A stretch of 64,000 nucleotides of DNA from an uncultured Gammaproteobacteria bacterium (GTDB lineage: Bacteria > Patescibacteriota > Patescibacteriia > UBA2591 > UBA6264): contig CAZQVF010000005.1 of NCBI GenBank assembly GCA_964596735.1, positions 13,328 to 77,327 on the forward strand. The letters are read 5' to 3'. The position numbers were made by a program, and so were the translations under genes. Below are positions 1 to 64,000 of the stretch, piece after piece. The notes beneath the pieces were generated by a model, which saw only the letters and a list, made by a program, of their open reading frames with translations, searched no databases and was not told the DNA's origin. How positions within the stretch are numbered: the stretch's first letter is position 1; every line of letters starts with the position of its first letter.

Positions 1-66
1 AGCCAATCAACTTTGTTTTTTCCTTATTTTATGTTATACTTTTATAAGGAAAAAATAATTATTTAT

Positions 67-148
67 AAGAACCTTCTCGCTCTGCTCGCAGAACCTTGAA
101 ATTAAATTATTATTGTATAAAAATTAAGGTAATTTGATTATAAAACTT
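67..148 (+). promoter_or_regulatory. Copy of the dispersed promoter cassette, upstream of aspS: AAGAACC-N15-CAGAACC, TTGAAA, TGTATAAA, then ATTATAAAA 4 nt before the ATG
   Basis: Near-identical sequence recurs at 12459-12530(-), 15163-15213(-), 17267-17422(+, two copies), 42865-42918(-) and 59041-59149(+). It has -35/-10-like hexamers and always points towards a downstream start codon. Confidence 0.55.
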
Positions 149-1549
149 ATGAAACGAATTCAAAGCGAAGAAACAATTAATAAAATTAAAAAAGAAGTTA
201 AGCTTTGTGGTTGGGTAAACAGCCGTCGCAACATGGGTAAAATTGTTTTTATTGATTTAAGAGACCGTTCTGGCTTAGTCCAGATTGTTTTTATTCCCCA
301 AGAACTTGATCAAGAATCGCAAAAAGCAGTTAAAGAAACTCGACCTGAATTTGTTGTTGAGGTTAAAGGGGTTGTCCGTCTAAGACCGAAAAATCAAATT
401 AACAAAGATTTAATAAGCGGAAAAATAGAAATCTTAGCTAAAAAATTATCTATTTTAAATCAAGCTAAGACTACGCCATTTGAAATTGACAATGAAACCC
501 TTAAAGCCAACGAAGAACTTCGTCTAAAATACCGTTATTTAGACTTGCGGCATGAACGCATGAAAAATAATCTAATTCTTCGTCATCAAGTTATCAAATT
601 TATCCGTGATTATTTAGATAAAGAAAAATTTTTAGAAATTGAAACACCAATTCTAACTAAAGGCACACCAGAAGGTGCTAGAGAATTTATTATTCCTTCT
701 CGACTTTATCCTGGAAAATTCTATGTTCTCCCTCAAGCCCCTCAACAATTTAAACAACTTTTAATGGTTGCTGGTGTTGAAAAATATTTCCAAATTGCTC
801 GTTGTTTTCGTGATGAAGACACGCGGGGTGATCGTCAACCAGAATTTACTCAATTAGACATTGAAATGAGTTTTGTTGATCAGCATGAGATAATGGATTT
901 AATTGAAAAATTAACTATTGCCCTGATTAAAAAGATAGCTCCAAAAAAGAGAATTTTAACTAAACCCTTTCCCAGGATTACTTATGAACAGGCAATAAAA
1001 AAATATAAAACTGATAAGCCTGATCTAAGAAAGAATAAAAAAGATCCTAATGAACTAGCCTTTTGCTTTATCACAGACTTTCCTCTTTTTCAGTATTCAA
1101 AAACAGAAAAGAAAAATATCTCTGTACACCACCCTTTTACTGCCCCTCAAAAAAAAGATATCCCTATTTTAAGCAAAAAACCCCTAAAAGTATTAGCCCA
1201 GCAATATGATTTTGTTTGTAATGGTTTTGAGTTAGGAGGAGGTTCAATTAGAATTCACCAAAGAGAAATCCAGGAAGAAATTTTTAAAATTCTAAAAATT
1301 AATGAACAAGAAACAGAAAGGCGCTTTGGACACCTCCTTAAAGCTTTTGAATATGGAGCCCCTCCTCATGGCGGCATTGCTCTTGGCTTAGACAGAATAA
1401 TTATGATCCTTGCCAATGAGCCTAATATTCGCGAAGTTATCCCTTTTGCTAAAACAGCTGACGCCAAAGACTTAATGATGGGAGCACCAAGTGAAATTCC
1501 AGAAGAACAATTAAAACAAGCTCATATTGAAATCAAAAAGAAAAAATGA
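149..1549 (+). CDS. aspS: Aspartyl-tRNA synthetase, class IIb, short (archaeal/eukaryal-like, possibly non-discriminating)
   Basis: N-terminal OB anticodon-binding fold, class II motifs FRDED...GAPPHGGIALGLDRIIMIL and FELGGGSIRIH. The ORF track starts at TTG 134; I prefer ATG 149 (MKRIQSEE...) because the codons before it belong to the conserved promoter cassette. Confidence 0.85.
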   Translation: MKRIQSEETINKIKKEVKLCGWVNSRRNMGKIVFIDLRDRSGLVQIVFIPQELDQESQKAVKETRPEFVVEVKGVVRLRPKNQINKDLISGKIEILAKKLSILNQAKTTPFEIDNETLKANEELRLKYRYLDLRHERMKNNLILRHQVIKFIRDYLDKEKFLEIETPILTKGTPEGAREFIIPSRLYPGKFYVLPQAPQQFKQLLMVAGVEKYFQIARCFRDEDTRGDRQPEFTQLDIEMSFVDQHEIMDLIEKLTIALIKKIAPKKRILTKPFPRITYEQAIKKYKTDKPDLRKNKKDPNELAFCFITDFPLFQYSKTEKKNISVHHPFTAPQKKDIPILSKKPLKVLAQQYDFVCNGFELGGGSIRIHQREIQEEIFKILKINEQETERRFGHLLKAFEYGAPPHGGIALGLDRIIMILANEPNIREVIPFAKTADAKDLMMGAPSEIPEEQLKQAHIEIKKKK

Positions 1550-2442
1550 GATTCTTTAGATTAGCTTTACAAAACTTTTTTAGAAATTTTTGGCTTTCTC
1601 TAACCAGTATTATTATCATACTCTTAATGCTGTTTTCCCTAAGCCTAGTTTATAGTTTTAACACCCTGGGCCAGCAAATATTAAGCTCTTTTAAAAATAA
1701 AATGGATTTGGGTGTGTATTTAAACCAAAACATTGATTTAAATCAATTAAGCCTTTTAAGGTCTGAGTTGGAGAATATGGATGAAATAAAAGAGGTATAT
1801 TATCTTACCCCTGAAGAATCTTTAGAAAATTTTAAAGAAAAACATGTAAATGATCCTTTAATTTTGAAATCATTAAAAGAACTGAATGAAAATCCCTTAG
1901 GAGGAGCTTTAACTTTAAAATTTTATGATCCTTCGGGTTATGAAAAAGTTATTTCAGTTATTAATCGTCCTGTTTATAGCGCTTTAATCCGAGATCAAAA
2001 TTTTTATGATTATCAAGAATTAATTCATGTTTTTAATCAATTTAATCAAAAAATTACAGGAGCAGGCTTAAGTATCAGTGGAATTTTTGCTTTAATTACT
2101 ATTTTGGTAATTTTCACCACTATTAAACTAGGGGCTCTTTCTCGTCGTCGAGAAATTAAAATTATGAGACTAGTTGGAGCTTCGGCCTGGTCTATTCGTA
2201 CTCCATTTTTAATTGAAGGTGGTCTATATGCATTTATTGCCTGGATCATAAACTCCGCTCTCATTATTCCTTTGGTCTATTTTTCTCAACCATATTTACA
2301 AAAATTTATTGAACTAGATTTTAATTTATTTATTTACCTGAAAACTGGCGCTTTTCATTTTTGGTTTGGCCTTTTACTCTTTGCTTTAATTGTTTCTCTA
2401 ATCGGTAGCAGTCTGGCAATTAAAAAATATTTAAAATTTTAA
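1546..2442 (+). CDS. ftsX: FtsX-like cell-division permease (N-terminal TM, extracellular domain, 3 C-terminal TM helices)
   Basis: About 300 aa, topology and C-terminal FtsX-like helices (RLVGASAWSIRTPFLIEG). No ftsE is adjacent. Confidence 0.55.
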   Translation: MRFFRLALQNFFRNFWLSLTSIIIILLMLFSLSLVYSFNTLGQQILSSFKNKMDLGVYLNQNIDLNQLSLLRSELENMDEIKEVYYLTPEESLENFKEKHVNDPLILKSLKELNENPLGGALTLKFYDPSGYEKVISVINRPVYSALIRDQNFYDYQELIHVFNQFNQKITGAGLSISGIFALITILVIFTTIKLGALSRRREIKIMRLVGASAWSIRTPFLIEGGLYAFIAWIINSALIIPLVYFSQPYLQKFIELDFNLFIYLKTGAFHFWFGLLLFALIVSLIGSSLAIKKYLKF

Positions 2443-2457
2443 TACTCTTTCTTTTTC

Positions 2458-3468
2458 ATGAAGTTAAAAGAGTTTAATTATTCTCTTCCTCAAGAATTGA
2501 TTGCCCAGAAACCTATTCGACCTCGAGATCATTCAAGATTAATGGTTTTAAATAGAAAGAATCATACTATTATTCATGATTCTTTTTATAATCTAGATAA
2601 ATACTTAAAACCAAATGATGTTTTGGTTGCTAATAATTCAAAGGTTATACCCGCTCGCTTGTTTGGGCAGAAAACAACTGGGGGAAAAACAGAAATTCTC
2701 CTTTTAAGACCCCTAAAGAATAATCTATGGGAAATCGTTCTCAGGGGAAAGGGCCAACAAAATAAAGAAATTAAATTCAGCAAAAAGCTCTTTGGTATTT
2801 TAAAGCAACAAATCTCAGACCAGACATGGGAAATAGAGTTTAATTTAACCAATAATGCCCTACTCAAACAAATATATAAATTAGGTCACACTCCAACTCC
2901 CCCGTATATTAAACGTGCTTCCAGCTTACAAGAATATCAGACAACATATGCTCAGACTCCTGGTTCAGCGGCAGCGCCAACGGCTGGATTTCACTTTACA
3001 AAAAAATTAATTAAAAAATTAAAAAAACAAGGAAATGAATTTGAATTTATTACCCTCCATGTTGGTTTAGGAACTTTTCAGCCAGTAAGAACAGAAAACA
3101 TTGAAGAACATCAAATACATGCCGAGTGGGGAGAAATAACAAAGCAAACCGCAGAAAAATTAAATCAAGCAAAAGAAAACAAACAAAGAATTATTGCTAT
3201 TGGGACAACAACAACAAGAATTTTAGAGGCATTTACTCTTGAAAAAAAAGTAATTTCAGGAGAAAAATGGATCAATACCTTTATTTATCCTGGCTATGAG
3301 TTTAAATTCATCAACGGCTTAATTACTAATTTTCACCTCCCTCAATCAAGTCTTTTAATGTTGGTTTGTGCTTTTGCTGAAAAAAACTTTATTTTTCAAG
3401 CTTATGAGCAAGCCATAAAAGAAAAATACAGATTTTATTCTTTTGGTGATGCAATGTTAATTATCTAA
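2458..3468 (+). CDS. queA: S-adenosylmethionine:tRNA ribosyltransferase-isomerase
   Basis: N-terminus MKLKEFNYSLPQELIAQKPIRPRDHSRLMVL is the QueA signature; length 336 aa. Confidence 0.85.
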   Translation: MKLKEFNYSLPQELIAQKPIRPRDHSRLMVLNRKNHTIIHDSFYNLDKYLKPNDVLVANNSKVIPARLFGQKTTGGKTEILLLRPLKNNLWEIVLRGKGQQNKEIKFSKKLFGILKQQISDQTWEIEFNLTNNALLKQIYKLGHTPTPPYIKRASSLQEYQTTYAQTPGSAAAPTAGFHFTKKLIKKLKKQGNEFEFITLHVGLGTFQPVRTENIEEHQIHAEWGEITKQTAEKLNQAKENKQRIIAIGTTTTRILEAFTLEKKVISGEKWINTFIYPGYEFKFINGLITNFHLPQSSLLMLVCAFAEKNFIFQAYEQAIKEKYRFYSFGDAMLII

Positions 3469-3510
3469 AACTTGATTTTTTTAAAAATTCTCCTATAATA
3501 AACTTAATTT

Positions 3511-3582
3511 GGCCAGGTAGCCAAGTAGTAAGGCAGGTGTCTGCAAAACACCTATACACGGGTGCAATTCCCGTCCTGGCCT
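3511..3582 (+). tRNA. tRNA-Cys (anticodon GCA)
   Basis: Manual cloverleaf: acceptor GGCCAGG/CCTGGCC, anticodon stem GGTGT/ACACC, loop CTGCAAA with U33 and A37, T-stem ACGGG/CCCGT. T-loop is TGCAATT (G at position 55). No encoded CCA. Confidence 0.8.
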
Positions 3583-3619
3583 TTTTTGTTTTTCTTTTAA
3601 TCTCTGGTATAATAAAAAC

Positions 3620-4549
3620 ATGAAAAAAAATCCAAAACTTATTCTTATTGATGCCCAGGCCGTACTTCATCGCGCTTGGCACGCTTTACCTCAACTAACT
3701 GATTCTCAAGGCAGGACAACCAATGCTGTTTATGGTTTTACAGCTCTTTTATTAAAACTTATTAATGAACAAAAACCTGATTATCTGGCAATTGCTTTTG
3801 ATACTAAGGCTCCTACTTTTCGTCATGAAAAATATGAGGCGTACAAGGCAGGAAGAGAAAAACAACCTCAGAATTTTTATGATCAAATCGACTTTACCAA
3901 GGACATTATTAAACCATTTGATATTCCTGTTTTTGAAAAAGACGGTTTTGAGGCCGATGACCTAATTGGAGCAATTGTGAGAGCACAGAAAAAAAATATC
4001 CCCAATCTTGAATGTTTAATTGTTACTGGTGATTTGGATTTGTGTCAATTAATTGACACAAAAACCTCAGTTTATTTTCTTAGACATGGAATTTCCCAAA
4101 TAAAGATCTATGACCAAAAAGCTGTTAAGGAACGCTTTGATTTGTCGCCTCAACAATTAATTGATTTTAAAGCCTTGAGTGGGGATCCTTCAGATAATAT
4201 TAAGGGTGTTCCTGGTATTGGCCCAAAAACAGCTTTGAACTTAATTAAAAAATTCAAAAACATAGAGAAACTTTATCAACACCTGGAAGGATGTGTCAAA
4301 ACAAAGAAAAGGTGTTTAATTAAAGAATCATTAATGCACCTTCTTTTAAAAAACAAAAAACAAGTTTTTTTGGACAAAGAATTAGTAACTATTGTACAAA
4401 AAATTCCTGGATTAAATCTAAGAAAGCTAAAATGTTTAAAAGCTTTTGATCTAGAAAAAATTGCTCATATCTTCCAGGGATTTGGATTTAAAAGTTTAAT
4501 TAAAAGATTGGAAAAAAATGGTTTAGGCCAGCAAAATAAGCTTTTTTAA
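3620..4549 (+). CDS. Stand-alone 5'-3' exonuclease / flap endonuclease (Pol I N-terminal domain homologue)
   Basis: PIN-like N-domain (LILIDAQAVLHRAWHA...LAIAFD) and H3TH motif GDPSDNIKGVPGIGPKTA; 309 aa with no polymerase domain. Confidence 0.75.
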   Translation: MKKNPKLILIDAQAVLHRAWHALPQLTDSQGRTTNAVYGFTALLLKLINEQKPDYLAIAFDTKAPTFRHEKYEAYKAGREKQPQNFYDQIDFTKDIIKPFDIPVFEKDGFEADDLIGAIVRAQKKNIPNLECLIVTGDLDLCQLIDTKTSVYFLRHGISQIKIYDQKAVKERFDLSPQQLIDFKALSGDPSDNIKGVPGIGPKTALNLIKKFKNIEKLYQHLEGCVKTKKRCLIKESLMHLLLKNKKQVFLDKELVTIVQKIPGLNLRKLKCLKAFDLEKIAHIFQGFGFKSLIKRLEKNGLGQQNKLF

Positions 4550-4551
4550 TT

Positions 4552-5556
4552 ATGATTGGATTTTTCTATGGCTCAGACACTTATCGTTCAAAACAAAAGT
4601 TAATGAGCTTAAAAAAAGAATTTATTCGTCGAAAAGACCAAAAGGGCCTTAATGTTTCAACTATTGAAGGGGCTAACCTAACCTTAGACGAACTAAGAAA
4701 AGTCTTTTTAAGTACTGGTCTTTTTGCTCAAAAAAGATTACTAATTATCAAGGGCCTTTTATCTCAACGTTTTTTAAAAAAAAATTTAGAAGAAAAAGAA
4801 GAATTATTTAAAGAAATAATAAAAATCATTAAAAAAACGCGGCAAAGTCAGGATAACTCTCTTATTTTCTGGGACGAAGAGATTAAAGAAAAACAGTTAA
4901 ATCCCCTTCAAAAACGCATTTATCAACTGTTAAAAAAAGAAAAATATGCTGAAGAATTTAAATTATTAACAGGACTTGCTTTAAAAAATTGGATAAAAAA
5001 ACAAGCCGCTCAAGAAAATATTCAGATTGAAAACCAGGTTATTGATCTACTTATTAAAACTAATAGAGATAATCTCTGGCTTTTAAAAAATGAACTTGAT
5101 AAATTAATTGCCTGGCAGTTGTTGTCAAAAAAAGCTCAAAAAATTTGTTTGTCTGATGCCCAAAGTCTTGCTCCACCTGAAATTGAACAAGACATATGGC
5201 GTTTAATTGATGCCTTAGGGCACCGAGATAAATTAAAAGCTCTCAAAATTTTGTCTGATCAGTTTAAAAATGGAGTTGAAACCTCTAAAATCATTACTCT
5301 TTTAGCACATCAATATCGTACTATTCTAAGAATAAAATCCTACCTGCAAACTCACCCCGTTATTAATCAATATCAAATAGCAAAAACACTCTCTCTTCAT
5401 CCTTTTGTCTGTAAAAAGGGATTGATTCAAGAAAAAAATTATACATTAGAGGAATTAAAAAAAATCTATCAACAATTATTAAAGATAGACTTTTTAAGAA
5501 AAACTCGGAAAATCGATTCCGAGATGTTATTAGATTTGCTAATTATTAAATCCTAA
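4552..5556 (+). CDS. holA: DNA polymerase III delta subunit (probable)
   Basis: 334 aa with HolA-like N-terminus (FFYGSDTY) and an all-helical C-terminal half. Weak similarity. Confidence 0.5.
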   Translation: MIGFFYGSDTYRSKQKLMSLKKEFIRRKDQKGLNVSTIEGANLTLDELRKVFLSTGLFAQKRLLIIKGLLSQRFLKKNLEEKEELFKEIIKIIKKTRQSQDNSLIFWDEEIKEKQLNPLQKRIYQLLKKEKYAEEFKLLTGLALKNWIKKQAAQENIQIENQVIDLLIKTNRDNLWLLKNELDKLIAWQLLSKKAQKICLSDAQSLAPPEIEQDIWRLIDALGHRDKLKALKILSDQFKNGVETSKIITLLAHQYRTILRIKSYLQTHPVINQYQIAKTLSLHPFVCKKGLIQEKNYTLEELKKIYQQLLKIDFLRKTRKIDSEMLLDLLIIKS

Positions 5557-5823
5557 TTATTTTGACAAACTGTTTATTTTTTTAACTAATCGCGACTTAC
5601 TCCGAGCCGCGGTATTTTTTTTCAAAACACCCTTTTGCACTGCTCGATCAAAAGATTTTTGTAATTTTGCATAAAGATCAACCGCCTCTTTCTTTTTCTT
5701 AGCGGCAATCGATTTTAAAAACTGTCGTTTTAACCAGCTAATATTTGCTTTGGTTTTTTTGTTACGTTCTGCACGTTTTTTTGACTGGCGAAGCGCCTTA
5801 ACTGCTGACTTTTTAATTGGCAT
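5557..5823 (-). CDS. rpsT: 30S ribosomal protein S20
   Basis: MPIKKSAVKALRQSKKRAERNKKTKANI is a typical S20 N-terminus; 88 aa. Confidence 0.85.
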   Translation of the reverse strand: MPIKKSAVKALRQSKKRAERNKKTKANISWLKRQFLKSIAAKKKKEAVDLYAKLQKSFDRAVQKGVLKKNTAARSKSRLVKKINSLSK

Positions 5824-5833
5824 GTTTAATAAT

Positions 5834-6112
5834 TTATAACGATCCTTCTTCTTCCTGTTTTAATAACTCTTCCTCTTGGGCGATTAGCTTGTCCCACTTA
5901 TTCCGACCATTAATCAAAATGTTTAGTCTTGCTTTAAAATCTTCATTAAATTCTCTAAGTAATTTAGAATTTTTTTGAAAAAGATTTAAAAGATCTTCCA
6001 ATGCCTGCTCTGGTAAAGCAGGCAAAAAAACCAGTAAATCATTTTGATCATTAGGTGAGATTTTATTAGAAGAAGTAATGACTTCTCGTAATTTTTCTAA
6101 TATTTTTGACAT
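5834..6112 (-). CDS. Hypothetical small acidic protein
   Basis: 92-aa ORF, no recognisable motif. Confidence 0.3.
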   Translation of the reverse strand: MSKILEKLREVITSSNKISPNDQNDLLVFLPALPEQALEDLLNLFQKNSKLLREFNEDFKARLNILINGRNKWDKLIAQEEELLKQEEEGSL

Positions 6113-6132
6113 CTCCCTTTTGACTATTTCTA

Positions 6133-6423
6133 TTAACCAATCTTTGGATGAAAAAATTTAACCCTTCTGTCTATAACTTGGGGAGTTTGCATGACTTGAT
6201 GCATTAAATCTCGGCTATTCTTAAAAATTTCATTTAAATCTGATTCCGGGTGAGACTCTAAAACCTGTAAATTCTGTTGATCTTTCTTGTTAAAAAATTC
6301 AGCTACTTCGGGAATTTCTGTTTTTTCTAAAATTTTTCTTTGAACTTCCGCAACTGCTCTTTCAATAGCCAATTCCACCTCTGATTTATCCACTCCTGGT
6401 TTAAACAATGACTCAAATGCCAT
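6133..6423 (-). CDS. Hypothetical small protein
   Basis: 96-aa ORF, no recognisable motif. A divergent promoter region lies between it and ruvA. Confidence 0.3.
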   Translation of the reverse strand: MAFESLFKPGVDKSEVELAIERAVAEVQRKILEKTEIPEVAEFFNKKDQQNLQVLESHPESDLNEIFKNSRDLMHQVMQTPQVIDRRVKFFHPKIG

Positions 6424-6521
6424 ATATTTTTACAAATCCCCTCCGACAAATTATTTATTGATAAAATTATAACTGATTTTAATCAACTTGTCAAGTGTGC
6501 ATAACCTGATAAAATAATACT

Positions 6522-7094
6522 ATGATTTACTCTATTCAGGGAAAAATAACCAATTTAAAGCCTGACTATGTTGTGGTTGAAACAAACGGGCTTTCTTATC
6601 AAATTTTTGTCACTGATTTTTTAATAGAGAAAATAAAAAAGGATCAAAAAATTAAACTACTAACCTATTTAGAGGTAAGGGAAACCGCCATGGAATTATA
6701 TGGATTTGAAGATGAGACTCACTTAGAATACTTTAAGTATCTGAGATCAATCTCTGGAATTGGACCAAAATCAGCAATGAATGTGCTTTCATTGGTTCGT
6801 TTGTCAGATTTAGAAAAAGCTATTCTTAATGAAAAGGTTGATATTTTAACCAAGGTCTCTGGAATTGGCAAAAAAACAGCCCAAAGGATTGTTCTAGAAC
6901 TTAAAGGAAAAATTGTTAAAACAAAGAAAGGATCATTAGAACAATCCGAAGATGATTCTTTATTAATTGATGCTTTAATTAGTATGGGCTATACCATTAT
7001 CCAGGCCCGAGAAACAATTAAAAAAATCCCATCAGAGATTCAAGGAACAAAAAAAAGGCTTAAACAAGCCTTAAAAATCCTTTCAGGAAGATAA
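6522..7094 (+). CDS. ruvA: Holliday junction DNA helicase subunit RuvA
   Basis: N-terminal OB fold (MIYSIQGKI...), two HhH motifs (ISGIGPKSAMNVL, VSGIGKKTAQRIVLEL) and a C-terminal RuvB-binding domain. Confidence 0.85.
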   Translation: MIYSIQGKITNLKPDYVVVETNGLSYQIFVTDFLIEKIKKDQKIKLLTYLEVRETAMELYGFEDETHLEYFKYLRSISGIGPKSAMNVLSLVRLSDLEKAILNEKVDILTKVSGIGKKTAQRIVLELKGKIVKTKKGSLEQSEDDSLLIDALISMGYTIIQARETIKKIPSEIQGTKKRLKQALKILSGR

Positions 7095-7097
7095 AAT

Positions 7098-7484
7098 TTA
7101 TTTCTTAACTTTTTTAACTGCTGTTGGTTTTTTAGTACTAACGGCTGATTTTTTTTCTAAACCAATTGATAAAATCTTAATTTCAGTATATGGCTGACGA
7201 TGTCCTTGTGTTCGATGATAACGAGTTTTTGGTTTATATTTAATTATTTTAACTTTTTTTGCCCTGTCTTGAGCCAAGACCTCTGCTTCAACTTGAATTT
7301 TAAGGTGTGGCTTGCCAATTTCAACTTTTCTTTTTTTGTCATCAAAACATAAAAGAACTTCTTTGAAGGAAATCTTTTTTCCAACCTTTTCTTCGAGTTT
7401 TTCAATACGAAGAATATCTCCTTTTTTTACTAGATATTGCTTGCCTCCTGTTTTAATTACGGCGAATAAACTCATAATAAACAA
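7098..7484 (-). CDS. rplU: 50S ribosomal protein L21
   Basis: FAVIKTGGKQYLVKKGD is the L21 signature. The true start may be the internal Met at 7475. Confidence 0.85.
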   Translation of the reverse strand: MFIMSLFAVIKTGGKQYLVKKGDILRIEKLEEKVGKKISFKEVLLCFDDKKRKVEIGKPHLKIQVEAEVLAQDRAKKVKIIKYKPKTRYHRTQGHRQPYTEIKILSIGLEKKSAVSTKKPTAVKKVKK

Positions 7485-7537
7485 ATTATTTGTATTAAAA
7501 ATATAGCAAATCCACTGCTATATGTCAAACCCTAAAA

Positions 7538-10279
7538 TTACAAATCTTGAGCTTTTTCTACTCTTACCCCTCCGCCTTTTTCTAAAATGACTATATCTCG
7601 TCGGCCAATTTTCTTGGTTAATAAAAGTTTAGCCAAAACATCACTGACTCGATTCTGGATTGCTCTTCTTAATGGCCGAGCTCCAAAAGCTGGATCAAAA
7701 CCAGCTTCTGCCAACTCTGTAACTGCTTCATCTGTTGCTTTTAAAGTAATTCCTTTTTCTTCAAGCTGTTTGGTTAATTTTCTCAAAAGCAATCTTGTAA
7801 TTTGTTTTATTTCTTCCATACCTAATGGCTTGAAAACAACTGTGCCGTCAAAACGATTTAAAAATTCCGGTCGAAAATACGGTCTTAATTTTTCTTGAAT
7901 TAAGGTTTCTGTAATCATTTCTACAGAAGTCCCTTTTGTGATTTCTTCTTGAATAAAATCTGTTCCTGCATTAGATGTACAAATTATTATCAGATTGGTA
8001 AAATCAATTGTTCTCCCAAGAGCATCTGTTAGACGACCATCATCCATTACCTGGAGAAACACATTTAAAATATCTGGGTGGGCCTTTTCAATTTCATCAA
8101 GAAGCAATAAAGAAGAGGGGTTTAACCGTACTGATTCGGTTAACAATCCTCCTTTTTCTCCTCCCGGGACTCCAATTAAACGGTTAATGCTTCCTTTTTC
8201 CTGATACTCACTCATATCTAACCTAATCATTCTATTTTCTTGTCCAAAATATACTTCAGTAACTGTTTTAGCCAATTCTGTTTTTCCCACCCCAGTTGGC
8301 CCTAGAAAAAGTAAATTAACAATTGGTTTTTTCTGGCTACGTAATTCTGTTCTTGCTCTTCTTAAAGCTGCAGCAACCATATTAACTGCTTCATTTTGAT
8401 CAATTAATCTCTTGTGTATTTGTTCTTCTAAATTTAAGAGTTTAGTCGATTCTTTTTCTGTAAGTTTGGTTACAGGAATTTTTGTCTTTTCAGCAACTAA
8501 AGCGGCTACGTCTTCTGCTTGAACAATGCTCTTTTTGCCTTTTCTATTTTTCACGGCAATAGCTACTTCTTTTAAAAGGTTAATTGCTTTATCTGGTAAA
8601 AATTGTTCGTGCAAATAGCGGGATGATAAATCAACCGCTTGATTTAAGGCGCCATAGGAAAAATAAACATGTTCACGAGCTTCAATTGGAGCTGCCTGAG
8701 CCTCTAAAATCTGAATGGTCGCATTTTCATCCGGCTCTTCAATCTTTACCTTTTGAAAAACCTCTCCCAAGGCTTTGGTTTCAATTAAACGACGGTATTC
8801 ATTGGGAATAGATGTTGCTAAAACTAAAAATAATCTTCTTTTCAAAATGCTAGATAAAATTTCTGAAACATCTAATTCTCCTTCAGTTGTACGAACTCCT
8901 ACCATGTTGTGAATATCTTTAATAACTAAAATGATATTTCCCGAACGAGCCACTTCACTAAGAATAATTTGTATTCTTTGTTCAATCTCACCTGATTGTG
9001 AAGCTCCGGCAATCAAACTCGCCAAACTTAAACTGACTAATCTTTTATCTTGAAAGATTTTAGGCACATCCTCTGTAACCATACGCCGAGCCAAACCATT
9101 AATAATAGTTGTCTTTCCTACTCCTGGTTGACCAACTAAAACTACTCCTGGCCGTCCTCCTTCAAGAACTCTAAAAATCTCTTTGACTTCTTTCTCTCTG
9201 TCCATACAGACACCTAAATATCCGCTACGAGCCATTTGAGTCAAATCCTCTCCATGAGCATCAAGATTGGGCGTGGCAATAGCCGTATAAGCCCTATTAA
9301 TTGGGCCCTTAGGTTTAAACCTAGCTTGCCCGGCAAAACTATGTGCCTGCTTGCTTAATTCTTGATAGACCTTAATCCAAAGGCAAACATTGGTTATCTC
9401 ATTTAGACCAACCTCTAAATCGTAAAAAATCTCTTTAACTGGTCCTTCAAAACTCATTAAGGCCTGTAGAATTTCTAAGGGGGAAAGCGAGGTGCTATTA
9501 CCCTCTCCAGCCAAGACATAAGCCCTTAAAAGGACCTTTTGTGTTTCTAGACTATAAGAAACATTTTTAAATGGGCCAGATTTATTAATCTTACCCAGAC
9601 CTCGAGCCACCTTGTCTTGTAGACTTTTCCAATTTAAGCCCAGTCGATTAATAACTAATTTGACATCTGAACCTTCTAAACAACTAGCAAGAATATGAAT
9701 TGGTTGAATCTGCTGATGTTTTAATTTACGAGCTAAAGCCCATGATTTTTGCATGACTTTAACTGAATCTTTAGAAAAAGCTTCTGCAACATCAATTTTA
9801 AACTTCTTGGAAAGGTGGTCTGTTTCTTCCCAATTTTCTGGAATCTGGACACTTTCTCTGATCGATTTTGGCCAATTCTTTTGTCTTTCGTCTTGCTCTT
9901 TTTCTAAGGTATAAAAAAGATAACAATCAGTTAATATTGAAAACCAAATGTATAAAAGCAACCTTTCTTGAGATATATTTAAATATGATATCTGATTTAA
10001 GATATTAATAATGAATTCGGGAACAACAACCTCGGGCAAATTTAAAACTATTTTAAATAAACAAATCAAACCCCAAACTCCAAACAAAATTAATAAAATC
10101 TTAATAATAACTTTTAAAAATCTCCCTAATCCATTGCTAATAATTTCGGCTCTGTTAAAAATTTTGTCTAAAAATAAGATATAACCACCAAACCAGGCAT
10201 AAATTTCCCGACCATTACAGGTAGGACACTTTTTTAAAGGGGTCTTTCCTTGGCAATTTGGACAAATAATAAAATTCAT
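7538..10279 (-). CDS. ClpC/ClpB-family double-AAA+ ATPase with an unusual N-terminal zinc ribbon and two predicted TM helices
   Basis: CPNCQGK...CPTCNG ribbon, hydrophobic segments (IIKILLILFGVWGLICLF; LLLYIWFSILTDCYLF) and a Clp-N-like repeat. AAA1 Walker A is GQPGVGKT, AAA2 Walker A is GPTGVGKT. No obvious long M-domain and no IGF-type ClpP loop. Confidence 0.8.
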   Translation of the reverse strand: MNFIICPNCQGKTPLKKCPTCNGREIYAWFGGYILFLDKIFNRAEIISNGLGRFLKVIIKILLILFGVWGLICLFKIVLNLPEVVVPEFIINILNQISYLNISQERLLLYIWFSILTDCYLFYTLEKEQDERQKNWPKSIRESVQIPENWEETDHLSKKFKIDVAEAFSKDSVKVMQKSWALARKLKHQQIQPIHILASCLEGSDVKLVINRLGLNWKSLQDKVARGLGKINKSGPFKNVSYSLETQKVLLRAYVLAGEGNSTSLSPLEILQALMSFEGPVKEIFYDLEVGLNEITNVCLWIKVYQELSKQAHSFAGQARFKPKGPINRAYTAIATPNLDAHGEDLTQMARSGYLGVCMDREKEVKEIFRVLEGGRPGVVLVGQPGVGKTTIINGLARRMVTEDVPKIFQDKRLVSLSLASLIAGASQSGEIEQRIQIILSEVARSGNIILVIKDIHNMVGVRTTEGELDVSEILSSILKRRLFLVLATSIPNEYRRLIETKALGEVFQKVKIEEPDENATIQILEAQAAPIEAREHVYFSYGALNQAVDLSSRYLHEQFLPDKAINLLKEVAIAVKNRKGKKSIVQAEDVAALVAEKTKIPVTKLTEKESTKLLNLEEQIHKRLIDQNEAVNMVAAALRRARTELRSQKKPIVNLLFLGPTGVGKTELAKTVTEVYFGQENRMIRLDMSEYQEKGSINRLIGVPGGEKGGLLTESVRLNPSSLLLLDEIEKAHPDILNVFLQVMDDGRLTDALGRTIDFTNLIIICTSNAGTDFIQEEITKGTSVEMITETLIQEKLRPYFRPEFLNRFDGTVVFKPLGMEEIKQITRLLLRKLTKQLEEKGITLKATDEAVTELAEAGFDPAFGARPLRRAIQNRVSDVLAKLLLTKKIGRRDIVILEKGGGVRVEKAQDL

Positions 10280-10285
10280 TTTTAA

Positions 10286-10645
10286 TTAAAATAATAATTT
10301 AATAATTTGCCAGAGACTAATAATTGGCAAAATCAGCCACAGGACAAATAGAACCAAAAATCCAATCGTCCCTAGTAAAAATAAAAAAGAACGCCAAATT
10401 AAAATAATCAAGCGCATGAAAAAACTAATAATTCTTCCCGACATTGATCGTTCACCAAACATGGGCTTAAAAAGATGGGTGAACATCAATTTTAAAGCTA
10501 AATTACGAAATAAATTACTAACACCATTAATCAATCCTAAAAATCTTTTTTTTGCACCGATAGTGTACCACCAAAAAGGAAAGGTAATAATATTTACTAA
10601 ACCGTATAAAAGCGTGGATTTAATAACGGCTGTCAAAATAGACAT
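10286..10645 (-). CDS. Hypothetical small membrane protein
   Basis: 119 aa with three or four hydrophobic helices. Confidence 0.35.
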   Translation of the reverse strand: MSILTAVIKSTLLYGLVNIITFPFWWYTIGAKKRFLGLINGVSNLFRNLALKLMFTHLFKPMFGERSMSGRIISFFMRLIILIWRSFLFLLGTIGFLVLFVLWLILPIISLWQIIKLLF

Positions 10646-10664
10646 ATTTAGGTCTTCTTTAAAA

Positions 10665-10925
10665 TTATCTTATTGAACTAGAGGCTAGTCCTCTTATTTT
10701 TTTAAAAGTATCTCTGACGACCACCTTCTCTTTAGAAACAGATAAAACCTGTTTTGCTCCGATTATTAAGTGCCCTTGAAATAAATTTTTTAAAAAATTA
10801 TGGCTTTTAATAAAATAATTTTTAACTTGTCCTGTTTCTGGATCAATCTCCAGGTCTACTACTTGACCAAGATAATTACCACTCTCAGTATAAACTGGTA
10901 AATCAATTATCTCTTTTGGGTCCAT
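10665..10925 (-). CDS. Small PRC-barrel-like (YlmC/YmxH-like) protein
   Basis: 86 aa; pattern (IDLPVYTESGNYLGQVVDLEIDPETGQV) resembles PRC-barrel proteins. Weak. Confidence 0.3.
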   Translation of the reverse strand: MDPKEIIDLPVYTESGNYLGQVVDLEIDPETGQVKNYFIKSHNFLKNLFQGHLIIGAKQVLSVSKEKVVVRDTFKKIRGLASSSIR

Positions 10926-10936
10926 AATTCTAATAT

Positions 10937-11668
10937 CTAAGGCTTAGTTATTTGCTTTGAGGAAGCAAAAACAAGCTTTTGCTCTAAAATAGTAAATAAA
11001 AGACTAGCCAACCAATAAAGCATTAACCCGCTAGGCAGGGTCATTCCAATAAAAACCGTTAAAGCGGGCATCATAAATTTCATCTGCTTATTCATTGTTG
11101 CCATCATGTTCTCGTCTTTTGCTCCGCTTTGTTTAAGTACTTTCTTGTCCGGTTGCTCTGTTGTAAAGGCCTTCATTTGAACATATTGCAAAATGCCAGT
11201 GACCAAGGCAAGAATTGGACTAGCTTTTGCCAAATCTAGCAGGCCAAAGGCCATAATATTTAAAGTCCCTGGATTGTGAATAAAAGAATAAATAGGTAAA
11301 GAATTATCGCTTAAACCAACTCTAAAAACCTGAAAAACAGCAATTAAAATAGGAAGTTGAATTAATAATGGCAAACATGAAGAAAAAGGGTTAACCTTGT
11401 TTTCTTTGTAAAGACTCATCATTGCTTGAGCTTGCTTGTCCTTTTGATTAGCATACTTTTTTTTAAGCTCTTCTAATTTTGGCTGAAGTTCTTTAAGTGC
11501 TTTTTGTGATTTAATTGATTGGCGAGAAAGCGGGAATAACAACAACTTAAGTACCAAGGTTAAAATAATTATTGCTAGCCCTAAATCATGTCCGGGAATT
11601 AAATTGTAAAAAAACACCAGAAGATTAAGCAACGGTTCATAAAGAATTATCTTAAAAAATTCAATCAT
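10937..11668 (-). CDS. yidC: Membrane protein insertase YidC/Oxa1 (short form)
   Basis: Multi-TM protein with a conserved YidC core; sits in the rpmH-rnpA-yidD-yidC gene order. Confidence 0.8.
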   Translation of the reverse strand: MIEFFKIILYEPLLNLLVFFYNLIPGHDLGLAIIILTLVLKLLLFPLSRQSIKSQKALKELQPKLEELKKKYANQKDKQAQAMMSLYKENKVNPFSSCLPLLIQLPILIAVFQVFRVGLSDNSLPIYSFIHNPGTLNIMAFGLLDLAKASPILALVTGILQYVQMKAFTTEQPDKKVLKQSGAKDENMMATMNKQMKFMMPALTVFIGMTLPSGLMLYWLASLLFTILEQKLVFASSKQITKP

Positions 11669-11681
11669 ACTAAACTATATT

Positions 11682-11936
11682 TTATGCAGGATCCCATCCC
11701 CCCTTAGACCAAGGGTGGCAACGAAAAATTCTTTTTAAGGCTTTAATTCCTCCCTTTAAAAGACCGTATTTATTAATGGCGTCATAAGCATATTCTGAAC
11801 AAGTCGGACGGAACTTACAGGTTCCTTTCCAGGGGTGAATTAATGAAAAAACACCATGATCAGGAGAAAAGGTTTTTTGATAAAAACGGATCAATTGCAA
11901 AACTAATAATCGTGGCCAAATAAAAATTTGTTTCAT
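11682..11936 (-). CDS. yidD: Membrane protein insertion efficiency factor YidD
   Basis: 84 aa; YQKTFSP...CKFRPTCSEYA...CHPW motif is typical of YidD. Confidence 0.8.
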   Translation of the reverse strand: MKQIFIWPRLLVLQLIRFYQKTFSPDHGVFSLIHPWKGTCKFRPTCSEYAYDAINKYGLLKGGIKALKRIFRCHPWSKGGWDPA

Positions 11937-11939
11937 TCT

Positions 11940-12284
11940 TTAGGATTTAATTAAATTCTGTTTTTGAAAAAGTTTTAAAAGTTTGCTTTTAATTTGTGAA
12001 TAATCTAAATCTTCTGTTCCTGATTTAGTTAAAATCATAAAATCGTAACCCTGAACAATATTAGATAGATTTTCTTTTAAAATCGCTCTAATTCTTCTTT
12101 TTATTTTATTACGTATGACTGCCTTTTTGCTGACTTTAAGGGAAACAATAATTCCAAAACGAGAATAATTGAGATTGTTCTTAATATATTTTAAGCCTAA
12201 AGCATAACTAAAAATAATTTTTCCTTGTTGGGCAACCCGAGCAAAATCCTTGTTCTTAGTTAAACGATATTGTTTGGGCAACAT
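11940..12284 (-). CDS. rnpA: RNase P protein component
   Basis: 114 aa; LPKQYRLTKNKDF...RNKIKRRIR is the RnpA signature; located downstream of rpmH. Confidence 0.8.
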   Translation of the reverse strand: MLPKQYRLTKNKDFARVAQQGKIIFSYALGLKYIKNNLNYSRFGIIVSLKVSKKAVIRNKIKRRIRAILKENLSNIVQGYDFMILTKSGTEDLDYSQIKSKLLKLFQKQNLIKS

Positions 12285-12292
12285 AAAGCCTT

Positions 12293-12430
12293 TTAAACAG
12301 TTAACTTCTTTCTCTTTTTAGCCCGCCTTCTTTTTAATATTTGCTGGCCAGCTTTTGTTTGCATTCTCTTTTTAAAGCCATGTGTTCTGGCCCTCTTTCT
12401 TTTTTTGGGCTGATAAGTTCTTTTAGGCAT
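12293..12430 (-). CDS. rpmH: 50S ribosomal protein L34 (45 aa; not in the supplied ORF track)
   Basis: Manual minus-strand translation gives [45 protein letters not shown], a near-consensus L34, directly upstream of rnpA. Confidence 0.85.
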
Positions 12431-12458
12431 ATTAAAAAAATCTTATTAAATACTTAAT

Positions 12459-12530
12459 ACCCTATAATTAAATTACATTAATTTATATATAATAATTTAA
12501 TTTCAAGGTTCTGGTAAAGTCAGGTTCTTA
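12459..12530 (-). promoter_or_regulatory. Promoter cassette copy upstream of rpmH
   Basis: Minus-strand reads AAGAACCTGACTTTACCAGAACCTTGAAATTAAATTATTATATATAAATTAATGTAATTTAATTATAGGG; same family as 67-148. Confidence 0.5.
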
Positions 12531-12565
12531 TTTTAACACAAAAAGCACTAAACTACAAATACTAT

Positions 12566-14083
12566 TTATCTGGCGTATTCAATAATCCTGTTCTCTCTGA
12601 TTACTGTTACTTTAATTTCACCTGGATATTTTAATTCTTCTTCTATTCTATCAGCTATTTCTCTAGCTAATTTATGGGCATCTGTGTCATCGACTTCCTG
12701 AGGAGTAACAAAAACTCTTAAATCTCGACCAGCCTGAATGGCATAAACTTTTTCAACACCAGAAAAAGTCTTGGCTAAAGATTCTAGTTCTTCTAAACGT
12801 TTTAAATATTCTTCGTAAGTATCTTTTCGTGCCCCTGGTCGAGCTCCGGAAATCGCATCAGCAACTTTAACAATTACTGCTTCCAATGTTGGAGGTTTAT
12901 CTTCATGATGAGTAGCAATAGGAATAATTACCTCTTTACTTAGGCCGTATTTTTCTCCTAAATTCTTACCAAGTTCTGGATGAGTTCCTTGAACCTCAAA
13001 ATCAACTGCTTTCCCAATGTCATGAAGCAATCCAGCTTTTTTGGCTATGGAAACATCGGCTCCTAACTCGTGAGCGAGCATGGCTGAAAGTTCAGCTACT
13101 TCGATAGAATGAAGAAGTACGTTTTGCCCATAACTAGTCCGGTATTTCAATCTGCCCAGAATTTGAACTAACTTTGGATCAATAGTAGGAATTCCAGTTT
13201 GATAAAGCGCTTCTTCTCCTGCTTTTCTAATATCTCGGGCCAATTCTTTTTTCGTTTCTTCAACAATTCTCTCAATACGAGCTGGTTGAATTCGACCATC
13301 AGCAATTAATTTTTCTAAAACTAATTTTGCCAGTTGACGACGAATTGGATTAAAAGCAGAAACAAACACAACCTCAGGTGTATCATCAACAACAATTTCA
13401 GTACCTGTTAATTGTTCTACTACTTTAATATTCCTTCCTTCTCGACCAATAACCCTACCTTTCACTTCGTCTGACGGTAAAGCTACAGAAGCGATTGTCG
13501 TTTCTGCAGTATGGGCTGAAGCATATCTCTCAATAACATTGGTAATTAATTTCTTAGTTTGTTTTTCAATCTCTTCTGCGCCATATTCCTCCATTTTCTT
13601 AATTCTGAGCAAAAGATCCTCTTTCATTTTCTTTTCTAGGTTATTTAAAAGAAACTCTTTTGCTTCTTGTTCAGTCATTCCAGAAATTCTTTCTAGCTCT
13701 TGTCTTGCCTCTTCATAAAGTTGTTTAATTTTAACTTTTGCCTGTTCTAGTCTATCAGCCTTTCCAGCTAGATCCCTTTGCCTTTCTTCTATCTCAAAAA
13801 TCTTTTTTTCAAAAAGAGACTGTCTTTTTTCTAAACGCTCTTCTGAAACTTTTAGTTCTTTTCTTCTGTCTAGTTCTTCTTTTTTTGCTCTATCGATGAT
13901 CTTAAGGCTTTCTTCACGAGCTTTGAAAAAAACTTCTTGTTGTTTGACCTTAGCTTTAGTTAAAATATCTTTTGCTTTTGATTCTGCTGATTCAGTCATG
14001 TATCGACCCATTTGTCGACGAATCAACCAACCAACAAACATTCCAGCTAAGATGCCAATTAAAACGAAAATGTAATCCATCAT
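12566..14083 (-). CDS. rny: Ribonuclease Y
   Basis: N-terminal TM helix, coiled coil, KH domain (GREGRNIK) and HD domain (LLHDIGK). Confidence 0.85.
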   Translation of the reverse strand: MMDYIFVLIGILAGMFVGWLIRRQMGRYMTESAESKAKDILTKAKVKQQEVFFKAREESLKIIDRAKKEELDRRKELKVSEERLEKRQSLFEKKIFEIEERQRDLAGKADRLEQAKVKIKQLYEEARQELERISGMTEQEAKEFLLNNLEKKMKEDLLLRIKKMEEYGAEEIEKQTKKLITNVIERYASAHTAETTIASVALPSDEVKGRVIGREGRNIKVVEQLTGTEIVVDDTPEVVFVSAFNPIRRQLAKLVLEKLIADGRIQPARIERIVEETKKELARDIRKAGEEALYQTGIPTIDPKLVQILGRLKYRTSYGQNVLLHSIEVAELSAMLAHELGADVSIAKKAGLLHDIGKAVDFEVQGTHPELGKNLGEKYGLSKEVIIPIATHHEDKPPTLEAVIVKVADAISGARPGARKDTYEEYLKRLEELESLAKTFSGVEKVYAIQAGRDLRVFVTPQEVDDTDAHKLAREIADRIEEELKYPGEIKVTVIRENRIIEYAR

Positions 14084-14104
14084 ATATTTTATTTGTTAAA
14101 TAAA

Positions 14105-14135
14105 TAAAAGCCAATTCTTTTTGGCTTTTAAAAGA
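14105..14135 (-). terminator. Rho-independent terminator downstream of clpP
   Basis: Minus strand: AAGCCAA-AAAGAA-TTGGCTT hairpin followed by a TTATTTATTT run. Confidence 0.5.
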
Positions 14136-14154
14136 TTTATTTTTAAAAATGTTT

Positions 14155-14733
14155 CTATTTGGTGATAACCTTATCAACCAGACCGTATTTTTTTGCTTCC
14201 TCAACTGTCATATAAAAATCGCGGTCTGTGTCATTTTCTATCTTCTTTAACGATTGTTTAGTGTGCTTAGCTAATATCTTATTAATTCTATCTCTAACCC
14301 TTAAAATATGTTCGGCTCTAATCTTAATATCTGCGGCTGGACCCTCTGCTCCGCCCATTACTTGATGTAACATTATTTCTGCATTTGGTAGGGCCAGGCG
14401 TTTGCCTTTTGCTCCAGCTGATAAAAGGACCGCTCCCATTGAAGCAGCTGTCCCGATACAAATTGTCATTACATTTGGCCTAACATACTGCATTGTATCA
14501 TAAATAGCTAAGCCAGCTGTAACTGAACCTCCAAGAGTGTTGATATAGAGCTTGATATCCTTGTTTTTATCTTCACTAGCTAAAAACAAGAGTTGAGCAA
14601 TAACGATATTAGCAATATCATCAGTAATAGTATCACCAAGAAAAATAATTCTTTCCTTTAAAAGCCTTGAATATATATCATAAGCTCGTTCTCCATGTGT
14701 AGATTTTTCAATAACTGTTGGAACGAGATGCAT
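14155..14733 (-). CDS. clpP: ATP-dependent Clp protease proteolytic subunit
   Basis: [18 protein letters not shown]...GGSVTAG...catalytic Ser (TAASMGA)/His/Asp pattern; 192 aa. Confidence 0.9.
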
Positions 14734-14823
14734 ATATTAAAAATTGTTCACTATTAATTAATTCCCTCCTTCTAGGAGTATATCAGCCCAAAAAATTCTG
14801 TCAATTTATTGAGGTGGATAACC

Positions 14824-15162
14824 CTAATTTTTAGCTTCATCTAAGGCTTTCTCAACCTGGCTGACTTCTTCCTCTGTCTCATCAAGTAAAAATTTAATCT
14901 TAGGAATAAATTTAAGAAATAAGCTTTTATTTAATAATCTTTGTAAATAACCGATTCTCTTTGAAAGCTCTTTAAAAACTATTTTGGCCTGATTAATAGG
15001 AAAAACACTAATCCAAATTTTTGCCTGCAATAAATCGGTTGAAGTTTCTACATGAGTAATAGTAATTAACGAGCCTTCTGGCGGATCAATTTCCCTAAGA
15101 AAAATTTTGCTCATCTCTCTTTTAATCAATTCATTGATTTGTTCAATTCTTTGAGAACACAT
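14824..15162 (-). CDS. rbfA: Ribosome-binding factor A
   Basis: RIEQINELIKREMSKIF... is RbfA-like. The ORF track starts at 15192, but those first 10 codons are the conserved promoter cassette (TTGAAA-N17-TATAAA-A-ATG), so the start is moved to ATG 15162. Confidence 0.7.
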   Translation of the reverse strand: MCSQRIEQINELIKREMSKIFLREIDPPEGSLITITHVETSTDLLQAKIWISVFPINQAKIVFKELSKRIGYLQRLLNKSLFLKFIPKIKFLLDETEEEVSQVEKALDEAKN

Positions 15163-15213
15163 TTTTATAATTAAAATATTTTTTAATTTCAAGGTTCTGC
15201 GAAACAGGTTCTT
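15163..15213 (-). promoter_or_regulatory. Promoter cassette copy upstream of rbfA (-35 TTGAAA, 17-nt spacer, -10 TATAAA, 1 nt before ATG)
   Basis: Minus strand: AAGAACCTGTTTCGCAGAACCTTGAAATTAAAAAATATTTTAATTATAAAAATG. Confidence 0.55.
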
Positions 15214-15775
15214 AAAAACGAAAAAATTTAAAAGGCCTTTCTGTTAAATCAACTATAATTGATGGTTGACCAGTTAATCCCTCTCCTTTTAAGGCCAGAT
15301 TTACCTGTTGACTAAATTCTTTAGTTATCTTTTTTATACTCAAACTAGGTTGAAAGCCTGACATATTAGCGCTAGTTGTGGTTATTGGAAAATTCTTGCT
15401 TAATTGTTGACAAACCTCTGAATCAGGAATACGGACACCAATCGTTTTTTTACCCCCGGTCAAGATTTTAGACACTTTAGCTTTCTTTTTTAAAATAAAA
15501 GTAAAAGGCCCTGGCAAAAGGGCTGACATTAACTTTTCTTGTTCTTTATTAACCCGGGCCAAATCTTTAATTTCCTTTAAACTTGAAACTATTACAGACA
15601 AGGGTGCTTTAAACTCTCTACCTTTTATTCTAAAAACTTTTTGAATTGCCCCCTGATTAAAAATATCTGCTCCCAGACCGTATAGCGTGTCTGTGGGGTA
15701 AATAATTACTTCGCCTTGTTGCAAGGCCTTTCTTGCTTTTCTTATATTTATCTTAGTTGGTGAATAAACTAACAT
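15212..15775 (-). CDS. tsaC: L-threonylcarbamoyladenylate synthase (YrdC/Sua5 family)
   Basis: YrdC fold motifs: EVIIYPTDTLYGLGADIFNQGAIQKVFRIKGR, SANMSG. Confidence 0.75.
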   Translation of the reverse strand: MLVYSPTKINIRKARKALQQGEVIIYPTDTLYGLGADIFNQGAIQKVFRIKGREFKAPLSVIVSSLKEIKDLARVNKEQEKLMSALLPGPFTFILKKKAKVSKILTGGKKTIGVRIPDSEVCQQLSKNFPITTTSANMSGFQPSLSIKKITKEFSQQVNLALKGEGLTGQPSIIVDLTERPFKFFRF

Positions 15776-15777
15776 AT

Positions 15778-16329
15778 TTAAAGACCTAATTCCTTAGGAA
15801 TACTTTGCATTGCCCTTAAACTAATTTTTACAAACTCTTCAAGTGACAAATCTAGTTCTTCACAAGCGGCAATAGTTTCTCGATTAGCTCCTCGGGCAAA
15901 TCCCTTTTCTTTATACCTGTTTAAAACGTTTTCTGCACTTAAATTAATAATTTTCTTGTTTGGCATAACCAAGGTCGCCGCAACAATTAAACCAGTAATC
16001 GGGTCTGCACAAAAAAGGGCCTTGGTCATTTTATCTTCACGAGGCAAACCATGAATTTCATTATGAGCCTTAACAGCCGTAATGACTTCTGAATCAATTC
16101 CATGTTGCTGGAGCATTTCCGCCCCTAGCAAACTATGTTTTTCTGGAGTATCTTTGGTTTCTTCATAATCAATATCATGTAAAAGTCCGGTTAAAGCCCA
16201 CTTTTCAATGTTTTCATTGAAATATTTTGCTAATTCCTTCATTACTGCTTCTACGGCCAAGCAGTGCTTAACCAGATTTCTATTTTGAATCTTTTCCTCA
16301 ACTAATTTTAGAGCCTCTTCTCTAGTCAT
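15778..16329 (-). CDS. HD-domain phosphohydrolase
   Basis: H...HD motif (KHCLAV...LLHDID); 183 aa. Confidence 0.5.
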   Translation of the reverse strand: MTREEALKLVEEKIQNRNLVKHCLAVEAVMKELAKYFNENIEKWALTGLLHDIDYEETKDTPEKHSLLGAEMLQQHGIDSEVITAVKAHNEIHGLPREDKMTKALFCADPITGLIVAATLVMPNKKIINLSAENVLNRYKEKGFARGANRETIAACEELDLSLEEFVKISLRAMQSIPKELGL

Positions 16330-16991
16330 TAAAGCAATTTAAAGTTATTAATCACTAAATGGAATTTATACCCCAGATAATTAGCGGCTTGACGGCAATA
16401 AGTCATCCTTTCTGTAAAAATTTCAAAAAATTCTATAACTGGAACAAACTTTTGGTCAATCTTTAAGGTAAGAATAATCTGTTTTTTAGATCTATTAATA
16501 CTTAGATCTGATTTGGTTACTGCATAATTCACTCGATCATGAATATCGAGCTTAATTTTTTCTAAAGATTTAACTGTTACTCGGGAACGATGAACATCTG
16601 ACTTGTCAGCCAATACAACAATGGCAGATATAGGCTCTGTTAATTTCATTGTATTTTTATCATGATTAGAGATTGCCTGCATTATCCAAACAAGTTCTTT
16701 GGAGGTAAAATCATTTTTAAAAATCTGATGGAATAAAAGGGAACCCCAATAATGATGTTGTGAACGACCTAGAAAATTACCCATATCATGACAAAAGCCA
16801 GCAATAGCTGCCAAGTCTTGACCCCTTTCACTTAGATTAATTTGTTTGGCTAAATTTTTAGCCTCACGCGCAACTAATTTAGCATGGCGCAAGCCATGTT
16901 CAGTATAATCTAATGCCTTAATAGTAATTTCAGACTGATTAATAAACTCCAAAATTTTTGGATGTTTTTTTATGTCTTGAAATGTTAACAT
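16329..16991 (-). CDS. HD-domain phosphohydrolase (second, tandem)
   Basis: HGLRHAKLVAREA...FCHDMGN HD motif; 220 aa. Confidence 0.5.
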   Translation of the reverse strand: MLTFQDIKKHPKILEFINQSEITIKALDYTEHGLRHAKLVAREAKNLAKQINLSERGQDLAAIAGFCHDMGNFLGRSQHHYWGSLLFHQIFKNDFTSKELVWIMQAISNHDKNTMKLTEPISAIVVLADKSDVHRSRVTVKSLEKIKLDIHDRVNYAVTKSDLSINRSKKQIILTLKIDQKFVPVIEFFEIFTERMTYCRQAANYLGYKFHLVINNFKLL

Positions 16992-16997
16992 ACAATT

Positions 16998-17231
16998 TTA
17001 TTTAATATTTAATTTTTCCTTAAACTTTGGGACATCAAATCCCATAATCATTTCCCCGTCGATTTCTGTTACGGGTACGGCCATCTGCCCTGTTTTTTTA
17101 ATAAAATCATCAACCAGATCCTGATGTTGACTAAGATCAACCTCTTCAAACTCGATTTTATTCTCATTTAAAAAATCTTTGACATGGTGGCAATAAAGAC
17201 ATGATGGTGATGTATAAACAATTATTTTCAT
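16998..17231 (-). CDS. Glutaredoxin/NrdH-like thiol-disulfide oxidoreductase
   Basis: 77 aa, CLYC active site in a thioredoxin-fold context (KIIVYTSPSCLYC...VPVTEIDG). Confidence 0.6.
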   Translation of the reverse strand: MKIIVYTSPSCLYCHHVKDFLNENKIEFEEVDLSQHQDLVDDFIKKTGQMAVPVTEIDGEMIMGFDVPKFKEKLNIK

Positions 17232-17266
17232 ATATTCTTAGTTAATTGGTTATTTACTGTTAGTAT

Positions 17267-17422
17267 AAGAACCTGCTTCGCAGAACCTTGAAATTAAATT
17301 CTATTATATATAAATTAAGGTAATTTAATTATAAGAACCTGCTTCGCAGAACCTACCTGCCGGCAGGCAGGCCTTGAAATTAAATTCTATTGTATAAATA
17401 ATAATGTATTTTAATTATAAAG
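17267..17422 (+). repeat. Two tandem orphan copies of the promoter cassette (17267-17332 and 17333-17422); the second carries a 12-bp GC palindrome insertion CCTGCCGGCAGG
   Basis: Copy 1 reproduces the aspS upstream region through ...TAAGGTAATTTAATTATAAG, including the equivalent of aspS codons 1-4. Copy 2 carries the GC-rich palindrome at 17356-17367. No + strand ORF follows; both point into the 3' end of the minus-strand RT gene. Confidence 0.55.
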
Positions 17423-17464
17423 ATTAGAAAAAGCTCGTCAAGTTATCTTATTTTGTAATAATAT

Positions 17465-18511
17465 TTATTCTACTAAACCTACTTTCTTTCTAAATTTATA
17501 CGTATTTCCGTGAATCAATAGTCCTTGATAAGAAATAACTGTCTGTCGTTTTGGATAATTCTTTAATCTTCTAATTATCTTTCGCTTTGTGGTTGTTCGA
17601 ATCTGTCGATAGCATGGAAAATGTATCCAGCCCAAAAAATCTAAACCCGAAGCATAAGTTCTAATACAAACCTTGTGTTGATGAAGTGTCAATTTAAGTT
17701 CTTTTTGTAAAAATTCAGTGATTCTTAACAATAAACCATTGAGATACTCTTTATTGTCCGATAAAATAACGAAATCGTCGCCATATCTAATATAATATTT
17801 CACTCGCAATTCCTGTTTTATATACATATCAAATTCGTGCATATAAACATTAACGAAAAGTTGGGAAGTGAGGTTGCCAAGGGGCAGACCTATCCCCAAA
17901 CGGCTGGAATAAAAACTAAAAACTACCCTTTCAATCAACCGAATAATTTGAGAATCGTTAATGTGTCTCTTTAATATTTTAATAAGGATTTGCTGATCAA
18001 TGTTAGCAAAAAATTTCTGAATATCGCATTTTAGAATATAACAAGTTTGAGAATTATTTTTTGATACCTTCTGGGCAAAATATCTGAATCTGTTCAAAGC
18101 GCGATGCACTCCCTTGTTTTCTCTACACGAATATACATCATAAATAAACTTTCTATCAAAATAAGGACACAGCTCCTTATAAATGAGATGATGTAATAAC
18201 CGATCACGCACCGTAGCTTTGTGAATATTTCTCGGCTTGGGGTCAGAAATATTAAAAGCCGAATATGGTCCGTGAATATAAGTAAAATTAACCAGAGACT
18301 TATAAAGATCTATTAAATTATCGGCCAGCTTTATTTGAAAAATCATCACATCTTTTTTATGTCTTTTACCACACAAAAAACGCTCCCAAGTCGCTAAGAG
18401 ATTTTCTATCTTAATAATATCAATATATTTAACTTTAAACATATGACTACAATATCTGCGCGAGTACCATTGGTGCTTGTTAGAACAAAAAGGGCTTATC
18501 AAATTTGGCAC
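17465..18511 (-). CDS. Diversity-generating retroelement (DGR) reverse transcriptase
   Basis: RT motifs including LPLGNLTSQLFVNVYM ([ILV]GxxxSQ, DGR-specific) and YIRYGDDFVIL (YxDD). N-terminal ENLL...GKR.K...PY.AF.I.DPKPR.I..A...DRLLHHLI pattern typical of DGR RTs. The real start may be Met24 (18442). TR lies ~330 bp upstream. Confidence 0.85.
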   Translation of the reverse strand: MPNLISPFCSNKHQWYSRRYCSHMFKVKYIDIIKIENLLATWERFLCGKRHKKDVMIFQIKLADNLIDLYKSLVNFTYIHGPYSAFNISDPKPRNIHKATVRDRLLHHLIYKELCPYFDRKFIYDVYSCRENKGVHRALNRFRYFAQKVSKNNSQTCYILKCDIQKFFANIDQQILIKILKRHINDSQIIRLIERVVFSFYSSRLGIGLPLGNLTSQLFVNVYMHEFDMYIKQELRVKYYIRYGDDFVILSDNKEYLNGLLLRITEFLQKELKLTLHQHKVCIRTYASGLDFLGWIHFPCYRQIRTTTKRKIIRRLKNYPKRQTVISYQGLLIHGNTYKFRKKVGLVE

Positions 18512-18820
18512 AAAAATTTAGTCAATCTTAATCGACTTGATCGCTATACTATTGGTGCTAAAATCGATGAATATTTTCTATCTTTATTGGAATTAATTTT
18601 TAAGGCCTGTTTTGCTTACGATAAATTTGAAAAACTCTCAATGGTATCACAAGCGATTGGTAAAAACGATTTATTAAAATTCTTTTTACAGATTGGTTGG
18701 GAACAAAAAACCATTAACCATAAAAATTATGGTCTTCTAATACTTTTACTTGATGAAGTTGGTCGAATGCTGGGTGGCTGGAAAAAAAATATACAAGAAA
18801 AAACTCCCGCTAGTAAGTAG
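18443..18820 (+). CDS. Avd-like accessory variability determinant (four-helix-bundle, 23S rRNA IVS protein family), on the opposite strand
   Basis: 125 aa, predicted all-helical. C-terminal LDEVGRMLGGW resembles the conserved Avd/four-helix-bundle motif, and AYQIWHK resembles the N-terminal helix. It sits between TR and RT, on the opposite strand. Confidence 0.5.
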   Translation: MTTISARVPLVLVRTKRAYQIWHKNLVNLNRLDRYTIGAKIDEYFLSLLELIFKACFAYDKFEKLSMVSQAIGKNDLLKFFLQIGWEQKTINHKNYGLLILLLDEVGRMLGGWKKNIQEKTPASK

Positions 18821-18840
18821 CAGGAGAAAAAATTAAATAA

Positions 18841-18960
18841 GTCACAGAAGCAGAGCAGGCAGTCGTTATCATCCCAAGCGTTCTCAAAGTTGCCGAGGTT
18901 GAAATTAAAGTCATCATCCGAGTTGCGGTTGACATTCGGCACGCGGTAGTTGCCGTCAGA
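18841..18960 (-). repeat. DGR template repeat (TR), 120 bp, Asn(AAY)-codon rich
   Basis: 120-nt alignment to 19299-19418 with 16 mismatches. All 15 internal mismatches are A in the TR coding (minus) strand; one T/C mismatch lies at the extreme 3' (IMH-like GC-rich) end. Read in the VR frame it gives SDGNYRVPNVNRNSDDDFNFNLGNFENAWDDNDCLLCFCD. Confidence 0.85.
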
Positions 18961-19189
18961 CAATGTACAGCCCGCCACCTTTTTCACTAAGGGTAACGCC
19001 AGTCGCCCTCTGTATTTTATTCTGAGCCAAAATGCTCAATAGCACGCTGCACCGACTGATTTAATTTTTTCATAAAAGGTTGCACTCATTTACTAAGCAT
19101 GCCCAGTAAATTCCTGGCAAACTCCCTTTACGAGAATTCGATGATATAAAGCCATGGCCACATATCCAATCTATTATCCAAAAATATTA

Positions 19190-19238
19190 TACAGAAAAAA
19201 TACATAAAAGAAAAGGGTCCTTACATTGGTAAGAACCC
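19190..19238 (-). terminator. Rho-independent terminator downstream of the DGR target gene
   Basis: Minus strand: GGGTTCTTACC-AATG-TAAGGACCC hairpin (one mismatch) followed by TTTTCTTTTATGTATTTTTT. Confidence 0.5.
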
Positions 19239-19289
19239 AAAGGGTCAAAAAATCCAAAGAACAGGACTAAGAAACCAAGTGCCTAAGCA

Positions 19290-19997
19290 CTAATCGCAGT
19301 CGCAGAAGCAGAGCAGGCAGTCGCTATCATCCCAAGCGTCCTCAAAGGGGCCGAGGAAGAAAATAAAGTCACCAACCGAGTAGCGGTCGACAGACGGCAC
19401 GCGGTAGCTGCCGTCAGAATCGATCCAGAGAGCCTCTTTCTCATCAAACGAGACAGACCAACGGCTCTTTGGCAACTTGTTTTTGGCAAGTTCATAGACC
19501 AGTGAAGCGCCTTGAGCGCCGGCTAAAACAGCTTTCTGAGAATACAGGAAATTTAAACAGTCTTCCGAAGTCACAGTTTCTGTGATATTAAAAACCTTTA
19601 CCTTGAACTTTCTGCCAGGCACGAGCTTTGTTGTCGCTTTGTTAAAGTGCTTATCAGTGATGTCGGAATTGTAGTAATTAAATTCCGAGCCATGCGCTGC
19701 TGCAAAGTCAGTCAAGCGCGTAGCATGGTCGTAACCCTTAGGCACAACAATGTTAAACGCATTGGCCAATTTGAAGCGCGGGTCAGGCATAAACGGTGAA
19801 AGAGCTTGCTGACGTTGTTTCTGTGTCAGATTTAAAAAACATTCATATTCTGGCAAACTCATTTGCCCTTTCTTGATCTTCTGATTGCAATCCATATGCA
19901 GACCAGCCAATTTGGCCGCTTCTGCGCCGATAGATGTCTTATCCATCATTTTCTCCTTTGATACCAAGAGTTTAATAATTGACCCCATGCCAATCAT
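19290..19997 (-). CDS. DGR variable (target) protein, 235 aa, with the variable repeat encoding its last ~40 residues
   Basis: C-terminus ...SDGSYRVPSVDRYSVGDFIFFLGPFEDAWDDSDCLLCFCDCD is the diversified counterpart of the TR-encoded peptide. No signal peptide is evident. Confidence 0.75.
   Translation of the reverse strand: MIGMGSIIKLLVSKEKMMDKTSIGAEAAKLAGLHMDCNQKIKKGQMSLPEYECFLNLTQKQRQQALSPFMPDPRFKLANAFNIVVPKGYDHATRLTDFAAAHGSEFNYYNSDITDKHFNKATTKLVPGRKFKVKVFNITETVTSEDCLNFLYSQKAVLAGAQGASLVYELAKNKLPKSRWSVSFDEKEALWIDSDGSYRVPSVDRYSVGDFIFFLGPFEDAWDDSDCLLCFCDCD
19299..19418 (-). repeat. DGR variable repeat (VR) at the 3' end of the target gene
   Basis: See TR. A GC-rich invariant 3' segment (CGACTGCCTGCTCTGCTTCTG) forms an IMH-like end. 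A small hairpin GTGC-TTAG-GCAC abuts the stop codon. Confidence 0.85.
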
Positions 19998-20092
19998 TTT
20001 CTCAGTATTGATAATATTATGTCATATTTTAGCCTTTTTGTCAACACTCCTATTCCAAAAGACTTAAAATTTATATTAATCTAAAATAAAAA

Positions 20093-20200
20093 CACCGCCG
20101 AGGAGAATCGAACTCCTGAGACGGATTTGCCTTTAGCGGAAAACCTGGCGTCCTACAATGCTTAATAAATTAAAATGGCCCCGAGGAGAATTGAGTGAAA
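20093..20200 (-). other. Two tRNA 3'-end-like fragments (T-arm plus acceptor 3' strand), possible integration scars
   Basis: Minus strand: GGAGTTCGATTCTCCTCGGCGGTG (20093-20116) and CAATTCTCCTCGGGGCCA (~20177-20194). No complementary 5' acceptor strand or D/anticodon arms could be built. Confidence 0.3.
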
Positions 20201-20201
20201 A

Positions 20202-20891
20202 TTATTTTAATCCACTTTGTAATTTTAACGCGTCAATCCATCCTTTAATTCGAAAAGCTATCTTACGACCATGTACACGTAAATCAAGTGTGCCATATGG
20301 CAAAGAATTGATTGGACGTTTTCTGTTGCTCGCTTTGCTTATTTGTTTAAAAATGCGAAAACGACTTTTAGGAATATTAGTTACTCTAGCCCAAAAATTA
20401 ATGGCAGATTGCTCGCTAATATTAGCATGTATTCTAACACATACTTTTAATTTCTCTTCAGGGACTTTAATAATTTCTCGTAAAAAGCGAAGAAACAACG
20501 CAATCATATAAGGATCAGCATTAACAAAATCAACTACATACCCTTTGTTTTTTTGAGCCTCAATTTTATATCCCTCTGCCCAATAAAGAGCATTTGCAAC
20601 TAATAATAACTCATATTTTGACAACGAATGAATTTCATTAAAAGTCTCCTTCTTTATTCTCTGATTTTCAATCCAAATAGCACGTGTCCGTTGCCGATTG
20701 TTTTCAAATAACCCATGTTCTCGAGCAATTCTCGTTTTTTTTTCTAAAAGCTTTTTTGCTGACTTTGTTAGTTTTAAGTCTCTAAACCAAACGCTAAGCG
20801 AGCCCTTGGAAACACTTAAAGTACGAGCTATTTCATTGTAACTTTTACCCTTTAACCGCAACCTGAGCGCTTTTTGATATTGTGGATGCAT
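20202..20891 (-). CDS. HTH-domain protein of unknown function (transposase-type HTH; possible homing-endonuclease-like C-terminal region)
   Basis: KGKSYNEIARTLSVSKGSLSVWFRD is a transposase/sigma-region-4-like HTH; NALYWAEGYK is vaguely LAGLIDADG-like. The ORF track starts at 20954 inside tRNA-Glu; I prefer Met22 (20891). Confidence 0.35.
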   Translation of the reverse strand: MHPQYQKALRLRLKGKSYNEIARTLSVSKGSLSVWFRDLKLTKSAKKLLEKKTRIAREHGLFENNRQRTRAIWIENQRIKKETFNEIHSLSKYELLLVANALYWAEGYKIEAQKNKGYVVDFVNADPYMIALFLRFLREIIKVPEEKLKVCVRIHANISEQSAINFWARVTNIPKSRFRIFKQISKASNRKRPINSLPYGTLDLRVHGRKIAFRIKGWIDALKLQSGLK

Positions 20892-20909
20892 AATAATTAA
20901 ATATATAAG

Positions 20910-20982
20910 TAGCGCCAAGGGGAATCGAACCCCTGTTACATGGTTGAAAACCATGTGTCCTGACCACTAGACGATGGCGCCA
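20910..20982 (-). tRNA. tRNA-Glu (anticodon TTC)
   Basis: Minus strand GGCGCCATCGTCTAGTGGTCAGGACACATGGTTTTCAACCATGTAACAGGGGTTCGATTCCCCTTGGCGCTA. D-arm TCGTCTAG...GGAC as in bacterial tRNA-Glu, anticodon loop TTTTCAA, canonical TTCGATT T-loop, G1-U72 wobble. Confidence 0.8.
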
Positions 20983-21053
20983 TTATTATTTAGCGCAATC
21001 TTAGCAAAATTAAACGAATTTGTCAAAGAATTAATTTATGTTAAAATAATCTT

Positions 21054-22112
21054 ATGCTTATCTTAGGTATTGAAACATCTTGTGATGAAACAGCGGCGGC
21101 TGTTTTAGAATATAAGCCCTTAAAAAAAGAAGGTCAGTTTAAAGTTATTTCCAATGTTATTTTTTCACAAATCTCAATTCATCGTCAATACGGAGGTATT
21201 ATTCCTGAGGTAGCCGCCAGGGCTCATATTGAAAATATTTTACCAGTGATTAAAAAATCTCTTAAAAATATAGATTATAGAAAAATCGATTTAATTGCTG
21301 TTACTCAAGGGCCGGGGCTAATCACATCGTTATTAGTTGGTTTAGAAACTGCTAAATCTTTATCCTATTCTTGGAAAAAACCATTAATGGGAATTAATCA
21401 TTTACAAGGTCATTTGGCGGCTAATTTTATTGAACATGAAACAAAGAATGTTTTTCCGGCAATTAGCTTAATTGTCTCTGGTGGACATACTGAACTTGGC
21501 TTAATGAGAAAGTCTGGTCATTATAAAAAAATTGGACAAACTAGGGATGATGCCGCTGGAGAATGTTTTGATAAAATCGCTAAATTATTAAAAATCGGCT
21601 ATCCTGGAGGTCCAGTTATCTCTAAAATGGCTGAAAAAATAAACAACAAATCAAATAATATCTGCTTTCCTCGCCCCATGATCAAAACAAATGATTTTGA
21701 TTTTAGTTTCTCGGGACTAAAAACAGCTGTACTTTATTTTGTTAAAAAGAATAGAAATAAACTAGAAAAGAAAAAATTTATTCAGAACATTTGTGCTGAA
21801 TCTCAACAAGCAATTATTGACGTTTTAATTCATAAAACAATTAAAGCAAGTAAAAAATATAAAGCCAAAGCTATTTTTCTAAGTGGTGGAGTGGCCGCCA
21901 ACCAAGAACTAAGAGAACAATTGAAGCTCCATGTTTGTAGATTGCCAAATAGTGTAAAATTCTTTGTTCCATCAAGAAATCTTTGCACTGATAATGCGGT
22001 AATGATTGCTGCAGCCGCCGCCCTCAAATTCAAAAACTTAATACCAATTCAAAGGAAGAAATTAAAAAATAATTGGCAAAAAATAAAAGTAGATCCTAAC
22101 TTAGAAACATGA
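21054..22112 (+). CDS. tsaD: tRNA N6-adenosine threonylcarbamoyltransferase (Kae1/TsaD)
   Basis: MLILGIETSCDETAAAV...GGVAAN motifs. Confidence 0.9.
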   Translation: MLILGIETSCDETAAAVLEYKPLKKEGQFKVISNVIFSQISIHRQYGGIIPEVAARAHIENILPVIKKSLKNIDYRKIDLIAVTQGPGLITSLLVGLETAKSLSYSWKKPLMGINHLQGHLAANFIEHETKNVFPAISLIVSGGHTELGLMRKSGHYKKIGQTRDDAAGECFDKIAKLLKIGYPGGPVISKMAEKINNKSNNICFPRPMIKTNDFDFSFSGLKTAVLYFVKKNRNKLEKKKFIQNICAESQQAIIDVLIHKTIKASKKYKAKAIFLSGGVAANQELREQLKLHVCRLPNSVKFFVPSRNLCTDNAVMIAAAAALKFKNLIPIQRKKLKNNWQKIKVDPNLET

Positions 22113-22534
22113 AAACAACTACCAAATCAGAAAAACAAACCCTTAATTTAGGTAAAAACTTTGTTTTAGAGCTTAAAGGAGGTGAAGTAATTGGTTTTAT
22201 TGGTGAATTAGGGGCCGGAAAGACTGTTTTTATCAAAGGACTGGCCCAGGGACTAAACATTAAAAACATAATTACCAGTCCTACTTTTGTTTTAATGAAA
22301 ATATATAAAGCAAAGGGGCCAATAAAAGATCTCTGTCATGTTGATGCCTATCGTTTAAAATCTGCTCAAGATCTAATTGACATTGGCATTAAAGACTATT
22401 TAAACAAAAAAGCCGCTGTTACGGTAATTGAATGGGCTGATCAAGTAAAAAATATTTTGCCAAAAAATAAAATTCTTGTTAAAATAAAAATTGGTAAAAA
22501 TCCGAACCAAAGAATTTTTGAAATTATTAAATAA
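22109..22534 (+). CDS. tsaE: t6A biosynthesis ATPase TsaE (YjeE)
   Basis: 141 aa; Walker A GELGAGKT, followed by the TsaE-specific region. Overlaps the tsaD stop. Confidence 0.75.
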   Translation: MKTTTKSEKQTLNLGKNFVLELKGGEVIGFIGELGAGKTVFIKGLAQGLNIKNIITSPTFVLMKIYKAKGPIKDLCHVDAYRLKSAQDLIDIGIKDYLNKKAAVTVIEWADQVKNILPKNKILVKIKIGKNPNQRIFEIIK

Positions 22535-22535
22535 T

Positions 22536-24893
22536 ATGGGAAAAGCATACGAACCCAAAGAATATGAATCAAAAATATATCAACTCTGGGAAAAGAGCGA
22601 ATTTTTTAATCCTGATAAGCTGCCCGGTAAACCAAAAAAAACATACTCTATCTCTATCCCTCCACCAAATGTTACTGGATCTCTTCACCTTGGCCATGCT
22701 TTAAATAATACGATTCAGGATATTTTGACCAGATTTTATCGCATGAAGGGAAGAAAAACACTTTGGTTGCCTGGAACAGATCACGCTGGCATTGCGACAC
22801 AAAATGTTGTGGAAAAAGAATTAGCCAAACAAGGGTTAACTCGTCACCAATTAGGCAGAGAAAAATTTACTGAAAAGGCTTGGCAATGGAAAGCAAAATA
22901 TGGTGATTTAATTCTAGAACAATTAAAAAAACTTGGCTGCTCTTGTGATTGGTCTAGAACTCGCTTTACCTTAGACAAAGACTATGCAGAAGCGGTTTTA
23001 ACTGCTTTTATTAATTATCATAAAAAGGGATATATTTATCGCGGACCAAGAATTGTTAATTGGTGTCCGCGTTGCACCACAGCCATTTCTGATATTGAAA
23101 TAAAATATCAAGAAAAAAAAGGCAAACTCTGGTATTTAAAATATCCTTTTAAGGATAATCCTAATAAATTTATAGTTGTAGCAACTACTCGCCCAGAAAC
23201 TATGCTAGGAGACACAGCTGTGGCCGTAAGTCCTAAACGTGAAAAATATAAAAAGTTGATTGGAGAAAAACTAATCCTCCCCATTATGAACCGAGAAATT
23301 CCTTTGGTGTCTCACCATTTAGTTGATGCTGAGTTTGGTACAGGGGCGGTGAAAATTACTCCGGCTCATGATAAAACTGACTGGCAAATTGGTAAAGAAA
23401 ATAATTTGGAGGTGATAAACGTTATTGGGGCAGAGGGGAAAATGACCAAGGAAGCGGGAAAATATTCCGGTCTACCTGTTTTAGAAGCAAGAAAAAAGAT
23501 TATTGAAGAATTGGAAAAATTAAATCTCTTGGAAAAAATTGAAGACTATCAACATCAAATCTCTCTTTGTGATCGCTGTAGCACACCAGTTGAGCCTCAG
23601 ATTTCTACTCAGTGGTTTGTGGCTATGAAAAAATTAGCCAAACCAGCTATTAAAGTTGTAAAAAAATCAAAAATAAAAATTTCTCCTAAACGTTATAAAA
23701 AAGTGTATTTAGATTGGTTGGATAATATTGAAGATTGGTGTATCTCTCGTCAACTTTGGTGGGGCCATCGATTACCAGTTTGGTTTTGCCAAAAACAAAA
23801 AGATAAATATCTTGTCTCTATAAATCAACCTAAAAAATGTCCTTATTGTAATAAGTGTAAAATGGACCAATCTGAAGATGTGCTTGATACCTGGTTTTCT
23901 TCAGCCCTATGGCCGTTTGCTACTCTTGGCTGGCCTAAAAAAACAAAGGATTTAAAAGAATTTTACCCTACTTCTCTGCTTTCCACGGCTAGAGACATTC
24001 TTTATCTCTGGGTGGCTCGTATGGTTTTTTCTAGCTTAGAATTTTTAAAAAAAATACCGTTTGAACAAGTCTATATCCATTCCACCATTTTAACACTGGA
24101 GGGCCGACGCATGAGCAAATCATTAGGAACTGGTATTGACCCATTGGAGTTAATAAATAAATATGGAGCTGACGCAACCCGATTTGGTATAATTTACCAA
24201 ACAAATCGCGACCAACAAGCGATTCGTTTTGACGAAAGAGCTATCGTTGCCGCTCGTAATTTTATTAATAAACTTTGGAATATTAGTCGTTTTATTGCCA
24301 TACAAATTGAAACAGAGCCAGAAATAAAAATTAAAAATATTAAAACGCAAACTTTAGCTGATCAATGGATTGTTTCAGGGGTTAATAACTTAATTACTTC
24401 AGCGACAGAAAAAATTGAAAATTACGAATTTGGTGAAGCTAGTAAAGAAATTTATGATTTTATCTGGCATGATTTTGCTGATTGGTATTTAGAAATCTCA
24501 AAATTCCAAATAGCTGATTCTAGACTAAAAAAAGAGACTATTCGTAATTTAAAACTTGTTCTTTGTCTTTGTCTAAGACTGCTTCATCCTTTTACTCCTT
24601 TTGTTACGGAACAAATTTACCAACAACTTAATGCTTGTCCTGACTCCTCAGATTTATTAATGATTGCCTCTTGGCCAAGGGTAAAAAAGAATTTTATCAA
24701 CCCAAAAAGAGAAAAAGAATTTGCTAGCGTAAAAGAAATAGTTATGGAAATTAGGAATTGGAAAGTGGATAAAAAAATATCCCCAAAAGAAATAGTGGAT
24801 TATAAAATTAAGCCAGAAAACAAAAAAATCCCAGTTCAAAACGAACTTAAGGATTTAATTGAAAAATTAGGTAAAATAAAACTAGTTTTCTGA
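22536..24893 (+). CDS. valS: Valyl-tRNA synthetase
   Basis: PPPNVTGSLHLGHAL (HIGH), KMSKSLGTG (KMSKS) and a ValRS-type editing/CP1 region. Start moved from 22491 to ATG 22536 (MGKAYEPKEYESKIYQLWE), immediately after the tsaE stop. Confidence 0.85.
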   Translation: MGKAYEPKEYESKIYQLWEKSEFFNPDKLPGKPKKTYSISIPPPNVTGSLHLGHALNNTIQDILTRFYRMKGRKTLWLPGTDHAGIATQNVVEKELAKQGLTRHQLGREKFTEKAWQWKAKYGDLILEQLKKLGCSCDWSRTRFTLDKDYAEAVLTAFINYHKKGYIYRGPRIVNWCPRCTTAISDIEIKYQEKKGKLWYLKYPFKDNPNKFIVVATTRPETMLGDTAVAVSPKREKYKKLIGEKLILPIMNREIPLVSHHLVDAEFGTGAVKITPAHDKTDWQIGKENNLEVINVIGAEGKMTKEAGKYSGLPVLEARKKIIEELEKLNLLEKIEDYQHQISLCDRCSTPVEPQISTQWFVAMKKLAKPAIKVVKKSKIKISPKRYKKVYLDWLDNIEDWCISRQLWWGHRLPVWFCQKQKDKYLVSINQPKKCPYCNKCKMDQSEDVLDTWFSSALWPFATLGWPKKTKDLKEFYPTSLLSTARDILYLWVARMVFSSLEFLKKIPFEQVYIHSTILTLEGRRMSKSLGTGIDPLELINKYGADATRFGIIYQTNRDQQAIRFDERAIVAARNFINKLWNISRFIAIQIETEPEIKIKNIKTQTLADQWIVSGVNNLITSATEKIENYEFGEASKEIYDFIWHDFADWYLEISKFQIADSRLKKETIRNLKLVLCLCLRLLHPFTPFVTEQIYQQLNACPDSSDLLMIASWPRVKKNFINPKREKEFASVKEIVMEIRNWKVDKKISPKEIVDYKIKPENKKIPVQNELKDLIEKLGKIKLVF

Positions 24894-25328
24894 TTCTTTT
24901 GCTCTGTCTAAAATCCATTCTTCAAATTGGGATTCACTAGCAAAGCCATGATGCCAAGAAGTGTCTAAACCATAATTTATAAAAAGACGTGAAAGAATGT
25001 TCAAATCGTCAACGATAACATTCTTTTTACTTATCTTTGCTTGCATCCAGGTTTCTAATTCTTTTAGTCCATTTCTTCTTTCCTCTTGATTTTGAGAACT
25101 AGCCTCTTGAATTTTATTCCAGGCTCGGTAATAAGATCGCTCTATTTTAATATATTCTTGACAATACCGCTCTAATTCATTAACAAATTCCATAACTTGT
25201 TCCTTGTCTTCTGCCCTCGGAATGGTCTCAATGTTCTTTCTCAAGGAATTAAAACTAAACCGAGCTGCTTCAGTTTTTTGTTCTTCCGGTCTTAAAACCT
25301 CGCGTTTGTGTAAAAATTGATGTTCCAT
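24882..25328 (-). CDS. Hypothetical protein
   Basis: 148-aa ORF, charged, no motif recognised. Confidence 0.3.
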   Translation of the reverse strand: MEHQFLHKREVLRPEEQKTEAARFSFNSLRKNIETIPRAEDKEQVMEFVNELERYCQEYIKIERSYYRAWNKIQEASSQNQEERRNGLKELETWMQAKISKKNVIVDDLNILSRLFINYGLDTSWHHGFASESQFEEWILDRAKESEN

Positions 25329-25358
25329 ATAAATTTATTTTATTTTTATTAATATCTC

Positions 25359-27071
25359 TTATTCAGCCACACGGAAAACTTCTTCTACAGTAGTAAGTCC
25401 ATCTAAAACTTTTAAGATTCCGTCTTGAACCATACCAACCATGCCCTGGCCTTTAACTAATTCTTTCATTTTATACTCGGAAAGGTCACCTTCTAGAACT
25501 GCTTTTTCAATCTCTGGATCAATTATTAAAACCTCATAAATTCCAACTCGTCCTTTATAGCCCAGGCCCTGGCATTTTTCACAACCTTCTCCTTTATAAA
25601 ATTTAAGTTTATTCAAGTCAATTTTAATGCCTGATTTCTCTGGAATTTCAGATAAAATCTTTTTTACTCGAACTAACTTTTCAGGCTCCAAGGTTGTTTC
25701 TTTTTTACATTCTTTGCAAATTCTTCTTCCTAAACGCTGGCCAATAACTGCATTAAGTGCTGGTGCCAAAAGATAAGGCTTTGCTCCCATAGAAAGAAAT
25801 CTAGGCAAAGCCCCTACTGCATCATTTGTATGAAGAGTAGAAACTACTAAATGACCAGTCAGGGCAGCTTGAATAGCGATATCAGCTGTTTCCAAATCTC
25901 TAATTTCTCCAACCATAACCACGTCTGGATCCTGACGAAGAATTGAACGAAGACCTTTGGCAAAGGTATATTCTTTTGATTTATCAACCTGACTCTGATT
26001 AACTCCTTTTAAATGATACTCTATTGGATCTTCTAGGGTAATAATTTTTGTTTCTGGATCATTAAGCTTATTTAAGATAGCATATAAGGTGGTTGTTTTT
26101 CCTGAACCTGTTGGACCTGTGGTGATAATCATCCCATTAGGTCTTTCTATTTGTGCTTTTAGTTTTTCTTCAACATCTTTACGAAAGCCAAGATCTTCAA
26201 AGCTTAACCCAGCTACTGATGCACGAAGTAGTCTCATAACCACACTTTCACCATAAGCGGTCGGTAATGTAGAAACCCGAACATCTGTTTTTTCTTTATT
26301 TAAATAAATAGTAAATCGTCCGTCTTGTGGCCGATCTGTTACATTCATTTTAAGACTAGATAATAATTTAAGCCTTGAAATGACTTTAGGCCAAAACTTC
26401 TTGTCTATCTCAGCCACTTCAATTAAAACTCCATCTATTCTAAATCTGACTTTAATGGCTGTTTCTTCTGCTTCAATATGAATATCAGAAGCTCCTGATT
26501 GGACAGAACTGGCCATAATTAAGGTGACCATATCAGAAATTTTAACATTCTGAACCTCCTGATTTAAATCTTTAAATGTTTTTACTTTATTTTTAAAATG
26601 TTCAAAGTCCTCGGGAGATATCTCAACTCCTTTGACAATTTTGCTAACCTTAGGCAAGGCAGCATAACGCTGATGAGCAAGTTTAAAACTATGTTCGGAA
26701 ATTAAATGAAGCTCTGTTTTTACATTCCAGGCTCCTTCAATTTGCTCTCTAAGATCTGCTAAACCAGGATTTTCAACCTGGGTTGAGGCAAGTTTAACTT
26801 TTTCTTCGGTTCGATAAAAACAAACTACCTGGTGTTTTAAGGCATCTTCTTCAGAAATCAACGTTAAAGCTTCAGAAGAAATAGGAAAATCAGCTAAATT
26901 AATATAAGGAATACCTATCTGACGAGCTTGCTCAGTCGCTTTTTCTTCTAAGTCTTTAATATTAATATTTATTAACTTCTGATTCAACTTTTTTTGTTCT
27001 TCTTCTGAAGCAATGTTGGGTTTTTTAGAAGATTGACCACCTTGTCCTAATAAATCCTTTAAATCTAACAT
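25359..27071 (-). CDS. Type IV pilus/type II secretion assembly ATPase (PilB/GspE family)
   Basis: Walker A GPTGSGKTT, Asp and His boxes, C-terminal tetracysteine motif (CKECKK...CEKCQGLGYKGR). Confidence 0.8.
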   Translation of the reverse strand: MLDLKDLLGQGGQSSKKPNIASEEEQKKLNQKLININIKDLEEKATEQARQIGIPYINLADFPISSEALTLISEEDALKHQVVCFYRTEEKVKLASTQVENPGLADLREQIEGAWNVKTELHLISEHSFKLAHQRYAALPKVSKIVKGVEISPEDFEHFKNKVKTFKDLNQEVQNVKISDMVTLIMASSVQSGASDIHIEAEETAIKVRFRIDGVLIEVAEIDKKFWPKVISRLKLLSSLKMNVTDRPQDGRFTIYLNKEKTDVRVSTLPTAYGESVVMRLLRASVAGLSFEDLGFRKDVEEKLKAQIERPNGMIITTGPTGSGKTTTLYAILNKLNDPETKIITLEDPIEYHLKGVNQSQVDKSKEYTFAKGLRSILRQDPDVVMVGEIRDLETADIAIQAALTGHLVVSTLHTNDAVGALPRFLSMGAKPYLLAPALNAVIGQRLGRRICKECKKETTLEPEKLVRVKKILSEIPEKSGIKIDLNKLKFYKGEGCEKCQGLGYKGRVGIYEVLIIDPEIEKAVLEGDLSEYKMKELVKGQGMVGMVQDGILKVLDGLTTVEEVFRVAE

Positions 27072-27080
27072 AAAAACTCA

Positions 27081-27947
27081 TTAAGATATAATTGAACTAG
27101 CTTCGTTGATTAAACTAGTTAACTTTTTTCCTTTAAGCATTGTTTTTTGTTTTAAAACCTCTTTTTTTGTAGAAATGAGCTCCTGACATAAAATCATCTT
27201 CTTAGAAAAAAGAATTTCTCTTGAAGCTCGATCCAAAGATCTTAAAATGGTAATTGGATAAAGCTTTTTATTCTCGATTAAATATTCTAAACCATTTCCT
27301 TTGGGATGTTGCCATCCTAACAATCTCAAATCCTTACATTGAGCATATTTGATAGCTGAATTAGAAAACTTGGTGTTAGAAATTAACCAAGGACGATGAA
27401 ACTCTCGACCTGTACCCTGACGCCAAGCATCTTGAAGGTCTAAAAATCTCGCCCACACATAAAGAGCTTCTTTTAGTCCTGACCGTAGCCCTGGAGCATT
27501 ATGATATTTACATTCTATCATATAAGTTCTGCTGTGACTAGATTCTTTTTCATTTATAGGATCAGGTTTTTTGTATGGAGATTTAGCAATAATATCTACT
27601 TCATGTTTAACACAAACCCCTTGAATAAGTGGCGGGCACCAAGCTTGATAGCCATAGGCCTTTAATAGGCTAACTATAAATTCTTCAAAAATAAAACCAG
27701 CCGGACCCAGGCTTAACATTGCTTTTTTTAAGCTATAACGAGTAGCAACGGCAGGGTCTTTTTGTTTTAAAAGCTTTAAAATCAACCTCAATAACTCACG
27801 CGTTTCCATGCCGTTATAAACATGTTTTATTACTTCTTTAACAATACGATCTGCTAGGTCTGGGCTAGCCCCTGCCCTAAGGCAGGTACGACGTACTTTA
27901 GCGGGATTAAACTTTGCTCTTTTCCCAGAGACCTTAATAACATACAT
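27081..27947 (-). CDS. ATP-cone domain fused to a Mrr-like PD-(D/E)xK restriction-endonuclease domain
   Basis: N-terminus MYVIKVSGKRAKFNPAKVRRTCLRAG resembles an ATP-cone (NrdR/RNR-like). The central region has a D...(E/Q)xK-type core (VDIIAK...YMIECKYH). Confidence 0.45.
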   Translation of the reverse strand: MYVIKVSGKRAKFNPAKVRRTCLRAGASPDLADRIVKEVIKHVYNGMETRELLRLILKLLKQKDPAVATRYSLKKAMLSLGPAGFIFEEFIVSLLKAYGYQAWCPPLIQGVCVKHEVDIIAKSPYKKPDPINEKESSHSRTYMIECKYHNAPGLRSGLKEALYVWARFLDLQDAWRQGTGREFHRPWLISNTKFSNSAIKYAQCKDLRLLGWQHPKGNGLEYLIENKKLYPITILRSLDRASREILFSKKMILCQELISTKKEVLKQKTMLKGKKLTSLINEASSIIS

Positions 27948-27949
27948 AT

Positions 27950-29317
27950 TTATTGATTATATAACCTTTGTTTAATTAAATCTATTTCCTGTTTTGTGCG
28001 GCTATTTTGCTCAATCCCATCTTTTATCTTTTCATAAGCATGCATAGCTGTTGTGTGATCACGATTCCCTAATTCTTTACCAATTAAAGGAAAGGAGGCT
28101 CCGACTTCTTCCCTCATCAAATACATGGCTACCTGTCTAGGAACAACAAGTTCTCTTTTTCGAGAGAGACCAATCATTTCACTAACGTGAATACCATAAA
28201 AATTAGCTACTGTTTCAATTAATTCTTTTGCTTGAATTAATCCTTTTTTTCTTCGCGTGTCTAAACTAGCTAGAACATTTTTTACTACAGATAAATCAAG
28301 TTCTGTTCTATGAAACTCATAATAAGCAATTAATTTGTTAAGGGCTCCTTCCAGCTCTCTAACGTTGCTTTGGATATGAGTAGCCAAATATTGAATAATC
28401 TCCTCATTTAAATTACATTTTCTTTCTTGACACTTTGCCTTTAAAATAGCTAACCTTGTTTCTAAATCAGGCGGAGTAATATCAGCAATTAATCCCCATT
28501 CTAATCGTGAGATTAAACGATCTTCAAGGGCAGGAATATCTTTGGGGGTGCGATCAGAGGTGAGGACTATTTGTTGCCCATCTTGATGAAGGCTGTTAAA
28601 GGTATGAAAAAATTCTTCCTGAGTCCGTTCTTTACCGGCCATAAATTGAATATCATCAACCAAAAGGACATCTACCCCCCTATAGATTTCTTTAAATTTA
28701 TCAATCGTTCCATTTCCAATCGCCCGAATAAACTCATTAGTAAACCTTTCTGCATTAGTACAAAGAACTTTTATCTTAGAGTTCTTCTCTAAAATAGCAT
28801 GGCCAATTGCTTGTAATAAATGGGTTTTTCCTAGTCCAACTCCTCCATAAATAAAAAGCGGGTTGTATTTTTTACCCGGCTGTTTAACTATAGCCTGACA
28901 AGCGGCGTAAGCCAATTCTGAACCCTTGCCGACAACAAAATTTTTAAAAGTATAACGAACATTTAATCCATGGCCATTAGTTTCTGGAACCTTCTCTGGG
29001 ACCAGCTTATCTATATCAATAGTTTCAGGTCCAGGCTCCTTAGCTGATTTTACGGCCTCAACCTTATAAATTACTTTTTTAACCTTGTTGTCTGTAGCTC
29101 CCTGTAGGGCCTCAAGAATAGATCGATGATATTTCTTTTCTAACCAATTTTTAGAAAAATTATTTGGCACACCAACAATAACAGTTTCCCCATTATCCTG
29201 GAGTTGAGAAATATAAGTATTTTGAAACCAAGTCTTAAAATTAGCTTTAGAAAGCGATAACTCTAGCTCTGACAAAACAATATTCCAAATTTCTTGTTTA
29301 TCCACTTCTTCAACCAT
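27950..29317 (-). CDS. dnaA: Chromosomal replication initiator protein DnaA
   Basis: AAA+ domain (GGVGLGKTHLLQAIG), DnaA signature and C-terminal DNA-binding domain (LSRKRELVVPRQVAMYLMRE...GNRDHTTAMHA). Confidence 0.9.
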   Translation of the reverse strand: MVEEVDKQEIWNIVLSELELSLSKANFKTWFQNTYISQLQDNGETVIVGVPNNFSKNWLEKKYHRSILEALQGATDNKVKKVIYKVEAVKSAKEPGPETIDIDKLVPEKVPETNGHGLNVRYTFKNFVVGKGSELAYAACQAIVKQPGKKYNPLFIYGGVGLGKTHLLQAIGHAILEKNSKIKVLCTNAERFTNEFIRAIGNGTIDKFKEIYRGVDVLLVDDIQFMAGKERTQEEFFHTFNSLHQDGQQIVLTSDRTPKDIPALEDRLISRLEWGLIADITPPDLETRLAILKAKCQERKCNLNEEIIQYLATHIQSNVRELEGALNKLIAYYEFHRTELDLSVVKNVLASLDTRRKKGLIQAKELIETVANFYGIHVSEMIGLSRKRELVVPRQVAMYLMREEVGASFPLIGKELGNRDHTTAMHAYEKIKDGIEQNSRTKQEIDLIKQRLYNQ

Positions 29318-29503
29318 AACAAACTGTTTAAATAAATTACTTAATAATTTAGTAGATATATAATAACATTTATTAACAAAAAGACAAATTAATCAAAGTT
29401 AACAACATGGGGACAATCTGTGGACAACCTAAATCCTTGCCTTCTTGGACAAAAACTGTTATTTTAATAACAATAACTAATTATAATAAGATTTAAGATT
29501 AAT
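29318..29503. promoter_or_regulatory. Putative oriC / dnaA promoter region with DnaA-box-like 9-mers
   Basis: TTGTCCACA (revcomp of 29419-29427) and TTTGTCCAA (revcomp of 29445-29453) match TTATCCACA at 8/9 and 6/9 positions, in an AT-rich intergenic region directly upstream of dnaA. Confidence 0.35.
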
Positions 29504-29740
29504 ATGGCCTTACCAACGCAAAAAAGATCAAAATCTCGCAAAAGGGTTAAACAGTATAAAAATCGCTTAAAAAAGAAAATTTTATCAACTTGTCCAAAAT
29601 GCAAAAAACCAGTTCTCCCTCATCACGCTTGTCATTTCTGCGGTATTTATATAAATAAAGAAATTATTAACCCGAAAAAAGATAAGAAAGAAAGGAAAAA
29701 AGAAAAAGAAAAAAAAGAAAAAGAATCAACAAAAAAATAA
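29504..29740 (+). CDS. rpmF: 50S ribosomal protein L32 with a C-terminal K/E-rich extension
   Basis: MALPTQKRSKSRKRVK...CPKC...CHFCG zinc-ribbon L32. Confidence 0.8.
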   Translation: MALPTQKRSKSRKRVKQYKNRLKKKILSTCPKCKKPVLPHHACHFCGIYINKEIINPKKDKKERKKEKEKKEKESTKK

Positions 29741-29754
29741 AATAATTTAATTTT

Positions 29755-30204
29755 ATGTCTCAAAGGCATTTAGCGAGAACAATTGCTGTCCAAACATTAG
29801 CCGAATGGGATTTTAATCGATCTATTCTTAAAAAAGAATCTGAAATTAAAAAAATTCTTGAACGCCACTTAAAAGAATCTACGTTACCAGAATTTGAAGG
29901 AAAAGAATTTACTGAAAAACTAGTTAAAGGAGTTTCTGATGGATTTCTAAAAATTAATGCATATATTAAAAAATATGCTCCCCAATGGCCCATTGAACAA
30001 ATAACTCTAATTGATAGAAATATTCTTCGACTGGGAATTTTTGAACTTATCTTTTTTACAGAAACTCCTCCGAAAGTAGCAATAAATGAAGCAATTGAAA
30101 TAGCCAAGGCTTTTGGTGGCGGAACCTCTGGTAAATTTATTAACGGTGTTCTGGGAGCAATCTATGAAGATATAAAGAAACAGAAACCTAAAAACAAAAA
30201 ATGA
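29755..30204 (+). CDS. nusB: Transcription antitermination factor NusB
   Basis: [14 protein letters not shown]... and an all-helical 149 aa; located upstream of rnc. Confidence 0.75.
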
Positions 30205-30890
30205 AAAACTTATCTACCTTTGAAAAAGAACTTAACTTAAAATTTAAAAATAAGGATCTTTTTCATCAAGCATTAATTCATCGATCTTATCTAAATGAAC
30301 ATCCGACCTTTAAGCTTGGTCATAATGAAAGGTTGGAATTTTTAGGCGACGCTGTTCTAGAACTCATTATTACTAAATTCCTTTTTCAAAATTTCAAACA
30401 GGGAGAAGGGCAATTAACCCGTTTTCGTTCTAGCTTGGTTAACACAAAAACATTAGCTCAGGTCGCCAAAAAACTAAAACTTAATGACTATCTTTTTTTA
30501 AGTAAAGGAGAAAACAACTCAAAAGGTAAATCTCGAGAAGCTATTCTTGCTAACACTTTTGAAGCTTTACTTGGGGCTATTTACCTAGACCAAGGCTTTA
30601 ATCAAGCAGAAAAATTTATTCACCATCATCTTGTTCCTATCTTAGATGATATTTTAAAGAATAGGTTATACCGAGATCCTAAAAGTAAGTTCCAGGAACT
30701 TATTCAAAATAAACTAAAGATTACTCCTGTTTACAAACTCATTCAGGAATCTGGATTGGATCATGCAAAAAAATTTACTATTGGTGTATTTTTAAATCAA
30801 AAGCTGATCGCTAAAGGAATGGGAAAAAATAAACACGAAGCAGAAACAGAAGCAGCCAAAAAAGCCTTAAAGAAAAAATTAAACATTTAA
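30201..30890 (+). CDS. rnc: Ribonuclease III
   Basis: RNase III signature [13 protein letters not shown] plus a C-terminal dsRBD. Confidence 0.85.
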
Positions 30891-30943
30891 ACAATATGGT
30901 TTTGAGGCCTCAGGGCCTATTTTCTATTAACAAAATTTAATTC

Positions 30944-33166
30944 ATGTATCTTAAACGTTTAGAAATAATTGGTTTTAAATCTTTTGCCCGTCGTTCTATT
31001 TTAGAATTCCCTCAACCTAAAAAGGGAAATTTAAGTATTGCGGCAATTGTTGGACCAAACGGAGTTGGAAAATCAAATTTAGTGGAATCTATTCGCTGGG
31101 CTTTGGGTGAACAAAGCCTAAAGAGTTTACGAGGGAAAAAATTACAAGACATTATTTTCTCTGGTTCTATTAGAAAAACTCGTTTAAATTTAGCCGAAGT
31201 TACCCTATTTTTTAATAATGAAGACGGAGCAGCTCCTATAGATTATAAAGAATTTACAGTCACCCGCCGAATTTATCGTAATGGAGAAAGTGAATATTTA
31301 ATTAATAAAAATAAAGTCCGACTTCAAGATATTTTAATTTTATTAGCTAAAAGTAATTTTGGACAAAAAAGCTATAGTGTTGTTAGTCAGGGAATGGTTG
31401 ATCAAATTCTTCAATCCTCTCCTTTGGAAAGAAAAAGGTTTTTTGATGAAGCTACCGGCATTAAACAATATCAAATAAAAAAAGATGAAGCATTTAGAAA
31501 AATCGAAAGAAGCCAAATAAACCTACAGCAAGCCAATATTGCTCTCTCTGAGATTTCTCCCCACTTGCGTTCTTTAACTCGTCAAATAAATAAATTAGAA
31601 AGACGCAAAGAAATAGAGGCAAAGCTCATTAAACTACAAAATAAATACTATGGTGCTTTATGGCAAGATTCTAATGAGGAAATTTTTATTCTGAATAAAA
31701 AGATTGATCAAGAAGTTCAAAAACAAAAACAAGTTGAGGAAATGTTGGAAAATGTTCAAAAACAATCTGAGGCTCTGGTTTATGAAAAAATTGATGATCA
31801 ATATGAAAAAATACAAAAAGATTATCAACGTACTTTGGAAGAAAAAAATAAATATTTAGGAGAACAATCTATGTTACAGGCTCAATTAAATTTTCAAAAA
31901 CAATTAAATCAGGGAAAAGAAGAAAACCTTAAAATAGAACTAGACGAAGAAAAGTTATTACTTGATTTAAAAAAATTAGAATCTGATCAAAAAGAATTTC
32001 TAAATAAATTAGAAAAAATTTCTCAGATTAAAGAGTTAGAAAAAATAAAAAATTTGAGCAAAATAATCTATGAAAAAATTATTTTATGTTTAAAACAATT
32101 TGAACCGGAAAAAAACACGAAGACCACCTCAACTAATTCAAAACAAGAACAACAAATTAAAACATTAGAAGTAAAAAAAACGCAAATTGATAGAAATATT
32201 AAAGAAGTAGATAAAAAATTAAAGCAAATTAATCAAGAATTAAATGAATTTAACGAAAAAGAAAGAGGAAAGCGAAAAAAATTATTGGATTGGCAAAAGA
32301 AGGTTCAGGAAAAACAATCCAAATTAAATCAACTTACTTATAAAATCAATGAATTAAAAATTGACCTGGCTCGTTTAGAAACTAAAGAGGACATTTTAGA
32401 AGAAGAAATTAATGAAGAAATGGGGGCTCAGGGTAAAGAAATTATGAAAATTAGAAAAACTAATGTCCGGCCAGAACAAGAAGATCTAGACAAAATTCAT
32501 AAATTAAAACATCAACTGGAATTAATTGGAAGTATTGATCCAGAAATTGCCAAAGAATATCCTGAAGTTCGTCAGCGTTATGAATTCTTAAATTCACAGA
32601 GCAATGATTTGACAAAAAGTCTCAAGGCTTTAAATAAAATCATTCAAGAATTAGATGAAAAAATTAAAGAACAGTTCAAAGGAAATTTTTCTCAGATTAA
32701 TCAAATGTTTGACCGCTATTTTAAAATTATCTTTGGTGGCGGCAATGCAAAAATAATTTTACAAAAACAAGAACAAGAGCCTCAAAAAAATGAAGACGAG
32801 CAAGAATCATTGATAATAAATAAAATAATCGATGGAATTGATATTTTTGCTACCCCTCCAGGAAAAAAAATAAAAAGCATTGAAATGCTTTCCGGTGGAG
32901 AAAAAGCCCTCGCCTCTCTTGCTCTTATCTGCGCTATTATTTCTATTAACAAACCTCCTTTTGTTGTTCTTGATGAAGTTGACGCTGCCTTAGACCAAGA
33001 AAATTCTTTTAGATTTGGGAAAATTTTACAAGAATTAAGGCATAATTCTCAGTTTATTATTGTCACCCACAATCAGCAAACAATTGAAGCAGCTGATATT
33101 CTTTACGGGATCACCATGGACAGTGATAGTATTTCTAGGTTAATTTCTCTGAAATTAGAAGAATAA
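30944..33166 (+). CDS. smc: SMC-family chromosome segregation ATPase (short, 740 aa)
   Basis: N-terminal Walker A GPNGVGKSN, long coiled coil, C-terminal signature LSGGEKALASLAL and Walker B VLDEVDAALD. Much shorter than canonical ~1180-aa SMC. Confidence 0.65.
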   Translation: MYLKRLEIIGFKSFARRSILEFPQPKKGNLSIAAIVGPNGVGKSNLVESIRWALGEQSLKSLRGKKLQDIIFSGSIRKTRLNLAEVTLFFNNEDGAAPIDYKEFTVTRRIYRNGESEYLINKNKVRLQDILILLAKSNFGQKSYSVVSQGMVDQILQSSPLERKRFFDEATGIKQYQIKKDEAFRKIERSQINLQQANIALSEISPHLRSLTRQINKLERRKEIEAKLIKLQNKYYGALWQDSNEEIFILNKKIDQEVQKQKQVEEMLENVQKQSEALVYEKIDDQYEKIQKDYQRTLEEKNKYLGEQSMLQAQLNFQKQLNQGKEENLKIELDEEKLLLDLKKLESDQKEFLNKLEKISQIKELEKIKNLSKIIYEKIILCLKQFEPEKNTKTTSTNSKQEQQIKTLEVKKTQIDRNIKEVDKKLKQINQELNEFNEKERGKRKKLLDWQKKVQEKQSKLNQLTYKINELKIDLARLETKEDILEEEINEEMGAQGKEIMKIRKTNVRPEQEDLDKIHKLKHQLELIGSIDPEIAKEYPEVRQRYEFLNSQSNDLTKSLKALNKIIQELDEKIKEQFKGNFSQINQMFDRYFKIIFGGGNAKIILQKQEQEPQKNEDEQESLIINKIIDGIDIFATPPGKKIKSIEMLSGGEKALASLALICAIISINKPPFVVLDEVDAALDQENSFRFGKILQELRHNSQFIIVTHNQQTIEAADILYGITMDSDSISRLISLKLEE

Positions 33167-33216
33167 AAAAAGAAAAGAAAAAAGGGATTTTTAAATCTCT
33201 TTTTTGTTTTAAAAAT

Positions 33217-34254
33217 TTAATCTCTAGCCGAAGGAACAAAAACTTGTCTCAAGTTTTCAAAATCCTCTAGCACTAATCCAGTGCCCCTAATAATAGCTGT
33301 GGCTGGATCATCTGTTACTAATACAGGAATATTGATTCTTTTCTGAATCATTTTATCTAAACCACGTAACATTGCTCCCCCTCCCGAGAGAACAATTCCT
33401 CTTTCATAAATATCAGAAACTAACTCTGGTGGGGTCGCTTCAATGGTTTCATGAACTCCCTCAACAATTGTCTTTAGTAGTGGCATAATCGCCTCTCTTA
33501 TTTGGCTTTCGTTAATAAGTACCTCTTTGGGTAAACCTTTGATTAAATCTCTTCCCTTTGCCCTCATTTCTTGATTTTTATTACCAAAGGCTGAACCAAT
33601 CTTGACTTTTATTTCTTCAGCAGTCTGGTTTCCTAAAAGAACCCCAAATTTTTCCCTAATATAACTAATAATATTTTTATTAAGTGATTCTCCACCAATC
33701 TTTAATGACTTACTAGAAACAATTCCGTTTAAAGAAATCACCGCCACTTCGGAAAGCCCTCCCCCAAGTTCAACAATTAAATTACCAATTGATTCTTGAA
33801 TGGGAAGCCGTACCCCAATCGCAGCAGCCACTGGTCTCTCAACTAAAAAAACTTCACGTGCTCCTGCCTGTATAATAACGTCTTCTAAAGACTTTTTTTC
33901 TACCTCAGTTACATCAAGGGGAATAGCGGCAACTACTTTTGGTCTAGGAACAAGAGTAAAGGTATCTCTATGTACTTTTTCAAAAATTGATTTAAGCATT
34001 TTTTCTGTCACTTCAAAATCTGAAATAACCCCATGACTTAATGGTTCAATAATTGAAATATGACTAGGGGCTTTGCCCATCATTTTTAAAGCATTGGTTC
34101 CAATGGCAATAATTTGCTCGTTTCTTAAATTAATGGCAACGACAGAGGATTCACTGATTACCATCCCTCTCCCGCGAACATAAACCCTGACATTAGTAGT
34201 ACCTAAATCAATTCCAATATCTTTTGAGAATAAGCCAAAAAATTTTTTTAACAT
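33217..34254 (-). CDS. mreB: Rod-shape-determining actin homologue MreB
   Basis: IGIDLGTTNVRVYVRG..., phosphate and adenosine motifs of the actin/Hsp70 fold. Confidence 0.85.
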   Translation of the reverse strand: MLKKFFGLFSKDIGIDLGTTNVRVYVRGRGMVISESSVVAINLRNEQIIAIGTNALKMMGKAPSHISIIEPLSHGVISDFEVTEKMLKSIFEKVHRDTFTLVPRPKVVAAIPLDVTEVEKKSLEDVIIQAGAREVFLVERPVAAAIGVRLPIQESIGNLIVELGGGLSEVAVISLNGIVSSKSLKIGGESLNKNIISYIREKFGVLLGNQTAEEIKVKIGSAFGNKNQEMRAKGRDLIKGLPKEVLINESQIREAIMPLLKTIVEGVHETIEATPPELVSDIYERGIVLSGGGAMLRGLDKMIQKRINIPVLVTDDPATAIIRGTGLVLEDFENLRQVFVPSARD

Positions 34255-34316
34255 AAAATATATTTATTTAATACTATATTAGAGTTTAGCTGATAATAAC
34301 TTAATTGTAAACATCT

Positions 34317-35780
34317 TTAATAACCCTGAGCGAATAACCACCTACGTTTAGCCGACTTTCCACAATGTATACACTTTCCCTTTAGATTTTCTTTAACTTT
34401 ATTCATTTCTAAGACCCGCGTACTAAATTTAGTTTCTTGCTTAATTTTTTCTTCACACCTTTTATCTTCACACCAAAAAGCCCTAATAAAGACTTTTCGA
34501 GCCTGGCTAATCTTTTTAAATTCTTGATAAGTATCAACCTCAACTGTTAAATCTCTTTTAATTTTCTCTGATTTGGCAAAAAGATCTTTTTGTATTTGAT
34601 CCAAAAGATTTTTAGTCTTTATAATTAAATCTTTAACAGAAACCAAACTCTGTGAAAAAGTATCTCTTCTTACAAATTTTATTTTTTTGCCCTTAAGCTC
34701 TTTTTGCCCAATTTCTATTCTAAGGGGAACTCCTTTTATCTCCCATTCGTTGATACGATAACCCAAGGAGTATTTAAGATCTGTATCAAGCTTGACTCTT
34801 AGTCCGTTTTTCTTCAATTTTCCACAAACCTCTTGAGCGTATTTTTTTGTCTTTTCTGACTGAACTTTTTCTTTATCAGCTATTGCTAATATAACCACCT
34901 GGGGCTCTGCTACCTTTGGAGGAAGAATCAAACCAGAATCATCTCCATGGACCAAAACTAATCCTCCGATTGACCGTGTAGATAATCCCCAAGAAGTCTG
35001 AAAGGGATGACGTTTTTTCTCCTTATTATCCAAAAAACTAATATCAAACACTTTAGAAAAATTATCACCTAAATTATGCGAAGTAGCTGCTTGTAATGCC
35101 TTTCCATTAGGGATAACCAACTCAACAGAATAAGTAGTTTTAGCTCCTGCAAATTTTTCCTGCTCACTTTTAATGCCCACATAAGGAGATATGGCGAAAT
35201 AGTCTTTATAAAAATCTTCATACCACCCTAAAGCCTCTAAGGCCATCTTAATGGCTTCTTGTTCTGTTTGGTGGACTGTATGACCCTCTTGCCATAAAAA
35301 TTCTGTCGTTCTAAGAAAAGGATAAGTTCTTTTTTCCCATCTAATTACATTACACCATTGATTTATTTTTAAGGGTAAGTCTCGATAACTGTGAATCCAA
35401 TCAGCAAAAGTTTTATACATAATCGTTTCAGAAGTTGGTCTAAGAACATAGGGCTCAGATAGTTTTTCTCCTCCAGCATAAGTAACCACAGCTAACTCAG
35501 GAGAAAACCCTTCTAAATGTTTCTTTTCTTTTTTTAAAAGATGATTAGGAATTAACAATGGAAAATAACAGTTTTTAACATCGCTTTGCTTAAATTTTTG
35601 GTCAAGGACTGTTTGCACTTTTTCCCAAAGAGCATAACCATTTGGTTTAATAATCATGCTTCCTTTTACTTCAGAATAATCAGCCAAATCAGCGCGTAAA
35701 ACAACATCGCTATACCATTTGGCAATATTTTCTGATTTTTTTGTTAAACCCTTTTTTTCAAAGCTTTTTTTCTGTCTCAT
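34317..35780 (-). CDS. proS: Prolyl-tRNA synthetase, archaeal/eukaryal type with a C-terminal zinc-binding domain
   Basis: Class II motifs, no bacterial-type insertion domain; C-terminus ...CIHCGK...YAR-like. Confidence 0.85.
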   Translation of the reverse strand: MRQKKSFEKKGLTKKSENIAKWYSDVVLRADLADYSEVKGSMIIKPNGYALWEKVQTVLDQKFKQSDVKNCYFPLLIPNHLLKKEKKHLEGFSPELAVVTYAGGEKLSEPYVLRPTSETIMYKTFADWIHSYRDLPLKINQWCNVIRWEKRTYPFLRTTEFLWQEGHTVHQTEQEAIKMALEALGWYEDFYKDYFAISPYVGIKSEQEKFAGAKTTYSVELVIPNGKALQAATSHNLGDNFSKVFDISFLDNKEKKRHPFQTSWGLSTRSIGGLVLVHGDDSGLILPPKVAEPQVVILAIADKEKVQSEKTKKYAQEVCGKLKKNGLRVKLDTDLKYSLGYRINEWEIKGVPLRIEIGQKELKGKKIKFVRRDTFSQSLVSVKDLIIKTKNLLDQIQKDLFAKSEKIKRDLTVEVDTYQEFKKISQARKVFIRAFWCEDKRCEEKIKQETKFSTRVLEMNKVKENLKGKCIHCGKSAKRRWLFAQGY

Positions 35781-35791
35781 ATAAAATTTAT

Positions 35792-36943
35792 TTAGATTAG
35801 ATTGAAAATTTCTCTAACAGTAATAAAAAGTAAAAGTAAAAGTAAGATATAAAATCCTATATTAATTAAAATTAACTCTGTCTTACTGTTGATTGGCTTT
35901 CTTCTTGCCCCCTCTATAATAGAAAAAACTATACGCGAACCATCTAATGCGGGAAAAGGAATAATTTGAAAAACACCAATAGCAACGGAAAGCAAACCAA
36001 TAAATTGTAAAAGATAAATAAAACCAACGCGAGCCATATCGCTAGCCATAGTTGTTATTCCTACTGGTCCAAGTAATTGGCCTATCATTTGTTGATGGAC
36101 CACTAAATTCTTTAAAATCAGCCATAAACCGTGAAAAAGTCTTCCGGTCAAGGAGACGGTTGTTTTAACGCCAAGAATAATAGACTGGTGCCAAGGATAT
36201 GCAACAATCACTGTTTGAGACAAAGCAATTCCAATAACCCCTCGTGGATCTTTCATGTCATCAAAAATTTGCTCACTCGGAACCACGTTAACGACCCGGC
36301 TAATTATCTCTTTTTGCCTCTCAACTTTTATTTCTAAAGACTGATTAAGCTTTGTTTCAATATAATCTTGAATTTCTTTTACCTGTTTAAATTCTTGGCT
36401 GTCCAAACTAAGAATAACATCTCCAATTTTTAGGCCAGCTTGATCAGCTGGTGAATTTGGCATAACCATGCCAATTTGAATTCCCACTGAACGAAGAATT
36501 TTTCCTCCACTGATTTGTTCAACGTCTTGAGGTAGGCCGACAAAATAGGCAAGAGCGAAGATAAAAAAAGCGAGAAAAATATTCATTAATATGCCACCGG
36601 CAGCCACTAAGGCTTTTTTCCACCAGACTTGAACAAAAAAACTATCTGGATCATCATTTGATTTTCCCCCTAATTCCCCTTTAAGTTTATTAAATCCGCC
36701 AAAAGGTATCCAATTTAAAGAATAAATTGTCTTGGTTTTTGTCTCTAATGGTTCGTCTTTACTCCAGAAAAATTTAAATCTAAATTTTTTCTCTGAAGAT
36801 CTAACAAGACCACAAACTCTCGGCGGATACCCAAATCCAAATTCTTCCACTCTAATTTTAAAAATCTTAGCCAAAATAAAATGACCTAATTCGTGGAAAA
36901 AAACTACAATACTTAAACCAACAATAGCTAAAAAAATAAACAT
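35792..36943 (-). CDS. rseP: RseP-like site-2 protease (M50 zinc metalloprotease with PDZ domain)
   Basis: HELGHFILAK HExxH in the first TM, central PDZ (GLKIGDVILSLD), C-terminal LDGS motif. Confidence 0.8.
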   Translation of the reverse strand: MFIFLAIVGLSIVVFFHELGHFILAKIFKIRVEEFGFGYPPRVCGLVRSSEKKFRFKFFWSKDEPLETKTKTIYSLNWIPFGGFNKLKGELGGKSNDDPDSFFVQVWWKKALVAAGGILMNIFLAFFIFALAYFVGLPQDVEQISGGKILRSVGIQIGMVMPNSPADQAGLKIGDVILSLDSQEFKQVKEIQDYIETKLNQSLEIKVERQKEIISRVVNVVPSEQIFDDMKDPRGVIGIALSQTVIVAYPWHQSIILGVKTTVSLTGRLFHGLWLILKNLVVHQQMIGQLLGPVGITTMASDMARVGFIYLLQFIGLLSVAIGVFQIIPFPALDGSRIVFSIIEGARRKPINSKTELILINIGFYILLLLLLFITVREIFNLI

Positions 36944-37005
36944 AACTTCTCTTCTGTCTTTAATGTTCGAGGTTCTCAGGTTTGCCTCGGCAATTACTTG
37001 ATAAT

Positions 37006-37557
37006 CTAAATGGTATTAATTTCTTTTTCTTTACGCTCACCAATTGATTTAATCTCTTCCTGATATTCGTTGGTCAATTTATCTAAATCTTCGAAAAATC
37101 GATATTTTTCATCTTCAGTAATCTCTTTTGCCCGTTCAGCTTTAATGATTTCTTCACGAACAGAATCACGAATATTTCGTAAAGATTTTCTTACATTCTC
37201 TAATCTACTATGTAAAATCTTTATCAGGTCTTTTCTTCTCTCCTCATTTAAAGGGGGTAAAGATAGACGAATCATCCCTTCAACCGAATTCACGGAAAAG
37301 CCTAAATCAGTTTTTAATAAAGCCTGCTCGATTTCCTTAATAATATTTTTATCCCAAGGTTGAACAACAATTGTTCTTGGTTCAGGAATGTTTAAAGTGG
37401 CTAACTGCTCTAAGGGTGTTTTTGTTCCGTAAACCTCTATTAAAAGATGGGTAACCAATTCTGGGTTAGCTCTATTTGTTCTTAAACTTTGAACGTCTTT
37501 TTTTAAGAAATCAATTGCCTTATTAAATTCTGGTTTATGAGATTCAATAATATCCAT
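37006..37557 (-). CDS. frr: Ribosome recycling factor
   Basis: 183 aa with an RRF-like pattern. Confidence 0.85.
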   Translation of the reverse strand: MDIIESHKPEFNKAIDFLKKDVQSLRTNRANPELVTHLLIEVYGTKTPLEQLATLNIPEPRTIVVQPWDKNIIKEIEQALLKTDLGFSVNSVEGMIRLSLPPLNEERRKDLIKILHSRLENVRKSLRNIRDSVREEIIKAERAKEITEDEKYRFFEDLDKLTNEYQEEIKSIGERKEKEINTI

Positions 37558-37575
37558 AATAAATATTAAACTTAT

Positions 37576-38625
37576 TTACTTAGAATTAATCATTCCTAAA
37601 TAAAGGATGTCTGAGTTAACTGGATTAACCAATATCTTGTTTGGAATCTTTTTACTGGGAATTGGCTTGGTTATCCAATTTTCTCCATTGTCAATTGATT
37701 TATACAAAGTCTTATTAGTTGCATAATAAATAATGTCTGCATTTTGAGAATCAACCGCCAAGGAATAAATTTCTACTTTATCTCCTGAGGTTACCAGTTT
37801 ATATTCTGTCCAATTTTGACCACCATCTTCAGTATGAAGCAAGCCAGCTTTACTAATACTAATTAAAGCATCGGGAAAATTAGGATTAAAGATTAATTGA
37901 CGAATCTTTTCTGCCCCTGAAAAAGAACGATAACGCTCTTCTAAGGATTTCCAATCAATTCCATGATTTTCTGAACGAAAAACCTCTTGATTTAATAAAG
38001 TAACATAAATTATCTGAGGGTTATACGGATTTATTAGAACTTGGCCAATTCTTTTCTCAAAATTCCTTAAAGGGGTCCAGCTCAGGCCTCCATCTTCGCT
38101 ACGAATAAGTCGACCATCTGAAAGTCCGGCCGTAACAATATTCGGAAACAAATGATTAACAGCTAAAGCACTTATTTCTACATCAGAAAAAGTATCTAAA
38201 TAAACACTTCCCCAGGTTCTATTAGCGTCCTTTGTTTTAAAAATTCTATTTTCTATGCCCACATAAACGATATGTTTAGCTTTTGGATCAACCGCCAATG
38301 AACTAATCTTTCCCTTGGGCAATCTTTTAACCTCTTGCCATGATTCAGCTCCGTCAAAACTAACAAAAAGGCCATTCTTTTTTGTTCCCAAATAAATAGT
38401 TTGAGAATCTTGAGGATCAAAAACAAAAACGTTTGTTTCAATATTGTTTAGATATTTTTGTTCCTGAGGCAAACTCAATAAAAATATTTTTTGCTGCCAA
38501 TTATTACCTCCATCCACTGATTTATAAACACCACCCCCTGTTGGTGTATTTTCCACCCTAATACAACCACTAGCTAATAAAAAAACCAGTAATAAGGATG
38601 ATAAAATTGTTGTCTTTTTTAACAT
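37576..38625 (-). CDS. Lipoprotein with BNR/Asp-box repeats (Ycf48-like beta-propeller)
   Basis: Lipobox LLASGC; repeated S/DxDGGxxW motifs (DGGNNW, DGAESW, DGGLSW, DGGQNW, DNGENW). Confidence 0.55.
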   Translation of the reverse strand: MLKKTTILSSLLLVFLLASGCIRVENTPTGGGVYKSVDGGNNWQQKIFLLSLPQEQKYLNNIETNVFVFDPQDSQTIYLGTKKNGLFVSFDGAESWQEVKRLPKGKISSLAVDPKAKHIVYVGIENRIFKTKDANRTWGSVYLDTFSDVEISALAVNHLFPNIVTAGLSDGRLIRSEDGGLSWTPLRNFEKRIGQVLINPYNPQIIYVTLLNQEVFRSENHGIDWKSLEERYRSFSGAEKIRQLIFNPNFPDALISISKAGLLHTEDGGQNWTEYKLVTSGDKVEIYSLAVDSQNADIIYYATNKTLYKSIDNGENWITKPIPSKKIPNKILVNPVNSDILYLGMINSK

Positions 38626-38629
38626 AAGC

Positions 38630-39676
38630 CTATTGATTAATTATTAAATTTTCAATAGCCAATTTTTGGTTAACATTGGCTGCTAGCAAAAGCTGAGTTT
38701 TAAAAATTCGATTAATCAAATTTTGCAAATCTTTTTGGGTATATTTTTGAGCCAAATCTCTTAACTGAATGGAAATCGACCGATCAGCAGGACAAAGATT
38801 TAGTTTAACTAAAATCAAATCTCTAAGTAATCTTGCTAAATTATCTAAGGCTTGCTGTGGACTTCTTTTTGTATTAAGAATTAAATCAACTAATCGAAAT
38901 TTACTTTCTGAATCATTTTTACTTAAAAGAGATATAAAATCATTGATTAGGCTCCTTTCCTGTTCTATTTCTTTAAAATTTCGAGCAAACTGAATTGCTA
39001 AGCCTGGCCGACCAAGGGCTAAACTTAATATTTCTTTGGCTTTTTCTTCTTTTAAAGAAAATTCTTGCTTTAAAAAATTTGTTGTTTCTTCTTTTAAAGG
39101 AAAGGAAAATCTTAAAATCTGACATCTTGAACGAAGTGTTACTGGTAAATAAGTGAAGCTCCGTGAAATCAAAATAATAATTGACTTCTGTGGTGGCTCT
39201 TCTAATAGTTTTAAAAGGGCATTAGCAGCCGGAAGGGTAAGATTGTCTGTTTCTTCTATTATAACAACTTTATACGGGGCAGAAAAGGGGCTAGAATAAA
39301 GGAATTCTTTAATTTGTCGAGCTTGTTCAACACCAACTTTCCCCTGTGGGGTTAATTCGATAGAAGAAAATGAACTACCTAAATAAATAAAATCCGGATG
39401 AATCTTTTTTATAAGCTGTTGACAAGGAAGGCACGTCCCGCAAGGAAGAAAAGAGTTTTTCTTTTTATTTAAACAAAATAAATTAGAAATAAAAATTTCT
39501 GCTACTTTATTTTTACCAATATGTTTAGGCCCATAAAATAAATAAGAATGGGCTAACTGATTATTAATAGCACTTCTTTGTAAGAATTTAAGAATTTTTT
39601 GATGACCGACAACTTCCATTTTTTTAATTAAACAGTTAATAAAACTTTTATTGTTTCTTGAGCACATTTTTCCCAA
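38630..39676 (-). CDS. holB: DNA polymerase III delta-prime subunit
   Basis: AAA+ Walker A-like GPKHIGKNKVA and Zn module CGTCLPC. Start probably the internal Met (about 39619). Confidence 0.7.
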   Translation of the reverse strand: MGKMCSRNNKSFINCLIKKMEVVGHQKILKFLQRSAINNQLAHSYLFYGPKHIGKNKVAEIFISNLFCLNKKKNSFLPCGTCLPCQQLIKKIHPDFIYLGSSFSSIELTPQGKVGVEQARQIKEFLYSSPFSAPYKVVIIEETDNLTLPAANALLKLLEEPPQKSIIILISRSFTYLPVTLRSRCQILRFSFPLKEETTNFLKQEFSLKEEKAKEILSLALGRPGLAIQFARNFKEIEQERSLINDFISLLSKNDSESKFRLVDLILNTKRSPQQALDNLARLLRDLILVKLNLCPADRSISIQLRDLAQKYTQKDLQNLINRIFKTQLLLAANVNQKLAIENLIINQ

Positions 39677-40746
39677 GAATATTTTTTAATATTTTCTAAT
39701 CCTTTTTTTCTTAATTGATATTTTAAACTTTGATCAGTTAAAAATTCTTTTAAAGTACTGGTGATTTCTTCAATTTTATTCGGATTAAAATATAAAGCTG
39801 CCTCATCACCTACTTCAGGAATTGATCCTGCATTGCTAATAATCACTGGAGTTCCACAGGCCATTGCTTCTAAAATAGGCAAACCAAAGCCTTCATAAAG
39901 TGAGGGGAAAATAAACGCCTCTGCTCCATGATAGAAATGAACTAATTCATCAGCCTGAATATAACCAATCTGATAAATTAATGGTTTAACTTTCTCAATT
40001 TCTGAGGCAATCTCTTGATAATCAAATCCTGGGTCACCTATTAAAACTAATCTTGGAAATGATGTCTTAACTTCTGAATTAAAGAGTCTAGAATATGCTT
40101 TTATTAGATTTGTAACATTTTTTTTCTTTTCTAACCGTCCGACAAAAAGAAAATAAGGCTTTTTTATTTTATATTTTTTTAAAAGTTGGTTTATTTTCTC
40201 CTGATTTTCATTTAAATTAAACATTTCCTTGTCATAACCCTCATAAATAACATTTATTTTTTCTTCCTTAGTATAATATAACTGTATTAACTCTTCTTTG
40301 GTAAAATCTGAAGGCACTATGATTTTATCTGCTTTTTTACTTGCCCACCAATGGACAAAATAAGCATAAATTCTTTGAAGAAATGAATAAACATTTTTAA
40401 ACCTCCTGAACCCTAAATCATGGATAGTTATCACTTTTTTAGGACGACAAAAAATTGGCAAGGCATGAGCAGGAACAAATAAAACATCTGGTGGATTAAA
40501 AAATATTTCCCAACACAATCTTATATGTGTCCAAATATATTTAAAGGGCCATGACAAAACTTTACTTTGCCAATTATTAGGCAAATGAGCCAAGTCGCCT
40601 TTTAACATATCTCTTGAATATAAGACAAATTTATCCCCTGGTTTAAGGGGAATTTTTTTTAACATCTGGATTAAATGATATGAATACCACTCTACTCCTG
40701 TTTTGTTTTTTTTATTTGCCCGCGAGGCATCAATGCCGATTAGCAT
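39628..40746 (-). CDS. Glycosyltransferase family 1 (GT4)
   Basis: EGFGLPILEAMACGTPVI is the GT-B signature. Confidence 0.75.
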   Translation of the reverse strand: MLIGIDASRANKKNKTGVEWYSYHLIQMLKKIPLKPGDKFVLYSRDMLKGDLAHLPNNWQSKVLSWPFKYIWTHIRLCWEIFFNPPDVLFVPAHALPIFCRPKKVITIHDLGFRRFKNVYSFLQRIYAYFVHWWASKKADKIIVPSDFTKEELIQLYYTKEEKINVIYEGYDKEMFNLNENQEKINQLLKKYKIKKPYFLFVGRLEKKKNVTNLIKAYSRLFNSEVKTSFPRLVLIGDPGFDYQEIASEIEKVKPLIYQIGYIQADELVHFYHGAEAFIFPSLYEGFGLPILEAMACGTPVIISNAGSIPEVGDEAALYFNPNKIEEITSTLKEFLTDQSLKYQLRKKGLENIKKYSWEKCAQETIKVLLTV

Positions 40747-41753
40747 TATCTCATTGCTAAAATACTTCTTTTATACGATTCTAAATTATCCAAAGCTGTC
40801 CCTGTGCCACGCGCTACAGAAAGTAAGGGCTCATCAGCCAAATAAGTAGGGACCCCAATAGCTTGAGTTAAAAGTTTATCCATATTTCTCAAAAGCGCAC
40901 TTCCTCCAGATAAAACCATGCCTTTTTCCATAACATCAGCCGAGAGCTCTGGAGGGGTTTCATAAAGAACAGATTTAACTGCTAAAATAATAGATTGGAG
41001 TTCATTTTGAATTGCCTCTGTAATATCATCTGAATTAATCGTAAGAACTCGAGGCAGTCCAAGGATCATATCTCGCCCCTTAATATCCAGTTTTAATTTT
41101 TTCTCCAATGGCAGGGCTGAACCAATCTTTATTTTAATTTCTTCTGCCGTCCTTTCCCCTACGGCCAAATTATATTTTTTTCGAATAAAAGTAGTAAGAG
41201 AAGAATCAAACTTATTTCCAGCCACCCGAACAGAAGTACAGGCAACAATTCCCCCTAAAGAAATAACTGCTGCTTCAGTAGTTCCCCCACCAATATCAAT
41301 AATCATATGACCCGAAGCTGATCCAATCGGGATATTTGCTCCAATCGCCGCCGCTATGGGTTCTTTGATGATATAGGCTGCTTTAGCTCCTGAACGCATG
41401 GTGGCATCAACCACGGCCCTTCTTTCTGAAGAAGTAATCCCTCCTGGAACGGCAACCATCACCTCTGGTCTAAAAATATTAAAACGACCGATTACTTTAC
41501 CAATAAAATATTTTAACATCGCCTCTGTGGTCTTATAATCAGCGATAACCCCATCTTTCAGGGGTTTTTTTGCAATAATAGTATCTGGAGTCCGCCCAAT
41601 CATTTCCTTGGCCTCGTCACCCACGGCTAAAACGCTTTTATCAATGGTAGAAATAGCGACCACTGAAGGCTCGTTGGTGACAATGCCTTTATCTGGTAAA
41701 TAAACCAAAATGTTGGTCGTTCCTAAGTCAATGCCGACTTTCTTAATAAACAT
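40746..41753 (-). CDS. MreB/Mbl-family actin homologue (second paralogue)
   Basis: VGIDLGTTNILVYL... and full actin-fold motifs; 335 aa. Confidence 0.8.
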   Translation of the reverse strand: MFIKKVGIDLGTTNILVYLPDKGIVTNEPSVVAISTIDKSVLAVGDEAKEMIGRTPDTIIAKKPLKDGVIADYKTTEAMLKYFIGKVIGRFNIFRPEVMVAVPGGITSSERRAVVDATMRSGAKAAYIIKEPIAAAIGANIPIGSASGHMIIDIGGGTTEAAVISLGGIVACTSVRVAGNKFDSSLTTFIRKKYNLAVGERTAEEIKIKIGSALPLEKKLKLDIKGRDMILGLPRVLTINSDDITEAIQNELQSIILAVKSVLYETPPELSADVMEKGMVLSGGSALLRNMDKLLTQAIGVPTYLADEPLLSVARGTGTALDNLESYKRSILAMR

Positions 41754-41820
41754 ATCATTACTTTATCTAAATATCAAAAAAAGTCAACCTTTCTTATTTT
41801 TGTGATAAAGCTATAAAAAA

Positions 41821-42864
41821 CTAACTTTCTATTACTTTTTTCTTATATTTCAAATAATATCTAACCAAAATAGCAACGATCGTCGCCGCTGGAACAGCTA
41901 AAACCATACCAATGGGTCCAGCTAATTTCCCCCCTACTAATAAGGCCAAGATAATAACCAGGGGGTCAAGGCCAACAGCCTTATGCATTACATAAGGAGA
42001 AATCAAAGTGTTTTCAATCTGCTGAATAACCATAAAAAGAATCAAAACAAATAAAGCCAGGGTTGGTGACTGGGTAAGAGCAATCAAAACTGCCGGAACG
42101 GCACCAATAAAAGGCCCAAGATAAGGAATTACTTCTGCTAAACCAGCAATCACTGCTAAGGTTAAAGAAAATTTAACGCCCAAAATCAGTAGACCCAAAT
42201 AAACCAAGACTCCAACAAATAAACAAATTAGTAACAGTCCTCTGGCCCATGCGCCAACGTCTTTTTGTACTGATTCACTAAAATCTGTTAAAAACTTCCT
42301 ATAATTGGCTGGTACCAAAGAATCTATAAAAGACCTCACGCCCCTTTTTCTGACCGAAATATAAAAGGATAAAACAAATACCATAAAAACAGACATAACC
42401 TGACCAGCTACCGTTCCTAAAACAGAAAAAATTGACTTAGCACTTAAAGACGATTTATTAAGCCAATTATTAAGCATGTCCAAAAACTGTTCTTGTGAAC
42501 CTGCCTGAATACCTGCTTGAACTTTATCTAAAATCGAGGTTAAAAATTCAGGAATTTCATCAATAAAAAGCCTGGTTTGTGATACAACAGCAGGAACAAT
42601 GGCCAGGCCCACTAAAATCAAAACTAATAATACACTCAAATAAACAAAAAGAGCCCCTGCCCAGCGAGGGATTTTCTTCTTTTCAAAATAATTAACCATT
42701 GGATTAATAATCGTCGCTAAAAGTACGGCAACCAAAATGATAAAAATCACATCGCGCAGCACGTATAAAAGCCAAAGGATGACAAAAATTAAAAGAATTT
42801 TGCCAATTGACCAAATATCAAACTTAATTAAAGTCACATTTTCTTTGTTATTTTTGTTTTCCAT
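41821..42864 (-). CDS. AI-2E family (PerM/TqsA-like) membrane transporter
   Basis: Multi-TM 347-aa protein with typical AI-2E topology and conserved motifs. Confidence 0.6.
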   Translation of the reverse strand: MENKNNKENVTLIKFDIWSIGKILLIFVILWLLYVLRDVIFIILVAVLLATIINPMVNYFEKKKIPRWAGALFVYLSVLLVLILVGLAIVPAVVSQTRLFIDEIPEFLTSILDKVQAGIQAGSQEQFLDMLNNWLNKSSLSAKSIFSVLGTVAGQVMSVFMVFVLSFYISVRKRGVRSFIDSLVPANYRKFLTDFSESVQKDVGAWARGLLLICLFVGVLVYLGLLILGVKFSLTLAVIAGLAEVIPYLGPFIGAVPAVLIALTQSPTLALFVLILFMVIQQIENTLISPYVMHKAVGLDPLVIILALLVGGKLAGPIGMVLAVPAATIVAILVRYYLKYKKKVIES

Positions 42865-42918
42865 AGTTTATAATTAAAATGTTTTTTAATTTCAAGGTTC
42901 TGGCGAAGCCAGGTTCTT
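42865..42918 (-). promoter_or_regulatory. Promoter cassette copy upstream of the AI-2E transporter gene (-35 TTGAAA, 17-nt spacer, -10 TATAAA, 2 nt before ATG)
   Basis: Minus strand: AAGAACCTGGCTTCGCCAGAACCTTGAAATTAAAAAACATTTTAATTATAAACTATG. Confidence 0.55.
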
Positions 42919-42944
42919 ATTTTTTAAATTTATAATTATCTATA

Positions 42945-44219
42945 TTATATCCTTTTCTCTAAAATCCGCAACAAAGATTGTTTATTCTTAAATGGCCCTA
43001 TTAAGGCTAATTTTAGACCTTGTTTACAAAAAATATCTTGAGCTACATTTTGAATCTGTTTTTGGGTAACCTTTTTTAATTTTTTCAGTCGCTGACTTGG
43101 AGAAACAATCTTACCAACAAAAAGAGATTGATAACCATGCCAAGTTGCTAAATTAGCTGAATCTTCTAAGGAAATTTTCATTATTCCTCCAATATAATCT
43201 TTAGCTCGCGCTAACTCTTCTTTTGTTACAATATCTTTCTTAACTTTATTTAATTCATCTAAAATAACTTTTACTGTTTCTAAAACCTTTTCTTTATCAA
43301 CCCCTGCTTGAATAACATAGTTACCAATATCTTGATATTTACCCAAACCCATTTTAATTGAATAAGCCAGCCCTCTTTTATCTCTAACCTGAGTAAAAAG
43401 GCGTGAACTCATATTTCCACCAAGAATTGTTGACAAAAGTGTGGCTGCTTCTAATTTGGGGTGATTATAAGAATAGGCAAAACCGCCCAAAGCAAGTTGT
43501 GTTTGTTTTAATTTTTTGAATCGAATTTTAATATCTGGCTTGGTTTTTTTTCTTACCAAAGGTGTATACTTAATTTTTTTTGCTCTTCCTTGATAAGAAG
43601 CAAAATATTTTTTAACCAGCTTAATAGTTTGGGTTTTTTCTATTCCTCCGGCCACTATCATCAACATCTGATTAGGTTGATAAAATAGTTCTTTATATTT
43701 AACTAAAGATCGTCTACTTAATTTTTGAACATCACTAAGGTGACCACTAATTAACTGTCCTAGGGCGTGTTTATTAAAAAGAGTACTTTCAAAAAATTCA
43801 TTAATATAAAATAAAGGATTTTCTTCATACATTTTAATTTCTTCTAAAATGACTGTCTTTTCATGATCAAATTCTTTCTGATCAAAAACAGAATTAAAAA
43901 GCATATCAGACAAAACGTCTAAACTTATACTTATCTTTTCTTTAGCTGATTTTACCCAATAACCAGTATGGTCTTTTCCTGTAAATGCATTGTAATATGC
44001 TCCTATTCCATCTAATTCCTTAGAAATTGCCAAACTATTTAATCTTTTTTTTGTTCCTTTAAACATCATATGTTCAATAAAATGCGAGCCACCATTTAAG
44101 TGAGCTGGTTCATATCTGGATCCAACTGGTAATAAAACTAAAACCGTCACTGTTTTTGCATCTTTAACAGGGACGGTAATTAATTTAAGACCGTTAGGAA
44201 AAATAGTTTGGGAGTACAT
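42945..44219 (-). CDS. M16-family (insulinase-like) zinc peptidase
   Basis: Inverted zinc motif HFIEHMMFKGT (HxxEH). Confidence 0.75.
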   Translation of the reverse strand: MYSQTIFPNGLKLITVPVKDAKTVTVLVLLPVGSRYEPAHLNGGSHFIEHMMFKGTKKRLNSLAISKELDGIGAYYNAFTGKDHTGYWVKSAKEKISISLDVLSDMLFNSVFDQKEFDHEKTVILEEIKMYEENPLFYINEFFESTLFNKHALGQLISGHLSDVQKLSRRSLVKYKELFYQPNQMLMIVAGGIEKTQTIKLVKKYFASYQGRAKKIKYTPLVRKKTKPDIKIRFKKLKQTQLALGGFAYSYNHPKLEAATLLSTILGGNMSSRLFTQVRDKRGLAYSIKMGLGKYQDIGNYVIQAGVDKEKVLETVKVILDELNKVKKDIVTKEELARAKDYIGGIMKISLEDSANLATWHGYQSLFVGKIVSPSQRLKKLKKVTQKQIQNVAQDIFCKQGLKLALIGPFKNKQSLLRILEKRI

Positions 44220-44220
44220 T

Positions 44221-45591
44221 TTAAAATAATTTATCCTTTAAATAGTCTATTAATTCTTCAATACTTATTCTCTCTTGCTTCATTGTGTCTCTATCTCTAA
44301 TGGTCACCTTTTTGTCGTCTAAACTGTCAAAGTCAACGGTTACACAGTATAGGGTGCCAATTTCATCCTGACGACGATAACGTCGACCAATAGAACCGAC
44401 TTCGTCATATTGGACCATCCAATATTTTTTCAAGTCTTTATAAATACTCTGAGCCACTTTTTTTAAAGGTTCTTTTTTGCTTAAAGGTAAAATTGCTACC
44501 TTGATTGGAGCTAAATCTTTATGTAAGCGGAGAACAACTTCTTGTTCTTTGTTTGATCTAGTTGTTGTTGTTCGTCCTCCTTTAATTTCTTCATAAGCAT
44601 CAGTCAAAAAGGCTAATAATGGCCTGTCAACGCCAGCTGACGGTTCAATAACATAAGGAATATACTTTTTCCTATCTTGATCTTGATAAGACATATCTTG
44701 GCCAGAAAATTTTTGATGTTGTTTTAAGTCAAAATCACCCCTATTGGCCACTCCTTCTAATTCTGACCAACCAAAAGGAAATTTATACTCAACATCAGAA
44801 CAAGACTGAGCATAATGAGCTAATTCATCCTTTCCGTGTTCACGCAAACGCAAGTTTTTCTTTTTAATCCCTAAATCCAAATACCAATCAAATCTTTGTT
44901 TTAACCAATATTTATACCATTTTTTAGCTTGATTAGCCCTTACAAAAAATTCTACTTCCATTTGTTCAAACTCCCGGGTTCTGAAAATAAAATTACCTGG
45001 GGTTATTTCGTTGCGGAAAGATTTACCAATCTGGGCAATGCCAAAAGGTGTTTTCATCCGACTGGATTGCAAAATATTATTAAAATTAACAAATATTCCT
45101 TGAGCAGTTTCTGGACGAAGATAGATTATATTGGCCTCAGTTTCGGTGGGCCCCATAAAAGTTTTAAACATTAAATTAAATAGCTGTTCATTTGTAAACT
45201 CCCTTGAACCACATTCAGGACAAATTTTTTGGGGCTGTTTTGTCCATTTTACTCCCTTTTTATGTCGCTCTACAGAAACTCCCAAATCTTCTAACCTAAA
45301 TCTTTTATGGCAATTTTTGCATTCAACTAAAGGATCATGAAATCCCTTTAAGTGTCCAGAGGCCTCCCAAACCTTAGAATTCATTAAAATAGAAGAATCT
45401 AGGCCAACCACGTCGTCTCTTTCTTGAACAACCTTTTTCCACCAGGCTTTTTTAATATTATTCTTTAATTCCACACCTAAAGGCCCATAATCATAGCAAG
45501 AAGCTAATCCTCCATAAATTTCTGATGAAGGAAAAATAAACCCCCGGCGCTTAGCTAAAGATACTATTTTCTCCATTAATTCTTGACTCAT
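44221..45591 (-). CDS. glyQS: Glycyl-tRNA synthetase (alpha2, eukaryal/archaeal type)
   Basis: MSQELMEKIVSLAKRRGFIFPSSEIYGG...; class II motifs and C-terminal anticodon-binding domain. Confidence 0.85.
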   Translation of the reverse strand: MSQELMEKIVSLAKRRGFIFPSSEIYGGLASCYDYGPLGVELKNNIKKAWWKKVVQERDDVVGLDSSILMNSKVWEASGHLKGFHDPLVECKNCHKRFRLEDLGVSVERHKKGVKWTKQPQKICPECGSREFTNEQLFNLMFKTFMGPTETEANIIYLRPETAQGIFVNFNNILQSSRMKTPFGIAQIGKSFRNEITPGNFIFRTREFEQMEVEFFVRANQAKKWYKYWLKQRFDWYLDLGIKKKNLRLREHGKDELAHYAQSCSDVEYKFPFGWSELEGVANRGDFDLKQHQKFSGQDMSYQDQDRKKYIPYVIEPSAGVDRPLLAFLTDAYEEIKGGRTTTTRSNKEQEVVLRLHKDLAPIKVAILPLSKKEPLKKVAQSIYKDLKKYWMVQYDEVGSIGRRYRRQDEIGTLYCVTVDFDSLDDKKVTIRDRDTMKQERISIEELIDYLKDKLF

Positions 45592-45628
45592 ATAAATATG
45601 ATAACAGATTTGTTAGAAAAATAAAGAT

Positions 45629-46720
<1,092 letters not shown>

Positions 46721-46759
46721 TTATTTATAAGCAAAGCTTGAAATTAAAAAACATTTTAA

Positions 46760-47479
46760 CTATAAATGCCAGCTGAAAAACAGCTTAATCACTTTCTCGG
46801 CTATTTGTAAATCCTTTTGGACAAATTTTTGTTGAATTAAAGAAGCAAAATCTTGGTAAAGCAATTTTCGTAAAACCATTAAAGCTTTTATATTAATTCT
46901 GACTTGTTGATTGTTAGCGTTGTCATCTAAATTATGTTTTAAGCAAACAATTCCCCCTTTTTCTAAATTAAAAACAATCTCTTCTTCTTGGGGTGTTTGA
47001 TAACAAATTAGACAGGTTTTTATCTCTGGACAATATCCTGAGAAAGCGAGGAATTTGATTAAAAAAGCATGATTAATAATCCTAATTTTATTTAAAGGAA
47101 TTTGATTAATTATTTTTAAAAATTTTAATATCAGAAGGAAAATTTTTTTATCAGACTGGGGTTTAATTAATTGATTAATTCGTTTTAGTAAAGTATTGGT
47201 TTGAATAATCTTTTGTTCTTCTGTAATAATATTCTTAAAACGTTCCTTAACCTCACCGCCAATTAAATGAGTATGACTTTTCCCTGGAGCAACAACTAAA
47301 TCTAATAAAGCAAAAGGCTCCGAAATAAGTGGAGCCAGCTTAGAATTGATTTTACGAGCCCCGCGAACAAAGACTTCTAATTTGCCAGATTCTTGACTAT
47401 AAAAAGATATAACTTGATCATTCTCCCGCCAATTCTCTCTGGCCAAAATTATTCCCAGTAAATGTTGGGTTCTAGACAT
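46760..47479 (-). CDS. recO: DNA repair protein RecO
   Basis: N-terminal OB fold (GIILARENWRENDQVISFYSQESGKL) and C-terminal C4 zinc motif (CLICYQ...CLKH). Confidence 0.7.
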   Translation of the reverse strand: MSRTQHLLGIILARENWRENDQVISFYSQESGKLEVFVRGARKINSKLAPLISEPFALLDLVVAPGKSHTHLIGGEVKERFKNIITEEQKIIQTNTLLKRINQLIKPQSDKKIFLLILKFLKIINQIPLNKIRIINHAFLIKFLAFSGYCPEIKTCLICYQTPQEEEIVFNLEKGGIVCLKHNLDDNANNQQVRINIKALMVLRKLLYQDFASLIQQKFVQKDLQIAEKVIKLFFSWHL

Positions 47480-47481
47480 AA

Positions 47482-50388
47482 TTATTTTTTCAACACTAGC
47501 CTAACCTTTTGTCCGTTTATCTCTATTTCTTTCTGAATTAAACTTTTATCTGAAATAGTTTGAAAGAGAATGTTTTTACTAACCGTATTTTTTTTAAATA
47601 ATTCTTTATATTTTTCCAAAATCTGTTTAATCTCCCTAGACTCTGTTTGACAAAATATATTAACTAAATCCTTTTGAGTCAAACCAGCTTTTTTTCGCAA
47701 AGCATTAATTTGACGAACAATTTCCCGAACCAATCCTTGTTCTTTTAATTCTAAACTAATCTCTGTATTTAAACATAATTCAATGCCACCCTCTTTTGTC
47801 GTCTTCCAATTATCTCCCTGAGGTAAATTTTTCTCAATTTCAATCTCTTTTATATTTAATTCATCCTTGATTAAATCAACTAAGCTATCTGAAACCCCAA
47901 CTCCTGAAACTATTAGTTTGGCCAAAGGTTGGCGAACTTTAATCCCTGCTTGAACCCGTAAATTATGCCCTAATTCACAAATTTTTCTTACCATCTGCAT
48001 TTCAGATAATAATTTTTCATTAATTAAATCTTCATCAAATTCAGGCCAATCTTGCAAATGAACAGACTCTTGTTTCCCATCTATATCTTGATATATGTAT
48101 TCAGCTAAGAAGGGGAGAAAAGGAGCCATGATTCTACTCAAATGAAACAAAATTCTTCTTAATGTTTTTAAGGCTTTTATCCTGGCCTCTTTGTCTTCTC
48201 CTCTAAACCTGCCTCTTGATCTTCTAATATACCAAGTAGATAAATCATTGACAAAATTAGGTATCTCCCGTACAGCGTTTAAGTCATACTTATCCATTCT
48301 TTTAGTAATATCTCTAGTTAACAAACTAAGTCGACTAGTAATCCATTGGTCAAGGACATGAGTAATGTCTTTATTTTTATCTAGATTCTCAACCTTAATA
48401 TCTCTTTTAAACATCTGGTAAAAAGTCAAAACGTTCATTAAAGTGGTAAAAAATCGACACTGTTCTTTTAAGTCTTTTTCAGAAAAACTTAAATCCTCTG
48501 CTTTCATTACTGAAGAATTTGTTAAATAATATCGTATTGCATCTGCACCATACTTTTCCATTACTTCTATCGGGTCTGGATAATTTCTTAAGTGTTTTGA
48601 CATTTTTTTACCGTCTTCGGCCAAAACCATACCATTAACAACTACGTTTTTAAAACAATTGGTGTTTTTAAGAGCCGTGGCTAAAATATGCAAATAATAA
48701 AACCAAGCCCGTGTATGATCAATTCCTTCGGCAATAAATTGAGCGGGAAAATTTTTTTCAAACCTCTCTTTGTTCTCAAAAGGATAATGTAACTGAGCAT
48801 ATGGCATTGCCCCTGATTCAAACCAACAATCTAAAACATCTGGGACTCTTCTCATTATTCCCTGGCATTTTTCACATTTAAAAGTGTATTTATCAACAAA
48901 ATGTTTATGAAGATCTTTAATTTTTTCTCCAGAAATTTCTTCTAATTCTTTGACTGAACCAAAAACTTTTTTTTCTCCGCATTTATCACATATCCAAACT
49001 GGAATAACTGAACCCCAAAATCTTTGTCTTGAAATTGACCAGTCTCTAGCCCCCTCTAACCATTTACCAAATCTTCCTTCTTTAATATGACTGGGGACCC
49101 AGTTAATCTCCCTGGCTGTTTTTAAAGCTTTTTCCCTAATTTTTGTCACATTAACAAATAAAGAAGAGGTCGCATAATTTAACAAAGGAGCATCACAACG
49201 CCAACAATGCGGATAAGAATGAACAAATGGAATCCTACTAAAAACCAACCCCTTTTTTTCTAAATAATCCAAGACTTTTTTGTCCGTACCCGCAGGATCG
49301 CTTTTGGGTTTTACTTCCTCACCTTTAAAATCAATAACATCATCTGTAAAATGTCCGTCCATTTTAACGTGTTGAATAAAAGGTAGCTCTTTTTCTTTCC
49401 CTAAATTCATATCATCCTCACCAAAAGCTGGAGCAATATGAACCACGCCGGTTCCGTCTTCTATAGTAACAAAGTCTGCCAACTGAACAGTATATAAATT
49501 TTGTTTATTTTCTAGATTTTTATCTAAATAATAATCGAATAATGGTCTATATTTTTTATTCTCTAATTCTTTGGCTTTAATATCTTTTAAAATTTTATAC
49601 TTTCTTCCTTCAAATATATTTTCTATGTTCTGCTTAACACAAATATATCTTTCTTTTCCTGATTCGACTAAAACATATTTTAAATTCTCTCCCATGGCCA
49701 AAGCGACATTTCCGGGTAGTGTCCAGGGTGTAGTCGTCCAAGCTAAAATATAAACGTCTGGCTGATCTATTAGTTCAAACTTAGCAATAACAGATATATC
49801 TTCAATGTCCTTATATCCTTCACTTACTTCATGTTGAGATAAGGTAGTTTCACACCGAGGACAAATATGCATTGATTTATAACTTTCATAAATCAATCCT
49901 TTATCCCACAACTCTTTGAATGCCCACCAAATGCTTTCCATGTAATCTTTATCCATTGTTTTATAGTCATTGTCCATATCTACCCAGCGCCCGAAACGGT
50001 AAATAATTTTTCTCCATTCTTCAGCATAAATTAAAACCTTGCTTCGACAGGTTTCATTAAATTTAGCGACCCCTAGTTCCTCAATTTGTTTTTTGCTTTT
50101 AATTTTCATTTCCCCTTCAACAATATTTTCAATTGGCAAGCCGTGGCAATCCCATCCCCATTTTCTTTCAACATGATATCCTTTCATTGTCCAATAACGA
50201 GGGACCACATCTTTCATTAAACTAGCAACCAAATGACCATAATGGGGGGTGCCTGTAGCAAAAGGGGGGCCGTCATAAAATACAAAATCACCTTGATTAG
50301 AAGATTTCCTTTTCAAGGACTTTTCAAAGGTTTTATCTTTATCCCAAAACCTTAGAATTTCTTTTTCAATTTGAGAAAAATTAAACAT
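47482..50388 (-). CDS. ileS: Isoleucyl-tRNA synthetase (type 2, eukaryal-like)
   Basis: FYDGPPFATGTPHYGHL (HIGH region), KMSKHLRN (KMSKS), CP1 editing domain. Confidence 0.9.
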   Translation of the reverse strand: MFNFSQIEKEILRFWDKDKTFEKSLKRKSSNQGDFVFYDGPPFATGTPHYGHLVASLMKDVVPRYWTMKGYHVERKWGWDCHGLPIENIVEGEMKIKSKKQIEELGVAKFNETCRSKVLIYAEEWRKIIYRFGRWVDMDNDYKTMDKDYMESIWWAFKELWDKGLIYESYKSMHICPRCETTLSQHEVSEGYKDIEDISVIAKFELIDQPDVYILAWTTTPWTLPGNVALAMGENLKYVLVESGKERYICVKQNIENIFEGRKYKILKDIKAKELENKKYRPLFDYYLDKNLENKQNLYTVQLADFVTIEDGTGVVHIAPAFGEDDMNLGKEKELPFIQHVKMDGHFTDDVIDFKGEEVKPKSDPAGTDKKVLDYLEKKGLVFSRIPFVHSYPHCWRCDAPLLNYATSSLFVNVTKIREKALKTAREINWVPSHIKEGRFGKWLEGARDWSISRQRFWGSVIPVWICDKCGEKKVFGSVKELEEISGEKIKDLHKHFVDKYTFKCEKCQGIMRRVPDVLDCWFESGAMPYAQLHYPFENKERFEKNFPAQFIAEGIDHTRAWFYYLHILATALKNTNCFKNVVVNGMVLAEDGKKMSKHLRNYPDPIEVMEKYGADAIRYYLTNSSVMKAEDLSFSEKDLKEQCRFFTTLMNVLTFYQMFKRDIKVENLDKNKDITHVLDQWITSRLSLLTRDITKRMDKYDLNAVREIPNFVNDLSTWYIRRSRGRFRGEDKEARIKALKTLRRILFHLSRIMAPFLPFLAEYIYQDIDGKQESVHLQDWPEFDEDLINEKLLSEMQMVRKICELGHNLRVQAGIKVRQPLAKLIVSGVGVSDSLVDLIKDELNIKEIEIEKNLPQGDNWKTTKEGGIELCLNTEISLELKEQGLVREIVRQINALRKKAGLTQKDLVNIFCQTESREIKQILEKYKELFKKNTVSKNILFQTISDKSLIQKEIEINGQKVRLVLKK

Positions 50389-50401
50389 ATTATATTAAAA
50401 A

Positions 50402-52300
50402 TTATTCTTTAGATTCTATTACGATTCCTTGATTTTGACCCCAAGGATCATCTTTTAAGTTGGTATCTAAAGCACTTGCTTGGTCAAAAATCAAATCACC
50501 TGTTAATTGGTCTTCTGCGGTTAACAATATATCTTCAGTTAAAAAAAGTAGCTGATTTAACTGGAATTTTTTAGGAACCATTTTTACTTCAAACTGCGCC
50601 TCAACTAATGAATAGGGGCCTCCTTGATAAATTGATAATTCCGGAATTTGCCAAGAAACTTCTTGGCCATCTTCTTGATAAAGAATCAGGCCGTGAGTTG
50701 TCTTTGTCTGGCCGGTCCAAATCACACTGTCTGGTAATTTTGTTTTAACAAAAATATTTTTAATCGGATTCGTGGTATTTTTAATCCGCCAGAAAATTGA
50801 AAAACGAGTTTCTTCTCCCACCTGCGGAGGTAAGGGCCCTTGCCCCAGGGGAATGTGTTCATCATCGTAATAACGAGCATCAGACTCTAGGTTCAGACTA
50901 GTTTTAATGGGTAGCTCAATCTTGTTTCCTTGCATCTCCCAAATAAAGTCCTCTTGGTTTAATCTTCCTTGTCCTAAAATTTCAAGGCTGATCTGTGCTT
51001 GCAGTTCACTCGCTTTTATTGCTTGTAAAGATGTTTTCAGGGGGAGATCAAAAACAACAATTCCCTCAGCCCCTGGCAAAATCTGCTCAAAAGCGGGTAT
51101 TAAACCTGAAGACCATCCCTTGATTTTATTGTCTGAAAAAATTTCTAAAGATTCACTTATAACCTCGGAGGAAAGTTTTTTTGAAATAAAGGCTGAAGAC
51201 GATTGAGAACTAGAACCCTGATAATAGTGCCAGCGAGACTGATAAAGTCTATCAAAATCCACATACTGACCGCCAGTTAATTTTAGCTTTAAAACAAAAT
51301 CCTTAATAGTTTGTTGACTTTGATTGTAATATGTAAGGCCAATCGGCAAAATTTGCCCCCAATCACAGCTCTGTACTTTTTCAATTAGACCATTTACTTC
51401 TAAGGCTATATTAAAATCAAACTTTTCAAGTAATATTTTTTTTTGTTTTTCAATTTGAGAAAAAAACTCTTTATTTTCAAAAACACCAGCCTGTAGATCA
51501 AACGTTAATTCATTAATAAGTGGATTTTTAAAAACACCTTCAAATTCAAGTCCCTTTTTATCTTTTGGATTTAAATCATTAATTTTCCACTTAAGTTGAC
51601 GCTCTGATTCTTTAATTTCAATTTCCTCTTCTTTATTATTTTCTAAAACAGATTTTGCCCTTGCTAATGTAAAATCACGAGACCAATTAATAATTACCTG
51701 AGCAGTAGGAATTATTTCCTCACTGATGTTTTCTAAAGATAGGTTTGACTCTATTTTCTGGCCAAAACTAGACTGTTCAGGAATTTGCCAAGCTAAAAAA
51801 ATTGATGGTGTTAACTTAATCGAAGAAGACAATGTTTTTTGAAACTCAGAAGAAAATCCGGCTAAACGAAAATTTAAAACGCCATCAAAATTTTGAGCTT
51901 GATCAGCTCGCCCAAAGAGCTGACCCTGAAGCTCAATCTCTTTTAATTCACCTTTTTTAATCTGGGCAAAAGACCAAAAACATCTTTGGGCCAACACCTG
52001 ACCGCAAGCTGGAGAACTTGATTTAAGGACAAATCCTTGAGGAAAATCTAAAACTACCTCAACCTGCTCTAAATTATGGCGTCCCTGATTTTTGATAAAA
52101 ACAAAAAATGTATTTTCTTGGCCAACTATTTGTTCTGCATGCCGATAAAACCAAAACCTAATGTCTTGATTCTTATTGTCTGATGGATCTTGGTTAAAAT
52201 AAAAAAGGCCTATCAGACTGATCCCCAGGACTAATATCAATAAAACAAAAACAAGGCCTAAAAAACTTGATCCTCTATTTTTTGGCTGATTTGTTTGCAT
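50402..52300 (-). CDS. Hypothetical large membrane-anchored extracellular protein
   Basis: N-terminal TM (FLGLVFVLLILVLGISLIGLF) then ~590 aa beta-rich with no known motif. Confidence 0.35.
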   Translation of the reverse strand: MQTNQPKNRGSSFLGLVFVLLILVLGISLIGLFYFNQDPSDNKNQDIRFWFYRHAEQIVGQENTFFVFIKNQGRHNLEQVEVVLDFPQGFVLKSSSPACGQVLAQRCFWSFAQIKKGELKEIELQGQLFGRADQAQNFDGVLNFRLAGFSSEFQKTLSSSIKLTPSIFLAWQIPEQSSFGQKIESNLSLENISEEIIPTAQVIINWSRDFTLARAKSVLENNKEEEIEIKESERQLKWKINDLNPKDKKGLEFEGVFKNPLINELTFDLQAGVFENKEFFSQIEKQKKILLEKFDFNIALEVNGLIEKVQSCDWGQILPIGLTYYNQSQQTIKDFVLKLKLTGGQYVDFDRLYQSRWHYYQGSSSQSSSAFISKKLSSEVISESLEIFSDNKIKGWSSGLIPAFEQILPGAEGIVVFDLPLKTSLQAIKASELQAQISLEILGQGRLNQEDFIWEMQGNKIELPIKTSLNLESDARYYDDEHIPLGQGPLPPQVGEETRFSIFWRIKNTTNPIKNIFVKTKLPDSVIWTGQTKTTHGLILYQEDGQEVSWQIPELSIYQGGPYSLVEAQFEVKMVPKKFQLNQLLFLTEDILLTAEDQLTGDLIFDQASALDTNLKDDPWGQNQGIVIESKE

Positions 52301-52357
52301 ACCAATATTTAGGCTAAAATATTCTTATCCCTAAATAAAGGATTATTCTTCGTCTGG

Positions 52358-52807
52358 TTATTCTTTTAACTGTTTAATTGTTGCAATTATTTGAGAGTCT
52401 TGGGCTAATTTCTGAACATATACGACATGTTGGCGGCTAATTTGCATTTCATTTTCTGGAGCATGAAGATCTGTCTCAACGCTTACCACCGTAATTTGAG
52501 GCTGAGGAGGCTCAACTCCCTCTTCAGTCGGCGGTAGTTGTTGAACTTGTAAATAATAAACATCTTGTAAAACAATTGTTTGCGAATTTTGCTTAACAAT
52601 ATGACCAAAATAAGTACGGCCATTAGTTAAAAAGAATCCATACCAAGCACCTCCCTTAACTGGTGAAACAAAAATTGTCATCACCAAAAAAGCAACAATC
52701 GCAACGAGAACAATAATGCCTACAATTAATAATACTAATCCTTTTTTTCCATTAGCTGCTTTACCTTTTGATACTAATGGTTCGGATTTTTTCATTGCTT
52801 CTGACAT
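52358..52807 (-). CDS. Hypothetical single-pass membrane protein
   Basis: 149 aa with a TM at residues ~24-45. Confidence 0.3.
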   Translation of the reverse strand: MSEAMKKSEPLVSKGKAANGKKGLVLLIVGIIVLVAIVAFLVMTIFVSPVKGGAWYGFFLTNGRTYFGHIVKQNSQTIVLQDVYYLQVQQLPPTEEGVEPPQPQITVVSVETDLHAPENEMQISRQHVVYVQKLAQDSQIIATIKQLKE

Positions 52808-52843
52808 TGTAATAAATTATTAACTCGATTAATTAAATATACC

Positions 52844-54043
52844 TTAACCTTTATTTATCTCCCTATAAACACTGAGGGTTTTTCTAGCACATTTCTCCCA
52901 AGTAAAATTTTTAACTCGGGTGTGGCCCTTAGTAATTAATTTCTTTTGTAAATTTTTATCCTCTAACAAAGTATACATTACTTGGGCTATTTGAGCAACA
53001 TTATAAGGATCAACCAAAATCGCTGCGCTTTTGACTACCTCAGGAATAGAAGAAATATTACTACTAAGTATAGGGACTCCCTTGGCCATAGCTTCAAGAA
53101 TTGGCAAACCAAAACCTTCATAGAGCGATGGAAAGACAAATAAACTGGCTCCACTGAAAAGTGCCCCCAAATCATCGGCTTGAACATAACCTGGCAAGAT
53201 AATGTCATTTTTATACTCTGAATCAGCTATCTTCTTTTTGATTTTTTTAAAGTCATATCCTTTAGCCCCAGCTAAAACAAGTTGGTATTTAGAAAAAATC
53301 CTTTGACTAATTTTTCTTTTACTCCTCGTATTAGACAATGGCTGGATTAACCGACCCCTAAAACGTTCATAAGCCTCAATAATCCGCATAATATTCTTTC
53401 TTGATTCAAGGGTTCCTAAAAAGAACAAATAATCTTTTTGAATATTATACTTCTTTTTCACTTTTCTAATTTCTGATAAAGTTCTTTTTTTAAAAAACCG
53501 TTGATCAATACCATGATATATGATTTCTGTCTTTTCCGCGTCTAAATTAAAAATTTCCTGTAAATCCTTAGCAGTTGATTTAGAAACAGCGATTATCTTT
53601 CTGGCTTCTTTAAGAACATTCGGAACAGTGGTTTTCAATAAGTGAAATTTTTCTGGAAAGGTTAATTCAGGAAATTTATAAAAAGCTAAATCATGGACAG
53701 TGATTATGCTGGGCCCTTGATAAGAACGAGGAAGGGACAAATTTGGTGAATGAAAAATATCTAATTTTTCCCTGTCTAATGTCGCATTGGCTAAAAGATG
53801 AGAAAGGCCGTCGGGCATTAATTTTTTATACTGAAGAAAGGGGAAAAATCTAATTAAAACATTTCTTTGTTTAAACTTATCTAATCTTCTCTTTTGAACT
53901 GAACGGTCAAAAAATAAAAAATAGGTGTTTTTTTTATCAATTTTTAATAAATGCCTGACTAATTGATATGTATAATGGCCCAGGCCAGCTCCTTCGCCTT
54001 TTTCTGGATGTAAAATTGTTCGACAATCAATCCCAATACGCAT
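52844..54043 (-). CDS. Glycosyltransferase family 1 (GT4)
   Basis: EGFGLPILEAMAKGVPIL signature. Confidence 0.75.
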   Translation of the reverse strand: MRIGIDCRTILHPEKGEGAGLGHYTYQLVRHLLKIDKKNTYFLFFDRSVQKRRLDKFKQRNVLIRFFPFLQYKKLMPDGLSHLLANATLDREKLDIFHSPNLSLPRSYQGPSIITVHDLAFYKFPELTFPEKFHLLKTTVPNVLKEARKIIAVSKSTAKDLQEIFNLDAEKTEIIYHGIDQRFFKKRTLSEIRKVKKKYNIQKDYLFFLGTLESRKNIMRIIEAYERFRGRLIQPLSNTRSKRKISQRIFSKYQLVLAGAKGYDFKKIKKKIADSEYKNDIILPGYVQADDLGALFSGASLFVFPSLYEGFGLPILEAMAKGVPILSSNISSIPEVVKSAAILVDPYNVAQIAQVMYTLLEDKNLQKKLITKGHTRVKNFTWEKCARKTLSVYREINKG

Positions 54044-54062
54044 AATATTATAATATTATACC

Positions 54063-54091
54063 TTTTTGCTTTATTCGTAAAGTGCTATAAT
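54063..54091 (+). promoter_or_regulatory. Putative sigma70-type promoter of smpB with extended -10 TGCTATAAT
   Basis: TGnTATAAT at 54083-54091, ATG at 54101 (near-leaderless). Confidence 0.4.
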
Positions 54092-54100
54092 GGGGATATT

Positions 54101-54556
54101 ATGAGTTCAATTACTGCTAATAAAAAAGCCTATCACGACTATGAAATTCTGCAATCTCTTGAAGCAGGGATTGTCCTTTCTGGACCTGAGGTTAAATCTA
54201 TTAAAGGGGGGCGGATTAACCTTTCTGGCGGTTATGTTAACATTGATTCAAAGGGAGCTGTTTGGTTAATAAATGTTCACGTTGACCCTTATGCCCCTGC
54301 CGCTCAAGTACAAAAAGACTATAACCCAACCCAAAGCAGAAAATTACTTTTAAATAAAAAAGAAATTGCCTCTTTAATGGGCAAAATCAAAACCAAGGGG
54401 TTAACGATCATTCCTCTTAAAGTTTATACTAAACACCGTATTATTAAAATTGAAATCGGCTTAGTTAGAGGGAAGAAGAAATGGGACAAAAGAGAAGATA
54501 TTAAAAAACGAGAAACAAAAAGAAAAATAGAACAAAGCCTCAAAAATTATTCTTAA
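54101..54556 (+). CDS. smpB: SsrA-binding protein
   Basis: KKAYHDYEILQSLEAGIVLSGPEVKS... is the canonical SmpB. Confidence 0.9.
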   Translation: MSSITANKKAYHDYEILQSLEAGIVLSGPEVKSIKGGRINLSGGYVNIDSKGAVWLINVHVDPYAPAAQVQKDYNPTQSRKLLLNKKEIASLMGKIKTKGLTIIPLKVYTKHRIIKIEIGLVRGKKKWDKREDIKKRETKRKIEQSLKNYS

Positions 54557-55064
54557 CTTTCTTTAAACTACTTAAAAATATATAAGCAATAACACCTCCG
54601 GCTAAGGCGGTCGCTAGTTGTGGCCAACTCATTATGCTCACTACTTTAGTGGCGATTTCTTTTTTTAAAAGCAAATTAATAACAACCGAGCTAGTAGTAA
54701 AAAGAAAAATAAATTTTAAGACACTAGCCACAATTATTCCTAGCCAATAATTTTTATTTCTTAGATGGGCAAAAGTAATAATTAAAATAGCATTGGATAA
54801 CATAATAAAAGGTATCATTGGGGCTAAAATGGCGGGCAATAAGCCAGTTGATAGGGCAATTACGCTAGGAATTAAGCCAATTAAAAGGGCGTATTCTATT
54901 CCTAATAAACAAACAGCAATGAAAAGGATTGCATTAACAATTGGTCCTGTAACGGGCTGAAAATGAAACAAAGGAGCAATGGTTACTACACTAGTCAAAA
55001 AAAGAAATGCTGTTAAATTAATAACCACTTTTTTATTTAAAATCAAGGTTTTAATTTTTTCCAT
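54540..55064 (-). CDS. Small polytopic membrane protein (ECF-transporter S-component-like)
   Basis: 174 aa with 5-6 TM helices. Assignment is weak. Confidence 0.3.
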   Translation of the reverse strand: MEKIKTLILNKKVVINLTAFLFLTSVVTIAPLFHFQPVTGPIVNAILFIAVCLLGIEYALLIGLIPSVIALSTGLLPAILAPMIPFIMLSNAILIITFAHLRNKNYWLGIIVASVLKFIFLFTTSSVVINLLLKKEIATKVVSIMSWPQLATALAGGVIAYIFLSSLKKVKNNF

Positions 55065-55083
55065 AAATATAATTTTAAATTAA

Positions 55084-56823
55084 TTAATGTTGTCCAGGGG
55101 GTAAAATTTTAACCCCCTGCTTTTTATTTTGTGAATATTTAGTGTGGCAAACTAAATGAATCTTTTCCTTTTCGTTTAAAAATTCTTTATAAACTTTTTG
55201 AACAACCGGATTTTGGTGTGCTGATCTAATATTTTTTCTTTGATCAACCTTGTACAAACCCTTAGCCCGACTCGCTCTGATTTCTGAATCAACCGGGACC
55301 GGCTGACCTCCTCCACCAACACAGCCTCCAGGACAGGCCATTACCTCAATATAATCATAAGCAGGAGAATCACTTTTTAGCTCTTTTAAAATCCTTTTGG
55401 CTTGACCAATACCATTAATTACAGCTATTTTAAGGATATGATTCTTAATCTTAATCTTGGCTCTTTTAACTCCATCCATTCCTCGAACCTGTTCAAATTC
55501 TAATCTTTTTAAAGGCTTATTTGTTATTTTTTCTACTACTGTTCTCAGGGCAGATTCCATTACCCCACCTGTTGCCCCGTAGATAACACCAGCTCCTGAA
55601 GGAAAGCCCAAGGGTGTATCCAGCTTTTGAGGAACAAGTTTTTTTAAATCAATCTTTCTCTTTTTTAAGAGACTGGCTAATTCCCTGGTTGTTAAAACAT
55701 AATCTACCGGCAACAAACCATTAATTTTCAGCTCTTTTCTAGCAATTTCGTGTTTTTTGGCTACACAAGGCATAATAGAGACAACAATAATTTTCTTTGG
55801 GTCGATGCCTTGTTTTTTAGCCCAAAAAGTTTTTATTAAACCTCCCAAAATTATATGTGGCGAGCGAACAGTGGTCAGATTTGGAATAAATTCAGGGAAA
55901 TAAAATTCAACAAATTTTACCCAAGCAGGGCAACAAGATGTAAACATGGGCAACCTTCCTTTTCCTTTTAACCTTTTAGTAAATTCCTCTGCTTCTTCGA
56001 CTGTAGTAAAATCCGCTCCTACGCTTACATCAAAAACTTTTTCTACACCAAGTTTTTTTATCCCAGCCGCCAACTTTTCAGTAATAAGCGTGCCTAAAGA
56101 AATATCAAACTCCTCGCCAATACTTGTTCTAATTGAAGGAGCAAATTGAACAACAACTAATTTATCTTTTTGTTGAAAAGGTTTTTCAATTTCTTCAAAT
56201 TCTCCAACCCCTTCAAAAGCTCCAGCCGGACAATGAACAATACACTGTCCACAATAAATACAATCCTTATTTTTATCTTTAGTAGGTAATATTTTTGTAT
56301 GTACTCCCCTGTTTTTCATTTCTAAAAAACCGACTCCTTGTTTTTCACACATTTCAACACAATTATAACAATCGATGCACTTGGAAGAATCAAAAATAAG
56401 AGAATTCCCAAATCGATAAACTAGAAAATCTTTTTTCCTGTCAATAAATCGATTAGTCTTGAGTCGCTGTTTCTTTGCTAGTTTTAAAAGCTGACAACGG
56501 GCCTCCCAAACACAGTCATTACATTCTTCAAAATGTTGAGCAAAAATTAATTCTAAATTGATTCTTCTTGCTCTCCTAATTCTTGGTGTGTCAGTCATAA
56601 TTTCCATGCCTGGCTTAACTTTAGTGGAACAAGATGTTTGTAAGTCTTTAATGCCTTTTATTTTAACAATACAAATACAACAATTAGACTTTATCTCTAA
56701 ATCTGAATGATAACAAAATGCTGGAATTTCAATCCCATGTTTTTTAGCCACTTGAAAAACTGTCTGCCCCTCAAAAGCCTGGACTTTCTTTCCGTTAATG
56801 GTTATTTGAAATCTTTTATTCAT
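55084..56823 (-). CDS. hydA: [FeFe]-hydrogenase catalytic subunit HydA (M3-type, with N-terminal 2Fe-2S and two 4Fe-4S ferredoxin domains)
   Basis: H-cluster motifs L1 TSCCPAW, L2 MPCVAKKHE, L3 EVMACPGGCVGGGGQP; ferredoxin motifs CIDCYNCVEMC and CIYCGQCIVHCP. Confidence 0.8.
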   Translation of the reverse strand: MNKRFQITINGKKVQAFEGQTVFQVAKKHGIEIPAFCYHSDLEIKSNCCICIVKIKGIKDLQTSCSTKVKPGMEIMTDTPRIRRARRINLELIFAQHFEECNDCVWEARCQLLKLAKKQRLKTNRFIDRKKDFLVYRFGNSLIFDSSKCIDCYNCVEMCEKQGVGFLEMKNRGVHTKILPTKDKNKDCIYCGQCIVHCPAGAFEGVGEFEEIEKPFQQKDKLVVVQFAPSIRTSIGEEFDISLGTLITEKLAAGIKKLGVEKVFDVSVGADFTTVEEAEEFTKRLKGKGRLPMFTSCCPAWVKFVEFYFPEFIPNLTTVRSPHIILGGLIKTFWAKKQGIDPKKIIVVSIMPCVAKKHEIARKELKINGLLPVDYVLTTRELASLLKKRKIDLKKLVPQKLDTPLGFPSGAGVIYGATGGVMESALRTVVEKITNKPLKRLEFEQVRGMDGVKRAKIKIKNHILKIAVINGIGQAKRILKELKSDSPAYDYIEVMACPGGCVGGGGQPVPVDSEIRASRAKGLYKVDQRKNIRSAHQNPVVQKVYKEFLNEKEKIHLVCHTKYSQNKKQGVKILPPGQH

Positions 56824-57809
56824 TTAGGTTGAATAACCTTTTTAATTAAAGTTGTAAAGGGCAAAGCCACATTTTTCCCAAAAGGACAAAAGCTGGTTTG
56901 ATCTAAGACAAATAATAAATCCCTAAGTGTTCTCTTGTCAATTTGTCTTTGATTTAAAATTTGCCTAACACGGTAAACCCCTTCTCTGCAAGGAACACAT
57001 TTTCCACAATTCTCTTTAAAAAAGAAATCAATCCATTTTTTCATTAAAAAATTTGGATTAGTTTTTCTAAGATTATAAACAAAAATTGTCCCGACTCCGC
57101 CTACTTTTTGGTTTAACTCCTTTAAGAGTAAAATGCGACCACTAGCTCCTCCTCCTGCCTGAACAAAAAAATCAAAGTTAGGCCAATTGTCTGTTTTTTT
57201 TAAAATCTGTTTCACGCTCAATCTTTCTGATAACTCATAAACATCTGGATTCTTTACCTTATTTAAAGAATAAAAGCGCGTTTTCTTGTACTTATTTTGG
57301 ATAATTTGCGCTATATAATAAAAAGTTTCTACATTGTTGACTAAAGTAGGATAACCCCAAAGTCCTTTTTCAGGCGGATATGGCGGGCGAGCCTGAGGGA
57401 TAGGATCTTTTCCTTCTAATGTTTGAATTAAAGTAGTTTCTTCTCCGCAAAGATACCCGGCTTGTTTTTTAAAAATCTTTATGGATAAATTATTAACTTT
57501 AATAATTTTTTCTAATGATGCTTTAAATTTTTGATAATAATCTTTACGAAGATAAATATAAGCTGAACTATGATCAATGGTTTTTAAAGCAATTTCGATT
57601 CCTTTGATTAATTCCTCTGGATAATTATGAAGAATAAAACCATCTTTAAATGTCCCTGGTTCTCCTTCAGATCCGTTACAAATAATATATTTCTTCTTCG
57701 CTGAAACCCTTTTAACCATTCCCCACTTTAAGCCAGTAGGAAATTCTGCTCCACCTCGTCCGGTTAAGCCAGAATCTTTTATTTTTTCAATTACATTTTG
57801 AGGACTCAT
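56820..57809 (-). CDS. NuoF-like NAD(P)H-binding flavoprotein subunit (HydB-like partner of the hydrogenase), short form
   Basis: GRGGAEFPTGLKW (NuoF FMN/NADH motif) and a C-terminal 4Fe-4S Cys cluster (CGKCVPCREG). Overlaps the hydA start. Confidence 0.7.
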   Translation of the reverse strand: MSPQNVIEKIKDSGLTGRGGAEFPTGLKWGMVKRVSAKKKYIICNGSEGEPGTFKDGFILHNYPEELIKGIEIALKTIDHSSAYIYLRKDYYQKFKASLEKIIKVNNLSIKIFKKQAGYLCGEETTLIQTLEGKDPIPQARPPYPPEKGLWGYPTLVNNVETFYYIAQIIQNKYKKTRFYSLNKVKNPDVYELSERLSVKQILKKTDNWPNFDFFVQAGGGASGRILLLKELNQKVGGVGTIFVYNLRKTNPNFLMKKWIDFFFKENCGKCVPCREGVYRVRQILNQRQIDKRTLRDLLFVLDQTSFCPFGKNVALPFTTLIKKVIQPK

Positions 57810-57863
57810 AGATTAGTTGAAAGTTAAGTGGTCGTCATCGGGGTGCCCGGAATCGAACCCGGG

Positions 57864-58727
57864 TCAAATATTTTCGATTTCTAATTCTAAAATTTCTGAA
57901 AGACGATTCACAGGAAATAAATCCTTAGGATATATTTCTATTAATTTAAGATTGCATTTTTTACAAATATTTTGTTTTTCCCTAACTAATTCGTCATATC
58001 TTTTTATTGCTCCAATTAGTCCAAAAAATTCTATAATAGTATCTTTAACGACAAAATCGGCTGTTAAAGACTTGTTTTGAGGATAAGGAACATTTCTTTT
58101 GTGCTTAATATTCTTACTAAGAAGCCAATCATCTATTATTTTTTCAGAAAAAGAATCGCATTTATGACCATCTTTGGCAATAAATTTTTTAGCAAACAAA
58201 ACTGGGTTAGGTTCAAACCCAGCGGATTTAACAGCCTTATTCCATGTCCCGAATCTTAGTCTCGCTGCATCATAATGATGATATTCTCTTTTAACAGGAA
58301 TTCTTTTTTCGCGCTTATAAAATGCTTTTATTTCATTGGTAATCTGCTTACTACTTACTACTATTTTAGAATTTATTAAATTGTAACAAGATTTTGAACA
58401 ACATTTTCGTTCACCAAAAAACTCTTTACCACAATTAATACATGTCTTACTTTTTCTCCTTTTTTGATTACTTACAATAGCAGCACAAGATTGGGAACAA
58501 AAAACCATGCCCGTTCTCGATTTTCTAATTTCAGAAGGCGGACGAATTACTATTCTGTTGCATACAGGATTTGCACAAATTCTTCTGACACTCCTGATTC
58601 GATCTTTCTTTAAACACTTTTGAGAGCAATACTGTTTCCAACCAAATTTTTTAGCTTCATTTACTCGCCCCACTGTTCTAAAAAATTTTTGACCACAAAA
58701 GGCACAATTAATTTTAACTAAATTCAT
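57864..58727 (-). CDS. Multi-zinc-ribbon protein with a homing-endonuclease-associated-repeat-like segment and a Vsr/DUF559-like nuclease-like C-terminus
   Basis: Several CxxC...CxxC pairs; YDAARLRFGTWNKAVKSAGF resembles the HEAR motif; C-terminal ...TADFVVKDTIIEFFG is PD-(D/E)xK-like. Confidence 0.3.
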   Translation of the reverse strand: MNLVKINCAFCGQKFFRTVGRVNEAKKFGWKQYCSQKCLKKDRIRSVRRICANPVCNRIVIRPPSEIRKSRTGMVFCSQSCAAIVSNQKRRKSKTCINCGKEFFGERKCCSKSCYNLINSKIVVSSKQITNEIKAFYKREKRIPVKREYHHYDAARLRFGTWNKAVKSAGFEPNPVLFAKKFIAKDGHKCDSFSEKIIDDWLLSKNIKHKRNVPYPQNKSLTADFVVKDTIIEFFGLIGAIKRYDELVREKQNICKKCNLKLIEIYPKDLFPVNRLSEILELEIENI

Positions 58728-58741
58728 AAAAATATTTAATA

Positions 58742-58815
58742 TCGGGCTGGCCGGCTCCGCCCCGGCGACCTCATCTCCCCCAGAGATGCGCGCTAACTAA
58801 CTGCGCCACAGCCCG
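58742..58815 (-). tRNA. tRNA-Pro (anticodon GGG) with non-canonical D- and T-loops
   Basis: Perfect 74-nt cloverleaf on the minus strand: CGGGCTG-TG-GCGC-AGTTAGTTA-GCGC-G-CATCT-CTGGGGG-AGATG-AGGTC-GCCGG-GGCGGAG-CCGGC-CAGCCCG-A. U8, A14, G19-C56, G53-C61, U33 and G37 are conserved; positions 54/55 are GG instead of T-psi; the D-stem GCGC/GCGC matches bacterial tRNA-Pro. It is a GC-rich island in AT-rich DNA. Confidence 0.55.
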
Positions 58816-58826
58816 ACATTCAAAAT

Positions 58827-59006
58827 CTAAACTCCAAAATTCTTTTTCAAAGATTTTAAACACTTGGTACAAATCTTTATCCTCTTGCCAGATATCTTTT
58901 TTGTCTGTAAATTTAAATATTGTCGCCTTTTTGTGGCGATATTTGAATGGGACCTGGTAAAGCTTGTTTGTGGACCACGTCCACAAATTGAACAACGTCT
59001 TGCCAT
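58827..59006 (-). CDS. rpmB: 50S ribosomal protein L28
   Basis: MARRCSICGRGPQTSFTRSHSNIATKRRQYLNLQ... matches the L28 family. The ORF track gives 58827-59054; the start is placed at the conserved Met (59006). Confidence 0.7.
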   Translation of the reverse strand: MARRCSICGRGPQTSFTRSHSNIATKRRQYLNLQTKKISGKRIKICTKCLKSLKKNFGV

Positions 59007-59040
59007 AATCGTATCTTTTAAATATTTTAATTTAGTATAT

Positions 59041-59149
59041 AAGAACCTGCTCACTTCGTTCGCAGAACCTTGAAATTAAATATTTATTGTATAAAATATT
59101 AATGTACTTCAATTATAATATATTAACATTTTAAACTTATTTAGCAAGT
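59041..59149 (+). promoter_or_regulatory. Promoter cassette copy upstream of the M50 peptidase gene
   Basis: AAGAACCTGCTCACTTCGTTCGCAGAACCTTGAAATTAAATATTTATTGTATAAAATATTAATGTACTTCAATTATAATA... Confidence 0.5.
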
Positions 59150-59758
59150 ATGACTAAACTTTTTATTTATATCATCATTATTCTCTCTGCTGTTTTTCAT
59201 GAATATGCTCATGGTTGGGCAGCTTATCAGCTGGGGGATTCAACGGCCAAAGATGAAGGCCGTTTAACTTTAAATCCTCTTGTCCATTTAGACCCTATTG
59301 GAACAGTAATCCTTCCTCTTTTTTTATTATTTACCTCTGGAATGTTTCTTGGTTGGGCCAAGCCTGTTCCTTATAATCCTTATAATCTTCGAGACCTAAA
59401 ATACGGAACACTAAAGGTGGCGGCGGCTGGGCCAGGGGCTAATCTTTTAATTGCCTTAGTTGTTGGCCTTATATTAAGGCTCTTTCTGCCCGTCATCTCC
59501 AGCTATAGCATGTTTCTTCCGTTTTACCTTGGTTTTATTGTTTATGTTAATATATTTTTAGCTTTGTTTAATTTATTGCCCTTCCCTCCCCTTGATGGTT
59601 CAAAAATATTCGCTGACCTCTTCCCTGATCAATGGAAATATTTTATGCAATTAGGAATGATGGGGATTTTTATTGCTCTCTTTGTGGCCTTTTTTATACT
59701 TTCTCCTATTGCTAATTTTATTTTTAAAATAATTGTTGGGCAAGGATTTATATTTTAG
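59150..59758 (+). CDS. M50-family (site-2 protease-like) membrane metallopeptidase, small form
   Basis: HEYAHGWAA (HExxH) in TM1, multi-TM, LPFPPLDGS motif; 202 aa. Confidence 0.65.
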   Translation: MTKLFIYIIIILSAVFHEYAHGWAAYQLGDSTAKDEGRLTLNPLVHLDPIGTVILPLFLLFTSGMFLGWAKPVPYNPYNLRDLKYGTLKVAAAGPGANLLIALVVGLILRLFLPVISSYSMFLPFYLGFIVYVNIFLALFNLLPFPPLDGSKIFADLFPDQWKYFMQLGMMGIFIALFVAFFILSPIANFIFKIIVGQGFIF

Positions 59759-59820
59759 GCCTTGACTTTTAGAATAATTACTTTAAAATATTATTTACAA
59801 AGATTAAACTCTATTAATTT

Positions 59821-60282
59821 ATGCCAACGGTTAATCAATTAGTCCGTAAAGGAAGAAAAAAATCTAAGAAAAAATCAAAAACACCTGCTCTGCAGACTAC
59901 TTTTAACATTTTAAAGAGGAGAAGAAATGAAATAGCAAAGGGTCAACCATTTTTGCGTGGTGTTTGTTTAAAAGTTACTACACAAACTCCTAAAAAACCC
60001 AATTCTGCTTTACGGAAAATTGCCCGAGTAAGACTTTCTAATGGAATGGAGGTAACCGCCTATATTCCTGGAATTGGCCATAATTTACAAGAACATTCTG
60101 TGGTTTTACTTCGTGGCGGTCGAGTAAAAGATCTTCCCGGTGTCCGCTATCATGTCGTCCGTGGAGTTTATGATTCCGGGGGTGTTGAGAATAGAAAACA
60201 AAGTCGTAGCCTTTATGGAACAAAAAGGGATAAAGGAAAACAAAAAACAGAGAAAGAACAAGAAGAAAAAACTGAAACCTAA
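59821..60282 (+). CDS. rpsL: 30S ribosomal protein S12 with a C-terminal K/E-rich extension
   Basis: [12 protein letters not shown]...[10 protein letters not shown]...[15 protein letters not shown]. Confidence 0.9.
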
Positions 60283-60291
60283 TTTTATATT

Positions 60292-60762
60292 ATGCGTGGA
60301 AAACAGGCTCCAAAAAGAAAAATCAAATCCGACCCTAAATATCAGCTCCCTCAATTAGCTAAATTTATTAATTATATCATGAAAGGCGGTAAAAAAAATA
60401 CTGCAACAAAAATAGTTTATCAAGCATTAGACATTATTAAAGAAAAAAGTAAAGGAGACCCTTTAGAAATTTTCAAAAGAGCTATTGAAAACATTTCTCC
60501 TGTGGTAGAAGTGCGGTCGCGTCGAATTGGTGGAGCTAATTACCAAATTCCATATCCAACAAATGAATCTCGTCAATTTGTTTTAGCTTCACGATGGATT
60601 ATTGCCGCTGCTAAAGCCAAAAAGGGTAAAACCATGGCTGAAAAATTAGCAGAAGAACTTTTAGACGCGGCTGAAAAGCAAGGCTCTGCTATTAAGAAAA
60701 AAGAGGACGTTCATCGCATGGCTGAAGCCAACAAGGCCTTTGCTCACTTTGCAAGATACTAG
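60292..60762 (+). CDS. rpsG: 30S ribosomal protein S7
   Basis: Canonical S7 pattern; str-operon order rpsL-rpsG-fusA. Confidence 0.9.
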
Positions 60763-60767
60763 TAGTT

Positions 60768-62861
60768 ATGACTTCTGAATTTTCCTTAGAAAAAACTCGA
60801 AACATCGGCATTATTGCCCATATTGACGCCGGTAAGACTACTGTTACCGAGCGTATTTTATATTACACAGGAAAAAAACATAAAGTTGGTGAGGTGCATG
60901 AAGGACAAGCAGAAATGGATTGGATGGAACAGGAAAAAGAAAGAGGGGTAACAATAACATCAGCAGCAACAACTGTTTTTTGGACCCCTAATAAAGGCGA
61001 AGAAACTCGTATTAATATTATTGATACTCCTGGACATATTGATTTTACAGCTGAAGTACAAAGATCTTTAAGAATCCTTGACGGAGGCGTAGTTGTTTTC
61101 GATGGCGTTGCTGGAGTTGAACCACAATCAGAAACTGTTTATCATCAAGCTGAAAAATTTAAAATTCCTTTAATTGCTTTTATAAATAAAATGGATCGAA
61201 TGGGGGCTGATTTTTATGCTGACCTAGATTCAATTCATGAAAGATTAACGTCTAATGCCTATCCTGTTCAATTGCCAATTGGAGTTGAGGCAAATTTTAA
61301 AGGTGTTATTGATTTATTCACTCGTAAAGCAAGGTTCTACTTAGATGAAATGGGAGAAAACATTGAAGAAAGGGAGGTGCCAGCTGAATTAAAAGATAAA
61401 GTTGAAGAATATCGTCATAAATTAATTGAAACTATTGTTGAACATGATGAAAAATTAATGCATGGTTATTTGGATGGCAAAGAACCAGAAATAAATGAAT
61501 TAAAAAGAGTTTTACGTCAAGCAGTAATTCAAGGAAAATTAATCCCTGTTCTATGTGGTTCAGCCCTTAAAAATAAAGGGGTTCAATCATTACTAGACGC
61601 TATTTGTGAATACTTACCCTCTCCTTTAGATGTTCCCCCGGTAAAAGGAACTGTTCCTCGAACTGAAGAAAAAGAAATCAGAAAGGCAGACAAAAATGGA
61701 CCCTTTGCCGCTCTGTCTTTTAAAATAGCTACTGATCCTTATGTTGGTCGTCTTTGTTATGTTCGAGTTTATTCTGGGTCTTTAAATGCTGGATCATATA
61801 TTCTAAATACTACTACTGGCAACAAAGAAAGAGTGGGCCGAATTGTTCAAATGCATGCTAACCAGAGAAAAGAACTTAAACAGGTCTATGCTGGAGAAAT
61901 TGCCGCCATTGTCGGGATTAAAAATACCAGCACGGGAGATACTCTTTGTGACCCAGATCATCCTATCATTTTAGAATCTATTACCTTTCCTGATCCAGTT
62001 ATTTCTGTGGCTATTGAGCCAAAAACAAAATCAGATCAAGAAAAAATGGGTCAAGCTATTACTAAATTAGTAGAAGAAGATCCTACTTTTAAAGTAAAAA
62101 GTGATGAAGAAACCGGACAGACAATTATCTCAGGGATGGGTGAATTACACTTAGAAATTATTGTTGATCGCTTAAGTCGTGAGTTTAATGTTCATGCTAA
62201 CGTTGGTCAACCAAGAGTGGCTTATAAAGAAGCTATTACTGCCGACATTCAGGTTGAGGGAAAATATATTCATCAATCAGGCGGACGAGGTCAATATGGC
62301 CATTGTTGGCTTAAACTTGAACCAATGGAAAGGGGAAAAGGCTTTGAATTTGTTGATAAAATTAAGGGAGGAGCTATCCCCAGAGAATATGTTCCGGCTA
62401 TTAAAAAAGGTGTTATTGAATCAATGGAAGCCGGTGTTTTAGCGGGTTATCCAGTTGTTGATATGAAGGTAACTGTTTATGATGGTTCTTTTCATGAAGT
62501 CGACTCTTCAGAAGCCGCCTTTAAAATTGCTGCTAATCGAGCGATTCGTGATGGCGTACAACAAGCCAAGCCCATTCTCTTAGAACCTGTTATGAAAGTC
62601 GAGGTAGTTGTCCCTGAAAAATTCATGGGAGAAGTAATTGGCGATCTTAACTCTCGTAGAGCTCAAGTCCAAGGGACAAAAACCCGAGGACAGGTAAAAT
62701 TAGTTGATGCTTTAGTTCCCTTAGGAGAAATGTTTGGTTACACCACATCTTTACGATCATTGACTGAGGGTCGTGGAAGCTCAACTATGGAATTTTTTCA
62801 TTATGCTCCGGTACCTAAAAATGTTCAGGAAAATATTGTTGGAGAAAAAGTTGAAAAATAG
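60768..62861 (+). CDS. fusA: Elongation factor G
   Basis: G-domain motifs [18 protein letters not shown] and five EF-G domains; 697 aa. Confidence 0.9.
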
Positions 62862-62908
62862 GAAAAATAAGCGATTTGACTTTTATTTTAAAAAGGGTAT
62901 ATTTAAGT

Positions 62909-63257
62909 GGGGGTGAAAGGAATCGACAGGAAGCCAGTGTTAAAGACAGCTTTTTGTCCTGAGAAAGACACAAAAATTCTCAAAAAACATAATTGCCAAC
63001 GAAAAGTTAGCATTTGCTGTAGCTTAAACAAGCTAAAGCCGTTAAGACTAAAGACTCCTCCTATTTAGTCATTGACGTCAATCTAGAAGGATCGACATTT
63101 TGGTTGCCTGGATCAAAATGTTTAAAAAATCAGGATAGAGTTTAAGAATTTTGTCTTGTTTCAATTCTAAAACTCAAATAGAACAAACAAGACTATAAAA
63201 GTAGACATTTTTAACAGCACTTTCTAGACGGGAGTTCGATTCTCCCCACCTCCACCA
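62909..63257 (+). ncRNA. ssrA: tmRNA (ssrA), 349 nt, predicted tag peptide ANEKLAFAVA
   Basis: 5' GGGGGTG pairs with 3' CACCTCC giving a G3-U70 wobble. tRNA-like T-arm GGGAG-TTCGATT-CTCCC, discriminator A and encoded CCA at 63255-63257. Internal resume codon GCC at 62995 then AAC GAA AAG TTA GCA TTT GCT GTA GCT TAA. smpB is in the window. Confidence 0.8.
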
Positions 63258-63289
63258 TCTAGTTAAGAATAAAAATTTTAAATTTAAAT

Positions 63290-63796
63290 TTGAAGTATTA
63301 TCGCCTTAACAATAAAATTACTGCTCCTCAGGTTTGTTTAATTAATGAAAAGGGAGAACATCTTGGCAATATTGATATTAATAAAGCCATGGAAATGGCT
63401 CGAGAAAAAGGATTAGACTTGGTAGAAATCGGGCCTAAGGCAAATCCACCAGTAGTAAAAATATTAGACTTTGGGCAATTCAAATATGACTCAAAAAAGA
63501 AAGATCGCGAACAGAAAAAACAAGGTAAAACAGGTCTAATCAAGGGTATTCGTTTAACGCCTCGTATTGGTAAACATGATTTAGAATTTCGGAGAAATAA
63601 AGCTAAGAGTTTTCTTGCCGAAGGTTATAAGGTAAAAATTGAAATGGTACTTAGGGGAAGAGAAAAGGCTCATTTTGACCTAGCTGAAGAAAAATTAAAA
63701 GAATTTATTGATTTTTTGAGCGAAGAAGCTAAGATTGAACAACAGCCCAAACGACAAGGAGCTCGCCTGACTGCCTTGATTTCCCCAATTAAATAA
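63290..63796 (+). CDS. infC: Translation initiation factor IF-3 (TTG start)
   Basis: INEKGEHLGNIDINKAMEMAREKGLDLVEI... is canonical IF-3. A non-AUG start is usual for infC. Followed by rpmI. Confidence 0.85.
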   Translation: MKYYRLNNKITAPQVCLINEKGEHLGNIDINKAMEMAREKGLDLVEIGPKANPPVVKILDFGQFKYDSKKKDREQKKQGKTGLIKGIRLTPRIGKHDLEFRRNKAKSFLAEGYKVKIEMVLRGREKAHFDLAEEKLKEFIDFLSEEAKIEQQPKRQGARLTALISPIK

Positions 63797-63802
63797 ATTT
63801 AA

Positions 63803-63997
63803 TTGCAAATTATGCAAAAAACACGCAAATCAATTGCTAAAAAATTAAAAATTACTAAAAATAAAAAATTCTTGCATCGCACCTGTGGGCAAAATCATTT
63901 TAATGTTCGTGATACAGGAAAAAAAACAAAAAATAAAAGAAAAAATAAACCATTGAGTAAGGGTTATAGAAAAACCCTTAAACAACATTTAAAATAA
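63803..63997 (+). CDS. rpmI: 50S ribosomal protein L35
   Basis: Small basic protein (MQKTRKSIAKKLKITKNKKFLHR...) in the infC-rpmI(-rplT) arrangement. Confidence 0.75.
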   Translation: MQIMQKTRKSIAKKLKITKNKKFLHRTCGQNHFNVRDTGKKTKNKRKNKPLSKGYRKTLKQHLK

Positions 63998-64000
63998 CTA

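Follow-up and report, generated by a model that had tools for sequence, protein, structure and literature searches.

The reverse transcriptase of a DGR in a Patescibacteria chromosome, and conserved RNA structure around its template repeat

Genes and repeats of the locus

The stretch of DNA analysed here, referred to as the window, is 64 kb (64,000 nucleotides) long. On its minus strand an open reading frame at 17465..18511 encodes 348 amino acids from a GTG start and carries the motifs GLPLGNLTSQLF and IRYGDDF. An earlier note on this DNA had described this frame, with its LPLGNLTSQ and YGDD sequences, as a DGR-type reverse transcriptase (RT); the frame and both motifs are confirmed. RVT_1 is the sole Pfam domain of the product, covering residues 92–295 (E 2.3e-21; 76.9 bits against a cut-off of 29.6), in agreement with the earlier statement that maturase and endonuclease domains are lacking. 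In an alignment of 21 homologues the Y and both D residues of YGDD are invariant, as are the motif 4 residues G189, S193 and Q194.

Comparison with homologous proteins indicates that the true start of the gene is probably the ATG at 18442, giving an RT gene at 17465..18442 (minus strand) that encodes 325 amino acids, with the frame remaining open as far as the GTG at 18511. The 325-residue protein, which begins MFKVKY, has been called in identical form by NCBI, JGI, ENA and Logan, and homologues of 323–330 residues align with it from the Met of ATG 18442. The first 23 residues of the longer frame are almost certainly untranslated; this extension would also run into a gene of the opposite strand that is itself well supported. 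The size of about 325–348 residues given previously is thus right at its lower end, the 348-residue version being over-extended by 23 residues.

The overlapping gene is the accessory gene avd (18443..18820, plus strand; 125 residues), which lies between the RT gene and the template repeat and is transcribed away from the former. The two ATG codons stand back to back, as CAT and ATG meeting at 18442/18443, and leave no intergenic room for a promoter. The avd product matches the Pfam family bAvd at 47.5 bits, above the cut-off of 40, and PHROG 3206, 'Avd protein of DGR', with E 1.3e-15; its score with the NCBIfam model DivGenRetAVD is 52.6 bits, under the cut-off of 80. The 5' ends of avd and RT also abut or overlap across related loci, a qualitative observation given that a gap estimate from ATG codons alone is unusable for most of them. 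The earlier note had put the template repeat 330 bp from the RT start and took this distance to match DGR architecture. The distance is correct for the 348-residue frame (18511 to 18840), and becomes 397 bp from ATG 18442; the architectural reading stands, yet it overlooked the avd gene that fills the gap on the opposite strand. Neither the over-extended frame nor the missed gene alters the conclusion that the element is a DGR.

Beyond the avd stop codon, 19 nt separate it from the end of a 121-nt sequence at 18840..18960 that recurs as a direct repeat at 19298..19418, both on the minus strand. The two copies differ at 15 of 121 positions, and 14 of these are adenines in the RT-proximal copy, replaced by G, T or C in the distal one (hypergeometric p = 7e-10). 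Because the mismatches fall at adenines of the proximal copy, this copy is the template repeat (TR) and the distal copy is the variable repeat (VR), which bears out the earlier report of a TR beside the RT. The sole mismatch at another base is a T/C difference at 18844, five bases from the 3' end, where it follows a GC-rich stretch that is identical in the two repeats; this may or may not correspond to the IMH/IMH* pair that marks the 3' ends of VR and TR in DGRs. The TR sequence is the same in all related contigs of this organism that cover it, and the 64-kb window contains no second VR-like sequence.

The VR encodes the last ∼40 residues of a target protein, whose gene occupies 19290..19997 on the minus strand. 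The frame has 235 codons; translation is likely to start at Met18 (19946), giving a protein of 218 residues. No Pfam domain is recognisable in it, and structure prediction suggests a helical N-terminal part followed by a C-terminal C-type-lectin-like fold. Upstream of the gene, a promoter-like site at 20016..20044 (minus strand) is proposed by consensus match, with TTGACA, a 17-nt spacing, CATAAT and an associated TG. Downstream, CTT(N)G motifs at intervals of 7–8 nt form an array that begins directly after the VR (19215..19297, minus strand) and ends in a terminator-like hairpin at 19238–19215. Over 53 loci these motifs number 3.7 per 110 nt, where control windows have 0.74 (p = 2e-32), and they are concentrated in the first ∼60 nt past the VR. 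A GC-rich hairpin in this position is important in the Bordetella element but is not conserved in the clade of the present one, being found at 18 of 53 loci compared with 21% of control windows.

Read along the minus strand, the cassette therefore comprises the target gene with its C-terminal VR, a non-coding stretch of ∼340 nt, the TR and the RT gene, with avd on the opposite strand. It is surrounded by the housekeeping genes tsaD, tsaE, valS, clpP, RNase Y and rbfA, which place it in a chromosome rather than in any obvious prophage. In this respect it differs from the DGR of BPP-1, which is phage-borne.

The same arrangement is widespread among relatives. With each species represented by one genome, a scan yielded 80 related loci with RTs 54–71% identical to the present enzyme; most carry Patescibacteria-group names, many have generic titles, and a few bear other names. 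Adding the locus of the window itself and six contigs from this organism brings the total to 87. An inverted Avd-like ORF abuts the RT start in 82 of the 87, the other five having little sequence upstream of the RT, and an A-biased TR/VR pair is detected in 60. Among 55 non-redundant loci the end of the TR mostly falls no more than ∼25 nt from the stop codon of avd; the VR usually lies 260–420 nt upstream of the TR. Of the IMG/VR contigs with a detected avd, those whose RT is at least 42% identical to ours have the inverted layout, and those at 33–40% identity have the canonical order of avd on the plus strand, TR, a gap of ∼200 nt and RT. DGRs are abundant in CPR bacteria. The inverted layout corresponds to architecture B3, 'TR-(avd)-RT', in which avd lies on the reverse strand between TR and RT and which is typical of CPR (Wu et al. 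2018, Nucleic Acids Res 46:11, PMC5758913). The present locus shares with those B3 elements the order and orientation of its parts (target with C-terminal VR, TR, inverted avd, RT), the host group and a target without recognisable Pfam domain, and no architectural difference is seen. It is a typical member of this known class, and the classification of its RT is accordingly routine.

Class of the reverse transcriptase and natural diversification

When all PDB sequences are searched, the best match to the RT is 8ub7_A, a 328-residue entry titled 'Reverse transcriptase', with E 5.9e-40 and 140.9 bits over query residues 9–305. In this alignment D138, D215 and D216 fall on the KSD and YMDD sequences; these residues are the catalytic aspartates of bRT, the DGR enzyme of the Bordetella phage (bioRxiv 10.1101/2023.10.23.563531). 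The next PDB class trails bRT by 74 bits: group II intron RTs score 61–67 bits (best 66.8), Drt3a 37 and the retron Ec83 RT 23.6. Motif 4 of the query, LGNLTSQ, aligns with IGSLTSQ of bRT, in line with the earlier assignment of a DGR-type [ILV]GxxxSQ motif, whereas the group II intron RTs aligned in the PDB search have PQGGNLSP there. A match to the PHROG 1423 reverse transcriptase family has E 4.6e-92. More than 7,900 homologues of the RT were retrieved, and the named ones come from Patescibacteria or Paceibacterota MAGs. As judged from these alignments, the enzyme is closer to the characterised DGR RT than to any other class of RT.

Natural variants show what the element does in populations; they were drawn from contigs on which the RT is unchanged and from the proteins that cluster with the target at 90% identity. 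The identical RT is present on at least 16 contigs. One of these, a JGI contig of 315 kb (L001), differs from the window at 16 positions over 8,978 bp, all of them at 19324–19414 inside the VR; 15 of the 16 changes lie opposite TR adenines, the exception being at 19406. The two contigs are identical in TR, avd, RT and ∼8 kb of flanking housekeeping genes. The target cluster holds four distinct proteins that are identical over residues 1–194 and differ solely at VR-encoded positions within residues 195–225. Diversification in natural populations is thus confined to the VR, and such confinement is the signature of ongoing mutagenic retrohoming, a process that we attribute to this element by analogy. 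Exact-match scans of metagenome contigs with a segment of the target gene and with the TR 3' end returned no matches.

Three other readings have to be weighed against a functioning DGR. The possibility that the RT belongs to a group II intron or a group-II-like (G2L) lineage and is unrelated to the neighbouring repeats draws on two facts: the best NCBIfam match is TIGR04416, the group II intron RT/maturase model (E 2.3e-37), and 'reverse transcriptase/maturase family protein' is the label given to certain relatives in public records. The earlier note had named best profile hits to retron or group II clades as grounds for refutation, and on the surface this match is such a hit, although the best PDB match is to DGR bRT. 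The match is not refuting, since the model's cut-off is 300 bits and only 129 are reached, and since the six NCBIfam families listed for the RT include no model of DGR RTs; it covers only the RT core, the fingers/palm/thumb unit that the protein does have in common with group II RTs such as GsI-IIC (6ar1). Past the thumb, ∼30 residues remain, so that there is no X/maturase or En domain. Neither the whole window, searched with Rfam at gathering thresholds, nor 16900–20300, searched more sensitively at E<=5, shows a group II intron, a retron or any other RNA family near the ORF, which agrees with the earlier claim that intron RNA domains are absent. With a bRT-type motif 4 and a group II score (67 bits) less than half that of bRT (141 bits), we reject this reading and regard its likelihood as negligible. 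That the enzyme is a retron or defence-associated (DRT/UG/Abi) RT is extremely unlikely, even though JGI labels several relatives 'retron-type reverse transcriptase' and weak matches occur to retron St85 (59 bits), Drt3a (75 bits) and PADLOC UG17 (92 bits). Those matches lie far under the family cut-offs (235 for retron St85, and 200); Rfam reports no msr/msd-like RNA, no effector gene is adjacent, and the neighbours of the RT are instead avd, the TR/VR pair and a target that is being diversified. We reject this assignment too.

The remaining reading accepts a DGR but takes it to be a relic, intact in architecture, in which diversification has ceased. In its favour, most of the contigs retrieved from this organism (four others and the window) carry the same VR. 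We nevertheless consider it very unlikely, and set it aside, because four VR alleles occur on otherwise identical backgrounds, no substitution separates the window from L001 outside the VR over 8.9 kb, and no contig departs from the others in its TR, avd or catalytic motifs, all of which are intact. The earlier DGR-RT interpretation holds up in each of its testable elements, namely the closest relationship to bRT, motif 4, the lack of maturase domain and intron RNA, and the TR/VR pair. We conclude with high confidence that the ORF encodes the RT of a complete, currently active DGR in the chromosome of a member of the Patescibacteria (CPR).

RNA structure around the template repeat

On the minus strand, 13 nt beyond the end of the TR, lies a terminator-like hairpin of 9 bp with a 5-nt loop and a T-run (18798..18826), which overlaps the avd stop codon; further downstream is antisense avd coding sequence. 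The hairpin thus stands between TR and RT. Alignment with MAFFT and RNAalifold recovers no structure just 3' of the TR, the stems being misaligned, and the hairpin was therefore scored locus by locus against control windows. A hairpin with T-run is present at 49–51 of 55 related loci, compared with 2.4% of control windows. Its stem occurs in 48 different sequences, and the avd stop codon does not keep a fixed position with respect to it, so that its conservation is not a by-product of Avd coding. 'Avd-binding stem-loops' of ∼9 bp just downstream of the TR have been described in 207 of 278 DGRs, CPR included (Handa et al.), and the hairpin here occupies the position of the 'Avd-binding stem-loop' in the Bordetella DGR RNA.

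The ∼340-nt non-coding stretch on the other side of the TR is conserved in blocks, with ∼220 nt of structured sequence 5' of the TR. Directly 5' of the TR is a domain of three helices at 18965..19052 (minus strand), defined by RNAalifold covariation. P1 is a 12-bp helix (19052–19041 with 18976–18965) whose 3' strand ends 4 nt before the TR; it encloses the hairpins P2 (19037–19034 with 19027–19024) and P3 (19010–19006 with 18993–18989), which are separated by an A-rich single strand of 13 nt. Compensatory changes are seen in 20 of the 21 pairs, and 94.3% of the alignment cells assigned to pairs are in fact paired, a proportion that falls to 67.8% in shuffles and does not exceed 50% in slid controls. 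When the 64-kb window is searched with a covariance model of the P1–P3 domain, a single strong match appears, at 18956–19082 (83.6 bits, E 2.6e-15), with two weak ones (E 0.08 and 0.35). Among loci outside its training set the model matches, at the position expected for the domain, 13 genome loci and four viral contigs strongly and one viral contig weakly. Further 5' are two more covarying leader hairpins, A (19165–19144) and B (19120–19080), with 94.9% of cells paired where shuffles give 61.2% and slid controls no more than 52.5%. No Rfam family corresponds to this leader RNA in the search of 16900–20300 at E<=5.

Between hairpin B and P1, immediately 5' of an almost invariant GGTG, lies a leader strand designated a (19053..19070, minus strand; AAAAAATTAAATCAGTCG). 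It pairs with a strand a' at 18827..18845 that consists of the last bases of the TR, including 18844, and the linker to the downstream hairpin, and in this way closes a loop that contains the TR. In the window the closing duplex is AAAAAATTAAAT.CAGTCG with TGACTT.ATTTAATTTTTT, at -15.3 kcal/mol. From locus to locus, strands a and a' change in concert, as in AAAATGAAGAT with CTCTTCATTTC, and cognate pairs do better than non-cognate pairs (p = 1.2e-5). This pairing emerges clearly only if the comparison is confined to two segments, one just 5' of the GGTG anchor and the other the linker that leads to the hairpin; a global duplex search of 95 nt on the upstream side of the TR against 135 nt on the downstream side does no better than shuffles (mean z = -0.2). 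Helices supported by covariation are thus present around the TR.

The position of strand a' bears on the T/C difference at 18844. Differences between TR and VR at bases other than adenine are clustered across loci, 23 of 52 falling in the last 12 nt of the TR, where only 36 of 914 adenine differences are found. This clustering is consistent with the 3'-terminal bases of the TR being paired rather than copied.

A candidate promoter for the TR RNA, an extended -10-like element TGTATAAT at 19186..19193 (minus strand), can be read directly from the sequence. The bases TA.A.T are conserved at this site in an alignment of 52 loci; a consensus promoter scan did not report it. Taken with the hairpin and T-run beyond the TR, the sequence suggests that the TR is embedded in an RNA of ∼380 nt, predicted to extend on the minus strand from about 19179 to about 18798–18803.

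Comparison with the Bordetella DGR and a possible permuted RNA

The RT has its best solved relative in the DGR of the Bordetella phage BPP-1, with bRT, Avd, TR and mtd (8ub7 and related entries). The two RTs are homologous over their whole length, and IGxxxSQ and YxDD are kept. On this paradigm, transcription of the minus strand would yield the ∼380-nt RNA carrying the TR; the RT, together with Avd, would copy the TR into cDNA with misincorporation opposite template adenines; and the cDNA would replace the VR, so that a C-type-lectin-fold protein would be recoded at up to ∼14 residues of its ligand-binding face. By analogy with the Bordetella phage element, we infer cis-priming, an Avd–RT complex and retrohoming for the present one as well.

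The two elements are laid out differently. The avd gene of BPP-1 is upstream and has the orientation of the RT gene, whereas here it is inverted. BPP-1 also has, between TR and RT, a structured 140-nt spacer from which the primer and the RT-binding elements come; the present element has no such spacer, and its covarying structure of ∼220 nt lies 5' of the TR, unlike the BPP-1 spacer, which is 3' of it. The first part of the Bordetella RNA consists of an upstream strand, the TR, the Avd-binding stem-loop and the primer strand (Sp53–56, with the priming A56). The second part begins with the cPRT-Stop strand (Sp59–70), which pairs with the upstream strand, and continues with a small stem-loop, adenosines, a single-stranded 'thumb ring' and a long bRT-binding stem-loop. 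The 5' part of the present RNA comprises strand a, the essentially invariant GGUG, the 5' strand of P1 (12 nt), P2, the 13-nt A-rich strand and P3, and is followed by a single strand, the 3' strand of P1, the TR, strand a' and the stem-loop with its U-run.

If the ends of the Bordetella RNA are joined and the molecule is cut between the Avd-binding stem-loop and the primer strand, the order found here results. What BPP-1 has 3' of its TR would then recur here 5' of the TR, with the relative order unchanged. We therefore propose, tentatively, that the RNA of the B3 (CPR) DGRs is a circular permutation of the Bordetella phage RNA with the primer upstream of the template. The proposal draws on analogy together with the covariation described above, and we regard it as plausible but somewhat short of an even chance. 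In such a permuted RNA the new 5' and 3' ends would be held together by the a/a' duplex, and the priming nucleotide would stand upstream of the template, as in retrons. A permutation of this kind would explain both the inversion of avd and the presence of a terminator directly after the TR. A literature search, covering sources other than the main CPR DGR paper (Paul et al. 2017, Nat Microbiol), revealed no account of RNA features flanking the TR or of a permuted layout. A published survey of conservation took in only the 40 nt before and the 100 nt after the TR, a scope in which the leader RNA would have been missed.

The RT itself is of modest interest, and it is the layout of the RNA that deserves follow-up. 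The conserved RNA around the TR offers a testable model for how cDNA synthesis may be primed and terminated in the large B3 class, in which the spacer between TR and RT is absent. The locus also provides a clean natural case of ongoing diversification, with four alleles and no change outside the VR over 9 kb. CPR-type organisms are thought to rely on attachment to hosts, and the protein diversified here belongs to a small, unannotated family with a predicted lectin fold in organisms presumed to attach to hosts in this way.

Conserved elements around the template and variable repeats

The template repeat (TR, 18840-18960, minus strand) is enclosed by an RNA structure identified from covariation on the same strand, in which residues 18965-19165 have partners at 18798-18845. 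This large structure comprises two hairpins, A and B, together with a domain of three helices (P1-P3) that stops 4 nt 5' of the TR, a closing duplex between the leader and the 3' flank, and a terminator-like hairpin. No Rfam family was found for this covarying RNA. When compared with the Bordetella DGR RNA, the order of its elements resembles a circular permutation.

A fixed difference recurs within the last ∼10 nt of the repeats, being seen in ∼19 of 55 related loci as CGAAAC in the TR compared with CGCAAC in the variable repeat (VR); its counterpart in the window is TGTGAC (TR) against TGCGAC (VR). This recurrent change looks like the distinction between the 3'-end elements IMH* (TR) and IMH (VR), rather than random adenine mutagenesis. 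Of the 16 natural differences in the VR between the window and a JGI metagenome contig of the same organism, the one at 19406 corresponds to a TR thymine and not to an adenine (T to G); it may be either an ordinary SNP or the result of a rare misincorporation at a base other than adenine.

Directly 3' of the VR, at 19215-19297 (minus strand), CTT(N)G motifs form an array with a spacing of 7-8 nt. Across 53 related loci the motif occurs in this region at 3.7 per 110 nt, compared with 0.74 in control windows (p = 2e-32). By contrast, a GC-rich hairpin after the VR, as would be predicted from the Bordetella phage BPP-1, shows no conservation in these loci. The array could be a retrohoming signal, acting as DNA or RNA, or a protein-binding array.

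Junctions and repeats flanking the cassette genes

The start codons of avd and RT lie back to back (CAT|ATG, 18440-18445), with no intergenic space. The 5' ends of the two genes likewise abut or overlap in related loci, and each promoter must therefore be located within the neighbouring gene or at a greater distance. Beyond the RT stop codon, two overlapping families of direct repeats occupy 17255-17420 (two copies of 49 nt and two of 34 nt, 88% identical), and in each family a T-rich run comes after a small hairpin, TCTGCGAAGCAGG. The repeats, which separate RT from the glutaredoxin gene, resemble terminator-like units that have been duplicated.

Chromosomal setting

Immediately upstream of the DGR target promoter is a 46-nt copy of the 3' part of tRNA-Glu (20909-20981), located at 20073-20118 (minus strand) and 76% identical to 20890-20935. 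The sole ORF between the tRNA and this fragment, 20202..20954 (minus strand, ∼240 aa), has an N-terminal HTH with weak matches to Sigma70_r4_2 and HTH_23, and a match to PHROG 664 (DNA-binding). The arrangement resembles a scar left by insertion into the 3' end of the tRNA gene. The tmRNA gene (62909-63257, plus strand; Rfam 143.8 bits; tag peptide ANEKLAFAVA), tRNA-Cys (3511-3582) and tRNA-Pro (58741-58816) are ordinary chromosomal features of the window.

Cassette architecture in viral-classified contigs

Among the IMG/VR contigs with related RTs (L087-L166) in which avd was detected, DGR architecture follows RT similarity: where RT identity is 42% or more, the layout is TR-(avd)-RT and there is no spacer, and where it is 33-40% the layout is avd-TR-spacer-RT. 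Some DGRs of the TR-(avd)-RT type (B3) are therefore found on viral-classified contigs.

Follow-up and report, generated by a model that had tools for sequence, protein, structure and literature searches.

We found that the region studied here is, with a probability of roughly 0.85, an active chromosomal DGR of the CPR/Patescibacteria type B3, in which the template repeat (TR) would be transcribed from a separate RNA gene, the accessory gene avd and the reverse transcriptase (RT) gene diverge from each other, and the two proteins would act in trans. It lies in a window of 64,000 nucleotides, the whole stretch of DNA that we analysed. The identities of Avd, RT, TR and the variable repeat (VR) are established by the evidence below, as are the orientation of the genes and its conservation, the diversification of the VR in nature, and the conservation and covariation of the RNA elements around the TR. 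The divergent avd, flagged in a preliminary description as an unusual DGR layout, is the already known B3 architecture, which is typical of CPR and not new.

In the reading that we favour, the TR-RNA gene would consist of an extended -10 promoter, a structured leader of ~220 nt, the 121-nt TR, and a hairpin followed by a U tract. The promoters of avd and of the RT gene would each be embedded in, or lie just inside, the first codons of the other gene. Working in trans, Avd and RT would use the self-contained TR RNA as template and copy it with adenine-specific errors, and the resulting cDNA would replace the VR.

Genes and repeats of the element

The target gene, the TR and the RT gene all lie on the - strand, where the order is target gene with VR, terminator-like hairpin, TR-RNA unit, inverted avd (on the + strand) and RT gene (Table 1).

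Table 1 Coordinates of the features of the element in the 64-kb window.
Feature	Position	Strand	Remarks
Target gene	19290..19997	-	235 aa, also called with 235 aa on public contigs; VR in the last ~40 codons
Variable repeat (VR)	19298..19418	-	3' end of the target gene
Short GC hairpin AGTGCTTAGGCACT	19278..19291	-	Directly past VR and stop codon; terminator/hairpin scan
Terminator-like hairpin and T run	19215..19238	-	Predicted to close the target-gene transcript; terminator scan
Extended -10 TGTATAAT, putative TR-RNA promoter	19186..19193	-	Directly past the target-gene terminator-like hairpin; sequence reading
Structured RNA domain 5' of TR	18946..19082	-	Long helix, inner hairpin, 9-bp hairpin with tetraloop-like loop
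5' arm of long-range helix GAAAAAATTAAATCAGTC	19054..19071	-	Inverted repeat I3: 18 nt, 94% complementary
Template repeat (TR)	18840..18960	-	121-nt repeat of VR
3' arm of long-range helix GACTTATTTAATTTTTTC	18826..18843	-	Last TR bases and TR-avd spacer
Post-TR hairpin CTCCTGCT-ACTTACT-AGCGGGAG, then TTTTTTCTTG	18794..18826	-	Terminator scan
avd	18443..18820	+	ATG ORF, 125 aa; basic four-helix-bundle accessory protein of the DGR
DGR RT	17465..18442	-	325 aa from ATG 18442; RVT_1 (Pfam) E 2.3e-21

Judged by its RVT_1 domain and by the motifs [ILV]GxxxSQ and YxDD, read from the sequence as LGNLTSQ at residue 188 and YGDD at residue 220, the RT belongs to the DGR type. The mechanically longest RT ORF has 348 aa (18511..17465) and, with a GTG start at 18511, would overlap avd by 69 nt. 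Alignments of the RT, on the other hand, mostly extend to residue 1 at ATG 18442 (MFKVKY..., query start 1-9; 76 genome loci with an RT match), and the gene calls on identical public contigs give the 325-aa RT, ending exactly at the avd start. With the RT starting at ATG 18442 and not at GTG 18511, the start codons of avd and RT therefore abut (CAT directly followed by ATG, 18440-18445), head to head, with neither intergenic DNA nor overlap, and from starts placed back to back the two genes are transcribed divergently. The preliminary description had avd divergent from, or overlapping, the 5' end of the RT gene; its orientation opposite to VR, TR and RT stands, while the overlap at 18443-18511 exists only with the GTG start.

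Proteins of the Avd family form a homopentameric barrel that binds RT and DGR RNA. The ORF list places DEVGRMLGGWKK at residues 104-115 of the 125-aa avd product, and an AlphaFold model built from 31 homologues (mean pLDDT 89.6) predicts four helices at residues 10-28, 31-57, 61-87 and 93-119, which confirms the helical 125-aa + strand ORF with this motif that had been described between TR and RT. In a Pfam profile search, the product matched PF22296 (bAvd) with 47.5 bits, above the curated cut-off of 40, over profile positions 8-106 of 107. NCBIfam NF033474 (DivGenRetAVD) matched as well (E 4.5e-14), its 52.6 bits lying under the 80-bit equivalog cut-off. The proposed Avd-like four-helix-bundle identity is thus carried by these two profiles and not by PF05635 and TIGR02436, which gave no match at E<=1 in the Pfam and NCBIfam searches.

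We further compared the predicted model with the PDB by Foldseek. The top fold match was 4DWL_D, the Avd of a Bordetella phage (TM 0.78/0.90, rmsd 1.6 Å), and the Avd chains of the DGR ribonucleoprotein 8UB7 were further matches, so that the four-helix bundle, predicted here, is common to this element and the Bordetella phage BPP-1 DGR (mtd-avd-TR-brt, Architecture B1). A PDB sequence search with the Avd profile returned nothing at E<=0.01, and the Bordetella Avd was reached by the fold search only. Since the NCBIfam score lies under the equivalog cut-off and the PDB sequence search was empty, we base membership in Avd on Pfam, the modelled fold and the surroundings of the gene: the TR starts 20 nt past the avd stop codon, and avd abuts the RT gene. 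The product has a pI of 9.78, compared with a mean of 9.5 +/- 0.7 for the Avd set of Wu et al. 2018 (PMC5758913). From these profile matches and the modelled fold, we regard the + strand ORF as a genuine Avd. In addition, some of its database relatives carry the NCBI name 'four helix bundle protein'.

The preliminary description had also left room for a better-supported, co-oriented small ORF elsewhere. The ORF list holds no such accessory ORF of at least 40 aa on the - strand between TR and RT. Two - strand ORFs, 18727..18987 and 18810..18935, were considered as accessory genes and rejected, being merely readings of the TR.

TR and VR differ by 15 mismatches, 14 of which are at TR adenines, the remaining one being a T to C change at 18844; the two repeats are therefore the TR/VR pair of a DGR. 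Both the RT motifs [ILV]GxxxSQ and YxDD and this adenine-specific transfer from TR to VR are shared with BPP-1. The TR/VR homology terminates in CTGCTTCTG(C/T)GACT, and a 5-bp GC hairpin then follows the VR. By analogy with the IMH-proximal hairpin of Bordetella, this AGTGCTTAGGCACT hairpin is a candidate target-recognition hairpin. Further downstream, the alignment of intergenic regions shows partial conservation of the terminator-like block. The target-gene product itself matched no family in Pfam and NCBIfam searches.

The DGR is active, and its VR is diversifying in nature. An identical Avd protein is encoded on at least 21 public contigs, independently assembled. Three of them (L081, L085 and L086) carry 16, 15 and 2 differences from the window inside the VR, and only one position differs outside it over the ~1.8-2.6 kb compared per contig; other public contigs with the exact Avd are identical to the window throughout. 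Adenine accounts for only 23% of the TR, but 32 of the 33 between-sample differences in the VR face a TR adenine, next to more than 2.5 kb of identical flanks. With a VR that differs at TR adenines between otherwise identical contigs, the divergent avd is therefore compatible with ongoing mutagenic retrohoming.

Conservation of the divergent layout

In the survey of Wu et al. [quoted passage not shown] The window element has this core, namely TR-(avd)-RT with avd reversed and no other accessory gene. Compared with the CPR-type B3 DGRs of that study, the order and orientation are the same, a single target gene lies upstream and Avd is basic; the layout is identical. BPP-1, by comparison, has all its genes co-directional, whereas avd is inverted here.

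To place the element among its relatives, we collected 366 database proteins matching the avd product at E<=1e-3, mostly at 70-87% identity, and scanned 185,579 species-representative genomes, 377 of which encode a relative of the avd product; 80 of these loci were fetched. The RT gene was on the opposite strand and directly head to head with avd in every genome locus with enough upstream DNA (76/76). We also examined 80 metagenome loci, in which Avd identity falls as low as 39%; the RT gene was divergent and adjacent in 69 of the 70 that could be scored, which brings the TR-(avd)-RT layout to 145/146 scorable related loci. In about 70 genome loci, the distance from the avd stop codon to the TR on the opposite strand was mostly 12-25 nt (mode 17-21), the VR follows ~460 nt beyond the TR, and the TR/VR differences show the adenine bias. 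By their labels, the hosts of the related loci belong overwhelmingly to Paceibacterota, Patescibacteria and other CPR groups. The MAGs that hold the nearest loci go by names such as Paceibacterota, Patescibacteria, Nomurabacteria and Minisyncoccia, a few of them probably wrong, and the GC content of the window is 33%.

Given the published B3 definition and its recurrence in 145/146 related loci, the flagged feature was described correctly, but as an architecture it is known and typical of its lineage. A synteny comparison with other CPR DGRs had been suggested as the test of how odd the arrangement is, and its outcome, a divergent RT in 76/76 genome and 69/70 metagenome loci, together with the B3 share of the published CPR set, removes the claim that the layout is unusual.

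Two other accounts of the inverted gene have to be set against this. One ascribes the inversion to a local rearrangement or to misassembly of this contig. We found nothing in its support, and the arrangement is identical on at least 21 contigs of this element, each assembled independently, as well as in the 145 of 146 diverged relatives, so we give this account practically no weight. The other, also contemplated in the preliminary description, holds that the ORF at 18443-18820 is not Avd but spurious or decaying, and that the element works without the protein. Lineages of Avd-less DGRs do exist (Wu et al. 2018, PMC5758913), and the NCBIfam score below the equivalog cut-off would fit this view. 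It is opposed by the PF22296 match above its cut-off, by the predicted fold resembling Bordetella Avd and by the position of avd, invariant in 145 loci. Moreover, across 77 avd genes the synonymous sites are saturated throughout except at codons 118-122, and this saturation, together with 70-87% protein identity, indicates that the Avd protein is under purifying selection. We therefore reject a spurious or decaying ORF as very improbable and take the protein to be the Avd of the B3 element.

The TR RNA and the expression of avd and RT

According to Wu et al. 2018 (PMC5758913), a cassette with components on both strands needs two transcription units or more. In the element studied here, the sequence suggests that the TR RNA is probably a self-contained unit, with transcript ends that are predicted. 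Upstream, the perfect extended -10 TGTATAAT has a TATA(A/T)T core that reaches 90% conservation or more among 61 aligned intergenic regions, and we predict that the TR RNA starts near 19179. A consensus promoter scan missed this site because it has no -35. Between this putative promoter and the TR lies a conserved and structured leader of about 140-220 nt.

The structure of the leader is supported by covariation. RNAalifold predicted 35 pairs on one alignment (A2), 27 of them with compensatory changes. In a leader alignment (A3), 96% of cells were paired, compared with 76% after shuffling and 33-55% when the partners were slid, and both sides change in 22 of the 26 pairs. A covariance model of the leader (R1) gave one match in the 64-kb window, at the position of the structured domain on the - strand. 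Among metagenome loci it gave 57 matches in 56 independent loci, one each except two in L138. These matches lie next to the TR on the strand opposite avd, also in loci with an Avd of only 40-50% identity. An Rfam scan of 17200-20200 found no family; only a sub-threshold chance match to anti-hemB appeared (18.4 vs 49.5 bits).

A long-range helix is predicted to join this leader to the 3' end of the TR. It comprises 17/18 pairs, and its 5' segment lies ~95 nt upstream of the TR. An invariant GUCGGUG at 19057..19051 (- strand) is a candidate region for the priming nucleotide. An ungapped search for this helix among relatives gave mixed registers, and a comparison of cognate and non-cognate duplex energies was used instead. 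Over 55 distinct loci, the cognate mean was -6.6 kcal/mol against -4.8 kcal/mol for non-cognate pairs, and 0 of 5000 permutations reached the observed cognate mean.

Directly after the TR stands a hairpin that extends over the last five codons of avd and its stop codon. Codons 118-122 form the 3' half of its stem and the U tract, and among the 77 avd genes they are the only ones with frozen synonymous sites (CAA 30/30, AAA 76/77, ACT 71/73, CCC 60/63). The stem is conserved and covarying, for instance with AU<->GC exchanges in 25 sequences. Together with its U tract, the hairpin may terminate the TR RNA or serve as its 3' element. Only four U of the tract are invariant across the family, and for this reason read-through from the TR into the RT gene is possible. 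Both the leader and the hairpin may take part in priming and bind the proteins.

In BPP-1, 20 nt of avd sense RNA lie 5' of the TR, and an essential Sp RNA of ~140 nt with the priming site A56 lies 3' of it (PMC6182149). In the window element, by contrast, only ~18 nt and one hairpin follow the TR, and a structured RNA of ~140-220 nt sits 5' of it. The long-range helix resembles the duplex of upstream avd and downstream Sp described as the 'cPRT stop' (bioRxiv 10.1101/2023.10.23.563531). A second likeness, by analogy only, is to the msr-msd RNA of retrons, with its structured non-coding domain 5' of the template and complementary arms joining that domain to the template 3' end; there is no sequence or Rfam relationship between the two. 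As a side observation, an RNA accessory domain upstream of the TR looks unreported in the literature that we searched, a search with the dedicated CPR-DGR paper of Paul et al. 2017 (PMC5436926) outside its range. In a term check, the text of Wu et al. 2018 (PMC5758913) was likewise without a structured TR leader, a hairpin at the avd stop or a homopolymer at the avd/RT junction.

For avd and RT themselves, neither a consensus scan nor reading of the sequence revealed a convincing sigma-70-type promoter in the window, and the sites found by the promoter scan were not above those in shuffled sequence (15 vs 11.2 +/- 2.4). Many relatives carry on the RT strand the arrangement TTGTGC-G(8-11)-~5 nt-TATAGT/TATAAT-~6 nt-ATG, which is promoter-like and would give a near-leaderless RT mRNA. 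As the window has no convincing RT promoter, read-through of the post-TR hairpin is a possible source of RT mRNA.

These observations bear on a further rival, raised in the preliminary description, in which a single - strand transcript covers TR and RT and crosses avd in antisense. The antisense avd RNA would then be the counterpart of Bordetella Sp, and its synthesis would interfere with avd expression. TR and RT are indeed co-oriented with avd alone between them, the window shows no clear RT promoter, read-through of the terminator is possible, and Bordetella cDNA synthesis needs 140 nt downstream of the TR (PMC6182149). Against this, the conserved, covarying hairpin and U tract stand directly after the TR, the structured domain that is conserved is the one upstream of the TR, and many relatives have the -35/-10-like pair right upstream of the RT ATG. 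Since the synonymous sites of avd are saturated outside the last five codons, the antisense of avd holds no conserved RNA element; we rejected it as an Sp-like RNA cofactor, nucleotide-level constraint being limited to codons 118-122. We consider the single antisense transcript unlikely. With a conserved extended -10 before the TR leader and a hairpin and U tract after the TR, such a TR-RT transcript is probably needless for expression. The other option offered at the outset, that avd is expressed from its own promoter, gains support, the promoter itself being putative. A separate TR-RNA gene with divergent avd and RT is thus the reading that we retain.

The avd/RT junction in relatives and the meaning of the inversion

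Poly-G/C contingency tracts that mediate phase variation are found in genes and promoters of Neisseria, Campylobacter and Bordetella. At the avd/RT junction of the relatives, we observed a simple-sequence repeat that looks like such a phase-variable locus in sequence. The start codons of avd and RT overlap by 12 nt (ATGAnTnAACAT) in 61/76 relatives' loci, and past this overlap come 15-30 A/T-rich nt, a homopolymeric C tract and then the Avd core. The tract sits within the first codons of avd and, on the RT strand, falls between the -35-like and -10-like hexamers. Tracts of at least seven C are present in 65/76 genome loci and 47/69 metagenome loci (mode 9-10, range 7-15), and a (CA)n repeat replaces the C tract in two loci. 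In ~980 kb of fetched DNA, 117 runs of at least eight C fall at the junction, compared with four C or G runs of at least eight elsewhere.

The length of the tract varies in otherwise identical DNA. Two loci (L010 and L098) have C11 and C15, respectively, with 500 nt of identical flanks, and in one strain C10 and C9 occur with 1.9 kb of identical flanks, a conserved ATG being in frame with C9 only. Three proteins of this strain (P0104, P0037 and P0034) were considered as three tract alleles and rejected as such: P0104 is another start call on the C10 allele, which leaves C10 and C9. An ATG that is open and in frame precedes the tract in only 22 of the 113 distinct loci that carry one. The window element and its closest relative (L091) have no tract and a fixed in-frame ATG. 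The likeness to phase-variable loci accordingly concerns the relatives only, with their length-variable C8-15 or (CA)n tract, while switching itself is an analogy and the window is without a tract. Alternatively, the length differences could be homopolymer sequencing or assembly errors, the tract could be handled by transcriptional or ribosomal slippage, or the avd start codon could lie downstream of the tract in the relatives. We found no mention of a simple-sequence repeat tied to a DGR accessory gene in the DGR literature searched, a search whose scope again left aside Paul et al. 2017 (PMC5436926).

These side observations allow a bolder, tentative reading, to which we would give somewhat poorer than even odds, in which the inverted avd is functional design in two ways, a phase-variable switch at the junction and a permuted, retron-like DGR RNA. 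At the junction, the inversion may set the first codons of avd and the RT promoter region around a hypermutable C8-15 or (CA)n tract, whose length changes may switch Avd translation, and perhaps RT transcription, stochastically on and off; the window element may be a locked-on derivative that has lost the tract and is visibly diversifying. On the RNA side, the 3' cofactor domain of Bordetella (Sp) may have been relocated 5' of the TR, with the long-range helix bringing the domain to the TR 3' end. If this reading is true, the tract would act as a master switch, itself phase-variable, that controls targeted hypermutation.

On the reading that we prefer, an active B3 element with a separate TR-RNA gene, the flagged layout alters nothing: the element is a textbook copy of a published cassette, and its sequence is already present in public assemblies. 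Its value is that of a clean, demonstrably active reference copy of a CPR-type DGR. Two by-products may deserve follow-up, namely the 5' structured TR leader with its putative, avd-overlapping terminator, and the junction repeat in relatives. The Bordetella model, with co-directional genes and an accessory RNA 3' of the TR, is not transferable unchanged to CPR, the largest natural reservoir of DGRs, and if the side observations hold, they would provide testable handles on how the RNA template is defined and how the cell restrains a hypermutator.

RNA elements flanking the template repeat

Immediately 5' of the template repeat (TR) we identified a conserved and covarying structured RNA domain, preceded by a conserved extended -10. 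The domain matched no Rfam family, and its covariance model returned one match in nearly every related locus (57 matches in 56 metagenome loci). Based on this conservation and covariation directly upstream of TR, in DGRs of this type the accessory RNA appears to lie 5' of its template, unlike the Sp accessory RNA of the Bordetella phage BPP-1 DGR, which lies 3' of TR.

Features of the cassette, its flanks and the junction tract of a relative
Feature	Location	Strand	Context
Structured RNA domain, conserved and covarying	window 18946-19179	-	immediately 5' of TR
Conserved extended -10 (TGTATAAT)	window 19193..19186	-	ahead of structured RNA domain
Hairpin and U tract	18794-18826	-	directly 3' of TR; overlaps avd codons 118-125 and stop codon
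18-nt inverted repeat, 17/18 complementary	window, arms 19054-19071 and 18826-18843		around TR
Intact tRNA-Glu	20909..20981	-	overlaps mechanical start of HTH-domain ORF 20202..20954
GC palindrome CCTGCCGGCAGGCAGG	17357-17372		between RT stop codon and glutaredoxin gene
Junction tract, example	L171:1473-1560		related locus

On the other side of TR, a hairpin followed by a U tract overlaps the end of avd, the gene for the Avd accessory protein. Among 77 homologues, the only frozen synonymous sites in avd fall in codons 118-122, within this overlap, so constraint on the K-T-P conserved at the Avd C-terminus may come from an RNA or DNA element rather than from the protein.

TR is also bracketed by an inverted repeat whose complementarity is cognate-specific among relatives. 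Its 3' arm takes in GACT, the final bases of TR and the end of TR/VR homology, and this GACT adjoins a near-invariant GTCGGTG on the 5' arm. The repeat is a candidate site for bringing a priming nucleotide to the template 3' end.

Variation in the variable repeat

Comparison of the variable repeat (VR) of the window (19298-19418) with its same-strain natural variants from different samples (L081, L085 and L086) showed that 32 of the 33 differences lie opposite TR adenines. The VRs were identical in all five contigs of a tract-bearing relative strain (L171-L175); this difference between a variable and a uniform VR is an anecdotal contrast only.

The sole non-adenine mismatch between TR and VR in the window is at 18844, one base before the terminal GACT, with T in TR and C in VR. 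Since the family consensus TR has C here, the change sits in the window's TR and not in its VR, a hint that TR may not serve as the template at this position.

Genomic surroundings and host labels

The cassette neighbourhood differs among relatives (in L171, for example, GatC/amidase and DNA ligase), and the DGR may therefore sit on a small mobile island. Just upstream of the promoter of the DGR target gene, a sequence resembling a tRNA 3' half (CCGAGGAGAATCGAAC...) occurs twice in the window, at 20084-20194 and 20909-20981. The interval that separates the RT stop codon from the glutaredoxin gene contains tandem repeat units of ~66-86 nt (17255-17420), each with a small hairpin CCTGCTTCGCAGA and TTCTTATA, terminator-like on the - strand.

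Several MAGs with the CPR-type cassette, including L001, L008, L012, L047, L051, L060 and others, carry the record-title labels 'uncultured Gammaproteobacteria', 'Bdellovibrionales' or 'Thermodesulfovibrionales'. Such non-CPR labels probably stem from errors of binning or labelling and not from horizontal transfer.

A simple-sequence repeat at the avd/RT junction

In most relatives (genome loci L001-L080 and metagenome loci L091-L170), a homopolymeric C tract of C7-C15 (mode 9-10) separates the overlapping start codons of avd and RT (ATGAnTnAACAT) from the conserved Avd core, with a (CA)n repeat in its place in L020 and L050; the equivalent site of the window (18430-18470) carries neither. Runs of at least eight C are concentrated here, with 117 at the junction versus 4 elsewhere in 980 kb. 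The ATG upstream of the tract is in frame in only 22 of 113 loci, and tract length is unequal in otherwise identical DNA (C11/C15 and C10/C9). Among L171-L175, four contigs carry the out-of-frame C10 allele and one the in-frame C9. Read on the RT strand, the tract of relatives is often flanked by TTGTGC on one side and TATAGT/TATAAT on the other. The junction tract of relatives could be a phase-variable switch for Avd, RT or both.

Follow-up and report, generated by a model that had tools for sequence, protein, structure and literature searches.

Diversity-generating retroelements (DGRs) have been catalogued in their tens of thousands, and the ultra-small CPR (Patescibacteria) bacteria are well known for carrying many. 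The survey by Paul et al. in 2017 is reportedly the first of DGRs in CPR/Patescibacteria. In the phage and Legionella DGRs, a GC-rich inverted repeat (cruciform) downstream of the IMH is needed for efficient homing, and such a repeat is found in 34% of DGRs. In architecture B3 of Wu et al. (2018, PMC5758913), which is typical of CPR, TR is followed by a reverse-strand avd and then by RT, written TR-(avd)-RT, and Roux et al. (2021, PMC8144416) assigned the CPR DGRs to DGR clade 2. An Avd-binding stem-loop, commonly of 9 bp, has been located just downstream of TR (Handa et al., bioRxiv 10.1101/2023.10.23.563531). The locus examined here lies in a window of 64,000 nt, by which we mean the whole stretch of DNA analysed, and as a DGR it is an ordinary element of a known kind. 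We hold it to be almost certainly an active, chromosomal DGR of the CPR/Patescibacteria clade with the architecture TR-(avd)-RT.

The cassette is compact (about 2.5 kb), with the target gene, VR, TR and RT all carried on the minus strand and an antisense avd between TR and RT. The reverse transcriptase (17465..18442, minus strand; 325 aa from an ATG at 18442) matches RVT_1 with E=2e-21, and its best PDB match is Bordetella phage bRT 8ub7 (E=5.9e-40, full-length alignment), with group II intron RTs at 2e-17. It has the GIGLPLGNLTSQLFVNVY and YGDD motifs and shows the DGR motif LGNLTSQ; NCBIfam gave sub-threshold matches only, to group II and other RTs. A mechanically drawn RT open reading frame runs further, to a GTG at 18511, while gene callers in other copies choose the ATG at 18442. 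Back to back with that ATG is the start codon of the accessory gene avd (18443..18820, plus strand, antisense to the TR-RT strand; 125 aa), the product of which scores 47.5 bits against Pfam PF22296 bAvd (cut-off 40; E=2.7e-12) and 52.6 bits against NCBIfam DivGenRetAVD, under the equivalog cut-off of 80. The original prediction of a complete DGR is borne out, as RT, Avd, TR, VR and target are all adjacent, with the addition that the placing of avd on the opposite strand had been overlooked. The same layout and A bias recur in 14 related cassettes from genomes and about 45 from metagenomes; in those from genomes 230 of 269 mismatches fall at A and the remainder clusters at the 3' end. A further candidate, L031/L039, read as a DGR with a remote second target, was rejected as one sequence assembled twice.

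TR (18840..18960, minus strand) and VR (19298..19418, minus strand) align without gaps over 121 nt at an offset of 458, with 106 of the 121 positions identical and a sharp stop to the homology at both ends. Fourteen of the 15 mismatches fall at a plus-strand T of TR, that is, at an A on the coding (minus) strand, and there they become G (5), T (6) or C (3); for a TR with 28 A among its 121 nt, the hypergeometric probability of this bias is 7e-10. The one remaining mismatch (plus-strand A/G at 18844/19302) is a coding T-to-C change, TGT to TGC and hence synonymous, five bases from the 3' end. It is the only difference between the TR copy and the IMH-like 3' end of VR, a GC-rich stretch of 25 nt (GACTGCCTGCTCTGCTTCTGCGACT; 19298..19322, minus strand). 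The A positions inside this stretch are unvaried in all alleles, and at the equivalent NAC codon in relatives the base is variable in TR and the G is retained in VR. All nine Asn AAY codons of TR are altered in VR (to S, S, D, Y, I, F, P, D and S), as are two GAT codons (to V and G). The original prediction had reported 104/120 identities over 18841-18960, 15 internal mismatches plus a terminal one, and eight altered Asn codons. The repeat pair, the restriction to adenines and the alteration of Asn codons all stand, whereas realignment gives 105/120 identities, 15 mismatches rather than 16, of which 14 are at TR adenines, and nine Asn codons plus the two GAT codons. Its placing of the sole non-adenine mismatch at the GC-rich 3' end was correct, and the bias, which it held that a fuller alignment might overturn, stands. 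Its claim that the window contains a single such locus agrees with a scan of both strands in which a match was demanded solely at the non-A positions of TR and which returned only one VR. TR itself is non-coding and sits between the leader RNA described below and avd; an apparent 86-aa open reading frame over it is a mere mirror of the VR reading frame.

VR forms the last ~40 codons of the target (variable protein) gene (19290..19946, minus strand), which encodes 218 aa from a Met at 19946 and ends with a TAG stop at 19290-19292. The reading frame is open from 19997 (235 aa), and close homologues begin at the Met encoded at 19946. Homologues number 147, in a family of about 150 unnamed CPR proteins. 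The conserved motif, ...RVPxVxRxSxGDFxFxLGxFExxWxDxxCLLCFCD, seems unlike the usual FGE-sulfatase or DUF1566 VR motifs. Pfam and NCBIfam searches of the target found no domain, a profile search against PDB sequences found no similarity to any solved protein, and a Foldseek search of its structural model against PDB and BFVD found no significant match. The model is confident and weakly resembles C-type lectin folds, which weakly suggests a divergent C-type-lectin-like domain at the VR-bearing C terminus. In comparison with the C-type-lectin-fold variable proteins of other DGRs (Mtd, TvpA, and archaeal and Thermus AvpA), the target is without sequence, profile or significant Foldseek similarity. 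It is a small, probably cytoplasmic protein in which no export signal is visible by eye, and its VR class is probably an unclassified 'UVR' or an ungrouped CPR one.

Just 3' of VR and the stop codon lies an array of five CTTNG motifs (19238..19287, minus strand; starts at 19287, 19279, 19271, 19259 and 19242), in which the first three are spaced by exactly 8 nt. Nowhere else in the window do at least four such motifs cluster in 80 nt. An array is present in 53 of 60 related cassettes, unrelated targets included, at a density of 3.85 against 0.43 motifs per 100 nt, and 74 of 171 neighbouring pairs show the 8-nt spacing; after TR there is no such array. A small hairpin, AGTGC-TTAG-GCACT (19291-19278, minus strand; 5-bp stem, 4-nt loop), begins 6 nt after VR. 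In the position of a cruciform after the IMH, the window shows no more than this 5-bp hairpin, and the conserved feature at that position is the CTTNG array; judged from this hairpin in this window alone, the VRs of this DGR clade may lack the GC-rich hairpin. An intrinsic-terminator-like hairpin with a T run (19205..19238, minus strand), which has an equivalent in relatives, is predicted to end the target transcript. The array sits between the stop codon and this predicted terminator and would be transcribed with the target. It is also found beside homologues of the target that lack an RT within 5 kb. Both observations would suit an array that acts on the target mRNA, as a 3' UTR binding site for a protein or sRNA, a stability element or a part of termination, and that is no DNA signal for retrohoming. 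We regard this as a serious possibility, falling only somewhat short of an even chance. Against it, the array persists where the targets have no detectable homology to the target in the window, and so tracks the DGR lineage rather than a protein family; moreover, it stands where the hairpin required by phage and Legionella DGRs is located, and it is absent after TR. If the array is instead a signal that marks VR, it might be read by pentameric Avd or by the RNP.

Directly 5' of TR, we find a structured leader of the template RNA (18961..19179, minus strand; ~220 nt), the helices of which covary. From the 5' end these are P1 (19165-19156/19153-19144), Px1 (19132-19124/19079-19071), Px2 (19120-19117/19083-19080), P2 (19111-19103/19096-19088) and a 12-bp helix, P3 (19052-19041/18976-18965), which encloses P3a (19038-19034/19027-19023) and P3b (19010-19002/18997-18989) and ends 4 nt upstream of TR; all are on the minus strand. 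RNAalifold finds 45 pairs, with compensation in 32. In our own 58-pair structure, 94% are paired and 41 pairs are compensated, a result reached by none of 500 shuffles. The minimum free energy fold of the whole TR region is no better than that of shuffled sequences (z=0.15); this single-sequence fold thus held no sign of the leader, which comparative analysis alone revealed. When the leader was searched for as two half covariance models, R1 and R2, each had one match in the window, and they matched 59/80 and 41/80 RT-anchored metagenome loci, respectively. About 70 related cassettes keep the leader. In nearly all loci its 3' end comes to within about 10 nt of where TR starts, and the leader co-occurs with the RT lineage irrespective of target family. 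Rfam searches, with gathering thresholds for the entire window and with E<=1 for 17300-21100, gave only tRNA and tmRNA and no match to the leader.

Several elements around the leader suggest how far the template RNA extends. An extended -10 box (TGTATAAT; 19186..19193, minus strand) lies about 7 nt before the conserved GGAT with which the leader starts, and a TATAnT box is found at the equivalent place in relatives; we predict that it is the promoter of the template RNA. On the 3' side, a stem-loop (CUCCUGCUA-CUUAC-UAGCGGGAG, followed by U6; 18798..18826, minus strand) with a 9-bp stem and a 5-nt loop begins 13 nt after TR and overlaps the avd stop codon on the opposite strand. When close cassettes were folded one by one, all 15 of them showed it, with compensatory changes in the stem. 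By analogy with the stem-loop of Handa et al., it is likely to be the Avd site, and by its form it also looks like an intrinsic terminator. The leader may, in addition, contact the 3' end of TR through a pairing, P0, between AAAAAAUUAAAUCAGUC (19054..19070, minus strand), which is complementary to the last 4 nt of TR plus the linker, and GACUUAUUUAAUUUUUU (18827..18843, minus strand), which spans the TR 3' end and the linker. A single unpaired G (19053) separates the 5' strand of P0 from P3. Unrestricted RNAduplex runs of the leader against 260 nt downstream were dominated by GC-rich chance pairings and were uninformative. P0 was assessed by restricted, partner-permuted duplex tests, in which duplexes with a locus's own partner were stronger than cross-locus duplexes (0 of 5000 permutations).

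These elements can be arranged in a mechanism, of which we infer the transcription, binding, priming and stop steps from the Bordetella phage DGR. A minus-strand RNA of about 380 nt, running from about 19179 to about 18798, would comprise the leader, TR and the 3' stem-loop. RT and Avd would bind this template RNA, with the 9-bp stem-loop 3' of TR as the likely site for Avd. Synthesis of cDNA would start at the 3' end of TR, where 19070-19054 of the leader may pair with 18843-18827; RT would misincorporate opposite template A and would halt at the 12-bp P3 helix, 4 nt upstream of TR. The cDNA would then replace VR, which would be marked as the recipient by its IMH-like GC-rich end and possibly also by the CTTNG array. 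The predicted outcome is hypervariation of at least 11 codons on a possibly C-type-lectin-like C-terminal domain.

It is also conceivable that the DGR is real and the leader stands outside the RT machinery, as a regulatory 5' UTR, a riboswitch, an sRNA or a stabiliser of the TR transcript, with priming and stop provided by other, unseen elements, for example, inside the antisense-avd region. The pairing in P0 is weak, and the role that we give the leader in cDNA synthesis is itself a prediction made by analogy. We nevertheless consider such a leader unlikely, if well short of negligible: the leader accompanies the RT lineage across target families, in nearly all loci its 3' helix reaches to within about 10 nt of the point at which TR-VR homology ends, and P0 joins it to the exact 3' end of TR in a partner-specific manner. 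Furthermore, 3' of TR the sequence is taken up, after only about 45 nt, by antisense avd coding sequence.

Other metagenomes supplied nine further contigs of this organism, which match the window over 2.6-8.7 kb apart from VR. Outside VR each copy has at most one single-base difference, apart from one scaffold-end N-run artefact (L002), and TR has the same sequence in every copy that reaches it. In contrast, VR is present as four alleles across contigs from different samples. These differ at 2 (L001-L004), 15 (L006) or 16 (L005) positions, all but one of which lie opposite TR adenines. Variation almost confined to TR-A positions on an otherwise invariant locus indicates that the element is apparently active, as far as alleles in assembled contigs can tell. 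The original prediction had proposed looking in metagenomic reads for VR heterogeneity at TR adenines only, and in assembled contigs this is what the four alleles show, with one exceptional position. A rival reading, in which the repeat arose by simple duplication (tandem or segmental), by conversion between paralogous genes or in assembly and the RT is nearby by coincidence, has in its favour nothing more than two 121-nt copies 458 nt apart. It is scarcely credible: the mismatches hit a single base in a single copy (P=7e-10), TR is non-coding and invariant while VR varies among samples at TR-A positions only, more than 60 independent cassettes repeat the arrangement, and independent JGI and ENA assemblies agree on the structure. 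In practice this reading, which takes in the assembly duplication against which the original prediction had cautioned, is refuted.

The locus offers a clean natural example of DGR activity, with four VR alleles on an otherwise invariant background of 8.7 kb. Its cassette comes from a well-sampled lineage, and on paper its template RNA can be traced from one end to the other, with a leader strongly supported by covariation. The CTTNG array is a candidate for the signal by which the target is recognised in a DGR clade whose VRs may lack the GC-rich hairpin, and as such it bears on the reprogramming of DGRs for directed evolution. Neither the leader RNA, the P0/P3 arrangement nor the CTTNG array is mentioned in the main text of Wu et al. 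(PMC5758913) or in Roux et al. (PMC8144416); with respect to Rfam and this DGR literature, the leader RNA and the array are possibly undescribed.

In its cassette, the locus does not differ from the CPR DGRs of architecture B3 and clade 2. It shares with them the order TR-(avd)-RT, an opposite-strand avd and one target, upstream, that has its VR at the C terminus; like them, it is chromosomal and placed among housekeeping genes, its target is without a recognisable domain or membrane signal, and its host is an AT-rich member of the Patescibacteria. A second close comparison is the Bordetella phage BPP-1 DGR (mtd-VR-avd-TR-brt; PDB 8ub7). Both systems have homologous RTs over the full length (E=6e-40) with LTSQ and YxDD motifs, an Avd homologue, a TR rich in AAY codons and a 9-bp stem-loop 3' of TR, and in both the GC-rich IMH has an IMH* that is nearly identical. 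Unlike that of the phage, the target here is not a tail fibre, and the IMH appears to be followed not by a GC-rich cruciform but by a 5-bp hairpin in the CTTNG array. In the phage RNA and in the RNA modelled here, a duplex at the TR 3' end lies beside a second duplex, the other strand of which is immediately 5' of TR, and the order of primer strand, 1 nt and stop helix mirrors Sp47-56, Sp57-58 and Sp59-70 of the phage. Rfam RT-10 (phage Sp; Weinberg et al. 2017) has no match in 17300-21100 at E<=1. The structured RNA that resembles Sp, primer-like and stop strands included, is upstream of TR here, whereas Sp is downstream of TR in the phage, and the stop-like helix is built from two upstream segments; 3' of TR there is a single stem-loop and then the antisense avd. 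We suggest, tentatively and with slightly more doubt than conviction, that the template RNA of CPR-clade DGRs is circularly permuted, with the prime/stop domain 5' of TR, and that in these DGRs an 8-nt-periodic CTTNG array marks VR instead of a GC-rich cruciform. Such a placing of the prime/stop domain would explain why avd can lie antisense directly after TR. If the analogy holds, the leader is a natural permutation of the phage RNA and would provide an independent test of a model of priming and stop in cis that comes from a single phage system.

The two copies of the repeat on which the prediction of a diversity-generating retroelement (DGR) was based form a gapless direct repeat of 121 nt (18840-18960 and 19298-19418), with homology that stops sharply at either end. 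Fourteen of the 15 mismatches between them fall where the first copy, the template repeat (TR), has an A on the minus strand (T on the plus strand), and the second copy, the variable repeat (VR), reads G, T or C instead; the remaining mismatch is a T-to-C change on the minus strand, 5 bases from the 3' end. As the minus strand of the first copy contains 28 A per 121 nt, this distribution is strongly biased (hypergeometric P=7e-10), in agreement with the adenine-specific differences originally predicted. The counts in that prediction require small corrections: identity over its span is 105/120 rather than 104/120, the mismatches number 14+1 rather than 15+1, and the changed codons are nine AAY, not eight Asn codons, together with two GAT. 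Scanning of both strands of the window at the non-A positions of the TR recovered this VR alone, confirming that there is a single TR/VR pair.

Read on the minus strand, the locus consists of a target open reading frame (ORF; 19946/19997 to 19290) whose last ~40 codons are the VR, a non-coding stretch of 337 nt between VR and TR, the TR, an antisense avd (accessory variability determinant) gene and a reverse transcriptase (RT) gene. The avd gene (18443-18820, on the strand opposite to the TR and RT) encodes 125 aa and scores above the Pfam bAvd cut-off, while the RT gene (18442-17465, minus strand) encodes 325 aa. The closest solved relative of the RT is bRT, the DGR enzyme of Bordetella phage (8ub7), with an end-to-end alignment at E=5.9e-40, as against about 1e-17 for group II intron RTs; in this alignment GIGLPLGNLTSQLFVNVY lies opposite the phage GVGIPIGSLTSQLFANVY and YGDD opposite YMDD. 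All components of a complete DGR therefore adjoin one another, as had been proposed. The start codons of RT (minus) and avd (plus) stand back to back (CAT|ATG at 18440-18445) with zero intergenic bases, and therefore the promoter or 5' untranslated region of each must sit within the other gene. This gap is 0-30 nt in relatives. No obvious Shine-Dalgarno sequence was seen ahead of either gene, and an RT mRNA reading through from the TR RNA would be antisense to the whole of avd.

The target of the window belongs to a 90%-identity cluster of four members, which differ solely in their last 40 residues. We aligned to the window nine contigs carrying cluster members from JGI and ENA metagenomes. 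Outside the VR these matched exactly over 2.6-8.7 kb (the longest spanning 15290-23997); the sole departures were scattered single-base differences, never more than one in a copy, and, at one scaffold end, an artefact consisting of a run of N. Within the VR, population copies L001-L004 each differ from the window at 2 positions, L005 at 16 and L006 at 15, and all but one of these differences are opposite TR adenines; the exception is a T-to-G change (Tyr to Asp) in L005 at the equivalent of 19406, among otherwise A-directed changes. The TR is identical across all population copies that reach it. VR heterogeneity at TR adenines, a further expectation of the original prediction, can thus be seen across populations in assembled consensus sequences. 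The DGR is complete and evidently active.

A confident AlphaFold model of the target (108 homologues; pLDDT 88.9 overall and >95 from residue 70) combines a helical part at the N-terminus with an alpha/beta domain, of which the VR forms the last three strands. A lectin-like fold is a candidate with moderate support, and neither a Foldseek search of the model against the PDB and viral models nor a search of the target-family profile against solved proteins yielded a significant match or a relative by sequence, respectively. No hydrophobic N-terminal segment was seen when the sequence was judged by eye, which agrees with published remarks on DGR targets of Patescibacteria (CPR). In all, 147 members of the target family could be detected. 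Every one is an unnamed protein encoded in a Patescibacteria genome (labelled Nomurabacteria, Paceibacterota, Zambryskibacteria, Taylorbacteria or Uhrbacteria), and none has a Pfam domain. The target stop codon is TAG (window 19292) in most homologues viewed, an impression rather than a formal tally.

A scan of species-representative genomes found a target homologue encoded at 32 loci. Fourteen of these have the whole cassette, arranged as in the window (target, ~350 nt, TR, antisense avd, RT), with 57-73% identity in RT and 55-78% in Avd. In these 14 cassettes, 230 of 269 TR/VR mismatches are at TR adenines and the remainder cluster in the last few bases. The other homologue loci are lone targets or decayed cassettes. 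L010, L032, L035 and ~14 others of the related loci L010-L041 are such cases: many lone homologues have no RT or avd within 5 kb and keep the CTTNG array described below, while at three loci the target is followed by a truncated RT and avd is missing; L032 keeps only a weak leader match (28 bits). Such loci resemble cassettes that have been orphaned or are decaying. Two target paralogues each are present in L011, L020 and L034. A second target in L031/L039 was rejected as an assembly duplication, as these are two contigs of one Nomurabacteria MAG, identical over the target gene, VR and ~200 nt beyond (~1 kb compared). Wu et al. (2018) designated the TR-(avd)-RT order as architecture B3, while Roux et al. 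(2021, PMC8144416) assigned the DGRs of CPR to a separate clade, the cell-encoded clade 2, with targets usually lacking recognisable domains, and predicted that the VR domains of this clade are new C-type-lectin variants. Because it fits this order, clade and domain-less type of target, the locus is a typical member of a known CPR DGR class and is not new in kind.

The genes flanking the DGR are housekeeping genes (tsaD, tsaE, an aminoacyl-tRNA synthetase, glutaredoxin, HD proteins, Sua5/YciO, ClpP and RNase Y), and hence the element is chromosomal and not obviously phage-borne. The GC content of the window is ~32% and the nearest protein relatives are from Patescibacteria. Positions 19001-20000, which hold the target gene, the VR and the greater part of the leader, with the TR just outside, have 43% GC versus ~32% in the rest. 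A minus-strand sequence at 20073-20160, ~50 nt upstream of the promoter of the target, resembles a tRNA 3' half (T-arm and acceptor, ...CAGGAGTTCGATTCTCCTCGGCGGTG). Over 46 nt it shows 76% similarity to the 3' end of an intact tRNA-Glu (20909-20981); neither ARAGORN nor Rfam called the 20073-20160 sequence a tRNA. Between the two lies an ORF (20202-20954, 229-250 aa) with an N-terminal HTH. An insertion at a tRNA gene may have left this remnant. A motif of ~25-56 nt (AACCTGCTTCGCAGAACCTTGAAAT...), each copy with a small terminator-like hairpin, occurs in two tandem copies just downstream of RT (17255-17420) and once, inverted, 2 kb off (15156-15214); the copies bracket the glutaredoxin/HD/HD/Sua5 block, with none elsewhere in the window.

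Between the target's terminator and the TR is a leader of ~220 nt (19179-18961, minus) that is conserved yet non-coding. RNAalifold on 15 cassettes gave 45 pairs, of which 32 show compensatory changes, and a fuller structure with two added helices has 58 pairs, 94% paired and 41 compensated, a level reached by 0/500 shuffles (slid controls, 37-49% paired). Within the leader, P3 stands out as the strongest element: a long-range helix of 12 bp (19052-19041/18976-18965) that encloses two hairpins. Covariance models of the 3' half (R1) and 5' half (R2) each had one match in the window (R1, E=5e-23). R1 matched 15/15 cassettes and 59 of 80 metagenome loci gathered by RT similarity, those missed being nearly all too short upstream of RT, and R2 matched 41/80, each adjoining an R1 match. 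When the 59 new sequences were aligned by fitting them to the model, 93% pairing was seen for the R1 structure, and 23/26 pairs were compensated. In nearly all loci the end of the R1 match lies no more than ~10 nt from the point where TR-VR homology begins, and the TR/VR pairs there are also A-biased. No match to the leader was found in Rfam 15, nor, assuming that they are present in that release, to the RT-associated motifs RT-1 to RT-19 of Weinberg et al. (PMC5737381), of which RT-10 is the phage spacer. In the DGR literature surveyed, which left out Paul et al. (2017), we found no description of a covarying leader that places a phage-like order of elements upstream of the TR, or of a periodic CTTNG array past the VR. 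The survey of Handa et al. (bioRxiv 10.1101/2023.10.23.563531) reached 40 nt from the TR on its upstream side and 100 nt on its downstream side, and hence would have missed this domain.

A stem-loop with a 9-bp stem and a U6 tail lies 13 bases past the TR (18826-18798, minus). The stem is present in 15/15 close cassettes (7-13 bp, most often 9 bp), with compensatory changes, and these stem-loops end in GGGAG followed by U3-6. In 207 of 278 DGRs that contain Avd, Handa et al. described putative Avd-binding stem-loops, mostly of 9 bp, at a short distance downstream of the TR; ours fits this description, and it also looks like an intrinsic terminator.

Directly past the VR and stop codon are five CTTNG motifs (starting at 19287, 19279, 19271, 19259 and 19242), the sole such cluster on either strand of the 64 kb. 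Across 60 cassettes the mean is 3.85 in the 100 nt past the VR versus 0.43 per 100 nt in the remainder of these loci, and 53 have at least three motifs; spacing is 8 nt in 74/171 successive pairs, with a unit of roughly R-Y-Y-C-T-T-N-G. The target stop often opens the first unit (TAG-NNC-CTTNG). No array follows the TR. As it is kept in distant cassettes whose targets have no similarity to that of the window, the array tracks the DGR lineage and not the target family. It occupies the place of the inverted repeat needed for efficient homing in phage and Legionella DGRs; the array of the window includes only a 5-bp hairpin. It is a candidate recognition signal for homing, and an mRNA 3' UTR element is likewise a candidate.

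A further leader segment, P0 (19070-19054, AAAAAAUUAAAUCAGUC), is complementary to 18843-18827 (GACUUAUUUAAUUUUUU), the final four TR bases and the linker to the stem-loop. Among 51 distinct loci, P0 pairs better with its own partner than with that of another locus (mean -6.0 versus -3.7 kcal/mol; 0/5000 permutations), and in a fixed register 68% of cells are paired versus 60 +/- 1% with shuffled partners (0/2000). Clear covariation is seen at one position (CG 11, GC 11, AU 6, UA 4, GU 4, UG 3); P0 is A/U-rich with internal loops, and the window has U-A where C-G prevails among relatives. The evidence for this pairing is statistical, and P0 is less secure than the leader helices P1-P3. In the Bordetella phage ribonucleoprotein, primer strand Sp47-56 pairs with the TR 3' end and, two nt on, Sp59-70 of the same strand forms with the segment immediately 5' of the TR a "stop" duplex, right before which cDNA synthesis stops. 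By analogy, P0 would prime cDNA synthesis and P3 would halt the RT. Two observations agree with these roles: TR-VR homology begins 4 nt past P3, and the TR base that directly precedes P0 on the 5' side (or the first base of the NAC codon, in relatives) does not match the VR and is never transferred. After the P0 5' strand there is one unpaired G and then the P3 5' strand, and the P3 3' strand stops 4 nt short of the TR. Hence, although the structured domain lies upstream of the TR here and downstream in the phage, both systems have a primer-like strand, a short gap (1 nt here), a stop-helix strand and its partner directly 5' of the TR.

Follow-up and report, generated by a model that had tools for sequence, protein, structure and literature searches.

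A Conserved tRNA-Pro(GGG) with an Alternative Elbow beside a Putative Homing-Type Nuclease Gene in Patescibacteria

The rpmB Locus

The stretch of DNA analysed here (the window, 64 kb) comes from a member of the ultra-small Patescibacteria and contains, between rpmB and a gene for a zinc-ribbon protein, a tRNA-Pro(GGG) with an unusual elbow (table 1). The tRNA starts 11 nt past the rpmB stop codon and the open reading frame (ORF) for the zinc-ribbon protein follows 14 nt further on, in agreement with the original prediction, made from the DNA alone, which had put the tRNA between these two genes. Beyond this ORF lie the 3' remnant of a canonical tRNA-Pro(GGG) and a nuoF-like gene. ARAGORN finds only tRNA-Cys, tRNA-Glu, tRNA-Pro, and tmRNA in the 64-kb window, with no second tRNA-Pro; the original prediction had also described the tRNA-Cys with its TGCAATT T-loop and a canonical tRNA-Glu, and both are as described.

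Table 1. Positions of the Features Discussed, Counted from the First Base of the Window
Feature	Position	Strand	Basis or remarks
tRNA-Cys(GCA)	3511..3582	+	D-loop AGTAGTA, T-loop TGCAATT; A18/G55 double change
nuoF-like gene	56820..57809	-	Directly follows the tRNA in relatives without the insertion
Canonical tRNA-Pro(GGG) 3' stub	57838..57866	-	29 nt; sequence, matches tRNAs of L001 and L006
Zinc-ribbon/Vsr-like nuclease ORF, 287 aa	57864..58727	-	Pfam, AF2 model, Foldseek, and phage-model matches
tRNA-Pro(GGG), rewired-elbow class	58742..58815	-	ARAGORN, Rfam, minimum-free-energy fold, identity to L008, class covariation
rpmB (ribosomal protein L28)	58827..59006	-	PF00830 homologues, synteny

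A Perfect Cloverleaf Lacking Universal Elbow Bases

Read from the sequence, the 5' half of the tRNA is CGGGCTG TG GCGC AGTTAGTTA GCGC G CATCT CTGGGGG AGATG and the 3' half AGGTC GCCGG GGCGGAG CCGGC CAGCCCG A, together 74 nt with stems of 7, 4, 5, and 5 bp in which all 21 of 21 pairs are Watson–Crick. The cloverleaf is the minimum-free-energy (MFE) fold at -37.6 kcal/mol; its z-score against shuffled sequences is only -1.99, because any sequence so rich in G+C folds well (local G+C is 67.5% vs. 33% across the 64-kb window). ARAGORN predicts a tRNA-Pro(ggg) on the minus strand at 58741..58816, and Rfam model RF00005 aligns end to end with 58742..58815 on that strand (model positions 1–71), scoring 45.6 bits where 29 is the gathering threshold; the same model with default filters does not find the gene in a search of the whole window. 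The perfect minus-strand cloverleaf of the original prediction is thereby confirmed.

The anticodon loop, CUGGGGG, has 7 nt with U33, G34–G36, and G37, and C1:G72 and A73 are present; CCA is not encoded. The bases G35, G36, A73, and C1:G72 make up the proline identity set of Escherichia coli ProRS. It is the elbow that departs from the norm. The D-loop, AGTTAGTTA, carries A18 G19 and the T-loop, GGCGGAG, reads G54 G55 C56 G57 G58 A59 G60, so that A, G, G, and G stand where the universal elbow would have G18, T54, U55, and A58, respectively, while G19, C56, and R57 are kept, as is G53:C61. The anticodon GGG with U33 and G37, the loss of G18, the G54 G55 T-loop, and the retention of G19, C56, and G53–C61 had all been pointed out before and can be read directly in the sequence.

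Comparison with L008, a contig of a relative whose copy of the neighbouring zinc-ribbon protein is 93% identical, indicates strong constraint. The tRNA is identical in the two at 74 of 74 positions (0/74 differences), whereas differences are found at 5 of 180 positions in rpmB, 61 of 864 in the zinc-ribbon gene, 70 of 1,170 in nuoF, 6 of 31 in the noncoding spacer before nuoF, and 2 of 29 in the canonical stub, where each breaks a pair. Synonymous divergence of the flanking genes (dS 0.17–0.29, i.e., 17–29% at neutral sites) puts the chance that 74 unconstrained bases would remain identical between about 1e-2 and 1e-7. Because of this identity and of the covariation within its class (see below) the gene is more than a chance structure, and we consider it almost certainly a constrained, functional tRNA with an alternative elbow, which upholds the functional reading first given to it from sequence.

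Displacement of a Canonical tRNA-Pro(GGG)

Relatives of the window share the gene order M50 protease/rpmB/tRNA-Pro(GGG)/nuoF/hydrogenase/smpB, and synteny in L001–L007, L011–L013, L018–L020, and others identifies rpmB followed by tRNA-Pro(GGG) as the ancestral arrangement. Five related genomes (L001, L005, L006, L009, and L092) have a canonical tRNA behind rpmB; its D-loop contains GG, its T-loop reads TTCAATT or TTCGATC, and its stems are A+U-rich, L009 contributing only the 5' part with the D-loop as its contig ends inside the tRNA. The zinc-ribbon gene is absent after the tRNA in L001–L005, L006, and L092 (the L009 contig ending inside the tRNA). A 261-aa ORF beside the tRNA in L006 and L007, considered as a possible homologue, is unrelated to the family, and three L28 homologues (P0013, P0019, and P0020) have no tRNA after rpmB and are uninformative for the nuclease-free comparison.

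The remains of a tRNA of the canonical type are still visible in the window. From the stop codon of the zinc-ribbon ORF onward the DNA reads TGA CCCGGGTTCGATTCCGGGCACCCCGA, in which can be recognized a variable loop (TGAC), a T arm (CCGGG TTCGATT CCgGG), an acceptor strand (CACCCCG), and A73, the TGA of the variable loop doubling as the stop codon of the ORF. The acceptor strand of this stub pairs with the 5' strand CGGGGTG of the tRNA in L009, the nearest relative, and not with CGGGCTG of the odd tRNA. One T-stem pair is mismatched in the window and a different one in L008, which together with the two differences between their 29-nt stubs indicates that the stub is decaying. This dead fragment is the only canonical tRNA-Pro(GGG) in the 64-kb window. 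The original prediction had turned on whether a canonical copy coexists with a poorly conserved odd one; the canonical copy found is this 29-nt piece, and L008 matches the odd copy at every base, neither of which refutes the prediction.

The live tRNA has a different affinity. Its stems differ from those of the relatives' tRNAs at nearly every pair, and nearly the same T arm and D stem are found in tRNAs from distant lineages (L033, L078, L115, L121, and L205). Homology between the window and L009 ends at 58840, 13 nt before the end of rpmB. Similarly, L011 and L005 are 95–97% identical until 4 nt past the end of rpmB and thereafter have unrelated tRNAs, the nuclease gene and a stub being confined to L011. 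The window, L008, L011, and L030 share a junction between tRNA positions 43 and 44. In L205, a member of the same wider clade, three tRNA-Pro copies stand in a row after rpmB: a canonical 5' half, then an intact odd tRNA that hardly differs from the one in the window, and a decayed canonical pseudo-tRNA (20 bits). Canonical tRNA-Pro stubs follow the nuclease gene in many lineages, and the dead T-loop is readable at seven independent loci (the window, L011, L018, L029, L030, L038, and L205), being canonical in each or, in L011, one substitution away (TTTGATT); the live copy is deviant in six of the seven.

Since the nearest nuclease-free genomes are canonical at the same position and a canonical stub persists in the window, the odd tRNA is, on the evidence of synteny, an incoming replacement allele and not a vertically inherited copy. 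The same two observations speak against the one part of the original prediction that was not borne out, namely the lineage-specific elbow, if that is taken to mean vertical inheritance; the class of the odd tRNA is scattered across the Patescibacteria. A segment comprising the odd tRNA and the nuclease gene has taken the place of the ancestral canonical gene from the 5' end through position 43, and positions 44–73 persist as the decaying stub, its variable loop supplying the stop codon of the ORF.

The Neighbouring Nuclease Gene

The 287-aa protein has four CxxC zinc ribbons, an HNH_repeat (Pfam PF18780, a homing-endonuclease-associated repeat), and a C-terminal Vsr-like PD-(D/E)xK domain. The conserved C-terminal block of its family reads DGHxCDS..E...D..W, then ADF, then IEFFG, with D186, H188, E195, D224, and E233 invariant and D191 nearly so, which makes these residues candidates for the composite E, D, x, H, D catalytic motif of EDxHD enzymes. 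In its AlphaFold (AF2) model (pLDDT 82) the best specific structural match found by Foldseek is the catalytic domain of the homing endonuclease I-Bth0305I (3r3p_B; probability 0.99, TM 0.65 over all 98 residues), with a weak E value of 0.079 when the whole protein is the query; TnsA also matches. Viral protein models match it down to E 2.7e-11, as "DNA mismatch endonuclease," DUF559, zinc-finger, and NUMOD phage proteins (the phage "DNA mismatch endonuclease" and DUF559 proteins at E 1e-9), PHROGs assigns its middle part to an HNH-endonuclease family, and PADLOC matches the nuclease domain to an uncharacterized candidate, PDC-S69 (E 1.2e-12). Pfam also gives a weak match to an FCS/MYM-type zinc finger, which we take to leave RNA binding possible. 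A search of NCBIfam returned no match, and none was found at the sequence (HMM) level to solved homing endonucleases. The ORF looks like a free-standing homing endonuclease gene, its placement in the Vsr-type family being a fold-based prediction.

The gene is intact and under purifying selection (dN/dS 0.106 vs. L008). Purifying selection of this strength would also be compatible with a role in the host. IMG/VR viral contigs contain no relative of the protein family and the matches of the odd tRNA pattern in such contigs are not cloverleaves, and we therefore rejected a phage origin for the nuclease and the odd tRNA.

A Class of Rewired-Elbow tRNAs

The window tRNA belongs to a class with A18 G19 in the D-loop and G54 G55 C56 R57 G58 in the T-loop, found at about 45 Patescibacteria loci: 17 via the protein and at least 28 via the DNA pattern, the true members among the first 120 metagenome matches. 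Ten matches to the pattern in viral contigs were also inspected and none folds as a cloverleaf. Where ARAGORN made no call beside a nuclease gene and upstream sequence was available, reading the DNA revealed a tRNA-Pro(GGG) in all cases, with T-loops of the form GGC[AG]G.. and D-loops like AGATAGNNA. Aligning these missed loci with the window, L033, L078, and L087 gave 13 distinct sequences in which A18, G19, G54, G55, C56, and G58 are invariant, 99.6% of stem cells are paired, and both sides have changed in 14 of 21 pairs; none of 500 shuffles reaches the class value and slid registers give 38–50% paired. Fixed loops combined with freely covarying stems indicate selection on the RNA to maintain a cloverleaf with just this elbow. 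All members retain an anticodon loop of CUGGGGG or AUGGGGU together with G37, C1:G72, and A73.

No nuclease gene is present at the loci of about 17 of the 28 pattern-derived members, which have ordinary neighbours and look like resident genes. The elbow does not, therefore, depend on the nuclease, and an obligatory dependence was rejected. In the literature searched we found no description of such a tRNA class.

Standard tools see little of this class. Rfam with default filters detects 2 of 14 rewired-elbow genes, the detected ones scoring 40–43 bits, above threshold, and ARAGORN likewise finds 2 of 14, each thus missing 12; the expectation that standard finders would under-call such genes was well founded.

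To place the elbow changes in a wider context, we tabulated tertiary covariation in 127 distinct tRNAs from all Patescibacteria loci gathered here. All 73 tRNAs with U55 have GG in the D-loop, as do all 7 with C55. Those with G55 comprise about 40 with AG and no GG, 5 with an ambiguous D-loop (AGAYAGGNA), and 2 of other kinds, both from one unusual contig. By homology, the ambiguous loops would be A18 G19 G20. Among the 127 tRNAs, 5 of them ambiguous, the partner of G55 is A18, and none combines G55 with a canonical G18 G19 D-loop. On contig Ga0182027_10139547 (L132) all tRNAs carry G55. Covariation at 18/55 had been suggested as a check on the alternative elbow and is found here; a rule by which G55 needs A18 is what a maintained 18–55 contact predicts. 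A hydrogen bond from the N6 of A18 to O6 of G55 could stand in for the one from G18 to O4 of Psi55, a G54–G58 purine–purine pair could take the place of the T54–A58 reverse Hoogsteen pair, and in TGCAA-type loops G55-C56-R57-A58 may form a GNRA-like turn equivalent to the usual U-turn.

The tRNA-Cys of the window follows the same rule. Its orthologues in L238–L246, which belong to two related groups, share its queA/tRNA-Cys/exonuclease setting and are near-identical to it except that they are canonical (D-loop AGTGGCA or AGTGGTA, T-loop TTCGATT). By this comparison the window tRNA-Cys has made the A18/G55 double change in place, and no nuclease gene lies near it. Variants with C55 and G55 occur in other Patescibacteria tRNAs as well. 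The A18/G55 combination is independently tolerated in the phylum, and this would make nuclease-resistant alleles of the kind considered below viable.

Linkage to the Nuclease Family and a Model of Homing

Surveying the nuclease family with one genome per species gave 80 loci. ARAGORN places a tRNA-Pro(GGG) beside the nuclease gene in 59 of them, with almost no other tRNA nearby, and when its calls are combined with reading of the DNA the count rises to at least 74 of 80. The nuclease gene occurs in three arrangements: downstream of the tRNA on the same strand, divergent and full length, and divergent in a short form that lies between rpmB and the tRNA. In raw counts that ignore kinship, deviant features of the variable loop, T-loop, or D-loop are present in 34 of 52 same-strand linked tRNAs as compared with 2 of 20 other tRNAs and 0 of 5 unlinked tRNA-Pro(GGG); the remaining 18 of 52 are fully canonical. 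Variable loops of 6–9 nt occur in 13 linked tRNAs and rewritten T-loops in about 30, and the deviations cluster at and 3' of the junction. Nucleases 76–78% identical to one another adjoin both canonical and deviant tRNAs, and a search for clean co-inheritance of tRNA class with nuclease clade gave only a patchy pattern. Presence of the nuclease gene varies between near-identical genomes, with the whole tRNA swapped along with it. This link between tRNA-Pro and a nuclease family is likewise not described in the literature searched.

The explanation that we favour, with a probability of about 0.7, is that the window holds a working tRNA-Pro(GGG) of the rewired-elbow class that replaced the canonical gene in company with a homing-type nuclease. 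Under this model the nuclease would home by cutting canonical tRNA-Pro(GGG) genes close to the junction of anticodon stem and variable loop (43/44), and repair would copy in the nuclease gene together with its linked tRNA. The incoming tRNA would be charged by ProRS and take over the reading of CCU and CCC. We predict this decoding role because the ProRS and TrmD determinants are intact, the resident copy at this locus is dead, and the codons are in demand: the long ORFs of the window contain 272 CCT, 100 CCC, 233 CCA, and 62 CCG, so that the codon-usage check proposed earlier gives 372 of 667 proline codons (56%) as CCU or CCC.

That the rewritten T-loop here and the 6–9-nt variable loops of other linked tRNAs make the linked gene a poor substrate for the nuclease, so that canonical alleles would give way to resistant ones, we hold only tentatively, as less likely than not. 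The clustering of deviations at and 3' of the junction, their enrichment in linked tRNAs, and the canonical state of the dead copies speak for it; the 17 of 28 class members that are nuclease-free, the 18 canonical linked tRNAs, nucleases of the same type beside both kinds of tRNA, and the tRNA-Cys speak against it. The stand-alone odd tRNAs fit equally well a cycle of nuclease gain and loss that leaves a resistant allele behind and simple tolerance of the elbow. The broader proposition, that Vsr-like homing endonucleases attack tRNA-Pro(GGG) across the Patescibacteria and drive serial replacement, and that selection for resistant but translatable alleles rewrote the elbow or stretched the variable loop, we regard as doubtful.

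Alternative Explanations

A simpler history would have the elbow of this lineage's tRNA-Pro(GGG) evolve in place, the zinc-ribbon gene being an unrelated insertion. The tRNA-Cys did change from G18/U55 to A18/G55 in just this way, C55 and G55 variants are found in other tRNAs of the phylum, and many class members stand alone without a nuclease gene. For tRNA-Pro, however, the nearest relatives without the nuclease gene have a canonical tRNA at this locus, a canonical stub lies 0.9 kb downstream with an acceptor strand that fits the relatives' tRNA and not the odd one, hardly a stem pair is shared with the relatives whereas T arm and D stem are almost those of distant lineages, and a whole tRNA has been swapped between the 96%-identical L011 and L005. 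Synteny and the stub thus lead us to reject in-place drift, which we judge improbable for tRNA-Pro and uphold for tRNA-Cys. A tRNA 3' fragment flanking an insert also recalls a conventional integrase-type island, tRNA 3' ends being classic integration sites and the stub an attR repeat. The insert is, however, a single ORF without a tyrosine or serine recombinase domain, the whole tRNA differs from the stub and not just its 3' part, and the live tRNA (CAGCCCGA) and stub (CACCCCGA) have no direct repeat in common that could serve as identical att sites; such an island is rejected as extremely improbable.

The functional status of the tRNA could be questioned on the grounds that canonical G18, T54, U55, and A58 are missing, that the gene escapes the Rfam default filters, and that its MFE z-score is modest, as would suit a decaying pseudogene or a chance cluster of G+C-rich hairpins. 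This we consider very improbable and ruled out by conservation and covariation: stem pairing is perfect, at 72% G+C in a 33% G+C genome, no base differs from L008 where neutral sites differ by 17–29%, compensatory changes run across the class, and the true pseudo-copies at tRNA-Pro loci have broken stems. More can be said for a tRNA-shaped RNA working outside translation, either as a partner of the nuclease (bound cofactor, antitoxin-like RNA, or decoy within a defence module) or as an amino-acid donor. The protein family is tightly linked to tRNA-Pro(GGG) in several orientations and is under purifying selection, its C-terminal domain matches the PADLOC candidate PDC-S69, the zinc-finger match would allow RNA binding, and a known nonribosomal tRNA-Gly also lacks G18/G19 and U55 (PMC4574755). 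Such a role is nonetheless unlikely in our view. The anticodon loop, G37, C1:G72, and A73 are kept throughout the class as decoding would require, many linked tRNAs are fully canonical and many odd ones have no nuclease nearby, the stubs reveal an event at the DNA level inside the tRNA gene, and with the canonical copy here destroyed, CCY codons would otherwise need another tRNA.

Comparison with Known Systems

Noncanonical elbows in tRNAs that keep the cloverleaf are known from tRNA-Pyl, mitochondrial tRNAs, and the eukaryotic initiator tRNA (A54/A60), and the cell-wall tRNA-Gly of Staphylococcus is an amino-acid donor outside the ribosome. In nonproteinogenic tRNA-Gly of Staphylococcus, elbow bases G18/G19 and/or T54/Psi55 are lost and the cloverleaf is kept, as here (PMC4574755). 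Extra-ribosomal tRNAs coexist with a canonical isoacceptor of the same anticodon that serves translation; in the 64 kb of the window the one canonical tRNA-Pro(GGG) sequence is the dead stub. Unlike all of the tRNAs named, the window tRNA seems to serve as a normal bacterial elongator for a codon pair in heavy use, and its class follows a recurrent substitution rule (A18 with G55, G54 with G58) rather than loop reduction.

On the protein side, the I-Bth0305I family of EDxHD/Vsr-like endonucleases includes free-standing members and cuts adjacent to its insertion site (Taylor et al. 2011, PMC3239194). Like I-Bth0305I, the 287-aa protein combines an N-terminal DNA-binding region with a C-terminal Vsr-like PD-(D/E)xK domain, but it carries four zinc ribbons and HNH_repeat in place of NUMOD motifs, and no similarity to I-Bth0305I was detected at the sequence level. 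Its gene is not in an intron or intein; it lies inside or beside a tRNA gene and travels with the replacement tRNA.

At the level of the whole system, the nearest parallels by analogy would be the SegB-type phage endonucleases and the rRNA-gene insertions of CPR bacteria that bear homing endonuclease genes. SegB-type free-standing endonucleases of T4-type phages likewise sit among tRNA genes and carry neighbouring markers along in repair; SegB is a GIY-YIG enzyme of phages, whereas the window nuclease is in a cellular Patescibacteria genome, belongs to a family absent from viral contigs, and has a one-to-one association with one isoacceptor. Literature on such phage enzymes includes PMC2988022 and PMC13096335. 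The CPR insertions place selfish nucleases of the same phylum in its most conserved RNA genes, but as LAGLIDADG or GIY-YIG genes inside intron-like insertions, and the word "tRNA" does not occur in that report (PMC11270868). With tRNA-targeting integrative elements the locus shares a host that keeps a working tRNA and a displaced fragment that marks the far end of the insert; it differs in having no integrase and in exchanging the complete tRNA, not just its 3' part, for an unrelated allele.

Implications

The rewired-elbow class is a blind spot of annotation, through which tRNA-Pro(GGG) may be mistakenly recorded as absent from Patescibacteria genomes. As far as sequence can tell, a bacterial elongator tRNA for a major codon pair appears to work without G18, T54, Psi55, and A58, and its alternative elbow can be tested against RNase P, the CCA-adding enzyme, TruB/TrmA, EF-Tu, and the contacts with ribosomal proteins L1 and L5. 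Across the phylum a nuclease family is tied one to one to a single tRNA isoacceptor, and remnants of the replaced copies can still be seen; this provides an accessible system for studying how an essential RNA gene is invaded by homing with no intron involved. Should serial replacement by these endonucleases prove true, conflict with a selfish gene, and not translation, would explain why a bacterial elongator tRNA has departed from the universal T-loop.

Insertions at the tRNA-Pro(GGG) Site

The site 3' of the rpmB-linked tRNA-Pro(GGG), where nuoF follows in relatives, has been a point of repeated insertion. On one contig (L205) rpmB is followed by three consecutive tRNA-Pro(GGG) copies in different states of preservation (see table), and the 100 nt left beyond them show no nuclease gene. 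In two relatives, L006 and L007, an ORF of unassigned function lies between a canonical tRNA-Pro(GGG) and nuoF on the opposite strand. This ORF was considered as a relative of the zinc-ribbon nuclease adjoining the window tRNA, and proved to be unrelated to it. Two independent assemblies of the closest nuclease-free relative of the window both end where tRNA-Pro(GGG) follows rpmB, L009 inside the gene and L010 ahead of it, as would be compatible with a population carrying more than one allele there.

Coordinates and properties of the features compared
Feature	Locus	Position	Strand	Remarks
Nuclease gene	window	57864..58727	-	287-aa ORF
Nuclease gene, split	L068	4001..4832		two pieces, different frames
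Nuclease gene, split	L075	4001..4848		two pieces, different frames
tRNA-Pro(GGG) copies	L205	1510..1734		after rpmB
Copy 1	L205			5' half of canonical tRNA
Copy 2	L205			intact, odd elbow
Copy 3	L205			decayed canonical pseudo-tRNA, CCA encoded
261-aa ORF	L006	10302..11087	-	
261-aa ORF	L007	6623..7408	-	
tRNA-Cys	window	3511..3582	+	A18, G55, A57
~108-nt element	L241	11257..11507		two copies
~108-nt element	L242	11257..11399		one copy
tRNA-Val(cac)	L082	4862..4934	-	C55, T-loop TCCGATC, normal GG D-loop
tRNA-Trp(cca)	L207	410..481	-	C55, T-loop TCCGATT, normal GG D-loop
tRNA-Met	L132			T-loop AGCATGG
tRNA-Pro(tgg)	L132			T-loop AGCAAAG
tRNA-Glu(ctc)	L132			T-loop GGCGGAT
tRNA-Gly(gcc)	L132			T-loop AGCGTAA
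tRNA-Arg(ccg)	L132			T-loop TGAGATT, A56
tRNA-Arg(gcg)	L132			T-loop TGCAACT
tRNA-Pro(ggg)	L132			T-loop GGCAGAG

The Nuclease Gene and Its Adjoining tRNAs

Residues 164-281 of the window protein, which make up the nuclease domain, match the PADLOC phage-defence candidate PDC-S69 (E 1.2e-12), a profile whose 289 positions nearly equal the protein in length. In L068 and L075 the gene is matched as two pieces in different frames, a possible frameshift or a pseudogene in early decay, and the odd tRNA adjoining it is still intact at both loci.

The nuclease-adjoining tRNA-Pro(GGG) genes of L019, L050, and L065 have perfect stems and anticodon loops reading TCGGGGA or ACGGGGT, with C at position 33 rather than the near-universal U33. 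tRNA-Pro(GGG) variable loops of 6-9 nt (e.g. AGACATTTC) are found at loci L011-L013, L017, L018, L024, L048, L052, L053, L056, L062, L063, and L070, all of which carry the nuclease gene next to the tRNA, as compared with 4-5 nt in nuclease-free relatives.

Variant Elbows in Other tRNAs

Relative to canonical orthologs in the same queA / tRNA-Cys / 5'-3' exonuclease setting (L238-L246), the window tRNA-Cys carries a derived double change, with A18 replacing G18 and G55 replacing U55, and also has A57 in place of G57; no nuclease gene lies near it.

Two of these reference loci, L241 and L242, contain a ~108-nt element immediately 3' of tRNA-Cys. Every copy terminates in a duplicated tRNA-Cys 3' end, GATTCCCCTCCAGGCC, followed by a T run; the element resembles a small mobile insertion targeting and regenerating the tRNA 3' end.

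In Patescibacteria, C55 is a second type of variant at position 55, present in tRNA-Val and tRNA-Trp genes and in six tRNA-Pro(GGG) genes. The metagenome contig L132 (Ga0182027_10139547, 2867 nt), taken over its entire length, holds at least seven tRNA genes in an array, and all of them combine G55 with a non-canonical elbow. In either a lineage or a mobile element, an entire tRNA set has switched to this elbow.
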